Assembly (NCBI GenBank): GCA_027004715.1
Contig: JALTHG010000089.1
Coordinates: 1-45,716, forward strand
DNA: 45,716 bases
Direction of reading: 5' to 3'
DNA from: Deltaproteobacteria bacterium
GTDB lineage: Bacteria; Desulfobacterota; Dissulfuribacteria; Dissulfuribacterales; UBA3076
This document shows, in pieces, positions 1 to 45,716 of the stretch. Under the pieces are notes generated by a model. That model made no database searches. It saw only the letters and a list, made by a program, of their open reading frames with translations, and had not been told where the DNA came from. The translations under genes and the position numbers were made by a program. Each line of letters begins with the position of its first letter. Position 1 is the first letter of the stretch.

Positions 1-194
1 ACTATCCCTATGTTGTGTCATATTAAAATATCTCATCTAACTTATCGACAGGAGTGCATTCCCCAAAAGAGGAATCTCCTGATATGCCAGTCCCTATATG
101 ACATGGGGCACAAAGTCTACCTGCGCTTATATGATATCCAGAGGACATAAGACTACCATTGAAATCTAAGAGATGTGTGCTAATTTACTATAAG

Positions 195-307
195 AATAGC
201 CTATTAGACTGCGGGCTGAAGGCTGTTAGGTAAATTGTATTTTTATGGTATCTTAGTTTTTGACTTTTAGCCTAATAGGCTGACAGACTACAGTCTACCA
301 GGCTATT
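195..307. repeat. Imperfect ~36-bp inverted repeat built from 7-mer units
   Basis: Left arm AATAGCCTATTAGACTGCGGGCTGAAGGCTGTTAGG (195-230) pairs imperfectly with CCTAATAGGCTGACAGACTACAGTCTACCAGGCTATT (271-307) around an AT-rich spacer. Confidence 0.7.
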
Positions 308-339
308 TATTTCTTGTTTTTAGATCGGGACAAATTTTA

Positions 340-1233
340 ATGGTAAAAGCAGTTCAGGCCTTTATAGAGTTTCTCAGGATAGAAAGAGGTGGTTCACCAA
401 ATACATGCAAGGCCTATCGAAGGGACCTTGAGGGGCTGATAAGATTTATAGGTCCTGAGAGAGACCCTACTTCCATCACTGCCAGAGAGATCAGGGCATG
501 GCTTTCCTCTATGCAGAGGCAGGGGGCGAACAGGAATACTGTAGCCCGTGGCCTTGCCTCCATCCGGAGTTTTTTTAGATTTTTGCTAAGACAGGGGATA
601 ATAAAAAAGAGCCCTGCTGATGGCATAAGGGCACCACAAAAAGAGAAGGCCCTTCCTTTATGTCTCTCTGTAGACGAGGCCTTTTCCATGCTGGAAACTG
701 GAGAGTGTAGGGGATTTCAGCAGTTAAGGGACCGGGCCATCCTTGAGATGCTGTACAGCACAGGGATCAGGGTCAGTGAACTCTCAGGTCTGGATATCTC
801 GAGTATCTCTCTTTCACCTGAGATGGTACAGGTAAAAGGAAAAGGCAATAAAGAAAGGATAGTACCCTTTGGCATGAAGGCAGCCGAGGCATTAAAGGCC
901 TATATGCCTTTTAGGGATGCCCTGTTGGAGAGGTTACATCGTAGAGAGGAAAAGGCGGCATTTATAAACCGGATGGGCACCAGGTTGACTCCCAGGAGCA
1001 TAGAACGCCTGGTAACTAAAAGGAGGATAGAGACTGGAATGAACTCACCAGTCACTCCCCACACTTTTCGTCACTCTATGGCTACCCATCTCCTTGAATC
1101 AGGTGCAGACCTCAGGGCCATTCAGGAGATCTTAGGTCATGCAAGCCTTGCGACCACACAGCTCTATACACATCTAGACTTCGATCGCCTGAGTAAGGTA
1201 TACGACACCAGCCATCCCAGGGCACATAGATAA
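340..1233 (+). CDS. xerC: Tyrosine recombinase XerC
   Basis: Catalytic motifs LYSTGIRVSEL, KGKGNKER, HTFRHSMATH, LGH, TTQLYTH; lies directly upstream of hslVU. Confidence 0.92.
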   Translation: MVKAVQAFIEFLRIERGGSPNTCKAYRRDLEGLIRFIGPERDPTSITAREIRAWLSSMQRQGANRNTVARGLASIRSFFRFLLRQGIIKKSPADGIRAPQKEKALPLCLSVDEAFSMLETGECRGFQQLRDRAILEMLYSTGIRVSELSGLDISSISLSPEMVQVKGKGNKERIVPFGMKAAEALKAYMPFRDALLERLHRREEKAAFINRMGTRLTPRSIERLVTKRRIETGMNSPVTPHTFRHSMATHLLESGADLRAIQEILGHASLATTQLYTHLDFDRLSKVYDTSHPRAHR

Positions 1234-1304
1234 GAGAGGCCACTACCCTCAGTAAGGATGCCGGACCTCTGATAATATATTATAATAAAAGGATATAATG
1301 AGAC

Positions 1305-1859
1305 ATGATAAGGGATAATATTTATGGTACCACTGTATTAGCTATTCGTCACAATGGCCATGTGGTGCTTGCAGGCGATGGACAGGTGACAATGGGGAAT
1401 ACAGTTGTCAAGCACCAGGCGCGAAAGATCAGAAAACTCTATAATGGAAAGGTCCTTACTGGCTTTGCTGGTGCAACTGCAGATGCCTTTACACTATTTG
1501 AAAAACTTGAACAAAAGATCGAACAGTATAAAGGCAATCTGGTCCGGGCAGCCGTTGAACTCGCCAAGGAATGGCGTACAGATAAGATCTTGAGGCGGCT
1601 TGAGGCCCTGTTGATAGCAGTTGATCAAAAAAACTCCTTGCTTATATCGGGCTCTGGTGATGTAATAGAACCTGATGACAATATATTGGCTATAGGCTCT
1701 GGGGGTCCATATGCACTTGCTGCAGCCAGGGCCCTTGTGACCCACAGCAATCTCTCTGCCAGAGAAATTGCTGTGATCTCAATGAAGATAGCGGCATCTA
1801 TCTGTATATATACCAATGAAAATATAACAGTTGAAGCCCTAGAGACTCAGGAGGACTAA
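1305..1859 (+). CDS. hslV: ATP-dependent protease peptidase subunit HslV
   Basis: [44 protein letters not shown]. Confidence 0.97.
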
Positions 1860-1867
1860 TAGATTAA

Positions 1868-3199
1868 GTGGAGACTACCGATGTCAGATATCTAACCCCA
1901 AAACAGATAGTAACTGAATTGGATAAATACATCATTGGCCAAGACCAGGCCAAGCGTTCAGTGGCCATTGCACTCCGAAATCGTTGGAGGAGACAGCAGG
2001 TCCCAGAGGCGCTCCGGGATGAGATCGCCCCCAAGAACATCATCATGATTGGCCCTACTGGAGTAGGTAAGACCGAGATAGCAAGACGTCTTGCCAGATT
2101 GGCAAATTCCCCCTTCCTCAAGATCGAGGCAAGCAAGTTCACTGAGGTAGGTTATGTGGGTAGAGACGTTGAATCCATGATCAGAGACCTTACCCATCTT
2201 GCAGTGGATATGGTGAAGTCTGAAGAAAAGGAAAAGGTAATAGAAAAGGCCAAGGGGCTGGCTGAAGAGCAGCTCCTGGATCTCTTGTTGCCAAATCTCA
2301 AGGCCGAAGAGAACAGCGCTACCAGAGAACGATTCCGCCAGATGCTGAGAGATGGGAAGCTGGACGATCGCTTTGTAGAATTGGAGGTCACTCAAAATGT
2401 CACCTCACCAATGGTAGAGATATTTGCTGCTGCAGGCATGGAGGAGATGCAGAGCAGCATCCAGGAGATGTTATCCAATGTCCTGCCTAGTAAGCAAAAG
2501 CGCCGCCATGTGAAGGTCTCTGAGGCCAAAAAGATCCTGGAACACGAGGCCTCAGGGAAACTGATAGATATGGAAAAAGTAGTAAAAGAGGCCATTACCC
2601 GCGTAGAGCAGTCTGGGATCATCTTCTTGGATGAAATCGATAAGGTTGCATGTAAGGGGGGTGGAGGTGCTGGTCCAGACGTCTCAAGGGAGGGGGTCCA
2701 GCGGGACCTCCTCCCTATAGTAGAGGGGACCTCTGTGCATACCAAATATGGCATTGTGCATACCGACCACATACTCTTTATTGCAAGTGGTGCATTTCAT
2801 GTCTCGAAGCCTTCTGACCTCTTGCCTGAACTTCAGGGGAGATTTCCGATCAGGGTAGAACTGGATGCCCTGACCCAGAGAGACTTTGTGAGGATACTTA
2901 CAGAGCCTGAAAATGCCCTGGTTACCCAATATAAGGCCCTGCTGGCCACAGAAGATATAGAGCTCACATTTGAGCCCGAGGCAATTGAAGAGATAGCCAG
3001 GACCTCTTTTGAGGTGAATGAACGCACAGAGAATATAGGTGCAAGGAGACTCCACACTGTGATGGAAAAATTGCTCGAGAATATATCCTTTGATGCCCCT
3101 GATATTGCCCCAAGGCACGTACAGATAACGGCTGACTATGTCAAGAGGAGTCTGAGTGATATAGCCAAAGACGTGGACCTCAGCAGGTTCATTTTGTGA
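1868..3199 (+). CDS. hslU: ATP-dependent protease ATPase subunit HslU
   Basis: GPTGVGKTE Walker [10 protein letters not shown] pore loop, [16 protein letters not shown]-terminal LSRFIL. Confidence 0.97.
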
Positions 3200-3210
3200 C
3201 CAGGTGATCT

Positions 3211-4089
3211 GTGGATAGTCTGTCAAGGGCCCAGATTCTCATAGAGGCCCTTCCCTATATCCGAGAATTTGCTACCAAGACCGTTGTCATAAAGTATGGC
3301 GGTCATGCCATGGCAAGAGAATCCCTAAGGAAGCAGTTTGTCCTGGACATCGTCTTGATGAAGTATGTAGGTATCAGCCCAATCATTATCCATGGAGGTG
3401 GACCACAGATCAACCATATAATGGAGAGAATGGGTATCAGATCTACATTTATCGATGGCCAGCGGGTTACTGACGACGAGACCATGAGTGTAGTAGAGAT
3501 GGTATTGGTTGGCACAGTTAATAAAGAGATAGTGGGGCTAATCAACCGCCATGGGGGCATGGCAGTGGGTCTGTCTGGCAGAGACGGTGACCTCATACAG
3601 GCAGATCCCATGAAGATCTATAGATATACAGGGGATGAACGCCCACCTGAAATTATAGATATAGGGAGGGTAGGTAAGGTCGTAAAGGTCAACACCAGAG
3701 TACTCAAGGCCCTTGAGGACTCTGGATTTATACCAGTTATAGCCCCAGTAGGTGTTGGACCTGAGGGACAGGCATATAATATAAATGCTGACCTCGTTGC
3801 AGGGGCGATAGCTGGAGAATTGAGGGCCAAGAGGCTCATACTCCTTACAGATGTCCCTGGAGTCATGGGGGCACAGGGCACGCTTATACCATCTATAAGG
3901 GCCTCTGAAGCAAAGAGGCTCATAGAGGACGGCAGTGTGACTGGAGGTATGATTCCAAAGATCAAGGCATGTCTCAAGGCCCTCAGACAAGGGGTAGAAA
4001 AGGCACATATAGTAGATGGAAGAAAGGGACATGCCATCTTGTTGGAACTCTTGACAGATGCCGGAGTTGGGACGGAGATAGTTCAGTGA
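3211..4089 (+). CDS. argB: Acetylglutamate kinase
   Basis: VIKYGGHAM, HGGGPQI, YNINAD, GGMIPK. Confidence 0.96.
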   Translation: MDSLSRAQILIEALPYIREFATKTVVIKYGGHAMARESLRKQFVLDIVLMKYVGISPIIIHGGGPQINHIMERMGIRSTFIDGQRVTDDETMSVVEMVLVGTVNKEIVGLINRHGGMAVGLSGRDGDLIQADPMKIYRYTGDERPPEIIDIGRVGKVVKVNTRVLKALEDSGFIPVIAPVGVGPEGQAYNINADLVAGAIAGELRAKRLILLTDVPGVMGAQGTLIPSIRASEAKRLIEDGSVTGGMIPKIKACLKALRQGVEKAHIVDGRKGHAILLELLTDAGVGTEIVQ

Positions 4090-5294
4090 TGACAGGATCA
4101 ATAGATAATAGTGCTGCAGGAGGATCACCATCTCCCCTGGCCAATACGTATACCCGCTTTCCTGCGACACTGGTAAGGGGAGAAGGATGTAGGGTCTGGG
4201 ACGATAAAGGGAGAGAATACCTGGACTTTGCTGCTGGGATTGCAGTATGTAGTCTGGGACACTGCAATCCTGCAGTCACAGAGGCAATAACCCGTCAGGC
4301 CAAGACCCTGGTCCACGTCTCGAATCTCTATTGGACCCTTCCACAGATAGAAGTAGCGAGGCTCCTTATAGAGAAGTCCTTTGCAGACAGGGTATTTTTT
4401 TGCAATTCAGGGGCAGAGGCCGTAGAAGGGGCGCTAAAGCTCGCAAGGCACTATGGCCACGATAGACACGGTCCAGACTGTTATGAGGTGATCTCTCTGG
4501 AAGGCTCATTCCATGGCCGCACCCTTGCAACAGTAGCTGCCACTGGACAGACTGTATATCAGTGCGGTTTTGAGCCTATGCCTGCAGGTTTTCTCCATGT
4601 CCCGATCAACAACATAGATGCACTGGAGATGGCTGCCAGTCCAAGGACCGCTGCGATCCTGATCGAGCCTATCCAGGGAGAGGGAGGGGTACGGCCTATA
4701 TCTGATGAGTATCTCTCTGCCGCCAGGGAGATCTGTGATCGCCTGGATGCCCTGCTCATCTTTGATGAGGTCCAGGTGGGAATGGGAAGGACCGGAACGC
4801 TATTTGCGTATGAGCAGACCCCTGTAGTCCCTGATGTAGTCTGCCTTGCAAAGGCCCTGGGAAACGGATTTCCTATTGGGGCAATGATGGCAAGAGAGGA
4901 AGTCATGTCACACCTCCCGCCTGGGAGCCACGCCTCAACCTTTGGTGGAAATCCAGTGGCCTGTGCAGCAGCAAAGGTGGTACTTGAGACCCTGACTTCA
5001 CCTGGTTTCTTAGATGAGGTCATGGAAAAAGGTCACTATATGGGAAAAGGCCTTGGGTCCCTGGCAAAGAGGTACCCAGAGACAGTCCTTGAGGCCAGGG
5101 GAAGGGGGCTGATCCAGGCCATTGAATTCAGAAAGCCAGTACCTGACCTGGGGAACAGACTTATGGATAGAGGCTTTCTTGCACTACTTACACAACAGAA
5201 GATACTCCGCATGGTACCACCCCTTATTGTGACAGAGACGGAAATAGATAGTCTACTTGCAGCACTTGAGGAGATTATTCCCACCTATGAATAG
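4089..5294 (+). CDS. argD: Acetylornithine aminotransferase (class III PLP)
   Basis: FFCNSGAEA, FHGRT, EPIQGEGG, DEVQVGMGRTG, AKALGNG, STFGGNP; start placed at ATG 4089, coupled to the argB stop (TGATG). Confidence 0.93.
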   Translation: MTGSIDNSAAGGSPSPLANTYTRFPATLVRGEGCRVWDDKGREYLDFAAGIAVCSLGHCNPAVTEAITRQAKTLVHVSNLYWTLPQIEVARLLIEKSFADRVFFCNSGAEAVEGALKLARHYGHDRHGPDCYEVISLEGSFHGRTLATVAATGQTVYQCGFEPMPAGFLHVPINNIDALEMAASPRTAAILIEPIQGEGGVRPISDEYLSAAREICDRLDALLIFDEVQVGMGRTGTLFAYEQTPVVPDVVCLAKALGNGFPIGAMMAREEVMSHLPPGSHASTFGGNPVACAAAKVVLETLTSPGFLDEVMEKGHYMGKGLGSLAKRYPETVLEARGRGLIQAIEFRKPVPDLGNRLMDRGFLALLTQQKILRMVPPLIVTETEIDSLLAALEEIIPTYE

Positions 5295-6234
5295 ATTGAC
5301 AGATCCAAAATCCATGGGTCCGAGACACTATCTCACTGTCTTTGACCTCTCTTGTGAAGAGATTTTATCTCTTATTAATTCTGGCTTGAGACTCAAGAGA
5401 CACTGTAAGTCAGGCCTCCCCTACAGGCCTGCTATAGGTAAGGTCCTGGGTCTCCTGTTTGAGAAGGCATCTACAAGGACACGGGTCTCCTTTGAGAGTG
5501 CCATGCTCCAGATGGGTGGAAGCACGGTCTTTATGCCTTCAAGAGACCTCCAGCTGGGGAGGGGAGAGTCCTTGAAGGACACGGCCAGGGTACTCTCTCG
5601 ATATCTGGACTGCATTGTGGTACGTACCTTTGGCCAGGAGATAGTGGATGAAATTGCCAGGTGGGCAGACATCCCTGTAATCAATGGGCTCACAGACCTA
5701 CATCATCCATGCCAGGTACTCTCTGACATCATGACTGTCATAGAACACAGAGGAAGAGACCTAAAGACCCTCAAAATGGTCTGGATAGGAGATGGAAACA
5801 ATGTGGCCCACTCATGGATCCAGGCCGCAAGTCGCCTTGGCTTTGGTCTGACCCTTGCCTGTCCTGAAGGCTATAGGCCTGACAGAAAGATCTTAGAGAC
5901 CGCCCAGGCAGAGGCCACGGCACCTATAACGGTCTTAACTGACCCTGTAGAGGCAATCAGGGATGCAGATGTCGTAAATACAGATGTGTGGGTCAGCATG
6001 GGACAGGAGAAAGAGGCCCAGAAGCGCAGGGAGATATTTGCCCCATATCAGGTAAATACGCGACTCCTTGCCAAGGCAAATGCAGATGTTATTGTCCTCC
6101 ACTGCCTGCCTGCTCATAGAGAAGAAGAGATAAGCGAGGGGGTATTAGAGGGTCCAAATTCAGTAGTTTGGGACCAGGCAGAAAACAAGATGTACTTACA
6201 CATGGCCATACTGAAGTGGGCTATGAGGTTGTAA
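5287..6234 (+). CDS. argF: Ornithine carbamoyltransferase
   Basis: STRTRVSFE, HPCQ, TDVWVSMG, HCLP; start placed at ATG 5287, overlapping the argD stop. Confidence 0.95.
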   Translation: MNRLTDPKSMGPRHYLTVFDLSCEEILSLINSGLRLKRHCKSGLPYRPAIGKVLGLLFEKASTRTRVSFESAMLQMGGSTVFMPSRDLQLGRGESLKDTARVLSRYLDCIVVRTFGQEIVDEIARWADIPVINGLTDLHHPCQVLSDIMTVIEHRGRDLKTLKMVWIGDGNNVAHSWIQAASRLGFGLTLACPEGYRPDRKILETAQAEATAPITVLTDPVEAIRDADVVNTDVWVSMGQEKEAQKRREIFAPYQVNTRLLAKANADVIVLHCLPAHREEEISEGVLEGPNSVVWDQAENKMYLHMAILKWAMRL

Positions 6235-6330
6235 ATAGATCACTGCACCATATGTAAATCTTATAGTTGTATCAGTCTGTATTGGTAAATTCAATTTGCC
6301 TCATCGATCTTTGTGAAATAGAATTGTTGT

Positions 6331-7392
6331 ATGTATCGAGACGTCTGTGAATTAAACTCTATACGCCTTGCCGAGAGCGTAAAGGCCTCTGGTTGAGCCA
6401 GCAAGCTCCCTCCAGGGTACCTGGAGGAAATCCTGAAGGGCTTGCCTATAGAGGCCCACCCTGACCTCTTGGTGGGTCGAGAGACCTCTGACGACGCAGG
6501 CGTAATCCGTATCAAGGAAGACCTGGCTCTGATCCAGACCGTAGACTTCTTCACCCCTATAGTAAATGATCCCAGAGACTTTGGCAGGATTGCCGCAGTC
6601 AATGCCCTGAGCGATGTCTATGCCATGGGTGGAAGGCCCCTGACGGCAATGAACCTGGTATGTTTTCCTGAAAAAGAGATCCCCATGGAGGTACTTAAGG
6701 AGATCCTCCTTGGAGGGCTCGAGATAATTCATGAGTCTGGGGCACTCCTGGTAGGTGGGCACAGTATAGATGATCCTGAGATAAAATATGGCCTGAGCAT
6801 TACAGGTACTATAGATCCAAAAGAGGTGGTGACAAATGCAGGGGCCCAAGTTGGAGACCACCTGATACTCACTAAGCCCTTGGGGACTGGCATTCTGGCC
6901 ACGGCAGTCAAGGGACGCATGCTCTCGCATGAGGTCGAACAGGAGGCGATAAAGTGGATGGCCACGCTCAACAGAGATGCCGCTTCTGCCATGCAGGCCA
7001 TAGGGGTCCATGCCTGTACAGACATTACTGGATTTGGTCTCCTGGGCCATGCCCTGAAGATGGCAGTGAGCTCAGGCGTAGACATCCAGTTCTGGGCCTC
7101 TCGTGTCCCTATTCTGCCTTCAGTTTTAGATATGGCCAATATGGGGATGATTCCAGCAGGCAGCTTTGCCAATCGGAAATATTGCCAGGACTCTGTAATT
7201 ATAGATAGGGGCGTAGACGCCGTGCTAGTAGACTGTATGGCAGACGCTCAGACCTCAGGAGGGCTCCTGATTGCAGTCCCAGAGGAACGCACGACTGCAC
7301 TGCACAACGAGCTTGAACACAGAGGCGTCTTCCATTCAGAGATAGGCCAGGTAATCAATACCTCTCAGGGACGCATCTATATCTCACCTTGA
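6331..7392 (+). CDS. selD: Selenophosphate synthetase (selenide, water dikinase), selenocysteine-containing
   Basis: ORF 6442-7392 has DDAGV, TVDFFTP, NALSDVYAMGG, GGHSIDD, TDITGFGLLGH, DAQTSGGLL. Reading in frame from ATG 6331 gives MYRDVCELNSIRLAESVKASG-[TGA 6394-6396]-ASKLPPG, with TGA at the catalytic Cys/Sec position. Confidence 0.95.
6409..6427 (+). promoter_or_regulatory. Bacterial SECIS hairpin of selD
   Basis: CCTCCAGG-GTA-CCTGGAGG, a perfect 8-bp stem with a G-then-U apical loop, starting 13 nt after the in-frame TGA. Confidence 0.8.
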
Positions 7393-7400
7393 TCTCCACT

Positions 7401-8981
7401 CTAGAGTTCTATGGCCTGGGCCTTACTGACACCGTCCTGTCTCTGGAGTTGGGACAGGACGTCTTCTCCTACGTGTTCATCTGTAGTGAGGAGTATTACG
7501 TTCCGGTGATGGTCTGGGTCCTGGCCTACCTGCATTAAAGCGATATTTATGCCTGCATTGCCTAATGTGACACCAATGCGACCAATTATTCCCGGTCTGT
7601 CTTCATTATAGATGAGCAACATATGCCCCTCTGGAATGGCCTCCAGACGAAAGTCATTGATCTTTAGGAGGCGAAGCTCTCTTTTCCCAAATATGGTCCC
7701 TGCCAGGGTATTAGTGCCATCTCCAGTCTTTACGGACACAGTAAGGAGGCTGGTAAAGTCCTCAGAGGTCTTACTCTTGGACTCGATTACCTTTATGCCT
7801 CGTTCTTCGGCCAGTATTGGGGCATTCACAAAGTTTATATCCTCTTTGAGTATGGGGCTAAGGAGGCCCTTAAGCACGGATACAGTAACGGGTCCAGTAT
7901 CAAAATCTGCTATATCTCCTTGATATGATATGCTCACTTCCTCTACAGGTGCAGTGGCAAGATGGGCATGGAAGGCACCCAGCCTCTCTGCCAGGGTAAG
8001 AGTAGGTCTCAACTGGGCCAAGACCTCACCACTTACCGACGGCATATTTACGGCATTTCTTACTTCTCCCTTTGTAAGATAGTCTACTATCTGTCTGGCA
8101 ATGGCCACAGCGACATTCTCCTGTGCCTCTTTAGTAGAGGCACCAAGATGAGGAGTACAGATAAAGTTTTCCTGAGAGAACAGGGGATGCCCTCCACTGA
8201 CAGGTTCTGTCTCAAAGACATCTAAGGCGGCCCCTGCCACCTTCCCTGTCTTCATGGCATCATATAGATCCTGCTCGTTGACAATCCCCCCACGGGCACA
8301 GTTGAGGATCATTACCCCGTCCTTCATTTTTTTAAAGAGATCAGAATTTATAAGCCCCCTTGTCTCTTTGGTGAGTGGGGTGTGCACGGTTATATAGTCG
8401 GCCCTGGCAAGGAGATCATCAAGACTGACCAATTCTGCCCCCAGCTTCTCGGCCATGTCTGGACGTATGTGTGGGTCATATGCCACTACCTTCATCTGGA
8501 GACCTCGGGCCAATCGGCAGACAATATTCCCGATCCGTCCTATGCCTATGATCCCAAGGGTCTTTCCTGCCACCTCTTGACCTGAAAAGCGCCCTTTTTC
8601 CCACTTCCCTGCCTTCATAGAGGCAGTGGCCTGAGGGATGTGGCGTGAAAGTGCCATCAGCATGGCTATACTGTGCTCGGCAGCAGAGTTGGAATTGCCC
8701 CCTGGCGTATTCATCACCACAATGCCTCGTCTGTTGCAGGCATCTATGTCTACATTGTCAAGACCTGTACCAGCCCTCCCTATTACCTTTAGTGTCCGTG
8801 CGGCATCTACTACCTCCTTCGTCACCTTGGTATTACTGCGAATCACCAGGGCGTGGGCATCCTGTATGACCTTGAGTAGCTCAGCACGAGAAGGCCTGAG
8901 GCACTCCTCTACATCCAGTCCAGCAGCCTTCAAGATCTCGATTCCCTCTCTTGCTATTGGATCAGTTATCAGGACTTTCAT
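7401..8981 (-). CDS. serA: D-3-phosphoglycerate dehydrogenase (type I, with ASB and ACT domains)
   Basis: RAGTGLDNVD, GIGRIG, NCARGG, TPHLGAST, C-terminal DRPGIIG ACT domain; alternative start at 9005. Confidence 0.95.
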   Translation of the reverse strand: MKVLITDPIAREGIEILKAAGLDVEECLRPSRAELLKVIQDAHALVIRSNTKVTKEVVDAARTLKVIGRAGTGLDNVDIDACNRRGIVVMNTPGGNSNSAAEHSIAMLMALSRHIPQATASMKAGKWEKGRFSGQEVAGKTLGIIGIGRIGNIVCRLARGLQMKVVAYDPHIRPDMAEKLGAELVSLDDLLARADYITVHTPLTKETRGLINSDLFKKMKDGVMILNCARGGIVNEQDLYDAMKTGKVAGAALDVFETEPVSGGHPLFSQENFICTPHLGASTKEAQENVAVAIARQIVDYLTKGEVRNAVNMPSVSGEVLAQLRPTLTLAERLGAFHAHLATAPVEEVSISYQGDIADFDTGPVTVSVLKGLLSPILKEDINFVNAPILAEERGIKVIESKSKTSEDFTSLLTVSVKTGDGTNTLAGTIFGKRELRLLKINDFRLEAIPEGHMLLIYNEDRPGIIGRIGVTLGNAGINIALMQVGQDPDHHRNVILLTTDEHVGEDVLSQLQRQDGVSKAQAIEL

Positions 8982-9052
8982 AGTATCTATCTGGCCTCTC
9001 TCCATTCGTATAAAACTATAGACAATGAAAATATCCCCTTTTTAAATCTTTT

Positions 9053-10192
9053 TCAATTTTGGACAAGATATGCCTCTGCAGCGGCCACGCCCTTTCCAGG
9101 CTCTACAGGATAACCGAGCCGATTGAGCACCCTTTCTAATGCAGCCAGGGCGATAAGCATATCCCATTCATCCAGGTATCCCATGTGGGAGATACGAAAG
9201 ATCTTGCCCCTGGCCTGTGCCTGACCACCTGCAATGGTAATACCATACTCCTCTCTAAGGAGCTTCACCACGTCCTGAGCATCTATTCCCTCTGGGGCCT
9301 TAACGGCCGTGACAGACTCAGAGGGTGCCTTAGAAAATAGCTCCAGCCCCATGGCAGTTATCCCTGCCTTCGTGGCCTCTGAGAGCCGTCTGTGGTGTGC
9401 ATAGAGAGCGGGAAGGCCTGTCTTAATTATCTTATTGAGTACCTCTCTCAAGCCAATTATCAGGGAAACTGCAGGGGTAAAGGCCGTAGTCTGTCTTGCA
9501 ATGGCCTTTCGTTCTCTCAAAAAGTCAAAGTAATATCGCGGCAGCCGGGCCTCCTGTGCAAACTTCCATGCCTTTTCGCTGACACTCACAAATGCCAGGC
9601 CAGGAGGTAGAGAAAGGGCCTTCTGGGAGCCTGTTACTACTACATCCAGGCCCCAGTCGTCTGTCTTAAGTTCATAGACCCCAAGTGCACTTATGGCATC
9701 CACTACCAATACCGTATTCGGCCTCTCTTTCAGCATTATCCCCAATTCCCTTACTGGATGTTTGACCCCAGTCGATGTCTCATGGGCCTGTACAAACACT
9801 GCCTTGACATCTGGGTTGTCATCCAGGGCCTTCTTGACCTCCTGTGGGTCCACGGCCTCTCCCCAGGTAACCTCCAGATTGATGGCCTCTACTTTATAGG
9901 CATTACAGAGCTCAGACCAACGTTCGCCAAATTTGCCCCCTCGGACTACTATGGCCTTATCTCCAGGGGATAAGAGATTGACGACCGAGGCCTCCATACC
10001 CCCGGTGCCAGAAGATGCCAGAATCAAGACATCATTTCTTGTCTGATATAGATATTTAAGGCCCTCTCGGACCTCAGTAAGAATAGCTGAAAACTCTGGT
10101 GAACGATGGTGAATAACAGGCCTTGACATTTCTGCAAGGACTTCTGGATCAACGGTCACAGGACCTGGAGCCATGAGGTAAGATTTATCCAT
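9053..10192 (-). CDS. Class V PLP aminotransferase (alanine-glyoxylate/serine-pyruvate family), probable phosphoserine aminotransferase
   Basis: APGPV, HHRSPEF, SSGTGGMEA, HETSTGV, DAISALG, GSQKAL, FRISHMG; co-directional with and immediately upstream of serA. Confidence 0.85.
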   Translation of the reverse strand: MDKSYLMAPGPVTVDPEVLAEMSRPVIHHRSPEFSAILTEVREGLKYLYQTRNDVLILASSGTGGMEASVVNLLSPGDKAIVVRGGKFGERWSELCNAYKVEAINLEVTWGEAVDPQEVKKALDDNPDVKAVFVQAHETSTGVKHPVRELGIMLKERPNTVLVVDAISALGVYELKTDDWGLDVVVTGSQKALSLPPGLAFVSVSEKAWKFAQEARLPRYYFDFLRERKAIARQTTAFTPAVSLIIGLREVLNKIIKTGLPALYAHHRRLSEATKAGITAMGLELFSKAPSESVTAVKAPEGIDAQDVVKLLREEYGITIAGGQAQARGKIFRISHMGYLDEWDMLIALAALERVLNRLGYPVEPGKGVAAAEAYLVQN

Positions 10193-10230
10193 TATTTCCT
10201 TCCTTTATCTTTGATTAGTAGCTGGTTTTG

Positions 10231-10367
10231 GTAACCGATTACAGGCTGCTTCTTTTTTTCAACATGCTCTTCCTACAGAGCTAACCCCCTCACCCTGCCC
10301 TCTCCCCCAGGGGAGAGGGTTTGGGCGAGGGGGGACACTGTATTGCCAGAACTTATTGAGAAGTTAC
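10231..10367. mobile_element. Degenerate composite element with GTAAC termini enclosing a GC-rich palindrome
   Basis: Left end GTAACCGATTAC; right end reads GTAACTTCTCAATAAG on the minus strand; no TSD visible. Confidence 0.45.
10285..10333. repeat. GC-rich REP-like palindrome
   Basis: CCCCCTCACCC-TG-CCCTCTCCC-CCAG-GGGAGAGGG-TTT-GGGCGAGGGGG: a 9-bp perfect inner stem and an 11-bp outer stem with one mismatch. Confidence 0.8.
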
Positions 10368-10473
10368 AAAGTATATATTTGACAGCATTTAATCTGAATT
10401 GACAAGCCCTAAATAGCAAATTAAGTTTATTTGAATTGACTAATTACATAATTGTGTTATTTGGATAGGGAGA

Positions 10474-10550
10474 GGGCGATTAGCTCAGTTGGATAGAGCA
10501 TTGGCCTCCGGAGCCAAAGGCCGGGCGTTCGAGTCGCCCATCGCCCGCCA
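10474..10550 (+). tRNA. tRNA-Arg(CCG)
   Basis: Acceptor GGGCGAT/ATCGCCC, anticodon arm TTGGC-CT-CCG-GA-GCCAA, T-loop TTCGAGT, encoded CCA. Confidence 0.97.
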
Positions 10551-10630
10551 GATCTCTTTAGACCTGGCTATTGCCATATGAATGAAGATACAAGAAAAAC
10601 TAACTTAAAGATAGGGAAGGGGGGATACTT

Positions 10631-10822
10631 TTGACGATTGTGGTAGAAGTCCAGGACAACCTGGAAAAGGCCCTCAGGGTCCTCAAGAAAAAGATGCAGC
10701 TTGACGGACTCCAACGAGAGCTCAAAAATCGTCGCTTCTACGAGAAACCAAGTGTAAAAAAACGCCGCAAGATGCAAGAGGCCGAGCGTAGACGTCGTAA
10801 GGCCCAACGCAGGCGAAGATAA
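10631..10822 (+). CDS. rpsU: 30S ribosomal protein S21
   Basis: LEKALRVLKKK, RRFYEKPSVKKRRK; TTG start after a G-rich SD. Confidence 0.95.
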   Translation: MTIVVEVQDNLEKALRVLKKKMQLDGLQRELKNRRFYEKPSVKKRRKMQEAERRRRKAQRRRR

Positions 10823-10830
10823 CTCTGTAA

Positions 10831-10855
10831 TAAGGGGAGCCTCTGGCTCCCCTTA
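10831..10855. terminator. Hairpin between convergent rpsU and prmC, probable terminator
   Basis: TAAGGGGAGCC-TCT-GGCTCCCCTTA, a perfect 11-bp stem with only a weak U-tract. Confidence 0.65.
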
Positions 10856-10885
10856 CATTCCCCTGGCAGGGATGTGAACGGTCAC
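10851..10885 (-). repeat. Short family-A MITE terminus
   Basis: Minus strand reads GTGACCGTTCACATCCCTGCCAGGGG, matching the family-A terminal repeat. Confidence 0.6.
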
Positions 10886-10889
10886 TCAC

Positions 10890-11759
10890 CTACTTACCCT
10901 GTATCACCAAGACCCTGTCTCTCCCAGACAGGTCCTTTTTTATTTCTATATATCTGTATCTGTCAGTATCTAAGGCCACTTTATAGGCCCTTCTTCCTTG
11001 ATCCCATCCAATTTCGCAGACAAACCATGCCCCCTTACGGAGTATTCCAGACACTGTCTTGATGAGCCTGCTGACTTCTTTCAGGCCATCTCTTCCTGCA
11101 AAGAGTGCCTGTTTTGGCTCATAATCCAATATCTCTCTAGCCATGAAGTCTCTATCTCTATAGGCCACATAGGGAGGATTACTGACGACCAGATCAAACC
11201 CCAGGGCAACCTCAGGCAATCTAAATGCACATACCCAGTCTGCCTGTACCATGTATATCCTTGAGCTTACTCCCAGTCTCTCTGCATTCTGGCGTGCCAC
11301 GATCAGGGCATTAAACGACCTGTCTGTTGCCACTACAGTGGCTCCATGGACCTCATGGGCGAGCGTTATTGCCAGGACACCGCACCCAGTACCCAGATCT
11401 GCTATAAATGGCCTTGTCCATCCCTCATCTTCTATTATGGAAAGGGCCGTCTCTACTACTAGCTCGGTCTCAGGCCTGGGGATCAAGGTGTCCCTATTCA
11501 CTATAAAAGGAAGAGACCAGAATTCCCTTTGACCCAATATATAGCCACTAGGTTCATGCATGGCCCTCCGTGCAACAAGGGCCATAAAGTCCCTGATCAA
11601 GGAGTCCTCAAGGCACAGATCTGAATGGAGATAGATCCAAGACCTCTGCCTCTTTAAGAGGTGGGCCAGCAATACCTCTGCCTCCAGCCGTGGATCTTCT
11701 ATGTGGGCCATGGTGAGCATCCTTGATGCAGACTCTAGGGCCCTGGCTATAGTCGTCAT
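10890..11759 (-). CDS. prmC: Release factor glutamine N5-methyltransferase
   Basis: [21 protein letters not shown]; overlaps the prfA stop. Confidence 0.95.
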
Positions 11760-12820
11760 GCACCCTGGGCCATGCTCTGGGCCTGATAATAGGTACCTAA
11801 GGCCTCTATGATCTCGTCTATATCACCATCCATTATGGATTCAAGACGATACAGGGTGAGACCTATGCGGTGATCAGTTAATCTCCCCTGGGGGAAATTA
11901 TAGGTACGGATACGCCCACTTCGGTCCCCTGTACCTACCATACCCCGGCGTTCTTCTGAGACCTGGGATTCCTGCTCTCTACGTTTCATATCTAAGAGAC
12001 GTGCATACAGTACCTTCATGGCCTTGGCCTTGTTCTTGTGCTGCGATCGCTCATCTTGACACTGTACGACCATACCAGTCGGTATATGGGTGATACGTAC
12101 AGCAGAGCTTGTCTTGTTGACGTGTTGTCCCCCTGCACCTGATGAACGATATACATCGATGCGGAGCTCATCTGGGTCAATGTCTATATCTACCTCACTT
12201 GCCTCTGGGAGTACGGCTACAGTGACAGCAGAGGTATGTATGCGTCCTTGGGCCTCTGTATCTGGTACCCTCTGGACCCTGTGGGTACCACATTCATATT
12301 TAAGATGGCTGTAGACCCTATTGCCTGAGATGAGCGCTATGATTTCTTTGAATCCACCAATCCCTGTACAGTGTGCACTCAGCACCTCTACCTTCCAGTT
12401 TTTACGCTCTGCATAGCGGCTATACATGCGAAAGAGGTCTGCTGCGAAGAGTGCGGCCTCGTCTCCCCCTATGCCTGCCCTGATCTCTAAGATCACATTC
12501 TTTTTATCATTGGGGTCTCTAGGTAGGAGCATGGACTTAATCCGTTTCTCAAGTCTCTGCTTTTTGACTTCCAGTTCTCTCTGTTCTGAGCGTGCAAGTT
12601 GCTGGACCTCTGGATCAGGGTCCTCGAGCAGTCCTCTATCCTCATCAATCTGCCTGAGCAGCTCACGATACTGACGGTAGGCCGAGACGATCTTATTCAG
12701 ATCAGCATGCTCTTTCGCAACTCTCTGATACTTTTTTGGGTCCCTTATCAGATCAGGATTGCTGAGTTCTCTCTCTAGGACCTGGTATCTATTTTCTAAG
12801 TCTTGAAGTTTGGCTAACAT
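11756..12820 (-). CDS. prfA: Peptide chain release factor 1
   Basis: [18 protein letters not shown] (PxT motif), [11 protein letters not shown]. Confidence 0.97.
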
Positions 12821-12840
12821 CTCTATACAGCAGGAAGCAA

Positions 12841-12928
12841 AAAATTGTTATAAATTTACCCCTCCTGGCCGTCAGGTTTCAGGGGCAGCCTGATGCACAG
12901 AATCAGGCACTCTGCCTGTCAATCCGCA
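12841..12928 (+). repeat. Partial family-A MITE copy
   Basis: CAGGTTTCAGGGGCAGCCTGATGCACAGAATCAGGCACTCTGCCTGTCAATCCGCA aligns with the interior of the 26525-26691 element (CAGGGTTTCAGAGCACACCTTGATGCACAAAATCAGACACTTTGCCCGTTAATCCGCA). Confidence 0.75.
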
Positions 12929-12932
12929 AAGA

Positions 12933-13145
12933 TCAAGATTCTTCTGGTTTATTGCCGTACTTGCGGTAGAACTTTTCTACCCTTCCTGCTGTGTCTACAA
13001 GCTTCTGCTTCCCAGTAAAAAATGGGTGACACTTAGAGCATATCTCCACCTTGATCTCTTTTTTGGTTGAACCCACTTCAAATTCATTGCCACAGGCACA
13101 CTTGACTTTGGCCCTATAATACTTTGGGTGAATATCTTTTTTCAT
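12933..13145 (-). CDS. rpmE: 50S ribosomal protein L31 (zinc-binding type)
   Basis: [32 protein letters not shown]. Confidence 0.97.
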
Positions 13146-13269
13146 CTTTGACCTCTCTATAGGTTACACTTAATCTTGCTGAAGGCCTGATGCAGCAAGG
13201 GTCTCCGGATGGCTGTAGGGGTAAGAAGCGTAAATCATTGATCTTTTCAGTATTGAACCCTTAAAGTGA

Positions 13270-14565
13270 TCATCTATTCATAGATGCCAAAAACTCAGCA
13301 TTATTTTCTGTCTTCTGCATCTTGTCAAGCAGGAATTCCATACTATCTACAGGATTTAAGGGGGAGAGGAGCTTCCGCAAGATCCAGACCCTGTTCAATA
13401 CGTCCTCAGGCAGTAGCAATTCCTCCTTTCTTGTGCCAGAGTGATTGATGTCAATGGAAGGAAAGATACGCCTATCAGTCAACTTTCTGTCCAGGTGTAT
13501 TTCCATGTTTCCAGTGCCTTTGAATTCCTCGAATATAACCTCGTCCATCCTGCTCCCTGTATCTATCAGGGCAGTAGCTATTATAGTGAGACTGCCTCCC
13601 TCCTCTATATTTCTGGCGGCTCCAAAAAAGCGTTTGGGTTTGTGGAGGGCATTGGAATCTACACCTCCAGAGAGAATCTTCCCGCTTGGGGGGACTATAG
13701 TATTATAGGCCCTGGCAAGTCTGGTGATACTGTCCAGGAGTACCACTACGTCCCGTTTGTGTTCTACCAGGCGCTTTGCCTTTTCGATTACCATCTTAGA
13801 TACCTGTATATGGCGCTGAGGTGGTTCATCAAATGTAGAACTCACCACCTCGGCCTTTACAGAGCGCTGCATATCCGTGACCTCTTCAGGTCTCTCATCT
13901 ATAAGCAGGACTATTAATATCACCTCAGGGTGATTCCTTGAGATGCTGTTGGCAATATTCTGGAGCAACATGGTCTTGCCTGTACGGGGAGGTGCAACTA
14001 TAAGCCCCCTTTGCCCTTTACCAATAGGGGTAAGGAGATCCATGATCCTTGCAGAATAGTTATCTGAATCGGTCTCCAATCTGAATCGTTCATTAGGATA
14101 GAGAGGAGTAAGGTTATCGAATAGTATCTTATCAGAGGATGCCTCTGGGGGATCAAAGTTTAGAGACTTTACCTTCAGCAGGGCAAAGTACCTCTCTCCT
14201 TCCTTTGGGGGGCGGATGCGGCCAGAGATGGTATCACCAGTCCTCAGGCCAAAACGTCTGATCTGCGAAGGAGACACATATGTATCGTCTGGACCTGGCA
14301 AATAATTATAGTCTGGGCTGCGAAGGAATCCAAATCCGTCCTGCAATACCTCCAATACACCTTCGCCATAGACAATGCCGTTATATGCCTTAAGTATGGC
14401 AAATATGAGCTCTTGCCTGCGCATTGCAGAAGGAGATTCTATGCCAAGCTCCTTGGCTACCTTGTAGAGTTCAGATATACTCTTTATTTTGATATCTCTT
14501 AAATTTATGATCTTGAGATCATCGTCATTATTTTTTGTCTTGTTCAATTCTTTATCTTCCTTCAT
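13270..14565 (-). CDS. rho: Transcription termination factor Rho
   Basis: [61 protein letters not shown]. Confidence 0.98.
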
Positions 14566-14799
14566 TTTTTTTGAATATAGGGTCTCTTTTGATAGAAGAT
14601 CACTATACTATAAAGAGAATAAATCCCTGGAATAATAAGCCAGAATACATGTCCTCAGAAACTCACCAAAGAGATGCACAACTCAAGTTTTAACTTAGGG
14701 AAAACCTACTGAACAGGGAGAAATGAGAGATTATCCCAGATTTATATAATAATATCAAGAAATCTTTATAAAGATATCCAGCGATTGAAAACAATAAGA

Positions 14800-14995
14800 G
14801 CAAATTCTCAATAAGTTAGACCGAGACAGACAAAGGATCTTCCAAGACATCTGCCAGGAATAGATATGCTAATGCCCCCTCCTGTTGGAACCTTTAGTCG
14901 CCGATCACAGGTTATGCTCCTGAGACCCTGAAAAGGGCCACCACTGACCAGGGGGATGTGAACACTTACACGGCTCTGACCTATTGAGAAGTCAC
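14800..14995. mobile_element. Nested MITE in the rho leader
   Basis: Outer IRs GCAAATTCTCAATAAGTTAGA and (minus strand) GTGACTTCTCAATAGGTCAGA, flanked by CAATAAGA/TAATAAGG (6 of 8 identical); the interior (about 14870-14969) is an inverted, shortened family-A copy. Confidence 0.7.
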
Positions 14996-15025
14996 TAATA
15001 AGGTACTTCGATAACTAACACAAAT

Positions 15026-15055
15026 ATTATAGTCATATAATAGTGAGTTTGTCAA
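15026..15055 (-). promoter_or_regulatory. sigma70 promoter for rho
   Basis: Minus strand TTGACA-18 nt-TATAAT, both hexamers matching consensus exactly. Confidence 0.75.
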
Positions 15056-15075
15056 TATAACTATCAAGTTGTAAT

Positions 15076-15119
15076 CTAAGAGTTCACATCCCTCCTGTTG
15101 AGACGTTTACGCGCCGGCC
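15076..15119 (+). repeat. Truncated family-A MITE end
   Basis: GTTCACATCCCTCCTGTTGAGACGTTTACGCGCCGGCC resembles the reverse complement of the right end of 26525-26691. Confidence 0.7.
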
Positions 15120-15147
15120 CTGTTTCTGGAATGGAAGAGAGACAACC

Positions 15148-16290
15148 TTATTCAAGGCGCTTCTTCATATGTCTCTTCACAACTATAAATAGGAAGAGAG
15201 ACATTACTATAAGTGCCAGAGAATTGTAGATGACTATCGGCCACACATCTCCTGCAAGGAAGACAGTCTGTAATATATCTACAAAATACCGCGCAGCTAT
15301 CAGATAGGTCAAGACCTGGATCGCTGCTGGCATGGACTTTATTTCAAATATGAAACCTGAGAGGATAAATGCCGGCAAAAACGTAACTATCATGGCTATC
15401 TGTCCTGCCACAAACTGGGTCTTTGCCATCACTGAGATGAGAAGTCCCATGGCAAGAGCAGTCAGCAGGAAGAGTGAAGACCCTATAAAGAGGACCCATA
15501 AAGAGCCCCTTAGAGGCACATGGAATAGCCATATGGCCATGATTACAGACAGGGCCATCCCCCCCATCCCCAATACAAAATAAGGGATCACCTTACCCAA
15601 GATTATCTCTCTCACATTTACAGGTGTAACCATGAGGGCCTCCATGGTGCCTCTCTCCCACTCTCTGGCCACCACCATGGCAGTGAGCATGGCCCCGATA
15701 AGGGTCATTATCACGGCTATCAGGCCAGGCACCAGGAAATTCCTGCTGCGCATCTGGGCATTAAACCATATCCGATGTTCTACATTTACTGGGATAAGGA
15801 GTGACCTGCCCCCTTCAATTGATGCCTGCTCAATCCATTTGATCCAGACCCCTTGCATATATCCCTCTATTATCCTGGCCTGATTGGCATCTACCCCATT
15901 TACTATGACCCCTATAGGTGCATTCCCTGTACTGAGCATCTGCCTTCCAAAATTTCCTCTGATCCAGACTATTCCGTCTACATCCCTCTTCATCAGAGAT
16001 CTTTCTGCCTCTTGTATACTGGTCATAATCACTGGAGAGAAATATCTTGAGTGTCTGAGCCCGGCCACAAAGTCTGAGGTCTCCCTGGTCTGATGTTCCA
16101 CTACTACAGCTATAGGGACATACTCGGCATCGAGAGACACCCCATATCCAAAGATAAAGAGCAGTACTATGGGAAGCACAAAGGCAATGGCTATGCTGGA
16201 TGGGTCCCTTATTATCTGATAGCCCTCTTTACAGATAAGCCCCTTGAGCCGCATAGATCCCTTGCCTCTATGGAGATCCTGGCCATTCAT
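15148..16290 (-). CDS. ABC-2 exporter permease (YbhS/YbhR-like)
   Basis: KEGYQIIRDP, FLVPGLIAVIM, AREWERGTMEALMVTPV, LSGFIFEI; multiple TM segments. Confidence 0.9.
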   Translation of the reverse strand: MNGQDLHRGKGSMRLKGLICKEGYQIIRDPSSIAIAFVLPIVLLFIFGYGVSLDAEYVPIAVVVEHQTRETSDFVAGLRHSRYFSPVIMTSIQEAERSLMKRDVDGIVWIRGNFGRQMLSTGNAPIGVIVNGVDANQARIIEGYMQGVWIKWIEQASIEGGRSLLIPVNVEHRIWFNAQMRSRNFLVPGLIAVIMTLIGAMLTAMVVAREWERGTMEALMVTPVNVREIILGKVIPYFVLGMGGMALSVIMAIWLFHVPLRGSLWVLFIGSSLFLLTALAMGLLISVMAKTQFVAGQIAMIVTFLPAFILSGFIFEIKSMPAAIQVLTYLIAARYFVDILQTVFLAGDVWPIVIYNSLALIVMSLFLFIVVKRHMKKRLE

Positions 16291-18056
16291 ATAGGCTTAC
16301 TCCTGTTATCGTGGTGTTCGATCATGGCTATAAAGACGTCTTCCATGCTGGGCTCGGGTTCCTGAGGTGTGCGAAACGGGGCCTTCATCTCTTCAGGGGT
16401 CCCTTGTCCCAGTATCTCTCCCTGGGCCATGATAACCAGCCTGTCACAGTACTCTGCCTCCTCCATAAAGTGAGTGGTCACCAGTACGGTCACACCTGCA
16501 TCTGACAGTATGTTTATCCTGTTCCAGAATTCCCTTCTGGCAATAGGGTCTATCCCAGAGGTAGGTTCGTCCAAAAACAGGATCTCTGGTTCATGTATAA
16601 GGGCCACTGCAAGGGCCAGGCGCTGTTTATACCCGAGCGGCAGGTCCCCGCTTGTCATATTTGCCAGATGGGTCATCTCAAAGGACTCTATGGCCCATTC
16701 TATGCGTCTCTTTTGGCGTCTGCCCTTCAGACCATAGATACTGCTGAAGAACTGCAGGTTTTGAAGCACTGTCAGACCTCTATATAGAGAAAATTTCTGG
16801 GCCATGTAGCCTATATTTGCCCTGGCCTGGGCCCCTGCGACCCGCAGGTCACTGCCTGCCACCTCGATTCTGCCCCCTGAGGCAGGAAGCAGGCCACAGA
16901 GCATACGAAAGGTAGTAGACTTGCCAGCACCGTTTGCACCGAGGAGGCCAAATATCTCGCCGCGCCTGACGCGGAAGTCTATCCCCTTTACTGCATAAAA
17001 ATCCCCAAAACGGCGCTTCAGGTCCTCAACTACAATGACATCCCCATCCCTAATGCCCACTGGAGAGCTGATAAAGTCCTCTCTCACTGGAAGCACTGGC
17101 CTTCTGTCTGCTGTACATCTCTTGAGTATATAGATAAAGGCATCCTCAAATCTGGGGGGGGCTGCCTGGACAGACAGGCCTGCACCATCCCCAAAGAGCG
17201 ACTCTATCTCCTCAGGAGATTGAGGCCTGTCTGTCACCAGTCTTACCCTGTTCCCGAGGACAATACAGTCGACTACCCCTGGCATTGTGCTTATGCGCTG
17301 TTGAAGTCTGCGTCCCTTCTCTGTCTCTGAGGTCAGCATAAAGGTCTGATCCTTGAGGTCATTGTAGAATCGAGATGGGGCATCCTGTCCTAAAATGCGT
17401 CCCTCATGCATCAGGATAACCTCCTGGCACCTCTCGGCCTCATCCAGATATGCAGTGCTCAAAAGCACGCTCATGCCTTCCTCCTGGACCAGCCTGTAGA
17501 TGATTGTCCAGAGTTCGCGCCTTGATATTGGATCTACTCCTACTGTAGGTTCATCCAGGAGAAGGAACTCAGGGGGCCTCACAAGGGTACAGGCAAGGCC
17601 AAGCTTCTGCTTCATCCCCCCTGAGAGCCTCTTTGCAAGCCTCCTGGTAAAGGGCGCAAGCATGGTCATCTTCAGGAGTTCTGCATATCGTCTGGGACGC
17701 CTGGCCTCTGGCACTCCCTGCAGGTCGGCATACAGGTCCAGATTTTCCTGGACCGTGAGGTCTTCATAGAGACCAAAGCGCTGGGGCATGTATCCTATAG
17801 AGGCCTGGACTGACAAGGGGTCCTTAAGTACATCTATATCGAGGACATGGACATCTCCCTTGTCAGGCACAAGTAGTCCTGCAACTATGCGCATGAGGGT
17901 GGTCTTGCCTGCGCCATCAGGACCAATGAGGCCTGTAACTACTCCCCGTCTGACCCTGAGGCTGATCTCTTCCAGTGCAGTCCTTTTCTGTCTTCTGGAC
18001 TGGAAAGACTTTGTGACTCCTTCCATAACGAGCACATAGCCTGCCTTTTGGGCCAT
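16287..18056 (-). CDS. ABC exporter ATP-binding protein with two NBDs (YbhF-like)
   Basis: GPDGAGKT with LSGGMKQK and LDEPT; GANGAGKS with LPLGYKQR and LDEPT. Confidence 0.92.
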   Translation of the reverse strand: MAQKAGYVLVMEGVTKSFQSRRQKRTALEEISLRVRRGVVTGLIGPDGAGKTTLMRIVAGLLVPDKGDVHVLDIDVLKDPLSVQASIGYMPQRFGLYEDLTVQENLDLYADLQGVPEARRPRRYAELLKMTMLAPFTRRLAKRLSGGMKQKLGLACTLVRPPEFLLLDEPTVGVDPISRRELWTIIYRLVQEEGMSVLLSTAYLDEAERCQEVILMHEGRILGQDAPSRFYNDLKDQTFMLTSETEKGRRLQQRISTMPGVVDCIVLGNRVRLVTDRPQSPEEIESLFGDGAGLSVQAAPPRFEDAFIYILKRCTADRRPVLPVREDFISSPVGIRDGDVIVVEDLKRRFGDFYAVKGIDFRVRRGEIFGLLGANGAGKSTTFRMLCGLLPASGGRIEVAGSDLRVAGAQARANIGYMAQKFSLYRGLTVLQNLQFFSSIYGLKGRRQKRRIEWAIESFEMTHLANMTSGDLPLGYKQRLALAVALIHEPEILFLDEPTSGIDPIARREFWNRINILSDAGVTVLVTTHFMEEAEYCDRLVIMAQGEILGQGTPEEMKAPFRTPQEPEPSMEDVFIAMIEHHDNRSKPI

Positions 18057-18061
18057 ATCAC

Positions 18062-19099
18062 CTATCTATTCTGGCATACAGAGGAGCCTGGCCCTCTGCC
18101 CATGGATATGGGTTGATCAAGTCGGATAGTTACAGTGGCGGGCATGCCCAGGCGCAGTTCATTATTGCCATTGCAGACATAGACCCGTATCTGATAGACC
18201 AGGCGTGTACGGAGGTCAGGGGTCTCTACATTTTTAGGCGTGAATTCAGCAGTAGGAGAGATAAAACCTATCCAGCCCTTATAGACCTTATTGGGATAGC
18301 TATCTGTAGTCACATCTGCCTCCATTCCAGGAACGACCTTCCCTATCTCTGGCTCAGATACATAGGCCCTGACCCAGATAGGCCTGTCAAGGGCCACTGT
18401 AAACACAGGCTTTTCAGGAAAGGCCATATCGCCAGGCTCCATAATCCGGTCCTGTATCACCCCATAGGAGGGGGCATAGAGCTTTGTATCGGCAAGTCTC
18501 TGTCGAGCAAGTCCCAGTGCAGCCTGATATTGCTTCAGCCTGGCCTTTGCTGCCTCTATGTCTTCTCTGCGTGGCCCAACTATAGCAAGGTCAAGTGCCT
18601 CCCTGGCAGACCTGAGCTCGGCCCTTGCCGTCTCAAGCCGTGCAGTCACGTCATCCAGCCTCTGTCTGGACACGTATTCTGTCTTGGTAAGCTCCTTGAT
18701 CCGTCTGTATGTGACCTCGGCATTCTGAAGGACTGCCTCGTCGGCCCTGACCCTGGCCCTGGCCTGTCTGATCTCCTGAGGCCTTGAGCCTGCCAGCAGT
18801 CGCTTCAGTATCTGCCTCTGGACCTCTACTTCCCCCTCCAGTTCTCTTACAGACATCTCATAGCGGACAGGGTCTATCTCGGCCAAGAGTTGTCCTGGCC
18901 TGACAGTATCTCCCTCCTGGACAAATATATGTGAAATTCGACCCGTATCGTGGAATGCCAGTTCTATCTGACGTATATCTACATTCCCATAGAGTGTCAA
19001 TGTATCGAGATGGGTCTCTCTATGCCTCTTCAGGACATAGATGCTACAGGCAGTCAGGGCTATAATCAGAAAAAGCACTATTGCCTTTTTTTTGTCCAT
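18062..19099 (-). CDS. HlyD-family periplasmic adaptor (YbhG-like)
   Basis: N-terminal TM, LYGNVDIRQ, coiled coil, ISPTAEFTPKNVET, LRLGMPATV. Confidence 0.9.
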   Translation of the reverse strand: MDKKKAIVLFLIIALTACSIYVLKRHRETHLDTLTLYGNVDIRQIELAFHDTGRISHIFVQEGDTVRPGQLLAEIDPVRYEMSVRELEGEVEVQRQILKRLLAGSRPQEIRQARARVRADEAVLQNAEVTYRRIKELTKTEYVSRQRLDDVTARLETARAELRSAREALDLAIVGPRREDIEAAKARLKQYQAALGLARQRLADTKLYAPSYGVIQDRIMEPGDMAFPEKPVFTVALDRPIWVRAYVSEPEIGKVVPGMEADVTTDSYPNKVYKGWIGFISPTAEFTPKNVETPDLRTRLVYQIRVYVCNGNNELRLGMPATVTIRLDQPISMGRGPGSSVCQNR

Positions 19100-19103
19100 T
19101 GGA

Positions 19104-20438
19104 TCAGTCCTTTTTCAGGAGGGAATTTATGGCAATCAGATCCTGGACGGTCAAGACCCCTGTTGCCCTCTTCAACTCGATCCTGGCGATAAGATGGTTA
19201 TAGAGCACTGAGAGGTATCTGCGTCTTGCATCATTGTAGTTCTGGGTCGTATCCAGTGTATTAATAACTGTACGAGTACCCAGGAGATAGCCCTTATTTG
19301 TGGACTCCATTGATATCTTTGCGGACTTTACTGCCTGTATAGCCGCTTTTAGATGGGCCACGCTCTCTTTCAGGTTCAAAAAGGCACTCTCTGTGTCAAG
19401 TCTCACCTGGTCCCTCAATCTCTCCAACTGATGTTGAGTAACGAGACTCTCTGCCTCTGCCTGTTTTGTCTTTGCCCCTATGGAACCACCCAGATAGATG
19501 GGAATTTTCAGGACCAGACCTGCCTCTATATCCCTCCTTCTGACGTCAGGTACAAATGCGCCCCTTAGATAACTGGCCCCTGCCTCTATATCCAATCTGG
19601 GCCACCTCTCTCTGCGAATTACCTTGACCCTATCCCTGGCCTGCTCCAACTCTCTCCTGGCCTGCTCCAACACTGGTTGATTTCGGAGGGCCGACTGTAC
19701 CCAGGGTTCTATCCTGTCAGGATTGGGACCTCTGGGCAAAAACGGCCCTACATCCCTTAGGGCCCCTACTGGGGCATGTGTGAGGAGCTCAAGCCGCCTA
19801 CGGGAGACCTCGACCATATTATCTGCCTTTATGAGTTCTGCCTGTGCCATATCTACACGTGCCTGCGCCTCCTGTACAGCGGTTATATCCCCTGTACCTA
19901 CCCTGAGGAATGCCTGTGCCTGGTCAAGGATCCTCTTGAGGAGATCATATTCGCTCCTTGCCACTCTTGCATCGGCCTCGGCCTTTAGTACCTCAAAGTA
20001 GGCCCTTGTTACCCTCACCATCAGGTCTTGCCTGGCATTTATCAGGGCAGCCTTCCCTGCCATGATCCCTGCCTGAGCCACCTCAAGGTTTGCATAGGCC
20101 TGACCGTCAAATACTGGCTGTTTGAGTGTAACGCTGTATTGATCTCCCCAATAACACTCCACGGGCATATTTCCCATAAACCCCATAATGTGTGTCCGCC
20201 TCCTGGCAACTCCTGCCCCAGCAGTCAGATTAGGGAGAAGTGCAGACCTTGCAAGGGGACGAGCGGCCCTGCAGACCTCAAGTCTGGCCCCTGCCTTGGC
20301 CAAAAGGGGATCTGTCTTGACTGCCTGTCTATAGACTGAAATGAGGTCCTCTGCATACAGAAGACCTGTGCCTCCCAAGAGAGAGGATGCAAATAAAAGG
20401 GTCAAAAGGATACACCTGACTGGAGGTCTCATAGACAT
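19104..20438 (-). CDS. TolC-family outer membrane efflux protein
   Basis: Signal peptide, DLISVYRQA, ARSALLPNL, YLLGTRTVINTLD, LKRATGVL; start uncertain (20432, 20438 or 20495). Confidence 0.88.
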   Translation of the reverse strand: MSMRPPVRCILLTLLFASSLLGGTGLLYAEDLISVYRQAVKTDPLLAKAGARLEVCRAARPLARSALLPNLTAGAGVARRRTHIMGFMGNMPVECYWGDQYSVTLKQPVFDGQAYANLEVAQAGIMAGKAALINARQDLMVRVTRAYFEVLKAEADARVARSEYDLLKRILDQAQAFLRVGTGDITAVQEAQARVDMAQAELIKADNMVEVSRRRLELLTHAPVGALRDVGPFLPRGPNPDRIEPWVQSALRNQPVLEQARRELEQARDRVKVIRRERWPRLDIEAGASYLRGAFVPDVRRRDIEAGLVLKIPIYLGGSIGAKTKQAEAESLVTQHQLERLRDQVRLDTESAFLNLKESVAHLKAAIQAVKSAKISMESTNKGYLLGTRTVINTLDTTQNYNDARRRYLSVLYNHLIARIELKRATGVLTVQDLIAINSLLKKD

Positions 20439-20498
20439 ATATCTCACGGTCTCGACTAAATATGTCTCTATAAATAATAAAGGGACTGTCTGCAAAAT

Positions 20499-20544
20499 CC
20501 AACACCCTCAATATACTGATACGCCCAAGTTATTGAGGAGTTGC
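20499..20544. repeat. Mini inverted repeat with GTAACTTCTCAATAAG-type termini
   Basis: CCAACACCCTCAATA ... TATTGAGGAGTTGC resembles the termini at 10350-10367 and 14800/14995. Confidence 0.45.
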
Positions 20545-20657
20545 AATTCCATCTTTACCGCAGACACGCCAGAGGACGCAAAGGACCTCTCTCCAGGGTA
20601 AAATTCCTGATGGAGAGGATCCCTTATGAGAAGGGTATCGATAGAATGGTAGGTAGA

Positions 20658-21587
20658 TCAGGCAGGTAGGCCTGCAGAAATCACATCTTTTTGGGGTACA
20701 AGCCAGTACGGCACCCTCCAGGTCCCCTCTCCCTGTTCTACAAACTGCCATGCACAGGGATGATCCAGTATCTTTTGGACCAAGAGGTGATGTAGGCCAT
20801 GTCCACTCTTTATGGCCCTTACCTTGCCCAGGACTGGTGCACCCAAGAGATAGAGATCCCCAATTAGATCTAAGACCTTATGCCGTACAAACTCATCAGA
20901 GAAGCGCAGACCACCATCATTGAAAACTGAATTGTCGCCTAAGACTATGGCATTCTGTAGAGACCCACCCCTGGCCAATCCATTCTTTTTTAGAAATTCT
21001 AGTTCCCTGAGGAAGCCAAAGGTCCTTGCCTTACTGATATGACGTTTAAAGGTCTGCTGTGTGATCTTGCCAGAAAAGCTCTGTCTGGCAATAAGAGGAT
21101 GCTCAAATTCTATTTCAAAAGATACCCTAAAATTTTTGCACGGCTCAATAACTAGAGATCTATCACCTCTTGCTATGGATATAGGCTCCAGAATTTCAAT
21201 GTACCGCCTAGGTTCTGCCTGAGTCTTCAATCCAGCCTTTTGAAATAAAGAGAGAAATGGAGCAGCACTCCCATCCATTGCCGGGACCTCTGGCCCATTG
21301 ACCTCAATCAGAGCATTATCTATACCTGCTCCCAACAGAGCTGCCATGAGGTGCTCAATAGTAGAGATAGATCCCGTTTTGGTGCCTATAGTGGTGGCAA
21401 AATTGGTATCTATTATATAGTCACTCCGTGCCGGTATGACCTCTTCAGGCCTCAAATCACTACGCACAAAACAGATCCCAGTGTTGGCTGGAGATGGATT
21501 TATTTTTAGATATACCCTCTCTCCTGTATGGAGCCCTATGCCTGCTGCACTCACGGCCCTTTCAAGTGTATGTTGAAGATCAACCAC
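20658..21587 (-). CDS. lpxC: UDP-3-O-acyl-N-acetylglucosamine deacetylase
   Basis: GIGLHTG, TIEHLMAAL, EVPAMDGSA, ARTFGF, RHKVLDLIGDL, KSGH; GTG start at 21587 follows GGGAGAGAG. Confidence 0.96.
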   Translation of the reverse strand: MVDLQHTLERAVSAAGIGLHTGERVYLKINPSPANTGICFVRSDLRPEEVIPARSDYIIDTNFATTIGTKTGSISTIEHLMAALLGAGIDNALIEVNGPEVPAMDGSAAPFLSLFQKAGLKTQAEPRRYIEILEPISIARGDRSLVIEPCKNFRVSFEIEFEHPLIARQSFSGKITQQTFKRHISKARTFGFLRELEFLKKNGLARGGSLQNAIVLGDNSVFNDGGLRFSDEFVRHKVLDLIGDLYLLGAPVLGKVRAIKSGHGLHHLLVQKILDHPCAWQFVEQGEGTWRVPYWLVPQKDVISAGLPA

Positions 21588-21695
21588 TATCTCTCTCCCT
21601 AAGGGACCTGCTAAAGATTCAGATATAAACAGGACAGGACAAAAAAGTCCTTCCAGCACCTATTACCCAGACAAAGACAAAAGTACCATCTGCCC

Positions 21696-21711
21696 TGCAA
21701 GTACAATGCCT
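21696..21711 (-). promoter_or_regulatory. sigma54 (-24/-12) promoter for lpxC
   Basis: Minus strand AGGCATTGTACTTGCA has exact GG-N10-GC spacing, about 110 nt upstream of the start. Confidence 0.75.
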
Positions 21712-21780
21712 AAAATACCCTCTATTTTTTTGCTGTAATTATAGTGACTTGTATAATAAAAAGAAAAAAATCTATTATGT

Positions 21781-21829
21781 GAGACTTAAAAGTCACAAAA
21801 AGAGAGAAAAATAGAGACAAAAAAGTCAC
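21781..21829. promoter_or_regulatory. Tandem enhancer-like sites for a sigma54 activator
   Basis: GAGACTTAAAAGTCAC (21781-21796) and GAGACAAAAAAGTCAC (21814-21829), near-palindromic G(T/A)GAC-N6-GTCAC, 33 bp apart. Confidence 0.65.
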
Positions 21830-21835
21830 TATAGA

Positions 21836-22759
21836 CTAGATAAGGAGACCCAGACGACGCAGGGCCTTCCTATCCTTAGACCACTCCTTGAGGACCTTAA
21901 CCCGGATATCCAGGTATATCTTTTGGCCCCAAAGTGCCTCCAATTCCTGTCTGGCAAGTGTCCCAATCTTCTTGATAAAATGACCTCCCCTACCTATAAT
22001 AATACCTTTCTGGGAGGGTCTTTCTACATAGATAATGGCCACGATCTCTATGAGCTGCTGGCCTGAATCTTCCTCAATCTTCTCTACCTCTACGGCCGTC
22101 GAGTAGGGGACTTCCTGATGTGCAAACAGAAAGACCTTCTCTCGTATAAATTCAGCCGCCAGCTCTCCTTTTGATTGATCAGTAATAGTCCTTGCATTAT
22201 AGAGCTGAGGGCCTTCAGGGAGTATCTTGAGTATTTCATCAAGTACGCGATCTATACCCCTGCCATATCGGGCAGATACAGGGATAATTGCCTCAAAGGG
22301 ATATCTATCTTTTAGTTCGTCAATAAGAGGCAGCAGGGTCTCTTTTGCCACCCTGTCGATCTTATTGAGGATTAATATTACAGGCCGTTTTACCTCTCTC
22401 AAGAGGTCCGATATGGCAAATTCCTGCCTCGTATGTCTACACGTCACATCCACTACATACACTATGGCATCTACATCTCTGGCTGCCTGAGTGGCCCAAT
22501 GTACAAGTATCTTATTTAAGGGCTTTTTGGGATTATGGATCCCAGGTGTATCTACAAACACTATCTGGAAATCCATTCCTGTAAGGATACCTCTTATCTG
22601 ACGTCGGGTTGTCTGTGGTTTTGGGGTGATGATTGCTATCTTTTCTCCAAGGAGCTGATTGAGGAGGGTTGACTTACCTACATTCGGTGCCCCAATTATT
22701 CCGACAAAACCTGAACGAAAGGGTACCCGTGTCTCAGGTCGATGTGGGTCTGTATCCAT
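21836..22759 (-). CDS. era: GTPase Era
   Basis: GAPNVGKSTL, KPQTTR, DTPGIH, NKID, QEVPYS, SQKGIIIG KH domain. Confidence 0.97.
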   Translation of the reverse strand: MDTDPHRPETRVPFRSGFVGIIGAPNVGKSTLLNQLLGEKIAIITPKPQTTRRQIRGILTGMDFQIVFVDTPGIHNPKKPLNKILVHWATQAARDVDAIVYVVDVTCRHTRQEFAISDLLREVKRPVILILNKIDRVAKETLLPLIDELKDRYPFEAIIPVSARYGRGIDRVLDEILKILPEGPQLYNARTITDQSKGELAAEFIREKVFLFAHQEVPYSTAVEVEKIEEDSGQQLIEIVAIIYVERPSQKGIIIGRGGHFIKKIGTLARQELEALWGQKIYLDIRVKVLKEWSKDRKALRRLGLLI

Positions 22760-22768
22760 ATAGCAATC

Positions 22769-23488
22769 TCAGGTGCCTATAATATCTAGGGCCTTCCTGG
22801 CAGCATCCTGCTCTGCCTCCTTCTTGCTCTTTCCTATGCCTCTCTGTAGTACACGGTCATTAAAGTGGATTGCTACATGAAAGGTCCGTTGATGGTCAGG
22901 CCCTGTTATCTTCTCAATCTCATATATCGGCACACTATGAAAACGCCCCTGGGTCAATTCTTGGAGTCTACTCTTGTAGTCCTGATCGAGCCCTATCTCT
23001 ATCGCCTGGTCAAGCAAGTCGCCAAACCACCTCTCTATAATGAGAAAGACCTCTTCTATGTTGCTATCCAGATAGATGGCCCCTATTACTGCCTCAAAGG
23101 TATCAGAGAGTATAGAAGGCTTGCTGCGTCCGCCACTCCTATCTTCACCCTTACCCAACAGGATATATTTCCCCAGTCCAAGTCTGTGGGCCTGATTGGC
23201 AAGCTGGTTTTCATTTACAAGAAATGACCTCATTCGGGTAAGCTCACCCTCTCTGCACCTCTCTCCATGACGCTTGAATAAGAGGTGACTAATGACGAGT
23301 TCCAGGACTGCATCGCCCAAAAACTCCAGGCGCTCGTTATCCAGGCAACCCAACCTGTGTTCTGCACTATATGAACGGTGGGTAAGGGCCTGTCTCAGAA
23401 GCTCAGGCTGAACAAAGTGATGACCAAGAATGGCCTCTAGCTCAAAGGCAGAATTCTCTTTAGGATCGAGGTCTTCGGTCTCTTCCAT
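22769..23488 (-). CDS. rnc: Ribonuclease III
   Basis: ALTHRS, NERLEFLGDAVL, DTFEAVIGAIYLD, dsRBD DYKSRLQE...KSKKEAEQ. Confidence 0.97.
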   Translation of the reverse strand: MEETEDLDPKENSAFELEAILGHHFVQPELLRQALTHRSYSAEHRLGCLDNERLEFLGDAVLELVISHLLFKRHGERCREGELTRMRSFLVNENQLANQAHRLGLGKYILLGKGEDRSGGRSKPSILSDTFEAVIGAIYLDSNIEEVFLIIERWFGDLLDQAIEIGLDQDYKSRLQELTQGRFHSVPIYEIEKITGPDHQRTFHVAIHFNDRVLQRGIGKSKKEAEQDAARKALDIIGT

Positions 23489-23493
23489 CTCTC

Positions 23494-23958
23494 CTAGTTA
23501 CCAATCTCTGGCATGAGTGTCCACCTGATAATCCATGAGTCTTTATCTGGGTCTCTATCCATACATAGGATACCGCCATTTTGGAATTTAAAGACTGGCC
23601 TATCACTAGACCCTGTTATGAGATAGGAAGTCAGTCTCTCCATAAATGGAAGGTGCCCCACAAACATGGTATTGTCTTCAGCCTCTATTCTAGAGGCAAG
23701 GCCTGAGACATCGTCCAAAGGCCTCAATCCGCTACCCTCCTGGATACCCTCTTCTGGCTTCAAGAAAGATGCAAAGATATCCGCTGTCTGCCTGGCCCTC
23801 TTCTTTCCACTGTGTATGATGCGTGACACATGGATACCATATCCTGCGGCAGCCTTTGCAATCTTTTCGACCTCTAAGATACCCTCTTCTGACAGACCCT
23901 GTTCGGGGTCTCTTTCTTTTGGCAGACTCTTGCCGTGTTGAACCAAAAAAAGTGCCAT
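23494..23958 (-). CDS. sixA: Phosphohistidine phosphatase SixA family
   Basis: LFLVQHGKS (RHG variant), HSGKKRARQTA, VGHLP. Confidence 0.85.
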   Translation of the reverse strand: MALFLVQHGKSLPKERDPEQGLSEEGILEVEKIAKAAAGYGIHVSRIIHSGKKRARQTADIFASFLKPEEGIQEGSGLRPLDDVSGLASRIEAEDNTMFVGHLPFMERLTSYLITGSSDRPVFKFQNGGILCMDRDPDKDSWIIRWTLMPEIGN

Positions 23959-24046
23959 AAAGTTGCTCCTCCTTTTGAATCATCTCTACATTACTAATAT
24001 AAAGTATAATAGGTCTTTCTGGAAGTATCCTGTCAGTCGATATAAT

Positions 24047-24127
24047 CCCAGATTACGCACTTCAAATGCCGAACAGAATGATTTCTTTTATAATTCCAGC
24101 AGATTATCGTGAGCTGCATAATCCGGG
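24047..24127. mobile_element. Short (81-bp) family-B MITE
   Basis: IRs CCCAGATTACGCA/TGCATAATCCGGG; flanks ATAAT/ATAAA; the first ~64 bp are highly similar to the 44834-45088 element. Confidence 0.8.
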
Positions 24128-24169
24128 ATAAAACTGTTCACACAGTCCGAGCTTTGAGATATAATAGAC

Positions 24170-24198
24170 TTGACACCTCTTGAATCAGATGTTACTGA
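24170..24198 (+). promoter_or_regulatory. Probable sigma70 promoter for the tRNA pair
   Basis: TTGACA-17 nt-TACTGA with an upstream TG; the -10 box is weak. Confidence 0.45.
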
Positions 24199-24212
24199 TG
24201 TCTCTGTTTTTA

Positions 24213-24287
24213 GGGCGGGTAGCTCAGTGGGAGAGCATCGGCCTTACAAGCCGGGGGTCACAGGTTCAAACCCTGTTCCGCCTACCA
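24213..24287 (+). tRNA. tRNA-Val(TAC)
   Basis: GGGCGGGTAGCTCAGTGGGAGAGC..., anticodon arm TCGGC-CT-TAC-AA-GCCGG, T-arm ACAGG-TTCAAAC-CCTGT, encoded CCA. Confidence 0.95.
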
Positions 24288-24308
24288 GATTCTGAAGAGA
24301 TAGAGATC

Positions 24309-24385
24309 GGGGTCGTAGTTCAGTTGGTTAGAACGCTGGCCTGTCACGCCAGAGGTCACGAGTTCAAGTCTCGTCGGCCCCGCCA
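24309..24385 (+). tRNA. tRNA-Asp(GTC)
   Basis: Acceptor GGGGTCG/CGGCCCC, anticodon arm CTGGC-CT-GTC-AC-GCCAG, encoded CCA. Confidence 0.97.
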
Positions 24386-24495
24386 GTTCCACCTCTTTAT
24401 CCATTTTCGTCAAGCTAAGACCCGATAACTGTTAATTATAAGATGGGGTTGAAATCTATGGAAATAGGCCTGTTAGTCTCTGGTCTGACTATCAT

Positions 24496-25323
24496 ATGAG
24501 TTTAGATCTCATAGTCTTTGCCTTTAAAAGAGGGATATCCCTCCTATTGGTCCCTTCTGGTCTGGTATCTATCTGCCTGTTTTTGGGTTTCTTTATCTCG
24601 CCATCGAGACGACGGCGGAATCTGGCCTGTAAGTTTTTTCTATTGGCCTTTTTGATCTATGGCCTGGCAGGAAGTGCCCCGGTTGCTAATCTCTTAATTG
24701 GGGTCCTTGAGCGCTCGGCCAGATCTGAGGCCATGGCTGTGGGCAGTCCATCAGAGGTGCCCAACACAGTGGTAGTCTTATGTGGCGGTTTTTCTGAAGA
24801 TAGACCCATACCAGATCGCCTCAGCCCCAGTACAAGGCTCAGGATACTCAAGGCAAGGGAACTGTGTCGCAGAGACCCTTCAATAAGACACCTTGTGATC
24901 GTTGGTGGTTGTGGCAGACCTACGGGCAGGTGTCAGCTATCTGGGGCACAGATAGCCTACTCCTGGATTAAAGAACTTGGGCTACCAGCCAATGTCGATG
25001 TCTCTCTAGAAAAGAAGTCCAGAGATACAGAGGAGAATATCAGCAATGTAAGCAAGATCCTAGGCCAGAGCCCCTCTTATCTTGTGACATCTGCTGCCCA
25101 TATGCCAAGGGTCCTCCTGTTTGTGCAGAAAATGGGCCTCAAGGTCTATCCTGTACCCTGTGACTTCCACTGGTCTAGGAATCACTGGATGCCCTGGGAC
25201 CTATGGCCCAGACCTGTTAACCTCGAAAAATCCGACATTGCATGCCATGAATATATTGGGATCGCCTGGTTCTGGATCGAGCACTATCTCCTCTCCCTGA
25301 AAAAGGCCCTTCTCAATCTCTAG
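24496..25323 (+). CDS. YdcF/ElyC-like (DUF218) membrane protein
   Basis: Two N-terminal TM segments, VVVLCGG, EKKSRDTEEN, LVTSAAHMPR, HEYIGIAW. Confidence 0.85.
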   Translation: MSLDLIVFAFKRGISLLLVPSGLVSICLFLGFFISPSRRRRNLACKFFLLAFLIYGLAGSAPVANLLIGVLERSARSEAMAVGSPSEVPNTVVVLCGGFSEDRPIPDRLSPSTRLRILKARELCRRDPSIRHLVIVGGCGRPTGRCQLSGAQIAYSWIKELGLPANVDVSLEKKSRDTEENISNVSKILGQSPSYLVTSAAHMPRVLLFVQKMGLKVYPVPCDFHWSRNHWMPWDLWPRPVNLEKSDIACHEYIGIAWFWIEHYLLSLKKALLNL

Positions 25324-25376
25324 GATATTGAGTTTCTGTGGCCTTTTACCGAAAAGGATAGAGAGGCAATATACAG

Positions 25377-26510
25377 GTGTCAGCTACGTATTTTTTCTCT
25401 ATAAGTGTCCTCTTTTTTCTCTGGCTCTTTACATGTGGGGCCCTTGTGCTTTCTTTAAAGAGATATAGATCCTCTAGCGAGCCCTCATCATTCTATTCAG
25501 ACCTACTTATAGGACTTGCATCAGAAAAATACCGGGAGGCAATAGATGCCTCGAAGAGATTGCGAGAGGTAGCTGATGCCCTACATATAGGTCTTGTAGA
25601 GCTTAAAGGCAGGCAGATAAAACAGATGAACCAGAGTGCCCTTGACCTGATGTCAAAAGATATACAGGCCCTTACTGAGACCCTGACCTCATTGGATAGA
25701 GACGTCCCAAAGACCATTGAGCTAAATAAGAAAATAGTCCAACTGAAGCGTCTCTCCAGCCCTGGTTCTCAGGACCTGATCCTGATACAGGATGTCACAG
25801 AGAGCTTTCTTATGGCACGAAGGCTCAGGCAACAGGAAAAACTGGCACTCTTGGGACAGATGGCTGCACATATGTCACACCAGATAAAGACTCCTATTGC
25901 CATAATAGCAGGACAGATACAGATGCTTGCAAGACACCTTGGCAGTGATGCAGGCCTCAAGGAGCAGGCCAATGCCATCTACCAAGATGCAAGAGAGCTC
26001 GCCAGACAGATAAATGAGATCTCAAATTTCTACAGAAAGAGAGAGCCCTACTTCAGAGATACAGAGCTCTGCCAGATACTCGTTAAACTAGAAAAGAGGC
26101 TGGATCCCTTAAGAGGTTCCTGTAAAATCGACATCAAATGCCCTCAAAAAATTGTATTAGAGACCGATCCTAAACTCCTACAGAAGGTCCTGTTTCTCCT
26201 TGGGCAAAATTCGCTCTCAAGAGAGACTGGTGCTACTATCCTCTCGATCAATGCAGGACTAGAAGATAATCAGGTCTCCATCAGGGTAAAAGATAATGGT
26301 ACAGGCATACCCAAATCTATACGCGACAGGGTCTTTGAGCCCTTTGTCAGCACAAAGGAAGAGGGACTTGGGCTGGGTCTCTTTCTTGCCAGAGACCTGA
26401 CCCGGCAGATAGGGGGCGAGATAGAACTAGAGGAGACCGATAGGGGCACCTGCTTTGCTCTAAAAATCCCTGTACGTCGTCATCCTCTCTGTGTCAGTTA
26501 CGTTATGTGA
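25377..26510 (+). CDS. Sensor histidine kinase (orphan)
   Basis: N-terminal TM, EKLALLGQMAAHMSHQIKTP H-box, VKDNGTGIP G1, VFEPFVSTK F box, GLGLGL G2. Confidence 0.88.
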   Translation: MSATYFFSISVLFFLWLFTCGALVLSLKRYRSSSEPSSFYSDLLIGLASEKYREAIDASKRLREVADALHIGLVELKGRQIKQMNQSALDLMSKDIQALTETLTSLDRDVPKTIELNKKIVQLKRLSSPGSQDLILIQDVTESFLMARRLRQQEKLALLGQMAAHMSHQIKTPIAIIAGQIQMLARHLGSDAGLKEQANAIYQDARELARQINEISNFYRKREPYFRDTELCQILVKLEKRLDPLRGSCKIDIKCPQKIVLETDPKLLQKVLFLLGQNSLSRETGATILSINAGLEDNQVSIRVKDNGTGIPKSIRDRVFEPFVSTKEEGLGLGLFLARDLTRQIGGEIELEETDRGTCFALKIPVRRHPLCVSYVM

Positions 26511-26524
26511 ATTATGGACGCAAG

Positions 26525-26691
26525 GCAACTGCTCACATCCCCCGGCCAGCAGTAGCCTTTTTCAGGGTTTCAGAGCACACCTTGATGCACAAAATCAGAC
26601 ACTTTGCCCGTTAATCCGCACTGGACCCCTTCAAAATGCTACTGCTGGCCAGCGACGTAAACGGTTCAACAGGAGGGGGTTGAACAGTTAC
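26525..26691 (+). mobile_element. Full-length (167-bp) family-A MITE with IS66-like termini
   Basis: IRs GCAACTGCTCACATCCCC and (minus strand) GTAACTGTTCAACCCCC; flanking 8-mers GACGCAAG (26517-26524) and GATGCAAG (26692-26699). Confidence 0.85.
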
Positions 26692-26767
26692 GATGCAAGA
26701 GACTTGACAGTATCCCAGATATTGGCTCCTATGTCTTGAGGTCCCAATTCGAGATAGAAGATGTGTT

Positions 26768-27406
26768 ATGAGGGATATTGATACATACACTGGGCCAGAG
26801 GTCATAGAGAGGTGTTCCTTTGAGATCATTGAATCTGAGGTGCCTGAGCCCCGTCCCTTTAAGGGCAGTGAATGGCTTGTAGTCAGGAGGATGATCCATA
26901 CGAGTGCCGATTTTGAATTGCTATCCCTTGTCAATTTTCACCCTGATGCAGTCAGGTCCGGTATCGTGGCCCTGAGGTCAGGGTGCCTGATTGTAACTGA
27001 TACAGAGATGGCACATATGGGGATTACCTCAAGACGTATGGACCAATTGGGGTGTCGGGTTGAGTGCTACATAGGTAGGAGAGAAGTAAGGGAAAGGGCG
27101 CAAGAGAAGGGTATTACCAGGGCATCCGCGGCAGTTGATTATGCCCTGCCCAGCTTAGACAGGGCTATATATGTCGTAGGGAATGCCCCCACGGCCCTCT
27201 TGAGGCTTCTGGAGTATATCAGAGAGGGTGCATGTAATCCGGCGCTCATCGTGGGTATGCCAGTGGGCTTTGTGAATGCGGCCAGGTCCAAAGAGATGCT
27301 TATGGAGCAGGAAGGTATCCCATTTATCACTATTGAAGGACGCAAAGGGGGATCGGCCCTGGCCGCATCTGTGGTAAACCAGTTGGCCGAGATGGCCCTG
27401 GCGTAA
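26768..27406 (+). CDS. cbiC: Cobalt-precorrin-8/precorrin-8X methylmutase (CbiC/CobH)
   Basis: IERCSFEII, RRMIHTSAD, GNAPTAL, GMPVGFVNA, GRKGGSALAA. Confidence 0.93.
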   Translation: MRDIDTYTGPEVIERCSFEIIESEVPEPRPFKGSEWLVVRRMIHTSADFELLSLVNFHPDAVRSGIVALRSGCLIVTDTEMAHMGITSRRMDQLGCRVECYIGRREVRERAQEKGITRASAAVDYALPSLDRAIYVVGNAPTALLRLLEYIREGACNPALIVGMPVGFVNAARSKEMLMEQEGIPFITIEGRKGGSALAASVVNQLAEMALA

Positions 27407-27434
27407 CCATTCACATCCTGACAGAGTCTAAGAG

Positions 27435-28217
27435 ATGAAAAAGATATATCTTATCGGAATTGGACCTGGCAACCCTGATTATCTGACTGTCCAGGCAATA
27501 AACGCAATGAAGGAAGTAGATGTCTTTTTCATCCTTGAAAAGGGACGGCGAAAGGGATTTAAGGACTTTACTGAGATAAGAGAGGAGATATTAGAGAGGT
27601 ATCTGGATAGAGGGACATACAGGCTTGTGAGTGCAGAGATACCTGAACGTAAAAAGGGGGGTGACTCATATAGGGAAGGAGTCAGGTCATGGCGTAGACA
27701 GAAGGCAGAGGTTATCACTGGACTGATCAAAGACAAGATGAAGGACGGTGAGATCGCTGCCCTTCTCATCTGGGGAGATCCATCCCTGTATGATGGGCAT
27801 CTAGAGATCCTTCAAGATATCCTGAAAGAGGGGAGAGTAAGTTTTGAATATAAGGTGATACCTGGCATAACCAGCGTCCAGGTATTAGCAGCAAGGCATA
27901 AAATCCCTTTAACCCATATAGGAGAATCTGTTGTGATTACAACGGGCAGGAGATTAGAGAGATATAGGCCTGCTGAGATCAAAAATGCCATTGTATTATT
28001 AGATCCTGATTCCAGGTTTGATTGTTTCAAGAATTCGAATATGGATATCTATTGGGGCGGATATTTAGGAACTGGAGATGAGATCCTGTTTTCAGGGAAG
28101 TTAAGAGATGTAGTCGAGGACCTCAAAGAGATAAGGAGTGAGGCCAGAAAGAGAAAGGGTTGGATTATGGATACATATATTTTAAGGCGGTCGGAGGACC
28201 CAGAGACTAATGGATGA
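27435..28217 (+). CDS. cobF: Precorrin-6A synthase (deacetylating)
   Basis: IGIGPGNPDYLTVQA, WGDPSLYD, IPGITSVQVLAARHKIPL, ITTGRRL, IYWGGYLGT.DEIL and the CobF-typical C-terminus GWIMDTYILRR. Confidence 0.9.
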   Translation: MKKIYLIGIGPGNPDYLTVQAINAMKEVDVFFILEKGRRKGFKDFTEIREEILERYLDRGTYRLVSAEIPERKKGGDSYREGVRSWRRQKAEVITGLIKDKMKDGEIAALLIWGDPSLYDGHLEILQDILKEGRVSFEYKVIPGITSVQVLAARHKIPLTHIGESVVITTGRRLERYRPAEIKNAIVLLDPDSRFDCFKNSNMDIYWGGYLGTGDEILFSGKLRDVVEDLKEIRSEARKRKGWIMDTYILRRSEDPETNG

Positions 28218-28244
28218 TCCTGCATATTGGAGAGGAATTGAGGT

Positions 28245-29462
28245 ATGAGGCAGGTCCACATAGTAGGATTGGGTCTGGATCCCCAGGACCTGCCCTACAA
28301 AATCTCACAGAAGATTGCAGGGGCACAGGTGCTGGTAGGGGGGCAGAGGTTCCTTGATTTCTTTAAGGACCATCCTGCAGTCAAGGTGGCAATCCACTGC
28401 CCTCTCAACGATATCATCAAGGGCATCAGGAGGGAAATAGAAGAGAAAAGGGATGTAGTGGTCCTGGCTGACGGTGATCCTGGATTTTATGGTATTGGAA
28501 GGCGCCTTGTAGATGCCCTTGGTAGAGATAATGTCATTATATATCCCAATATAACTACACTCCAGGTAGCGGCTTCCAGGCTTAAGATAGCATGGCACGA
28601 CATAAGATCTGTCTCTCTACATGGTCGCCAGGATATACAGGCCCTGTTGAGGGCACTTGTCAGAAATGACCGTGTGGCAGTATTTACTGACCCAGACTTT
28701 CCTCCGGCCAGGATAGCAGATGAACTGGTCCGCCGTGAGATAGACAGCTTTGACATGTATGTATTTGAGAGACTCTGTACTGAATCTGAAAAAATAGGCC
28801 GTTTTGGACTAGAAGAGGCCAGAAAAGCGGCCTTTTCTTCACCCAATTTTGTCCTTCTGGATCGTATAAAGTGGCCACAAGTCCCCCTGTGCCTGGGTCT
28901 GAGAGATGAAAGATACCTGCATCAAAAGGGCATGATCACCAAGAAAGAGGTCCGGGTAGCAGGTCTTGCCGCTCTTGAGATCAGACCTCATCACACCCTG
29001 TGGGACCTGGGTGCAGGCTGTGGGTCAGTGGCCATTGAGGCATCTATCCTGGCCAATCAGGGAACAGTCTTTGCCGTGGAGAGGGCAATTGACAGGGTCA
29101 AGTTGATCCGCGAGAATATCAAGAGGACCGGTGCCTATTCAGTAGAGGTAATACAGGGAGAGATGCCTGGGTGTCTGGATGCCCTTCCTGATCCTGATGG
29201 GGTCTTTATTGGTGGAGGCATAGGAAGAGACACCAGGGTGCTAGAAGAGGCGTGCAGACGGCTGAGGCCTGGTGGAAGACTCGTGCTTCACTTAGTCCTT
29301 ATGGGCTCACTGGCACGGGCAAGGAATTACATAGACCTCTTAGATTGGCCTTTTTCCATCACTCAGGTACAGGTCTCCAGGTCTAAAGCTACAGGAGGTG
29401 ATCAGCGCCTCAGGGCCCTAAATCCGGTCTTTATCCTGAGCGCCACAAGACCAGATGAATAG
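28245..29462 (+). CDS. cbiET: Fused precorrin-6B C5/C15 methyltransferase (CbiE-CbiT, CobL-like)
   Basis: DGDPGFYGIG and SLHGR (CbiE); ITKKEVR, WDLGAGCGSVAIE, FIGGG (CbiT). Confidence 0.92.
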   Translation: MRQVHIVGLGLDPQDLPYKISQKIAGAQVLVGGQRFLDFFKDHPAVKVAIHCPLNDIIKGIRREIEEKRDVVVLADGDPGFYGIGRRLVDALGRDNVIIYPNITTLQVAASRLKIAWHDIRSVSLHGRQDIQALLRALVRNDRVAVFTDPDFPPARIADELVRREIDSFDMYVFERLCTESEKIGRFGLEEARKAAFSSPNFVLLDRIKWPQVPLCLGLRDERYLHQKGMITKKEVRVAGLAALEIRPHHTLWDLGAGCGSVAIEASILANQGTVFAVERAIDRVKLIRENIKRTGAYSVEVIQGEMPGCLDALPDPDGVFIGGGIGRDTRVLEEACRRLRPGGRLVLHLVLMGSLARARNYIDLLDWPFSITQVQVSRSKATGGDQRLRALNPVFILSATRPDE

Positions 29463-30210
29463 CTGTCAGGTATATTTTATTGGTGCCGGTCCTGGAGACC
29501 CAGAGCTGATTACTGTCAAAGGACAGAAGTACATACAGATGGCTGATCTCGTCCTGTACACAGGTTCTCTTGTACCCAGAGAGGTTGTGGCCTGTGCAAA
29601 GGAAGACGCAGAAGTGGCTGACTCATCGTCCATGACACTGGATGAGATCCATGGCATGATCTTGAAGACCGTCAGGTCTGGTGGTATGGTGGCCCGTGTA
29701 CATACAGGTGACCCTTCCCTTTACGGGGCCATAAAAGAACAGATGATCCTCCTTGATCGGGATGGCATCAGTTATGATGTCATCCCTGGCATTACTTCAG
29801 CCTTTGCAGCGGCCGCGGCGGCAAAGGTATCTTTTACCCTGCCAGGAAAGAGCCAGTCCCTTATCTTCGCAAGGCTTGGGAGACGGACCCCTGTGCCCAA
29901 AAGAGAGTCCCTTAAAGAGCTTTCGCGATCAAGGTCCTCTATGGCTATCTATCTTTCATCTGCTGATCCCATGGCAGTACAGAGGGAACTGATAGAAGGG
30001 GGCTATCCCAAAGATACAGCAGTGGTCATAGGCTACAGAATAGGCTGGCCAGATCAGCGGATAATTACTACAGACATCTCTTCACTTGCAAGGGATATCA
30101 GAGATGCAGGGATCAAGAGGCAGGCGGTCTTTCTGATCCTGCCAGGCCAGGAGGGTGATCCTGTATTCTCCAGGCTTTATAGCCAGGACTTTTCTCATGG
30201 CTTCAGATAA
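29455..30210 (+). CDS. cbiF: Precorrin-4 C11-methyltransferase (CbiF/CobM)
   Basis: FIGAGPGDPELITVKG, YTGSLV, RVHTGDPSLYGAI.EQ, SRLYSQDFSHGFR. Confidence 0.94.
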   Translation: MNSCQVYFIGAGPGDPELITVKGQKYIQMADLVLYTGSLVPREVVACAKEDAEVADSSSMTLDEIHGMILKTVRSGGMVARVHTGDPSLYGAIKEQMILLDRDGISYDVIPGITSAFAAAAAAKVSFTLPGKSQSLIFARLGRRTPVPKRESLKELSRSRSSMAIYLSSADPMAVQRELIEGGYPKDTAVVIGYRIGWPDQRIITTDISSLARDIRDAGIKRQAVFLILPGQEGDPVFSRLYSQDFSHGFR

Positions 30211-31247
30211 TGAAAGAGACTGCAATATATGCCATCACGCGCCAGGGAGCAGGCCTGGGAAGGGCCCTTACAGAAAGAATAGGGGCCGATCTCTTCTTGC
30301 CTTCTCGTATTGCAGAGGCCTATGGAGGCATTGCCTTTGATCGTCTCGTAGAGGCCGTGGCCAAAAACTTTTTTCTGTATCCGAGACAGATATTTATAGC
30401 GGCCACAGGGATCGTGGTCAGGTCCATTGCGCCTCTCCTGCGGTCCAAAGATTCAGACCCTGCAGTAGTCGTGCTTGATCAGAGAGGAAGGTATGTCATC
30501 AGCCTGCTTTCAGGACATCTGGGTGGAGCCAATGCCATGGCGCAAGAAGTGGCCCAATTGACTGGTGGAGAGGCCGTGATTACAACTGCCAGTGATACAG
30601 AAGGAGTACCTTCCATTGATCTTATAGCAAAGGAGCGCAATCTATCTATATCCAATCTGGTAGCAGTAAAAAAGATCAATATGGCCATACTTGAGGGCAG
30701 GCCTGTCCAGATATTTGATCCAGAAGATCAACTGGGCCTGAAAGACACAGATATACCTGGACTGATCGAGGAGCGGATTGAGAAAGAGGCGCAGTATGAT
30801 ATTGAGGCCCCAGGAGTATGGGTCACCTGGAGGCGTAAGACACATCTTGGAGATGGCCTGTTGTTCCTCTATCCAAGGTGCCTTGTTGCAGGCATAGGTT
30901 GCAATAAGGGAGCGACGAGACAGGAAATCGTCGATCTGATTAAGGCCACATTTCAGAAAAATTCCCTTGCCCTGGAGAGCCTGAAGTGCATCTGCACTAT
31001 AGAAGGTAAGAGGGATGAAAGGGGCCTTATCGACGCCGCCCTTGAGTTAGGTGTGCCGCTCATATCTGTAGACCCCTCTGAGATCAGATCTATTGCTGTG
31101 CCCCACCCTTCAGAGATTGTTAAGAGACATATAGGAGTCTTGAGCGTATGCGAAGCCACCGCTATACTGAAATCAAAGAAAGGCAGGCTCCTGGTCCCCA
31201 AGACCAAGGGCCTAAATGTTACCCTGGCCGTGGCCCTGGAAAGCTGA
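30210..31247 (+). CDS. cbiG: Cobalt-precorrin-5A hydrolase
   Basis: ATGIVVRSIAP, KDSDPAVVV, LSGHLGGAN, ITTASD, GIGCNKG, SVCEATA; full-length N-, mid- and C-domains. Confidence 0.92.
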   Translation: MKETAIYAITRQGAGLGRALTERIGADLFLPSRIAEAYGGIAFDRLVEAVAKNFFLYPRQIFIAATGIVVRSIAPLLRSKDSDPAVVVLDQRGRYVISLLSGHLGGANAMAQEVAQLTGGEAVITTASDTEGVPSIDLIAKERNLSISNLVAVKKINMAILEGRPVQIFDPEDQLGLKDTDIPGLIEERIEKEAQYDIEAPGVWVTWRRKTHLGDGLLFLYPRCLVAGIGCNKGATRQEIVDLIKATFQKNSLALESLKCICTIEGKRDERGLIDAALELGVPLISVDPSEIRSIAVPHPSEIVKRHIGVLSVCEATAILKSKKGRLLVPKTKGLNVTLAVALES

Positions 31248-31996
31248 GCATAGTCAGTCTTGGTCCTGGTGACCCACAATATCTGGCCCCAAAGGCCCGG
31301 ACCGCCCTTATGCAGGCCGAAGTCATTGTGGGATATAAGACCTATATAGACCTCATTGAGCCAGGACTTCTTATAGGGAAAGAGATAATTTCGACAGGTA
31401 TGACAAAGGAGCTCGTCCGATCTCAGACAGCTATTGATAGGGCCTGTCAGGGAAAGGACACGGCTGTGGTCTCAAGCGGTGATGCAGGCATATACGGGAT
31501 GTCTGGATTGGTGCTGGAACTCCTGGCTGAACAGGGCCTCATGGGGGAACTGGAAGTGGAGGTGATACCAGGTATCTCGGCCCTGTCTGCTGCTGCTGCC
31601 CTCTTGGGCGCTCCACTGATGCACGACTTTGCCGTCATCTCTCTGAGTGATCTCATGGTTCCTTGGGAGATGATTCGGCAGCGGGTAGAGGCCGTGGCCA
31701 GGGCCGATTTTGTCCTGGTTATTTATAATCCCAGGTCTAAAAAAAGAGACTGGCAATTAGAAGAGGTGCGAGAATTGATCCAGAGATATCGAGGTGACCA
31801 TATACTGGTGGGAATTGTGAGAAATGCTATGAGACAGGGACAATCTGTAGAGATCGTGGCACTCTCAGACCTGGATGTAACAGGTATAGATATGCTTTCT
31901 ATCGTTGTAGTAGGCAATTCCAGGACCCGATTGATAGGCGAGAAGATGGTGACTCCAAGGGGATACCTGGAAAAGTATGCTGTCAGGATTCTATAA
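31244..31996 (+). CDS. cbiH: Precorrin-3B C17-methyltransferase (CbiH/CobJ)
   Basis: SLGPGD, VGYKTY, SSGDAGIYGM, GAPLMHDF, SLSDL, YNPRS, TPRGY; start uncertain (CTG 31244 overlapping the cbiG stop, or ATG 31148). Confidence 0.9.
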   Translation: MSIVSLGPGDPQYLAPKARTALMQAEVIVGYKTYIDLIEPGLLIGKEIISTGMTKELVRSQTAIDRACQGKDTAVVSSGDAGIYGMSGLVLELLAEQGLMGELEVEVIPGISALSAAAALLGAPLMHDFAVISLSDLMVPWEMIRQRVEAVARADFVLVIYNPRSKKRDWQLEEVRELIQRYRGDHILVGIVRNAMRQGQSVEIVALSDLDVTGIDMLSIVVVGNSRTRLIGEKMVTPRGYLEKYAVRIL

Positions 31997-32549
31997 GATT
32001 GCCCCTGTCTCTCTTTACTACCAAGGGGATGCCCGCCAGTATAAAGACCACCTCTTTGGCCAGGCATGTAAGCTGTTGATTTAGATAACCGAGTGCATCT
32101 CGATATCTGCGTGATAGGCGATCTTCAGGCACGATACCCATGCCTACCTCATTACTGACTATTACTACGATCCCCTGGATATGCATCAATATCTGTATCA
32201 GGTCCTCTATGGCCTGGTCAATTGTCTCAAGCTCCTCCCCATACTTCATAAAGAGATTGTTGAGCCAGAGGGTCATGCAGTCAATCAGGATGACCGTATC
32301 CCTGCCGTCAAGCGCATGGACAGCGGTAGCTACATCGATTGGTTCCTCTATTGTCTGCCACTTGTCTCCACGCTCTGCCTGGTGGTGCTCTATGCGTGCC
32401 TTCATTTCCTGATCCAGGGCCTGCGCAGTGGCCAAAAAGATACATCTCTTCTCCTGGACATTACATAAATCCAGGGCAAAGCGACTCTTTCCACTCCTGG
32501 CACCACCCAAGACAAATATGCATCCCTGTTGAATCATATCCACTTCCAT
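31983..32549 (-). CDS. cobU: Adenosylcobinamide kinase/adenosylcobinamide-phosphate guanylyltransferase
   Basis: GGARSGKS, RIEHHQAER, LIDCMTLW, VSNEVGMGIVP; the start may be 32537. Confidence 0.95.
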   Translation of the reverse strand: MEVDMIQQGCIFVLGGARSGKSRFALDLCNVQEKRCIFLATAQALDQEMKARIEHHQAERGDKWQTIEEPIDVATAVHALDGRDTVILIDCMTLWLNNLFMKYGEELETIDQAIEDLIQILMHIQGIVVIVSNEVGMGIVPEDRLSRRYRDALGYLNQQLTCLAKEVVFILAGIPLVVKRDRGNLIES

Positions 32550-32611
32550 ATCCCTGGCCAGGGGTCCCAGTACAGATCAACAGGCAGATCCCCTGCCTCT
32601 CTTTTGGTGCC

Positions 32612-33256
32612 CTAGTCCTCCCAGTCTGTACGGATCCTCTGTATTACCTTTTGCATATACTGGAGCCTGTCAGAGGGACAGACCCCCAAGAGAGGTGACC
32701 CCTGTTCCACTATGTCACCTGAGCGAAAATAGACCTTATACAGTACGCCAGGTTCCCCTCTATAGCTTATCGGCGTATCTCTCTTCATAAGAGACATGAT
32801 CACTACCTCATCTCCAGGTCCTATGGCTATCCTGGCTTCAGGCCGTTTCTCCAGCCCAGCCAGGATATCAGACGACAGAAAATATCTGGCCTGTTGCGGG
32901 GCACGAAGGATAGTAAGCATCTGGGTCAGGATCCGATCAATTATCTCTTCTCTATCCAGGCGGTGTCGGATAAAGAGGACCAGCTCATCCGCCTCCACAA
33001 AGTGCCCTTCAAGCTCAGAGCGTATTCCAGTTACCTGGCCCTTCCAGGAGGCATAGATCCTCTTTGCATTTTTCTCTCTTTCCAGTATATAGAGCAGAGT
33101 ACCAGGACGTTGTAGCCACCTTCCACTCGGTCCTTCGACCGCCTGTCCCTCCTCTACCTCAAAAGATATGACCCCAGTATGGGGTGTCTTTACCTGATAG
33201 TCCTCAAATATATGAGAACGATAGTGCCTCAAGAGGTCATCCAGATTTATGCCCAT
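32612..33256 (-). CDS. Atypical biotin carboxyl carrier protein with two biotinyl/lipoyl-like domains
   Basis: C-terminal domain GDEVVIMSLMKRD...GDIVEQGSPLL carries an MK motif; third gene of the carboxylase operon. Confidence 0.7.
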   Translation of the reverse strand: MGINLDDLLRHYRSHIFEDYQVKTPHTGVISFEVEEGQAVEGPSGRWLQRPGTLLYILEREKNAKRIYASWKGQVTGIRSELEGHFVEADELVLFIRHRLDREEIIDRILTQMLTILRAPQQARYFLSSDILAGLEKRPEARIAIGPGDEVVIMSLMKRDTPISYRGEPGVLYKVYFRSGDIVEQGSPLLGVCPSDRLQYMQKVIQRIRTDWED

Positions 33257-33260
33257 GGAC

Positions 33261-35540
33261 TTACCTATAATAGAGATTGTGCCCGCCCATTGTTGTCAGC
33301 GCCTCATACAGGTTCTTTCTAAAGTCACGTCTGTCCCAGATCCCCTGGATATGACCTCTCTTGAGGGCATTCTTGGCACTGTGATAGTCAGGGGGGACAT
33401 TCTTACCTGTAGTCTCTCTTATGACCCTTGGTCCAGCAAAACCGATCCTGGAGGAACGTATTCCAAACTGATAGAGTGAACATCCCAGAAAACTGGCCAC
33501 AGGACCTGCATAGGAATTGTTGTCATAGACTACTATGTAGAGCCCTCCACTCTCGATATATTCCCTCACTGCAATGGTACACTTTGGCATCTGTACTACA
33601 CCAAGGGTCCCCTCCTGGATACGGATGCCTCCAGTAGTATGTACATAGGCCAGAAAAGGCCTCCTGGTAGTCCTGGCTATATCACACGCCCTTACAAATT
33701 TTTCTCCTTCTGCAGTACCTACTGTCCCCCCTCTAAAGCTGCCAATCAACATGGCCACTACCAACCTTATGCCAAATACCCTGGCATCAAAGGTAATTAT
33801 ACTGGACGTCCGGCCAGTACGCCTGATGTCTCTCCTGAGGCGCTCATCAAAACCCTGAAATCCAAGGGGATTGCCAGACGCTATATGATTATTGAATTCC
33901 TGGACCGAGCCTTTATCAAAGAGATTCTTGAGATACCACTGGTACTCAAGGGGAAAGTGGTGACCGCAGTTTGGACAGACCCCACAAAGCTCTCCATATA
34001 GATCAGGTACCCACAGGTCCATGCACCCATATTTAGATGCATTGGGACAGGTAACCGTACGGTCTTCATTCGCAAGAGGACTGACATAGGGCTCCCATTC
34101 CTCAGCAAAGATCGATCTACGGTCTGGTCCATCTGGACGTATGACCTTTGCAGGACGTCTTGGCTGAGGAAAGACAAAGTCATAGGCTGCCCTGACAGGC
34201 TCAGCTACCTTCTTGAAAAATACTGAACCCTCACCAGAGACCTCTTCTATCACCTTTTGGACATTTCGGTGGTGTAGCCTGAGGAGACCATATCTCAGCT
34301 CATAATAGCCCTTACTGGCAATGGCCTTGGCCTTTCTGAATTTTTGACCCAGTCCCCTGCTCTTTTTGAGGAAAAAGCCCTTGCCCAATTCCCTATACTT
34401 CTTGGACCTGAGCTCTAGAAGCCGTTCTATCTCAAGCTCTGTGAGGTTCCAGTTGATGACTAAATCAAAGTCCTCTGGGACACTCACCTTCTCTTCTCCC
34501 TGTCTCTTCAGGGCATAGGCCCTGAATGCACGAAAGTTTTTGGTCCTCAGGACTACCTCGTCGGTGGCACGTACCATCTCATAACGGAGCCTGCGGAAAA
34601 AGCCATAGTCTTCCCGTCTTGCCCCAAGGGGGGGCTCTTCTACTATCCGATCAATAGTACCCAGTTTCAGGTTGTCAGAGGCGGTTATCTTCAGCTGGCT
34701 TGCGCAGTGCTCCACAAGGTCTCTGGGGAGCTTCTCTCCCTCCCTTATCTTTCCCTCTATGGCAGCTGCGCCTTCTGGAGATATGACTGAATAGTAGCCC
34801 CTTGAGGCCATGAGCCTGAGATCTGAGAGCCCTATTGCCTCTGCACCACCAGAACCACCCTCTGATATAAAAGAGACTATAGGGACCTTTAGCCTTGCCA
34901 TTGCATATATATTGCGGGCTATCTGCTGTGCGGCTCCTGGATAGTCCTCTATGGGATATGCGCCAGGGGTAAAGATAAAGGAGTGTATAGGGATGCCCTC
35001 GGTCTCGGCCACCAGCATATATCTCAGGGCCTTATCATTTCCCCACGGCCTGGCACACCCCCCATTCCGATACTCTTCTCCCCGGCCCTTTTCATGCCCT
35101 ATGACCATGACCTGATGACTATAGAGCCTGTTTTTTACCTTCCTCGAGATAGTGGCCCTGGCTACCACTACTGCAGGATCAATATTGCATTCTCCCTCGC
35201 CACCCAACTCTGTATAGGAATCATACACGTTCTCCAGTATATCTGTAAGTGTGAAACGCTGAACACTCCTCACAATATTTACTACCTCTGCAGGGGTGAG
35301 TCTCCTGGCAATCCTGTCTTCCAGAAAGGAGACTCGATCCTCAATCCGGTCGATTTCCTTATAGAGTTCTGCCTCCTTTATCTCAAAGAGGGAGCGGTGA
35401 AGGTCCTGGACCTGTCTCTGGAGTTCATCCAGATTGCCCCAGGTGCTCTCTCCTTTTATATCTATGAGATATGAAATTCGATCAGCGAGCCGACTAAGTA
35501 ATTTTCCACTATCTGTCATATGTACCTGGTCTATATGCAT
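33261..35540 (-). CDS. Acyl-CoA carboxyltransferase, alpha-beta (AccA-AccD) fusion
   Basis: N-half FTPGAYP, EGGSGGA, YYSVISPEGAAAI (AccA-like); C-half CPN...C...CPNCGHHF zinc finger, GGTVG...GEKF, GGIRIQEG, IGFAGPRVIRET (AccD-like). Confidence 0.88.
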   Translation of the reverse strand: MHIDQVHMTDSGKLLSRLADRISYLIDIKGESTWGNLDELQRQVQDLHRSLFEIKEAELYKEIDRIEDRVSFLEDRIARRLTPAEVVNIVRSVQRFTLTDILENVYDSYTELGGEGECNIDPAVVVARATISRKVKNRLYSHQVMVIGHEKGRGEEYRNGGCARPWGNDKALRYMLVAETEGIPIHSFIFTPGAYPIEDYPGAAQQIARNIYAMARLKVPIVSFISEGGSGGAEAIGLSDLRLMASRGYYSVISPEGAAAIEGKIREGEKLPRDLVEHCASQLKITASDNLKLGTIDRIVEEPPLGARREDYGFFRRLRYEMVRATDEVVLRTKNFRAFRAYALKRQGEEKVSVPEDFDLVINWNLTELEIERLLELRSKKYRELGKGFFLKKSRGLGQKFRKAKAIASKGYYELRYGLLRLHHRNVQKVIEEVSGEGSVFFKKVAEPVRAAYDFVFPQPRRPAKVIRPDGPDRRSIFAEEWEPYVSPLANEDRTVTCPNASKYGCMDLWVPDLYGELCGVCPNCGHHFPLEYQWYLKNLFDKGSVQEFNNHIASGNPLGFQGFDERLRRDIRRTGRTSSIITFDARVFGIRLVVAMLIGSFRGGTVGTAEGEKFVRACDIARTTRRPFLAYVHTTGGIRIQEGTLGVVQMPKCTIAVREYIESGGLYIVVYDNNSYAGPVASFLGCSLYQFGIRSSRIGFAGPRVIRETTGKNVPPDYHSAKNALKRGHIQGIWDRRDFRKNLYEALTTMGGHNLYYR

Positions 35541-35570
35541 CCAGATTAACCGTTCAGTGCCTAAAGGCGA

Positions 35571-36983
35571 TCAAAATTGAAGTATGTATCCAATCCTGTC
35601 GTAGAGATAGTCCAGATTTGTGACAATATTTTCGCCCTCCATCCCCTTGCCCTCTATAACGATTCCCCTCTGAAACTGTCTTGCCCTCTCTTTGGCCTGC
35701 TCTGTATCCTGTCCCCAGATAATGACAAGGGCAAGGTTTGGGTCATACTCTGTAGGGATCTTATATGGGATGTCTCTAGGTACGTGTGAATAGACCCTGG
35801 CCCATGGCCTATCTAGATAATCAAAACGTGTAATAGTACCACACCAGGGCACAAAGCCCCTATTGGTATTCTCTGCAACAATCCTGAGTTCTATGCTGGT
35901 ACCCTTAAAAGATACATCATCTTGAGTAAAGCCCAGTCTGTCCCCAAGGGCTACCCTTATCTGTTCTCTGATCAGATTTGTGGGTCCTGTAGCCCCCTTT
36001 ATCCTGGAGATAGAGGCAGAGATCTCGTTTTCTACCTGTATGCGGGTATTGACCTCCATGAGATAGGGACTACCGTCCCTGGACACTATCCATTCCCAGG
36101 TCCCTATATTGTCATAACCAACATGACCTGCCATACGCACAGAATACCTCACTATCTGATCTAATACCCCTTTTGCATCAAAGGGATATTTACATACTGC
36201 AGGGTCAAACCCAGGGGCCACCTCTACCCTCTTTTGCCTTCCTGTGCTCTGTATAGTGCAGTTCCTGGTCCCAAAGTGCACTACCTCGCCATGAGAGCTA
36301 CATAAGAGCTGCACCTCAAGATGTTGATAGTCTCTTAGACACTGTTCTATAAGTACCCCTTCATCGCCAAACTGCCGCTTGGCATAGTTCTGTATCTTTC
36401 TGTAGACCATCCTGAAGGTATCAAGACGGCTGACCTCTTCAATACCCATACCTCCACCACCAGCAGACGCCTTTACCAACACAGACGGATGCTGGATTCC
36501 CTGCTCTTTTTGGAGAAAGAAGAGCTCTTCTGCTACTCCTTCTGCCTCCATCTCATTATAGATCGATCTATCAGAGCCAGGAATTACTGGTATATGGAGC
36601 TCTTTGGCCAGACGTTTGGTATTGATCTTACTGCCCAGATCTCTTATGACTTCCCACCTGGGGCCTATAAAAGTGAGGGGCCTGGTCCTCATGGTGGCCC
36701 TCCTTGCAAAACCAGAATTTTCAGCAAAAAAACCATATCCAGGGTGTATGGCAGTACATTTGGCCTGGTCTGCCACTGAGAAGATCTCATTGGGATCTCT
36801 ATAGTTCGATATGCGATAGGCCCTTTTGAGATCGTTTTCTTTCTGTGCAAGTCGGACGTGCAGAGAGGACTTGTCCTCCTCTGTGTACACGACCACATAG
36901 TCCAGGCCCAGGTCCTTACAGGCCTGCATTATGCGTATGGCAATCTCTCCACGGTTGGCTATTAATACGCGCTCCCTACTCAT
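35571..36983 (-). CDS. Biotin carboxylase (divergent AccC-like)
   Basis: LIANRGEIA, HPGYGFFAEN, KASAGGGGMG, HLEVQ, EVNTRIQVE, ELRIVAE. Confidence 0.9.
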   Translation of the reverse strand: MSRERVLIANRGEIAIRIMQACKDLGLDYVVVYTEEDKSSLHVRLAQKENDLKRAYRISNYRDPNEIFSVADQAKCTAIHPGYGFFAENSGFARRATMRTRPLTFIGPRWEVIRDLGSKINTKRLAKELHIPVIPGSDRSIYNEMEAEGVAEELFFLQKEQGIQHPSVLVKASAGGGGMGIEEVSRLDTFRMVYRKIQNYAKRQFGDEGVLIEQCLRDYQHLEVQLLCSSHGEVVHFGTRNCTIQSTGRQKRVEVAPGFDPAVCKYPFDAKGVLDQIVRYSVRMAGHVGYDNIGTWEWIVSRDGSPYLMEVNTRIQVENEISASISRIKGATGPTNLIREQIRVALGDRLGFTQDDVSFKGTSIELRIVAENTNRGFVPWCGTITRFDYLDRPWARVYSHVPRDIPYKIPTEYDPNLALVIIWGQDTEQAKERARQFQRGIVIEGKGMEGENIVTNLDYLYDRIGYILQF

Positions 36984-37005
36984 AAGGCCCCTTCTATTCC
37001 GCCAG

Positions 37006-37033
37006 GTTATACAGGATCAGATAGTACAGTCAA
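37006..37033 (-). promoter_or_regulatory. Possible sigma70 promoter for the carboxylase operon
   Basis: Minus strand TTGACT-16 nt-TATAAC, just upstream of the start at 36983. Confidence 0.45.
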
Positions 37034-37077
37034 TTTACTGTTAAGCATGGCTCAAGACAAAAGAGATATGATATACT

Positions 37078-37120
37078 CTAATTGTTCCCCCCTGGCCAGG
37101 AGGGTAATGTGAACGGTTAT
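37078..37120. mobile_element. 43-bp minimal family-A MITE
   Basis: CTAATTGTTC...GAACGGTTAT ends flanked by GATATACT (37070-37077) and GATATACC (37121-37128). Confidence 0.7.
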
Positions 37121-37169
37121 GATATACCTATTGCCCTGATCCTTAAACTTTGAGTCTATCTCTATATCC

Positions 37170-38213
37170 ATGTCCACTATACAATATCTCCGGCCCCTTA
37201 CCATAGGTCCTCTATCCCTTTCTAATAATCTCATCCTTGCACCTATGGCAGGGATTACAGACTATCCCCTGAGGAGCATTGTCAGAGAGTTTGGGGCAGG
37301 ACTCACTGTAAGTGAGATGGTCTCTTCTCAGGCCCTTGTACATGACAATCTCAGGTCTCTGACTATGATCAGGACTGCAAAAGAGGAATCCCCTCTGGCA
37401 GTCCAGATATTTGGATCAGACCCGGGTACTATGTCTAGAGCCGCCAAGATTGCTGAATCCCTTGGCGCAACAATAGTTGATATAAATATGGGGTGTCCAC
37501 AGCACAAAGTAGTAAAGAGTGGGGCCGGTGCAGATCTCATGCGCAATGAGCTCCTGGCAGCAAGGCTCATAGAAGGGGTTGTAAAAGCAATAAGCATACC
37601 TGTAAGTGTCAAGATTCGCCTTGGTTGGGACCACAGGAGCATAAATGCAAGCAGAATAGCCAAGGTCGCCCAGGACTCTGGTGCATCTCTGGTCACTGTC
37701 CACGCCAGGACCCGCAGCCAGATGTTTTCTGGAAAGGCAGACTGGTCAGCGATCAGGGAGATAAAAAATGCCGTATCTATCCCTGTAATTGCGAATGGCG
37801 ATATCCAAGGTCCAAAGGATGCGAGACTATGTCTTGAGGTTTCAGGAGCAGATGGGATCATGATCGGAAGGGGTGTGCTTGGCAGGCCATGGATATTCGA
37901 GCAGATACTCTATTTTCTAAAGACAGGCAATGACAAAGGAGCTCCAGGCATTGAAGACCAGTATGGTGTTGCAAAGAGACACCTTGAGTATCTTATAGAC
38001 TTCTATGGACTTTCTAGAGGCCTCTTACTGTCTAAAAGGCACCTGGCATATTATAGTAGAGGACTTCGCGGGAGCGCTGTATTCAGAGAGGCCTTAAACT
38101 ATACTAAGACAGCCAATGAACTAAAAAGACTGCTCATATGTCTCTATGAGACCCAAGGGCCCTGGAGGCCGATTCCAAATCCAGGCGATAGCTCCACCAT
38201 TACAGGATCTTAG
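37170..38213 (+). CDS. dusB: tRNA dihydrouridine synthase B
   Basis: LAPMAGITD, VQIFGSDP, DINMGCP, VKIRLGWD, HARTRSQ, ANGDI, MIGRG. Confidence 0.93.
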   Translation: MSTIQYLRPLTIGPLSLSNNLILAPMAGITDYPLRSIVREFGAGLTVSEMVSSQALVHDNLRSLTMIRTAKEESPLAVQIFGSDPGTMSRAAKIAESLGATIVDINMGCPQHKVVKSGAGADLMRNELLAARLIEGVVKAISIPVSVKIRLGWDHRSINASRIAKVAQDSGASLVTVHARTRSQMFSGKADWSAIREIKNAVSIPVIANGDIQGPKDARLCLEVSGADGIMIGRGVLGRPWIFEQILYFLKTGNDKGAPGIEDQYGVAKRHLEYLIDFYGLSRGLLLSKRHLAYYSRGLRGSAVFREALNYTKTANELKRLLICLYETQGPWRPIPNPGDSSTITGS

Positions 38214-38290
38214 CGTTCCTTTGGACCTCAATTTTGATCGTGGTCAGTTATAGATACATAAAAATATTCAGAGAAAATAAAATATCAGGC

Positions 38291-38319
38291 TTGACAGTTT
38301 CCAGGGAGACTGCTATGAA
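38291..38319 (+). promoter_or_regulatory. sigma70 promoter for the YeeE/YedE gene
   Basis: TTGACA-17 nt-TATGAA with an extended -10 TG. Confidence 0.55.
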
Positions 38320-38366
38320 AAACTTGTCTATATTGTCATCATGAATGTTTGAGGAGGACTAGACTG

Positions 38367-39590
38367 ATGAGTGAAAGCATGGGAGAGACAGTCAAGGATT
38401 TCTATAAGGGATTGTTTCAGGAGCGTTGGAGTACCACAGTCTGTGGGATCATGGTCGCCCTGTTGAGTATCATGATATTTGCCTGGGCCAGGCCATGGGG
38501 TGCAGTCGGTGCAGTGAGGAATTGGGCCCAGTGGATATTCTATGGCCTGCATATACACCTGTTTGATGAAGGCAAGCCGACAAGTATCTTTATAAATAGT
38601 GGCTCTGTCATCGGTCTGGGCTTTGTGGCTGGTGCCTTTATCTCGGCCTGCCTGGCAGGAGAATTCGCTATCAGGATACCTCCGATGCTGGAACTGGTAA
38701 AGGCAGTGTTTGCAGGGACACTCATGGGCATTGGTGCCGCTATGTCAGGTGGATGTAACATAGGTGGTTTTTATAATGCCCTGGGGAATCTTTCTGGCAG
38801 TGGCTTCTGTATGATGGCAGGTCTCATCATCGGGGCAGCAATTGCTGTCAAGTATCTCTATTGGGAAATGGAGCATATCTCCTGGGGTTCTGGCGGTGCA
38901 AAGACCATCAACTTTCCCATGCCACTCCAGGTCATTTTGGGGCTAGTAGCCATAGGTGTCCTTATATGGGGAGCCAATGTCTATGCAGGCAGTGGCAAGG
39001 ACTCCATAGTGCGGCTCAGTGGGTTATTGCTCATATCGAGTGGCATTGGTTATACAATGCAGCGCGGGCGCTGGTGCATGATTCAGGGTTTTCGTGAACC
39101 CCATCTGTCTGGTGATGGAACAATGGCCAAGTCCGTTGCCCTGAGTATAGCTATCCTGGCTGCAGGGTGCGCAGTCCTCAAGTATACTGGCCTTCGGGAG
39201 ACTATATGGTATGTCCGTGGCTTCTGCGGCTGGGGTGCCGTTGTAGGAGGTATTATCTTTGGGTTTGGTGGTGTCATTGCCGGTGGTTGTGGTAGTGGAG
39301 CCCTCTGGCGTATGGGTGAAGGACAGATCAAGTTGTGGTTAGTCGGTCTCTTCTTTGGTCTCTCTAATGCCGTTGTAGATGGGTGGTTCAAGTTCCATGA
39401 CTGGGAAGGAATGGAGGCATGGCTGGATGACGGTGTGACTAATGCCGGCAAATTTGGACACTTTGTCTACATGCCAGATACATGGCTTGGCTATGGTGGG
39501 AGCCTGGCCCTCATCTTTCTGGTAATGGCCCTCTGGTACATCATCCTTTCCTGGAATGAAGACTCAGAGAAACTAGTTGTGCCCATGTAG
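38367..39590 (+). CDS. YeeE/YedE-family sulfur-compound (thiosulfate-type) transporter
   Basis: Multi-TM protein with three conserved Cys motifs GGCNIG, RGRWCM, GGCGSG; ATG 38367 follows GAGGAGG. Confidence 0.85.
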   Translation: MSESMGETVKDFYKGLFQERWSTTVCGIMVALLSIMIFAWARPWGAVGAVRNWAQWIFYGLHIHLFDEGKPTSIFINSGSVIGLGFVAGAFISACLAGEFAIRIPPMLELVKAVFAGTLMGIGAAMSGGCNIGGFYNALGNLSGSGFCMMAGLIIGAAIAVKYLYWEMEHISWGSGGAKTINFPMPLQVILGLVAIGVLIWGANVYAGSGKDSIVRLSGLLLISSGIGYTMQRGRWCMIQGFREPHLSGDGTMAKSVALSIAILAAGCAVLKYTGLRETIWYVRGFCGWGAVVGGIIFGFGGVIAGGCGSGALWRMGEGQIKLWLVGLFFGLSNAVVDGWFKFHDWEGMEAWLDDGVTNAGKFGHFVYMPDTWLGYGGSLALIFLVMALWYIILSWNEDSEKLVVPM

Positions 39591-39656
39591 CTGACAGAGC
39601 CAGGCTTTATTCTCTGTACTGATAGAATCCTATAGAGGGGCCCGACAGGTCAAGGA

Positions 39657-40418
39657 CTATTGGGCCCCTTCTGTATAGGTCTCCTGTCTCTTGTGTCTCA
39701 AGAGTACCAGGATATCTCCACCTGAGGACTCCTGTAAAAGACGAACTTTTCCCAGGCGGGCAAGCTCCAGCAAGGCAAGAAACGTGACAATGATCATCTC
39801 TCTGTCTTCCTCCCTGAAGAGCTCAAAGAAATGTATCCTCTCTGCCTGATCCAGCATCTCTGATAGAGATTTTATCCGTTCAGAGAGGCTGGCCCTGGCC
39901 CTGGTGATCTCAATGGCCCTAGGGAGGGTATTATTACCCAGCACCTCTCTAAAGGCAGTAATGAGGTCTGTAAGGTCTACATCAAAGGTCCTTTCAGACC
40001 CTGAGACCTCATTACAGGACTCAGATCCCTGACCCTCTAATCCCCCCTCTCGCACAAACACATCCCTGCCCAGTATGGCCATAGAGTTCAGGCCTGTTGC
40101 CGCTTTCCTTATCTGGGCCAATTCCTGAAGGGGCCTGACTATCTCAATCCTGGGATCGTCTTCATGACTTACAGGATCAGACCTCGGCAAGAGCATCCTG
40201 GACTTTATCTGCATCAGGGTAGCGGCCATGACCAGATATTCACCTGCCACTACTACATCTAGTGCAGTCTCCATAAACTCTATATACTCCAGGTACTGTG
40301 CAGTTACTGTGGCTATGGGGATATCTGTAATCTTGAGCCGGTTTTTGTAGATCAGGTGGAGAAGCAGGTCTAAAGGCCCCTCAAAGGCCTCTATCCTTAC
40401 CTGACATGTCGGTTCCAA
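39657..40418 (-). CDS. scpA: Segregation and condensation protein A (kleisin)
   Basis: FEGPLDLLLHLI, EYLVMAATLMQIKSRMLLP, IVTFLALLEL. Confidence 0.94.
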   Translation of the reverse strand: MEPTCQVRIEAFEGPLDLLLHLIYKNRLKITDIPIATVTAQYLEYIEFMETALDVVVAGEYLVMAATLMQIKSRMLLPRSDPVSHEDDPRIEIVRPLQELAQIRKAATGLNSMAILGRDVFVREGGLEGQGSESCNEVSGSERTFDVDLTDLITAFREVLGNNTLPRAIEITRARASLSERIKSLSEMLDQAERIHFFELFREEDREMIIVTFLALLELARLGKVRLLQESSGGDILVLLRHKRQETYTEGAQ

Positions 40419-41404
40419 AGCGCACTCCGGACCTGGGCCATCGTAGACTGCGCTACCTCTCTAGCCCTCTTGGCTCCTTCTGCCAGTATGGCCTTTACCC
40501 TCTCAGGTTCTGTGGCCAAGCTCTTTCTCCTCTGCCAGATCGGGGCCATCTGAGAGATAATGGCCTCGGCAAGCTCATTTTTACAGGCCACACAGCCCCG
40601 TCTGGCCGCCTTGCATTCAGATACAATTACCTCCAGACGTTCTGGAGGGAGATAGAGTCGGTGGAGCTTAAAGGCTACACATCGGTTTTCAGGATCACCA
40701 GGGTCCTTTAACCTTGGCCTCTCTATATCAGTAATCATATTAGAGACCTTTTCCCTCACTATCTCTGGAGAATCTGACAGAAATATAGAGTTATTATAAC
40801 TCTTGCTCATCTTCCTGCCGTCCAGACCTGGAAGCCTTGGGACATCTGTCAAGATGGCCTCTGGTATGGAGAACACGTCTCCATAGAGATAGTTGAACCT
40901 ACGTGCGATCTCCCTGGAGAGTTCCAGATGAGGCAATTGGTCTACCCCTACAGGCACCTTATTGGCCTTATACATAAGGATGTCTGCTGCCATCAGGACC
41001 GGATAGCCCAAAAATCCAAAGGTAGCAAGCTCTCTGTCCCTGAGCTGCTGTTGCCCCTCTTTGTAGCTAGGATTGCGCTCCAGCCAGGAGACAGGAGTGA
41101 TCATAGAGAGCAGGAGCTGGAGTTCTGCGTGCTCTTTTATGTCAGATTGGACAAACATAGTGACTTTATCTGGATCTATCCCCACAGCTAACCAATCTAT
41201 CACCATCTCTTCTATATTTGATGGGATATCTTGTGGATACTCATAATTAGTTGTGAGTGCATGCCAGTCAGCCACAAAGAAATAGCATTCGTATGTCTTC
41301 TGAAGGCGCTTCCAGTTATCAAGTACTCCATGCAGGTGCCCCAGGTGTAATCTTCCAGTAGGCCTCATGCCACTCAATATCCGTTGTCTTATCTGTCCAG
41401 CCAT
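40397..41404 (-). CDS. trpS: Tryptophan--tRNA ligase
   Basis: SGMRPTGRLHLGH (HIGH), ADWHALT, VPVGVDQ, KMSKS. Confidence 0.97.
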   Translation of the reverse strand: MAGQIRQRILSGMRPTGRLHLGHLHGVLDNWKRLQKTYECYFFVADWHALTTNYEYPQDIPSNIEEMVIDWLAVGIDPDKVTMFVQSDIKEHAELQLLLSMITPVSWLERNPSYKEGQQQLRDRELATFGFLGYPVLMAADILMYKANKVPVGVDQLPHLELSREIARRFNYLYGDVFSIPEAILTDVPRLPGLDGRKMSKSYNNSIFLSDSPEIVREKVSNMITDIERPRLKDPGDPENRCVAFKLHRLYLPPERLEVIVSECKAARRGCVACKNELAEAIISQMAPIWQRRKSLATEPERVKAILAEGAKRAREVAQSTMAQVRSALWNRHVR

Positions 41405-41413
41405 AAATCCACC

Positions 41414-42058
41414 TCAAAATATGGTCCCCAAGAGGAGTCTGACAATAAAGGTAATTATTGGGACGATAACTCTGTCTATTAGCCCTGTAAAGACGAGCAG
41501 CAGGATCAACAGAAAGCCATATCGCTCAAACTCCAGGTATGGTCCTGCCAGATCAGGAGGAAGTATCCCCATGAGGACCTTGCTACCATCAAGTGGTGGG
41601 ATAGGAATGAGATTGAATACCGCAAGCCCTACATTGATCTGGACACTCACATATGCCATATAGAAGATTGGGCGGAAGAAGAGGCCTTGGGGTCCTGGAG
41701 ATGGACCTGATAGCGCAGGGATCTGCCTCATAACTAGGGCACTCACTACTGCCAAAAAGATATTGGCTGCAGGACCAGCCAGCGCGACCCAGATCATGTC
41801 TCTCTTGGGATCTTTAAAATAGCTGGGATTGACCGGTACAGGTCTTGCCCAACCTATGGTCTGGGTGAGAAAAAACACAAGGGTACCAATGGGGTCCAGG
41901 TGGTGTAGAGGATTGAGTGTAAGGCGTCCCTGGCTACGTGCAGTAGGATCTCCAAACAGATAGGCCACCCACCCATGGGCCATCTCATGCACAGTAACTG
42001 CCAGGAGTATAGGTGGCGTGAGTATTGCGACCTTCTGAATAATGTTGGGAAAATCCAT
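41414..42058 (-). CDS. Site-2 (M50) intramembrane zinc metalloprotease
   Basis: HEMAH, GRLTLNP, ALAGPAAN, FNLIPIPPLDG. Confidence 0.92.
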   Translation of the reverse strand: MDFPNIIQKVAILTPPILLAVTVHEMAHGWVAYLFGDPTARSQGRLTLNPLHHLDPIGTLVFFLTQTIGWARPVPVNPSYFKDPKRDMIWVALAGPAANIFLAVVSALVMRQIPALSGPSPGPQGLFFRPIFYMAYVSVQINVGLAVFNLIPIPPLDGSKVLMGILPPDLAGPYLEFERYGFLLILLLVFTGLIDRVIVPIITFIVRLLLGTIF

Positions 42059-42061
42059 GGA

Positions 42062-44722
42062 TCAGACTTCAGATTTAGACTTCGCCTGAAATTCTCTCCG
42101 CACCAACTCTATCTCATCCTCTCTGTACCTGACTTCTCCATCCAGTCTGGCCTCAAGCAGCCTATGGAATATGGTCCGAAAGAGGGGACCTGGCTTTAGA
42201 CCCATGTCTTTCAGGTCTTTTCCTGTAAGCATAGGTCTGACATCCTGCAGGTCTGTAATATACCTGGATATGTCCTGTCGGGCATCCTCGTCCCTGATAA
42301 CTGAAAAGAGATAGAGGAGGACCTCGAGATCTAGCCCCCTGAGCAGCCAATATAACTCGCTATCCTTCATAAAGGGCCTCCTGGAAAGGACCTCCATAGT
42401 CTTCTCTGCGATCTCCTTTCCCTCTACAGAGGCCCTTTTGTCTGAGCCGTCAAGGCCCAAACGGTCTACCAGCCTCTTTACCTCTTTGGGCCTCAGTCCA
42501 TTTAGGAGTACCAGCAGATATACCAGCCACTTCTTTGGTCTCTGTGGACGAAAGAGCAGGGCATACCAGGCCAGGACATCATGGGTATGGCCAAGGAGCT
42601 CTTCCATCTCTGGCCCCAACTTGAGGTCTGAATGGATCGCCTTCAGCACTCCCAGCCTGTCCATCCTCCTGATGGCAGGTCTTGGATCAGGTTCATTCAG
42701 GATCAGGATGAGCTCGCTTAAAATACGCCTCCCAGAGAGCCTTGATATGATGTCAAGACGTAGTGCATTCTGGATCAGCCTCAAGGTATGCTTGCCCAAC
42801 CTGAAACCATATCTCTGCTCAAAACGGATTGCCCGAAAGACCCTGGTCGGGTCCTCCACAAAACTCAGGCTGTGGAGGACCCTTATGATGTGGTCCTTGA
42901 GGTCTCTTTGACCACCAAAGAAGTCTATTAAGAGGCCAGATTCCCTGCGATTTAGCTTAATGGCCAGGGTATTGATAGTAAAATCTCTGCGGAATAGGTC
43001 CAGTTTTATAGATGAAAGGGCCACTGTGGGCATGGCAGCGGGGTATTTATAATACTCCCATCGGGCAGTCGCCACATCTATCTTGAAACCATCAGGGAGG
43101 ATTATAACTGCAGTCCCAAACTTTTGGTGGGTATAGAGCCTTGCCCCAAGGGCCTGGGCAAAGGCCTCAGCAAAGACTATTCCATTTCCTTCAACCACCA
43201 GGTCTATATCCAGATTAGGCCTTTTCAATAGCAGGTCTCTCACAAAACCCCCCACCACATAGACATGAAAGCCCAGGTCTTCTGCCACTTTTCCTGCATT
43301 TAATAATAGATCGAGCGTGTGGGGTGAGAGTCTATCTCTCATCAGAGAGAGGACATTCTTGCGCTGTTCCCTTCCGGAGAGCAGGTCATCAGGTTGTCTT
43401 GTGGGATCTCCAGTCAATATCTGGAGCAGGTCTGTCCTGGTGATCACCCCCTTTATCTGGTCTGCATCTACTACAGGGACAAAGCGCTGACGGTGATTGA
43501 CTATAATCTCTTGGACCCTGGTAAAGGTATCCTCTGGAGAGATTGTCTCAAAGTCCGTGGTCATATACTCACGTACCATCAGATCAGAGAGTCCATGGTA
43601 TATTGCTTTTTCTATAGTCCTGCGAGAAATAAGGCCCTGCACCTTACCTCTGTAGACTACAGGAAGTACGGTAATGCCATAGCGCGTCAGCTTGTCATGG
43701 GCCTCAGAAATCGAGGTGTCGGGCAGGACTGAGATAGCTGGATATGACATTATATCTTTTACCTTGGGTTCTGTCCCTAACTGTCTGTGTAGTTCTGAGA
43801 GGAGACGTTCTTCGGCCTCAGCCAGGGTCATGCCCTTCAAGGTAGCAGATGCAGCCATGGGATGGCCTCCCCCACCAATTGCCTTCAGGAGTCTTCCTAC
43901 ATCCAGCCTCTCATCTCGACTACGGCCTACTATCAATATCTGGCCCCCCATAGAGGCTATAGCAAAGAATACAGAAAGCCTCTCCATATCCATGATTTCA
44001 CGGGCCAGGAGGGCGAAGTTATCCACATAGGTCGGCGACGATGTCTTTGCGATAGTAACAGGGATACCCACCAGGGTATAGGTAGCAGCAGTATTCAAGA
44101 GGTCATTTAAGAGTTCTACGTGCTCAGGGGTAAATCTGTGTCCAAGCAATTCAGATACTGTCTTGAGGTCTGCACGCCTGCACAGGAGCCAGGCAGCCGC
44201 CTCCAGGTCTTCTGGAGTAGTAGAGCTAAAGGTAAAAGACCCGGTGTCTTCATATATACCCATAGCCAGAAAGGTGGCCTCTTCAGGACTTATATCTATC
44301 TCCTTCTTTCTGAGAAAATGGATCATAAGGGTAGTATTTGCACCTACAGGCCTGAAAAAGACCTTTGTGGCCTTTATATTTCCAGAGGAAAGAGGTGAGT
44401 GATGGTCATATAGATGTACCTCTACATCAGGTCTATCTAAGAGAGGGGCCAATCTGCCAATTCGGTCTTTTTGGTTGGTATCTACTATTACCAGGAGCCT
44501 TACCTGATCGAGGTCTATATCTCTCAGGCGTTTTATGTCTATAAAATAGCGGCCTGATTTCAGGAGAAAGTCCCGCAGATCTCTTCCTTGAGAGCCAGGC
44601 AACACGATCTGTGCCCCAGGATAGAGCTTGGTAGCAACCAGGCAAGAGGCCAGCGCATCAAAATCTGCATTGAGATGAGAGGTAATGACTGTTGTAGGGG
44701 AATTTTTTGAACTCTTGGCCAA
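42062..44722 (-). CDS. DHH-CBS-tRNA nucleotidyltransferase (A-adding type architecture)
   Basis: SHLNADFDA, DHH, DTGSF, GGGHPMAASA (DHH/DHHA1); CBS pair; VGGFVRDLL, DIDLVV, RRDFTIN, EDPTR. Confidence 0.88.
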   Translation of the reverse strand: MAKSSKNSPTTVITSHLNADFDALASCLVATKLYPGAQIVLPGSQGRDLRDFLLKSGRYFIDIKRLRDIDLDQVRLLVIVDTNQKDRIGRLAPLLDRPDVEVHLYDHHSPLSSGNIKATKVFFRPVGANTTLMIHFLRKKEIDISPEEATFLAMGIYEDTGSFTFSSTTPEDLEAAAWLLCRRADLKTVSELLGHRFTPEHVELLNDLLNTAATYTLVGIPVTIAKTSSPTYVDNFALLAREIMDMERLSVFFAIASMGGQILIVGRSRDERLDVGRLLKAIGGGGHPMAASATLKGMTLAEAEERLLSELHRQLGTEPKVKDIMSYPAISVLPDTSISEAHDKLTRYGITVLPVVYRGKVQGLISRRTIEKAIYHGLSDLMVREYMTTDFETISPEDTFTRVQEIIVNHRQRFVPVVDADQIKGVITRTDLLQILTGDPTRQPDDLLSGREQRKNVLSLMRDRLSPHTLDLLLNAGKVAEDLGFHVYVVGGFVRDLLLKRPNLDIDLVVEGNGIVFAEAFAQALGARLYTHQKFGTAVIILPDGFKIDVATARWEYYKYPAAMPTVALSSIKLDLFRRDFTINTLAIKLNRRESGLLIDFFGGQRDLKDHIIRVLHSLSFVEDPTRVFRAIRFEQRYGFRLGKHTLRLIQNALRLDIISRLSGRRILSELILILNEPDPRPAIRRMDRLGVLKAIHSDLKLGPEMEELLGHTHDVLAWYALLFRPQRPKKWLVYLLVLLNGLRPKEVKRLVDRLGLDGSDKRASVEGKEIAEKTMEVLSRRPFMKDSELYWLLRGLDLEVLLYLFSVIRDEDARQDISRYITDLQDVRPMLTGKDLKDMGLKPGPLFRTIFHRLLEARLDGEVRYREDEIELVRREFQAKSKSEV

Positions 44723-44813
44723 AAAAGAACCTTCTTAGAGGGAATTTTGCTACTCGTCTGTCTGGATTTATCCTGCAGACGAGTAGCAGACTCTGTCTTT
44801 CTGATGACTATAG

Positions 44814-44830
44814 GTAATGTTCACATCCCT
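44814..44830 (+). repeat. Isolated family-A terminus abutting the family-B element
   Basis: GTAATGTTCACATCCCT. Confidence 0.55.
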
Positions 44831-44833
44831 TAT

Positions 44834-45088
44834 CCCAGATTATGCACTTCAAATGCCGAACAAGATGATTCCTTTTATAATTTCAGTAGATTATCGTTAA
44901 TATAATGTCAAAAAATATTCACCTAAATGGTGACAGTCTCCAACAGCAGAAACGTCCGGCATTTGAAGCCACAAGGGGCTCGCAATTTCACCGAATTTGC
45001 TGCGTTGTCGGGCACTTGAATGACCATAGTACGTCTGCGTACCCTCCGCCTTGCACCTCCGGCAAACTTGCAAGCTGCATAATCTGGG
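44834..45088. mobile_element. Long (255-bp) family-B MITE with IS1380-like termini
   Basis: Perfect 13-bp IRs CCCAGATTATGCA/TGCATAATCTGGG and a perfect 5-bp TSD CTTAT (44829-44833 and 45089-45093). Confidence 0.88.
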
Positions 45089-45089
45089 C

Positions 45090-45545
45090 TTATAGATTTA
45101 CCTTATATGGATTGATGGTAATGACTGGGCAAGTGGCATCTCTGACCACACCTGTTGCTACACTACCAAACATGATCTGCTCCAGACCCTTTCTTCCATG
45201 GGTCCCCATTATAATCATATCTATCCCATTTTTATTGGCATAATCTATAATCTTTTCTGCTATATCCCCTACCTCTACTATAGTCTTTACGTCTTTTATA
45301 TCAGACATGTACTCATCTACAAAGCGGCTCATTGCCTTCTCAGCACCGCCTATAAGATCCTCCTTGAGAGAAGAATACCAGGCAATACCCAATTCAAAAC
45401 CGGCATAATCTCCTGCTCCCCTCACCACATGAATGAGCTCTATTTTTGCCCCCATTTTTTCTGCCATGAATTTTACATAAGGCAAGATCTTAGGTGAATT
45501 CTCAAAAAAGTCTATAGGAAACAGAATCTTTTTGACCTCTATCAT
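45090..45545 (-). CDS. Universal stress protein (UspA family)
   Basis: KKILFPIDF, LIHVV, IIMGTHGRKG, FGSVATGVV, CPVITI; ATG 45545 follows AGGAGG. Confidence 0.93.
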   Translation of the reverse strand: MIEVKKILFPIDFFENSPKILPYVKFMAEKMGAKIELIHVVRGAGDYAGFELGIAWYSSLKEDLIGGAEKAMSRFVDEYMSDIKDVKTIVEVGDIAEKIIDYANKNGIDMIIMGTHGRKGLEQIMFGSVATGVVRDATCPVITINPYKVNL

Positions 45546-45669
45546 TTGAAAGCCTCCTTTTTTTACCCTTTTGTTGGGCCAATCCCTTAAACCTATCTGC
45601 CTATAAGTCATATTTATAGTTTTATCAGTCTTATTGACCATGTGTCAAGGTCATAAGATAGGGGCCATC

Positions 45670-45706
45670 GTAAGTCTTCACATCCCCGGCCAGTGGTGGC
45701 CTTTTG
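45670..45706 (+). repeat. Family-A MITE left end near the window edge
   Basis: GTAAGTCTTCACATCCCCGGCCAGTGGTGGCCTTTT. Confidence 0.75.
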
Positions 45707-45716
45707 ATCTGAAAAA

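Follow-up and report, generated by a model that had tools for sequence, protein, structure and literature searches.

Which enzyme methylates C1 of the corrin ring in an anaerobic-type operon that carries cobF at the place of cbiD? The question is raised by the window analysed here, a contig of 45,716 nucleotides (JALTHG010000089.1) from an uncultured relative of sulfate-reducers. A sequence-only reading had proposed that an aerobic-type cobF displaced cbiD in situ and may act on a cobalt-containing intermediate. Our analysis of the source genome (G000; 1,448,073 bases in 100 contigs, 92.77% complete) and of other genomes, also given G numbers, suggests that the job of CbiD was probably taken over by an unrelated CobF from an anaerobe lineage, in a corrin pathway that is otherwise of the ordinary cobalt-early kind, dependent on CbiK and independent of oxygen.

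The cbi operon and its genome

ORF calls and family profile scans gave the order cbiC-cobF-cbiET-cbiF-cbiG-cbiH, with cobU convergent to the operon:

cbiC, 26768..27406, + strand: (cobalt-)precorrin-8 methylmutase, 212 aa; PF02570, 253.6 bits
cbiC/cobF spacer, 27407..27434, no strand: 28 nt
cobF, 27435..28217, + strand: cobF-family class III SAM-dependent tetrapyrrole methyltransferase, 260 aa; TIGR02434, 311.5 bits
cbiET fusion, 28245..29462, + strand: C5 and C15 methyltransferase/decarboxylase, 405 aa; TIGR02467, 157.5 bits; TIGR02469, 114.6 bits
cbiF, 29455..30210, + strand: C11 methyltransferase, 251 aa; TIGR01465, 298.6 bits (cut-off 259.65)
cbiG, 30210..31247, + strand: cobalt-precorrin-5A hydrolase, full length, 345 aa; PF11760, PF11761 and PF01890 all matched
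cbiH, 31148..31996, + strand: C17 methyltransferase and ring contraction; TIGR01466, 313.2 bits
cobU, 31983..32549, - strand: adenosylcobinamide kinase/guanylyltransferase; NF004469, 197.4 bits (cut-off 161); PF02283, 204 bits

The scans and coordinates agree with what had been read from the letters alone: the gene order, the full-length cbiG, the gaps of 28 and 27 nt flanking cobF, and the overlaps downstream of it (8 nt for cbiET/cbiF and 1 nt for cbiF/cbiG). The three domains of the cbiG product (CbiG_N, CbiG_mid and CbiG_C) were all present in the profile scan, and its closest named relatives are Desulfatiglans and NaphS2 (60-65%). The cbiC product scored 205 bits against NF004057, under the equivalog cut-off, and is 80-81% identical to its counterparts in the family relatives G006, G010 and G012. 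The family match of the cbiH ORF, called from ATG 31148, begins only at residue 33, and the real start may be CTG 31244; relatives have a TTG at this place, overlapping the cbiG stop. The cbiG/cbiH overlap is 4 nt from CTG 31244 and 100 nt from ATG 31148.

With regard to cbiD, the gene is absent from the window, and neither a six-frame search of the whole genome with PF01888 nor tblastn with a CbiD query from family f1 gave a match. A scan for the CbiD N-terminal motif found nothing in the 28-nt spacer or the rest of the window. The absence in this genome alone falls short of proof because the genome is 92.8% complete. Similarly, the aerobic-pathway genes cobG and cobN, which the sequence-only reading had listed for a search, had no match in the whole genome. 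That reading had also proposed a search for CbiK or CbiX and for CbiL: CbiK (PF06180, 245 bits) and CbiL (TIGR01467, 235.8 bits) were found side by side on contig C20, and CbiX had no match. CbiA and CobQ were found on contig C55. CbiJ/CobK (PF02571) was matched in 0 of the 61 genomes of the order by a search of uncertain sensitivity, which matched only 2 of 14 controls; a CbiJ gap is already known in delta-proteobacteria (PMC545781). Apart from CobF, the corrin pathway predicted from these genes is cobalt-early (CbiK, CbiL and CbiG, without CobG and CobN).

The CobF protein and the history of its gene

The TIGR02434 match of the window protein exceeds the curated equivalog cut-off of 195.8 and covers model positions 1-250 of 250. 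The protein also matches PF00590 (class III methylases, 107 bits) and aligns full length to the solved CobF structures 2NPN (184 bits, residues 1-252) and 3ND1 (170 bits). When 134 anaerobe-type and 77 aerobic-type CobF sequences were aligned, 68 positions at least 85% conserved, including the GxGxG and GDP motifs, carry the same residue in both types. After the LYD motif, GH follows in 115 of the 134 anaerobe-type sequences and ST in 66 of the 77 aerobic-type ones, and the window CobF bears the LYD-GH-LE signature. The earlier label of an aerobic-type CobF is not supported, as the window protein sits in an anaerobe-associated lineage, with records titled Seep-SRB2, Thermodesulfovibrionia, Eth-SRB1 and Desulfaltia, and falls outside the aerobic clade, which has full support (SH-aLRT 100) and a long stem (0.65 substitutions per site). 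The best 120 listed CobF clusters (90% identity) were all at least 55% identical to the window CobF, and their names, where given, are Thermodesulfovibrionia, Nitrospirota, Seep-SRB2, Eth-SRB1 and Desulfaltia. The AU test does not reject a monophyletic anaerobe group (p = 0.566), and in a CbiL-rooted tree the anaerobe sequences form a basal grade with the aerobic clade nested within it. It is possible, though rather doubtful, that the CobF family arose in anaerobes as a cobalt-precorrin-5B C1-methyltransferase and is still spreading there as a single-gene cassette overwriting cbiD, and that the deacetylating aerobic CobF is a later offshoot.

The low GC of cobF, which had come from a spot check, was confirmed on the whole gene, though the dip is moderate: 43.2% (GC3 43.7%) versus 50.3-52.1% for the five neighbours, at the 3.6th percentile among the 832 ORFs of its own genome that are 250 aa or longer. 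The corresponding values in G012, G134, G253, G061, G001 and G006 are 36-40% for cobF and 44-56% for its neighbours. Moreover, CobF is much more conserved across lineages than the flanking genes: the window and G134 share 71% identity in CobF and 39-52% in the neighbour proteins. dS among the cobF genes of G061, G134 and G253 was 0.13-0.21. The distinct GC of cobF, its higher cross-lineage identity than that of its neighbours and its low dS between genomes show that the gene has a history of its own. The dN/dS ratios (0.12-0.43 in 36 of 36 pairs, and 0.14-0.24 for the window gene against its relatives) indicate that cobF is under purifying selection. The locus was not found in any RNA run.

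CobF and CbiD across genomes

The uniqueness implied by the sequence-only reading was not upheld. The layout cbiC-cobF-cbiET-(cbiL)-cbiF-cbiG-cbiH recurs in G012, G001, G010, G134, G253, G301, G247, G237, G061, G062 and G473; the phylum sample has it in five families or more, and it also occurs among the relatives of a Nitrospirota genome. G024, G075 and G419 have the canonical cbiC-cbiD-cbiET-... order. The CbiD-type backbone nearest to the window (G419, locus L129) reads cbiC-cbiD-cbiET-cbiF-cbiG-cbiH, with cbiD where cobF stands here; its proteins are 69% (CbiC), 59% (CbiET), 66% (CbiF), 51% (CbiG) and 61% (CbiH) identical to those of the window. In G253, an ORF of 31 codons that bears the N-terminal motif of CbiD stops directly ahead of the cobF ATG. 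This remnant scores just 20.1 bits (E 5e-4 per genome), and a similar one lies in G486 within a decaying cluster without cobF. The motif was present in all 5 CbiDs, turned up a single time across 195 kb of CobF loci and had no occurrence in the 1.45-Mb source genome. The proposed displacement of cbiD in situ is supported by the G419 backbone, the separate composition and history of cobF and the G253 remnant. The CobF phylogeny and the synteny with relatives, both suggested earlier as checks, gave a separate anaerobe lineage and the same slot in at least 11 genomes. In sister species the gene set is of the CbiD type, scattered and entirely distinct, with no more than 33-47% identity, and therefore the operon block is not native to the family.

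Among the 21 genomes of family f1, six have CobF only, six CbiD only, three both and six neither, and the last six also have no CbiG and CbiC. In the 40 genomes of other families of the order, CobF was found in none and CbiD in 38. CobF was present in 12 of 401 genomes of the Desulfobacterota sample, 10 of them without a CbiD match; of the 11 besides the source genome, nine had no CbiD match, one had a remnant only and one had an intact CbiD. Among 81 relatives of the Nitrospirota genome G062, CobF was found in 16 and CbiD in 35, with both in only one, so 15 of the 16 CobF genomes are without CbiD. In G301, a closed genome of one contig that is 100% complete, CobF fills the slot and CbiD had no match. 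CobF and CbiD are thus nearly mutually exclusive in two phyla. The genomes with both genes include G009, whose CbiD has an in-frame TGA, G019 and G020 (completeness 83% and 75%, contamination 5% and 4%), G466, and G075, which has an intact cbiD operon and a CobF of the aerobic clade encoded apart from the cbi cluster.

The predicted reaction and known systems

CobF most likely methylates C1 of cobalt-precorrin-5B after the action of CbiG, a substrate that we infer only because CbiK and CbiG are present and CbiD is absent. In the proposed pathway, cobalt would be inserted by CbiK, the ring would be methylated and contracted by CbiL, CbiH and CbiF, and CbiG would open the lactone and release the C2 unit. 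CobF would then put the C1 methyl on cobalt-precorrin-5B to give cobalt-precorrin-6A, and CbiET and CbiC would complete cobyrinic acid. As for its history, the low-GC cobF probably moved laterally among anaerobes as a single gene and overwrote the cbiD that lay between cbiC and cbiET in two or more distinct operon backbones. The window operon is one of these and is distinct from the dispersed CbiD-type set native to the family.

It is unlikely that CobF does on a cobalt substrate everything that its aerobic counterpart does (C1 methylation coupled to C2 loss), with CbiG only opening the lactone or being partly redundant. The strong family-level TIGR02434 match fits such a role, and the characterised activity of the family, according to the review PMC7242693, is methylation with deacetylation. 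However, the window retains a full-length three-domain CbiG, and all 11 further genomes with CobF in the phylum sample have CbiG_N, which argues that CbiG is still needed for C2 extrusion. We also regard as quite improbable that CobF is a passenger or a non-C1 enzyme, the organism instead making a C1-desmethyl corrinoid, using an unrecognised methyltransferase or relying on salvage. Roessner 2005 (cited as reference 120 in PMC7242693) reportedly obtained 1-desmethyl-cobyrinic acid from an engineered pathway without cbiD, the missing CbiJ implies that the pathway contains unrecognised enzymes, and G075 has CobF alongside an intact cbiD operon. This account sits poorly with the exact cbiD slot held by CobF in at least 11 genomes, the near-exclusive distribution in two phyla and the purifying selection on cobF, and the G075 copy, of the aerobic clade and outside the cluster, is a different case.

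Very unlikely is a metal-free late-cobalt route, in which CobF would act on metal-free precorrin-5 and a CobN-type chelatase would insert cobalt late. Of 17 other genomes with CobF, 10 do have CobN-family genes, which in G395, G247 and G006 lie within about 10-12 kb of the cbi/cobF genes, but the source genome and the remaining 7 of the 17 have none, and this search also matches the anaerobic-route controls Bacteroides thetaiotaomicron, Methanocaldococcus jannaschii and Methanosarcina acetivorans. Moreover, the source genome has no CobG match and its CbiK adjoins CbiL, and the ring of a metal-free intermediate is not known to be contracted without oxygen. An incomplete-bin artefact, with cbiD on an unassembled contig and CobF merely extra, is exceedingly improbable. 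The incompleteness and 100 contigs of the assembly and the three family genomes with both genes would allow it, but CobF fills the cbiD position within an intact operon, the closed G301 shows the same state, and CbiD is missing from 9 of 11 and 15 of 16 CobF genomes in the two samples. Replacement of CbiD by an anaerobe-lineage CobF remains the probable explanation.

The swap recurs in many other anaerobes, and the anaerobic CobF lineage is sizeable, so comparative and metagenomic surveys with CobF as a marker would mislabel anoxic producers as users of the oxygen-requiring route. Completeness calls that demand CbiD would wrongly score such organisms as B12 auxotrophs, a point of relevance to arguments about vitamin dependency in methane-seep consortia (PMC10553843). 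On this reading, an enzyme family of known structure would also have a new substrate range, with a two-residue signature (GH versus ST), and the locus would be a rare, well-documented slot-for-slot non-homologous gene displacement, scar included. It may bear on the origin of the aerobic pathway.

We found no description of CobF replacing CbiD in this pathway in the literature searched. CobF has been taken as an aerobic-only marker (PMC545781, PMC4303638, PMC8269236). PMC3621897 suggests that CbiD takes the place of CobF where an aerobic-route setting lacks it (Methylobacterium extorquens plasmid pCMU01, Streptomyces); this proposal shares the idea of CobF/CbiD interchange at C1 methylation, but runs in the opposite direction and is there a suggestion only, without slot-for-slot operon evidence. 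The annotation rule of Magnusdottir 2015 (PMC4403557) formally permits CobF or CbiD in the cobalt-early route, with CobF in none of its gut genomes; it is a rule and not a described case. With aerobic CobF, the deacetylating precorrin-6A synthase of TIGR02434, the window protein shares the family, the fold class and the 68-position conserved core. It differs in its cbiK/cbiG cobalt-early context in a genome without CobG/CobN matches, in falling outside the aerobic clade with GH for ST after LYD, and in its presumed substrate, which would hold cobalt and have lost the C2 unit already. With CbiD it shares the slot between cbiC and cbiET, presumably the reaction, and a near-exclusive distribution, but the two are unrelated in sequence, the window gene being a class III methylase (PF00590) without a PF01888 match, and the predicted CobF-for-CbiD swap is a non-homologous replacement.

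Operon, cobF gene and genome background

Genome comparison gives strong support to the view that CobF in place of CbiD, the usual and non-homologous C1 methyltransferase of the anaerobic B12 route, is likely a real and recurrent non-homologous replacement in a known pathway. In the window, the replacement lies in a cluster of six ORFs, all in one direction, named by NCBIfam and Pfam (CobF by TIGR02434), with cobU behind it:

26768-31996, the six ORFs, in order:
cbiC, first ORF
27435-28217, forward strand, CobF-family protein of 260 aa (TIGR02434, curated cut-off 195.8, score 311.5 bits, match running from model position 1 to 250 of 250)
cbiE-cbiT fusion, third ORF
cbiF, fourth ORF
cbiG, full-length, with three domains
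cbiH, last ORF
After cbiH: cobU, convergent with the operon

Spacers of 28 and 27 nt flank cobF, and the genes downstream of it overlap. Its GC content is 43.2% against 50.3-52.1% in its five neighbours, which places it at the 3.6th percentile among 832 long ORFs of its own genome. ORF order, family names, spacing and GC measurements therefore confirm every element of what the sequence-only reading had observed here, namely the gene order, the full-length cbiG, the gaps, the overlaps and the low GC of cobF. The cbiH family match begins at residue 33 of the ORF starting at ATG 31148, the only in-frame ATG, which would give a 100-nt overlap with cbiG. A canonical start is absent near the beginning of the match, where the window has CTG at 31244 and relatives have, at the same position, a TTG that overlaps the cbiG stop. 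Scanned in full with Rfam at gathering thresholds, the window gave three tRNAs only and no cobalamin riboswitch, and promoter and terminator counts in 26400-32700 were not above those of shuffles. The runs listed with the locus are DNA only, labelled hydrothermal vent metagenome and including one that may be the source, with no RNA run listed. On the reverse strand, 32612-36983 holds a 759-aa ORF that joins AccA-like and AccD-like carboxyltransferase halves, flanked by a 214-aa biotin-carrier-like ORF and an AccC-like biotin carboxylase; their scores are all under the equivalog cut-offs.

The genome itself (G000; G numbers denote genomes, C numbers contigs and L numbers loci) comprises 1.448 Mb in 100 contigs, the window being C89, and is rated 92.77% complete. 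A six-frame family search of it matched no CbiD, CobG, CobN, CbiX or CbiJ/CobK. CbiK adjoins CbiL on C20, and tblastn placed CbiA and CobQ on C55 and found no second copies of cbi genes. From these presences and absences, the corrin gene set is cobalt-early, CobF aside. On the points that genome searches address, this agrees with the sequence-only reading of a CobF serving an otherwise anaerobic-type route: within a genome of this completeness no cbiD, cobG or cobN was found, and the early steps have CbiK and CbiL. For CbiJ the outcome is less informative, since no more than two of the 14 control genomes gave a match to the family. No genome of the order (0 of 61, this one and 60 relatives, CbiD-type and CobF-type alike) matched CbiJ/CobK (PF02571), and the CbiJ step is a known gap in delta-proteobacteria according to the accessible part of PMC545781. 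The genome is small within its family, 1.45 Mb at 92.8% complete versus 1.3-3.6 Mb in relatives of mostly similar completeness.

Distribution of CobF and CbiD and the proposed reaction

The order cbiC-cobF-cbiET-(cbiL)-cbiF-cbiG-cbiH was found by tblastn mapping in relatives of the same family (G012, G001 and G010), in other families of the phylum (G134, G253, the closed genome G301, G247 and G237), in G061 and in the Nitrospirota genomes G062 and G473. The exact place of cobF is occupied by cbiD in the CbiD-type genomes G024, G075 and G419. The slot between cbiC and cbiET thus recurs with one gene or the other.

In the family of the window genome (f1, 21 genomes), six genomes have CobF only, six CbiD only, three both, and six neither; the last six have no CbiG or CbiC either. 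The three with both are G009, with an in-frame TGA in its CbiD; G019, 83% complete and 5% contaminated; and G020, 75% complete and 4% contaminated. Other families of the order have CobF in 0 and CbiD in 38 of 40 genomes. Of 401 genomes sampled evenly from the phylum, 12 have a CobF above the cut-off; besides the window genome, all 11 have CbiG_N, nine have no CbiD match, one has a remnant only, and one (G075) has an intact CbiD. Of 81 genomes related to G062 of the Nitrospirota, 16 have CobF and 35 CbiD, and G466 alone has both. Because related genomes are not independent, these counts are given without a statistical test. In G075 the operon cbiC-cbiD-cbiET-cbiL-cbiF-cbiG-cbiH is intact, and about 760 kb from it, outside the cbi cluster, lies a gene for a CobF that belongs to the aerobic clade. 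This CobF (L122:6873-7640) is sister to a Tagaea sequence, and the genome is closed.

In the anaerobic route, CbiG frees the C2 unit as acetaldehyde and then CbiD methylates C1, and in the aerobic route C1 is methylated by CobF with loss of the acetyl group (both from the accessible part of PMC7242693). Since CbiG is kept in every case where CobF occupies the slot, the simplest reading is that a CobF of the window type would transfer only the C1 methyl group, onto cobalt-precorrin-5B. Of the 17 other genomes with CobF, 10 have CobN-family genes, in some cases close to the cbi cluster; the window genome and the remaining seven have none, and this family also gives matches in control organisms of the anaerobic route. 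Genes of the CobN/Mg-chelatase family lie at G395:C7, G247:C1, G006:C7 and elsewhere, some about 10 kb from cbi genes, and the one in G006 shares its contig with a TonB-dependent receptor. A 349-aa ORF lies within the cbi clusters of G253 (L121:5414-6463) and G134 (L125:10877-11806), with 45% mutual identity, and has a 27%-identical relative in the window genome (C90:17199-18029). Read by eye, its product seems to be a hydrophobic membrane protein with several passes and may be a transporter; with this appearance and no Pfam hit, the copy beside the cbiD remnant of G253 was rejected as a candidate for the missing reductase.

Proposed displacement of cbiD and arrival of the operon in the family

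The backbone closest to the window belongs to the CbiD-type operon of G419 (CbiC 69%, CbiET 59%, CbiF 66%, CbiG 51% and CbiH 61% identical). In G134, G253 and G061, whose operons carry cobF, the backbone genes are only 39-52% identical to those of the window but the CobFs 68-71%, and therefore the histories of backbone and cobF are discordant. The cobF genes of G012, G134, G253, G061, G001 and G006 have 36-40% GC within operons of 44-56%; no such dip occurs in G301 and G247, which are both low-GC genomes, nor in G062. At synonymous sites, cobF differs little among G061, G134 and G253 (dS 0.13-0.21), and dN/dS of cobF was 0.12-0.43 in 36 of 36 pairs.

In G253, a 31-codon ORF (L121:6472-6564) carries the CbiD N-terminal motif, and its stop directly precedes the cobF ATG; the ORF resembles a scar that the displaced cbiD left behind. 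The motif occurs in 5 of 5 CbiDs, a single time in the 19 CobF loci, which span 195 kb, and not at all in a six-frame translation of the 1.45-Mb window genome, counts that are not independent because the motif was composed after the remnant had been seen; an HMM match to the remnant is independent but weak (20.1 bits). The motif scan found a cbiD remnant in no other CobF locus, and full-length tblastn matches suggesting such remnants were rejected as artefacts of an over-extended ORF at L120. A decaying cbi cluster without cobF (L130 of G486) retains a 41-codon N-terminal cbiD remnant; cbiA and cbiG are truncated there and cbiC and cbiET are gone, which looks like pathway loss in progress.

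The proposal that cobF displaced cbiD in situ is thus favoured by the G419 backbone, by the composition and divergence of cobF and by the G253 scar, but within the family of the window it is qualified by the CbiD-type species, none of which has a window-like operon carrying cbiD. Their gene set is dispersed, consists of a cbiD-cbiET pair and a CbiG in a 630-670-aa frame, and is only 33-47% identical to the window proteins, and the nearest named relatives of the window CbiG are those of Desulfatiglans/NaphS2 (60-65%). Thus, the cobF-bearing operon came into this family as a block. The native CbiG, with its open frame of about 630-670 aa, is fused to another part, and that of the window stands alone with 345 aa. 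Two genomes of the family are mosaics: G006 (97% complete) combines a window-type cbiA-cbiC-cobF with a native CbiG and no CbiD, and G009 has a reduced operon copy next to the native set and seems to be caught between the two. The G009 loci L110/L109 also contain a natural cobQ-cbiC fusion ORF of 729 aa and a 501-aa ORF made of most of cbiF, the last 34 cbiG codons and cbiH, with cbiET absent.

Origin of the anaerobe CobFs and comparison with known routes

Among named genomes, the CobF loci most similar to that of the window are titled Seep-SRB2 (75% and 71% identity), followed by Thermodesulfobacteriota (68%) and Nitrospirae bacterium GWF2_44_13 (56%); CobFs of aerobic Alphaproteobacteria, Pseudomonas and Actinomycetota come next, with 45-52%. 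The best 120 clusters listed from a collection of 5.8 billion proteins are all at least 55% identical to the window CobF, belong where named to Deltaproteobacteria, Candidatus Desulfaltia, Eth-SRB1, Thermodesulfovibrionia/Thermodesulfovibrionales, Nitrospirota or Candidatus Desantisbacteria, and are all automatically annotated 'precorrin-6A synthase (deacetylating)'. For the predicted fold, sequence-level matches to solved CobFs are decisive.

Two maximum-likelihood CobF trees rooted with CbiL were built, with 89 and 74 rows, after a 164-aa fragment (L093) had been left out and identical rows merged, the aerobic rows being thinned to 30 in the smaller tree. In both, the aerobic-route CobFs form one clade (SH-aLRT 100, stem of 0.65-0.67 substitutions per site), and the window CobF and all CobFs of anaerobe context fall outside it, so the label 'aerobic-type' given by the sequence-only reading does not fit. 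A recent import from an aerobe is thereby excluded. The anaerobe CobFs form a basal grade under this rooting, and an AU test did not reject their monophyly (p = 0.566). The window CobF has the longest terminal branch within its family group. Anaerobe-type and aerobic-type CobFs have 68 conserved positions in common; directly after the LYD motif, GH stands in 115 of 134 anaerobe-type versus ST in 66 of 77 aerobic-type sequences. His122 was rejected as a generic cobalt-handling feature, since the equivalent residue is not a His in CbiL, CbiF, CbiH or CbiE of the same genome.

Searches of the open-access literature gave no paper that describes CobF taking the place of CbiD in the operon of an anaerobe. 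The main text of Murali 2023 (PMC10553843) mentions neither CobF nor CbiD, though its S8 Table of cobalamin genes may list them. CobF is held to be specific to the aerobic route in the accessible parts of three papers (PMC545781, PMC4303638 and PMC8269236). As far as its accessible part goes, PMC4403557 uses a rule that admits 'CobF or CbiD' in either route and reports no gut genome with CobF, and that of PMC3621897 suggests the reverse substitution, CbiD for CobF.
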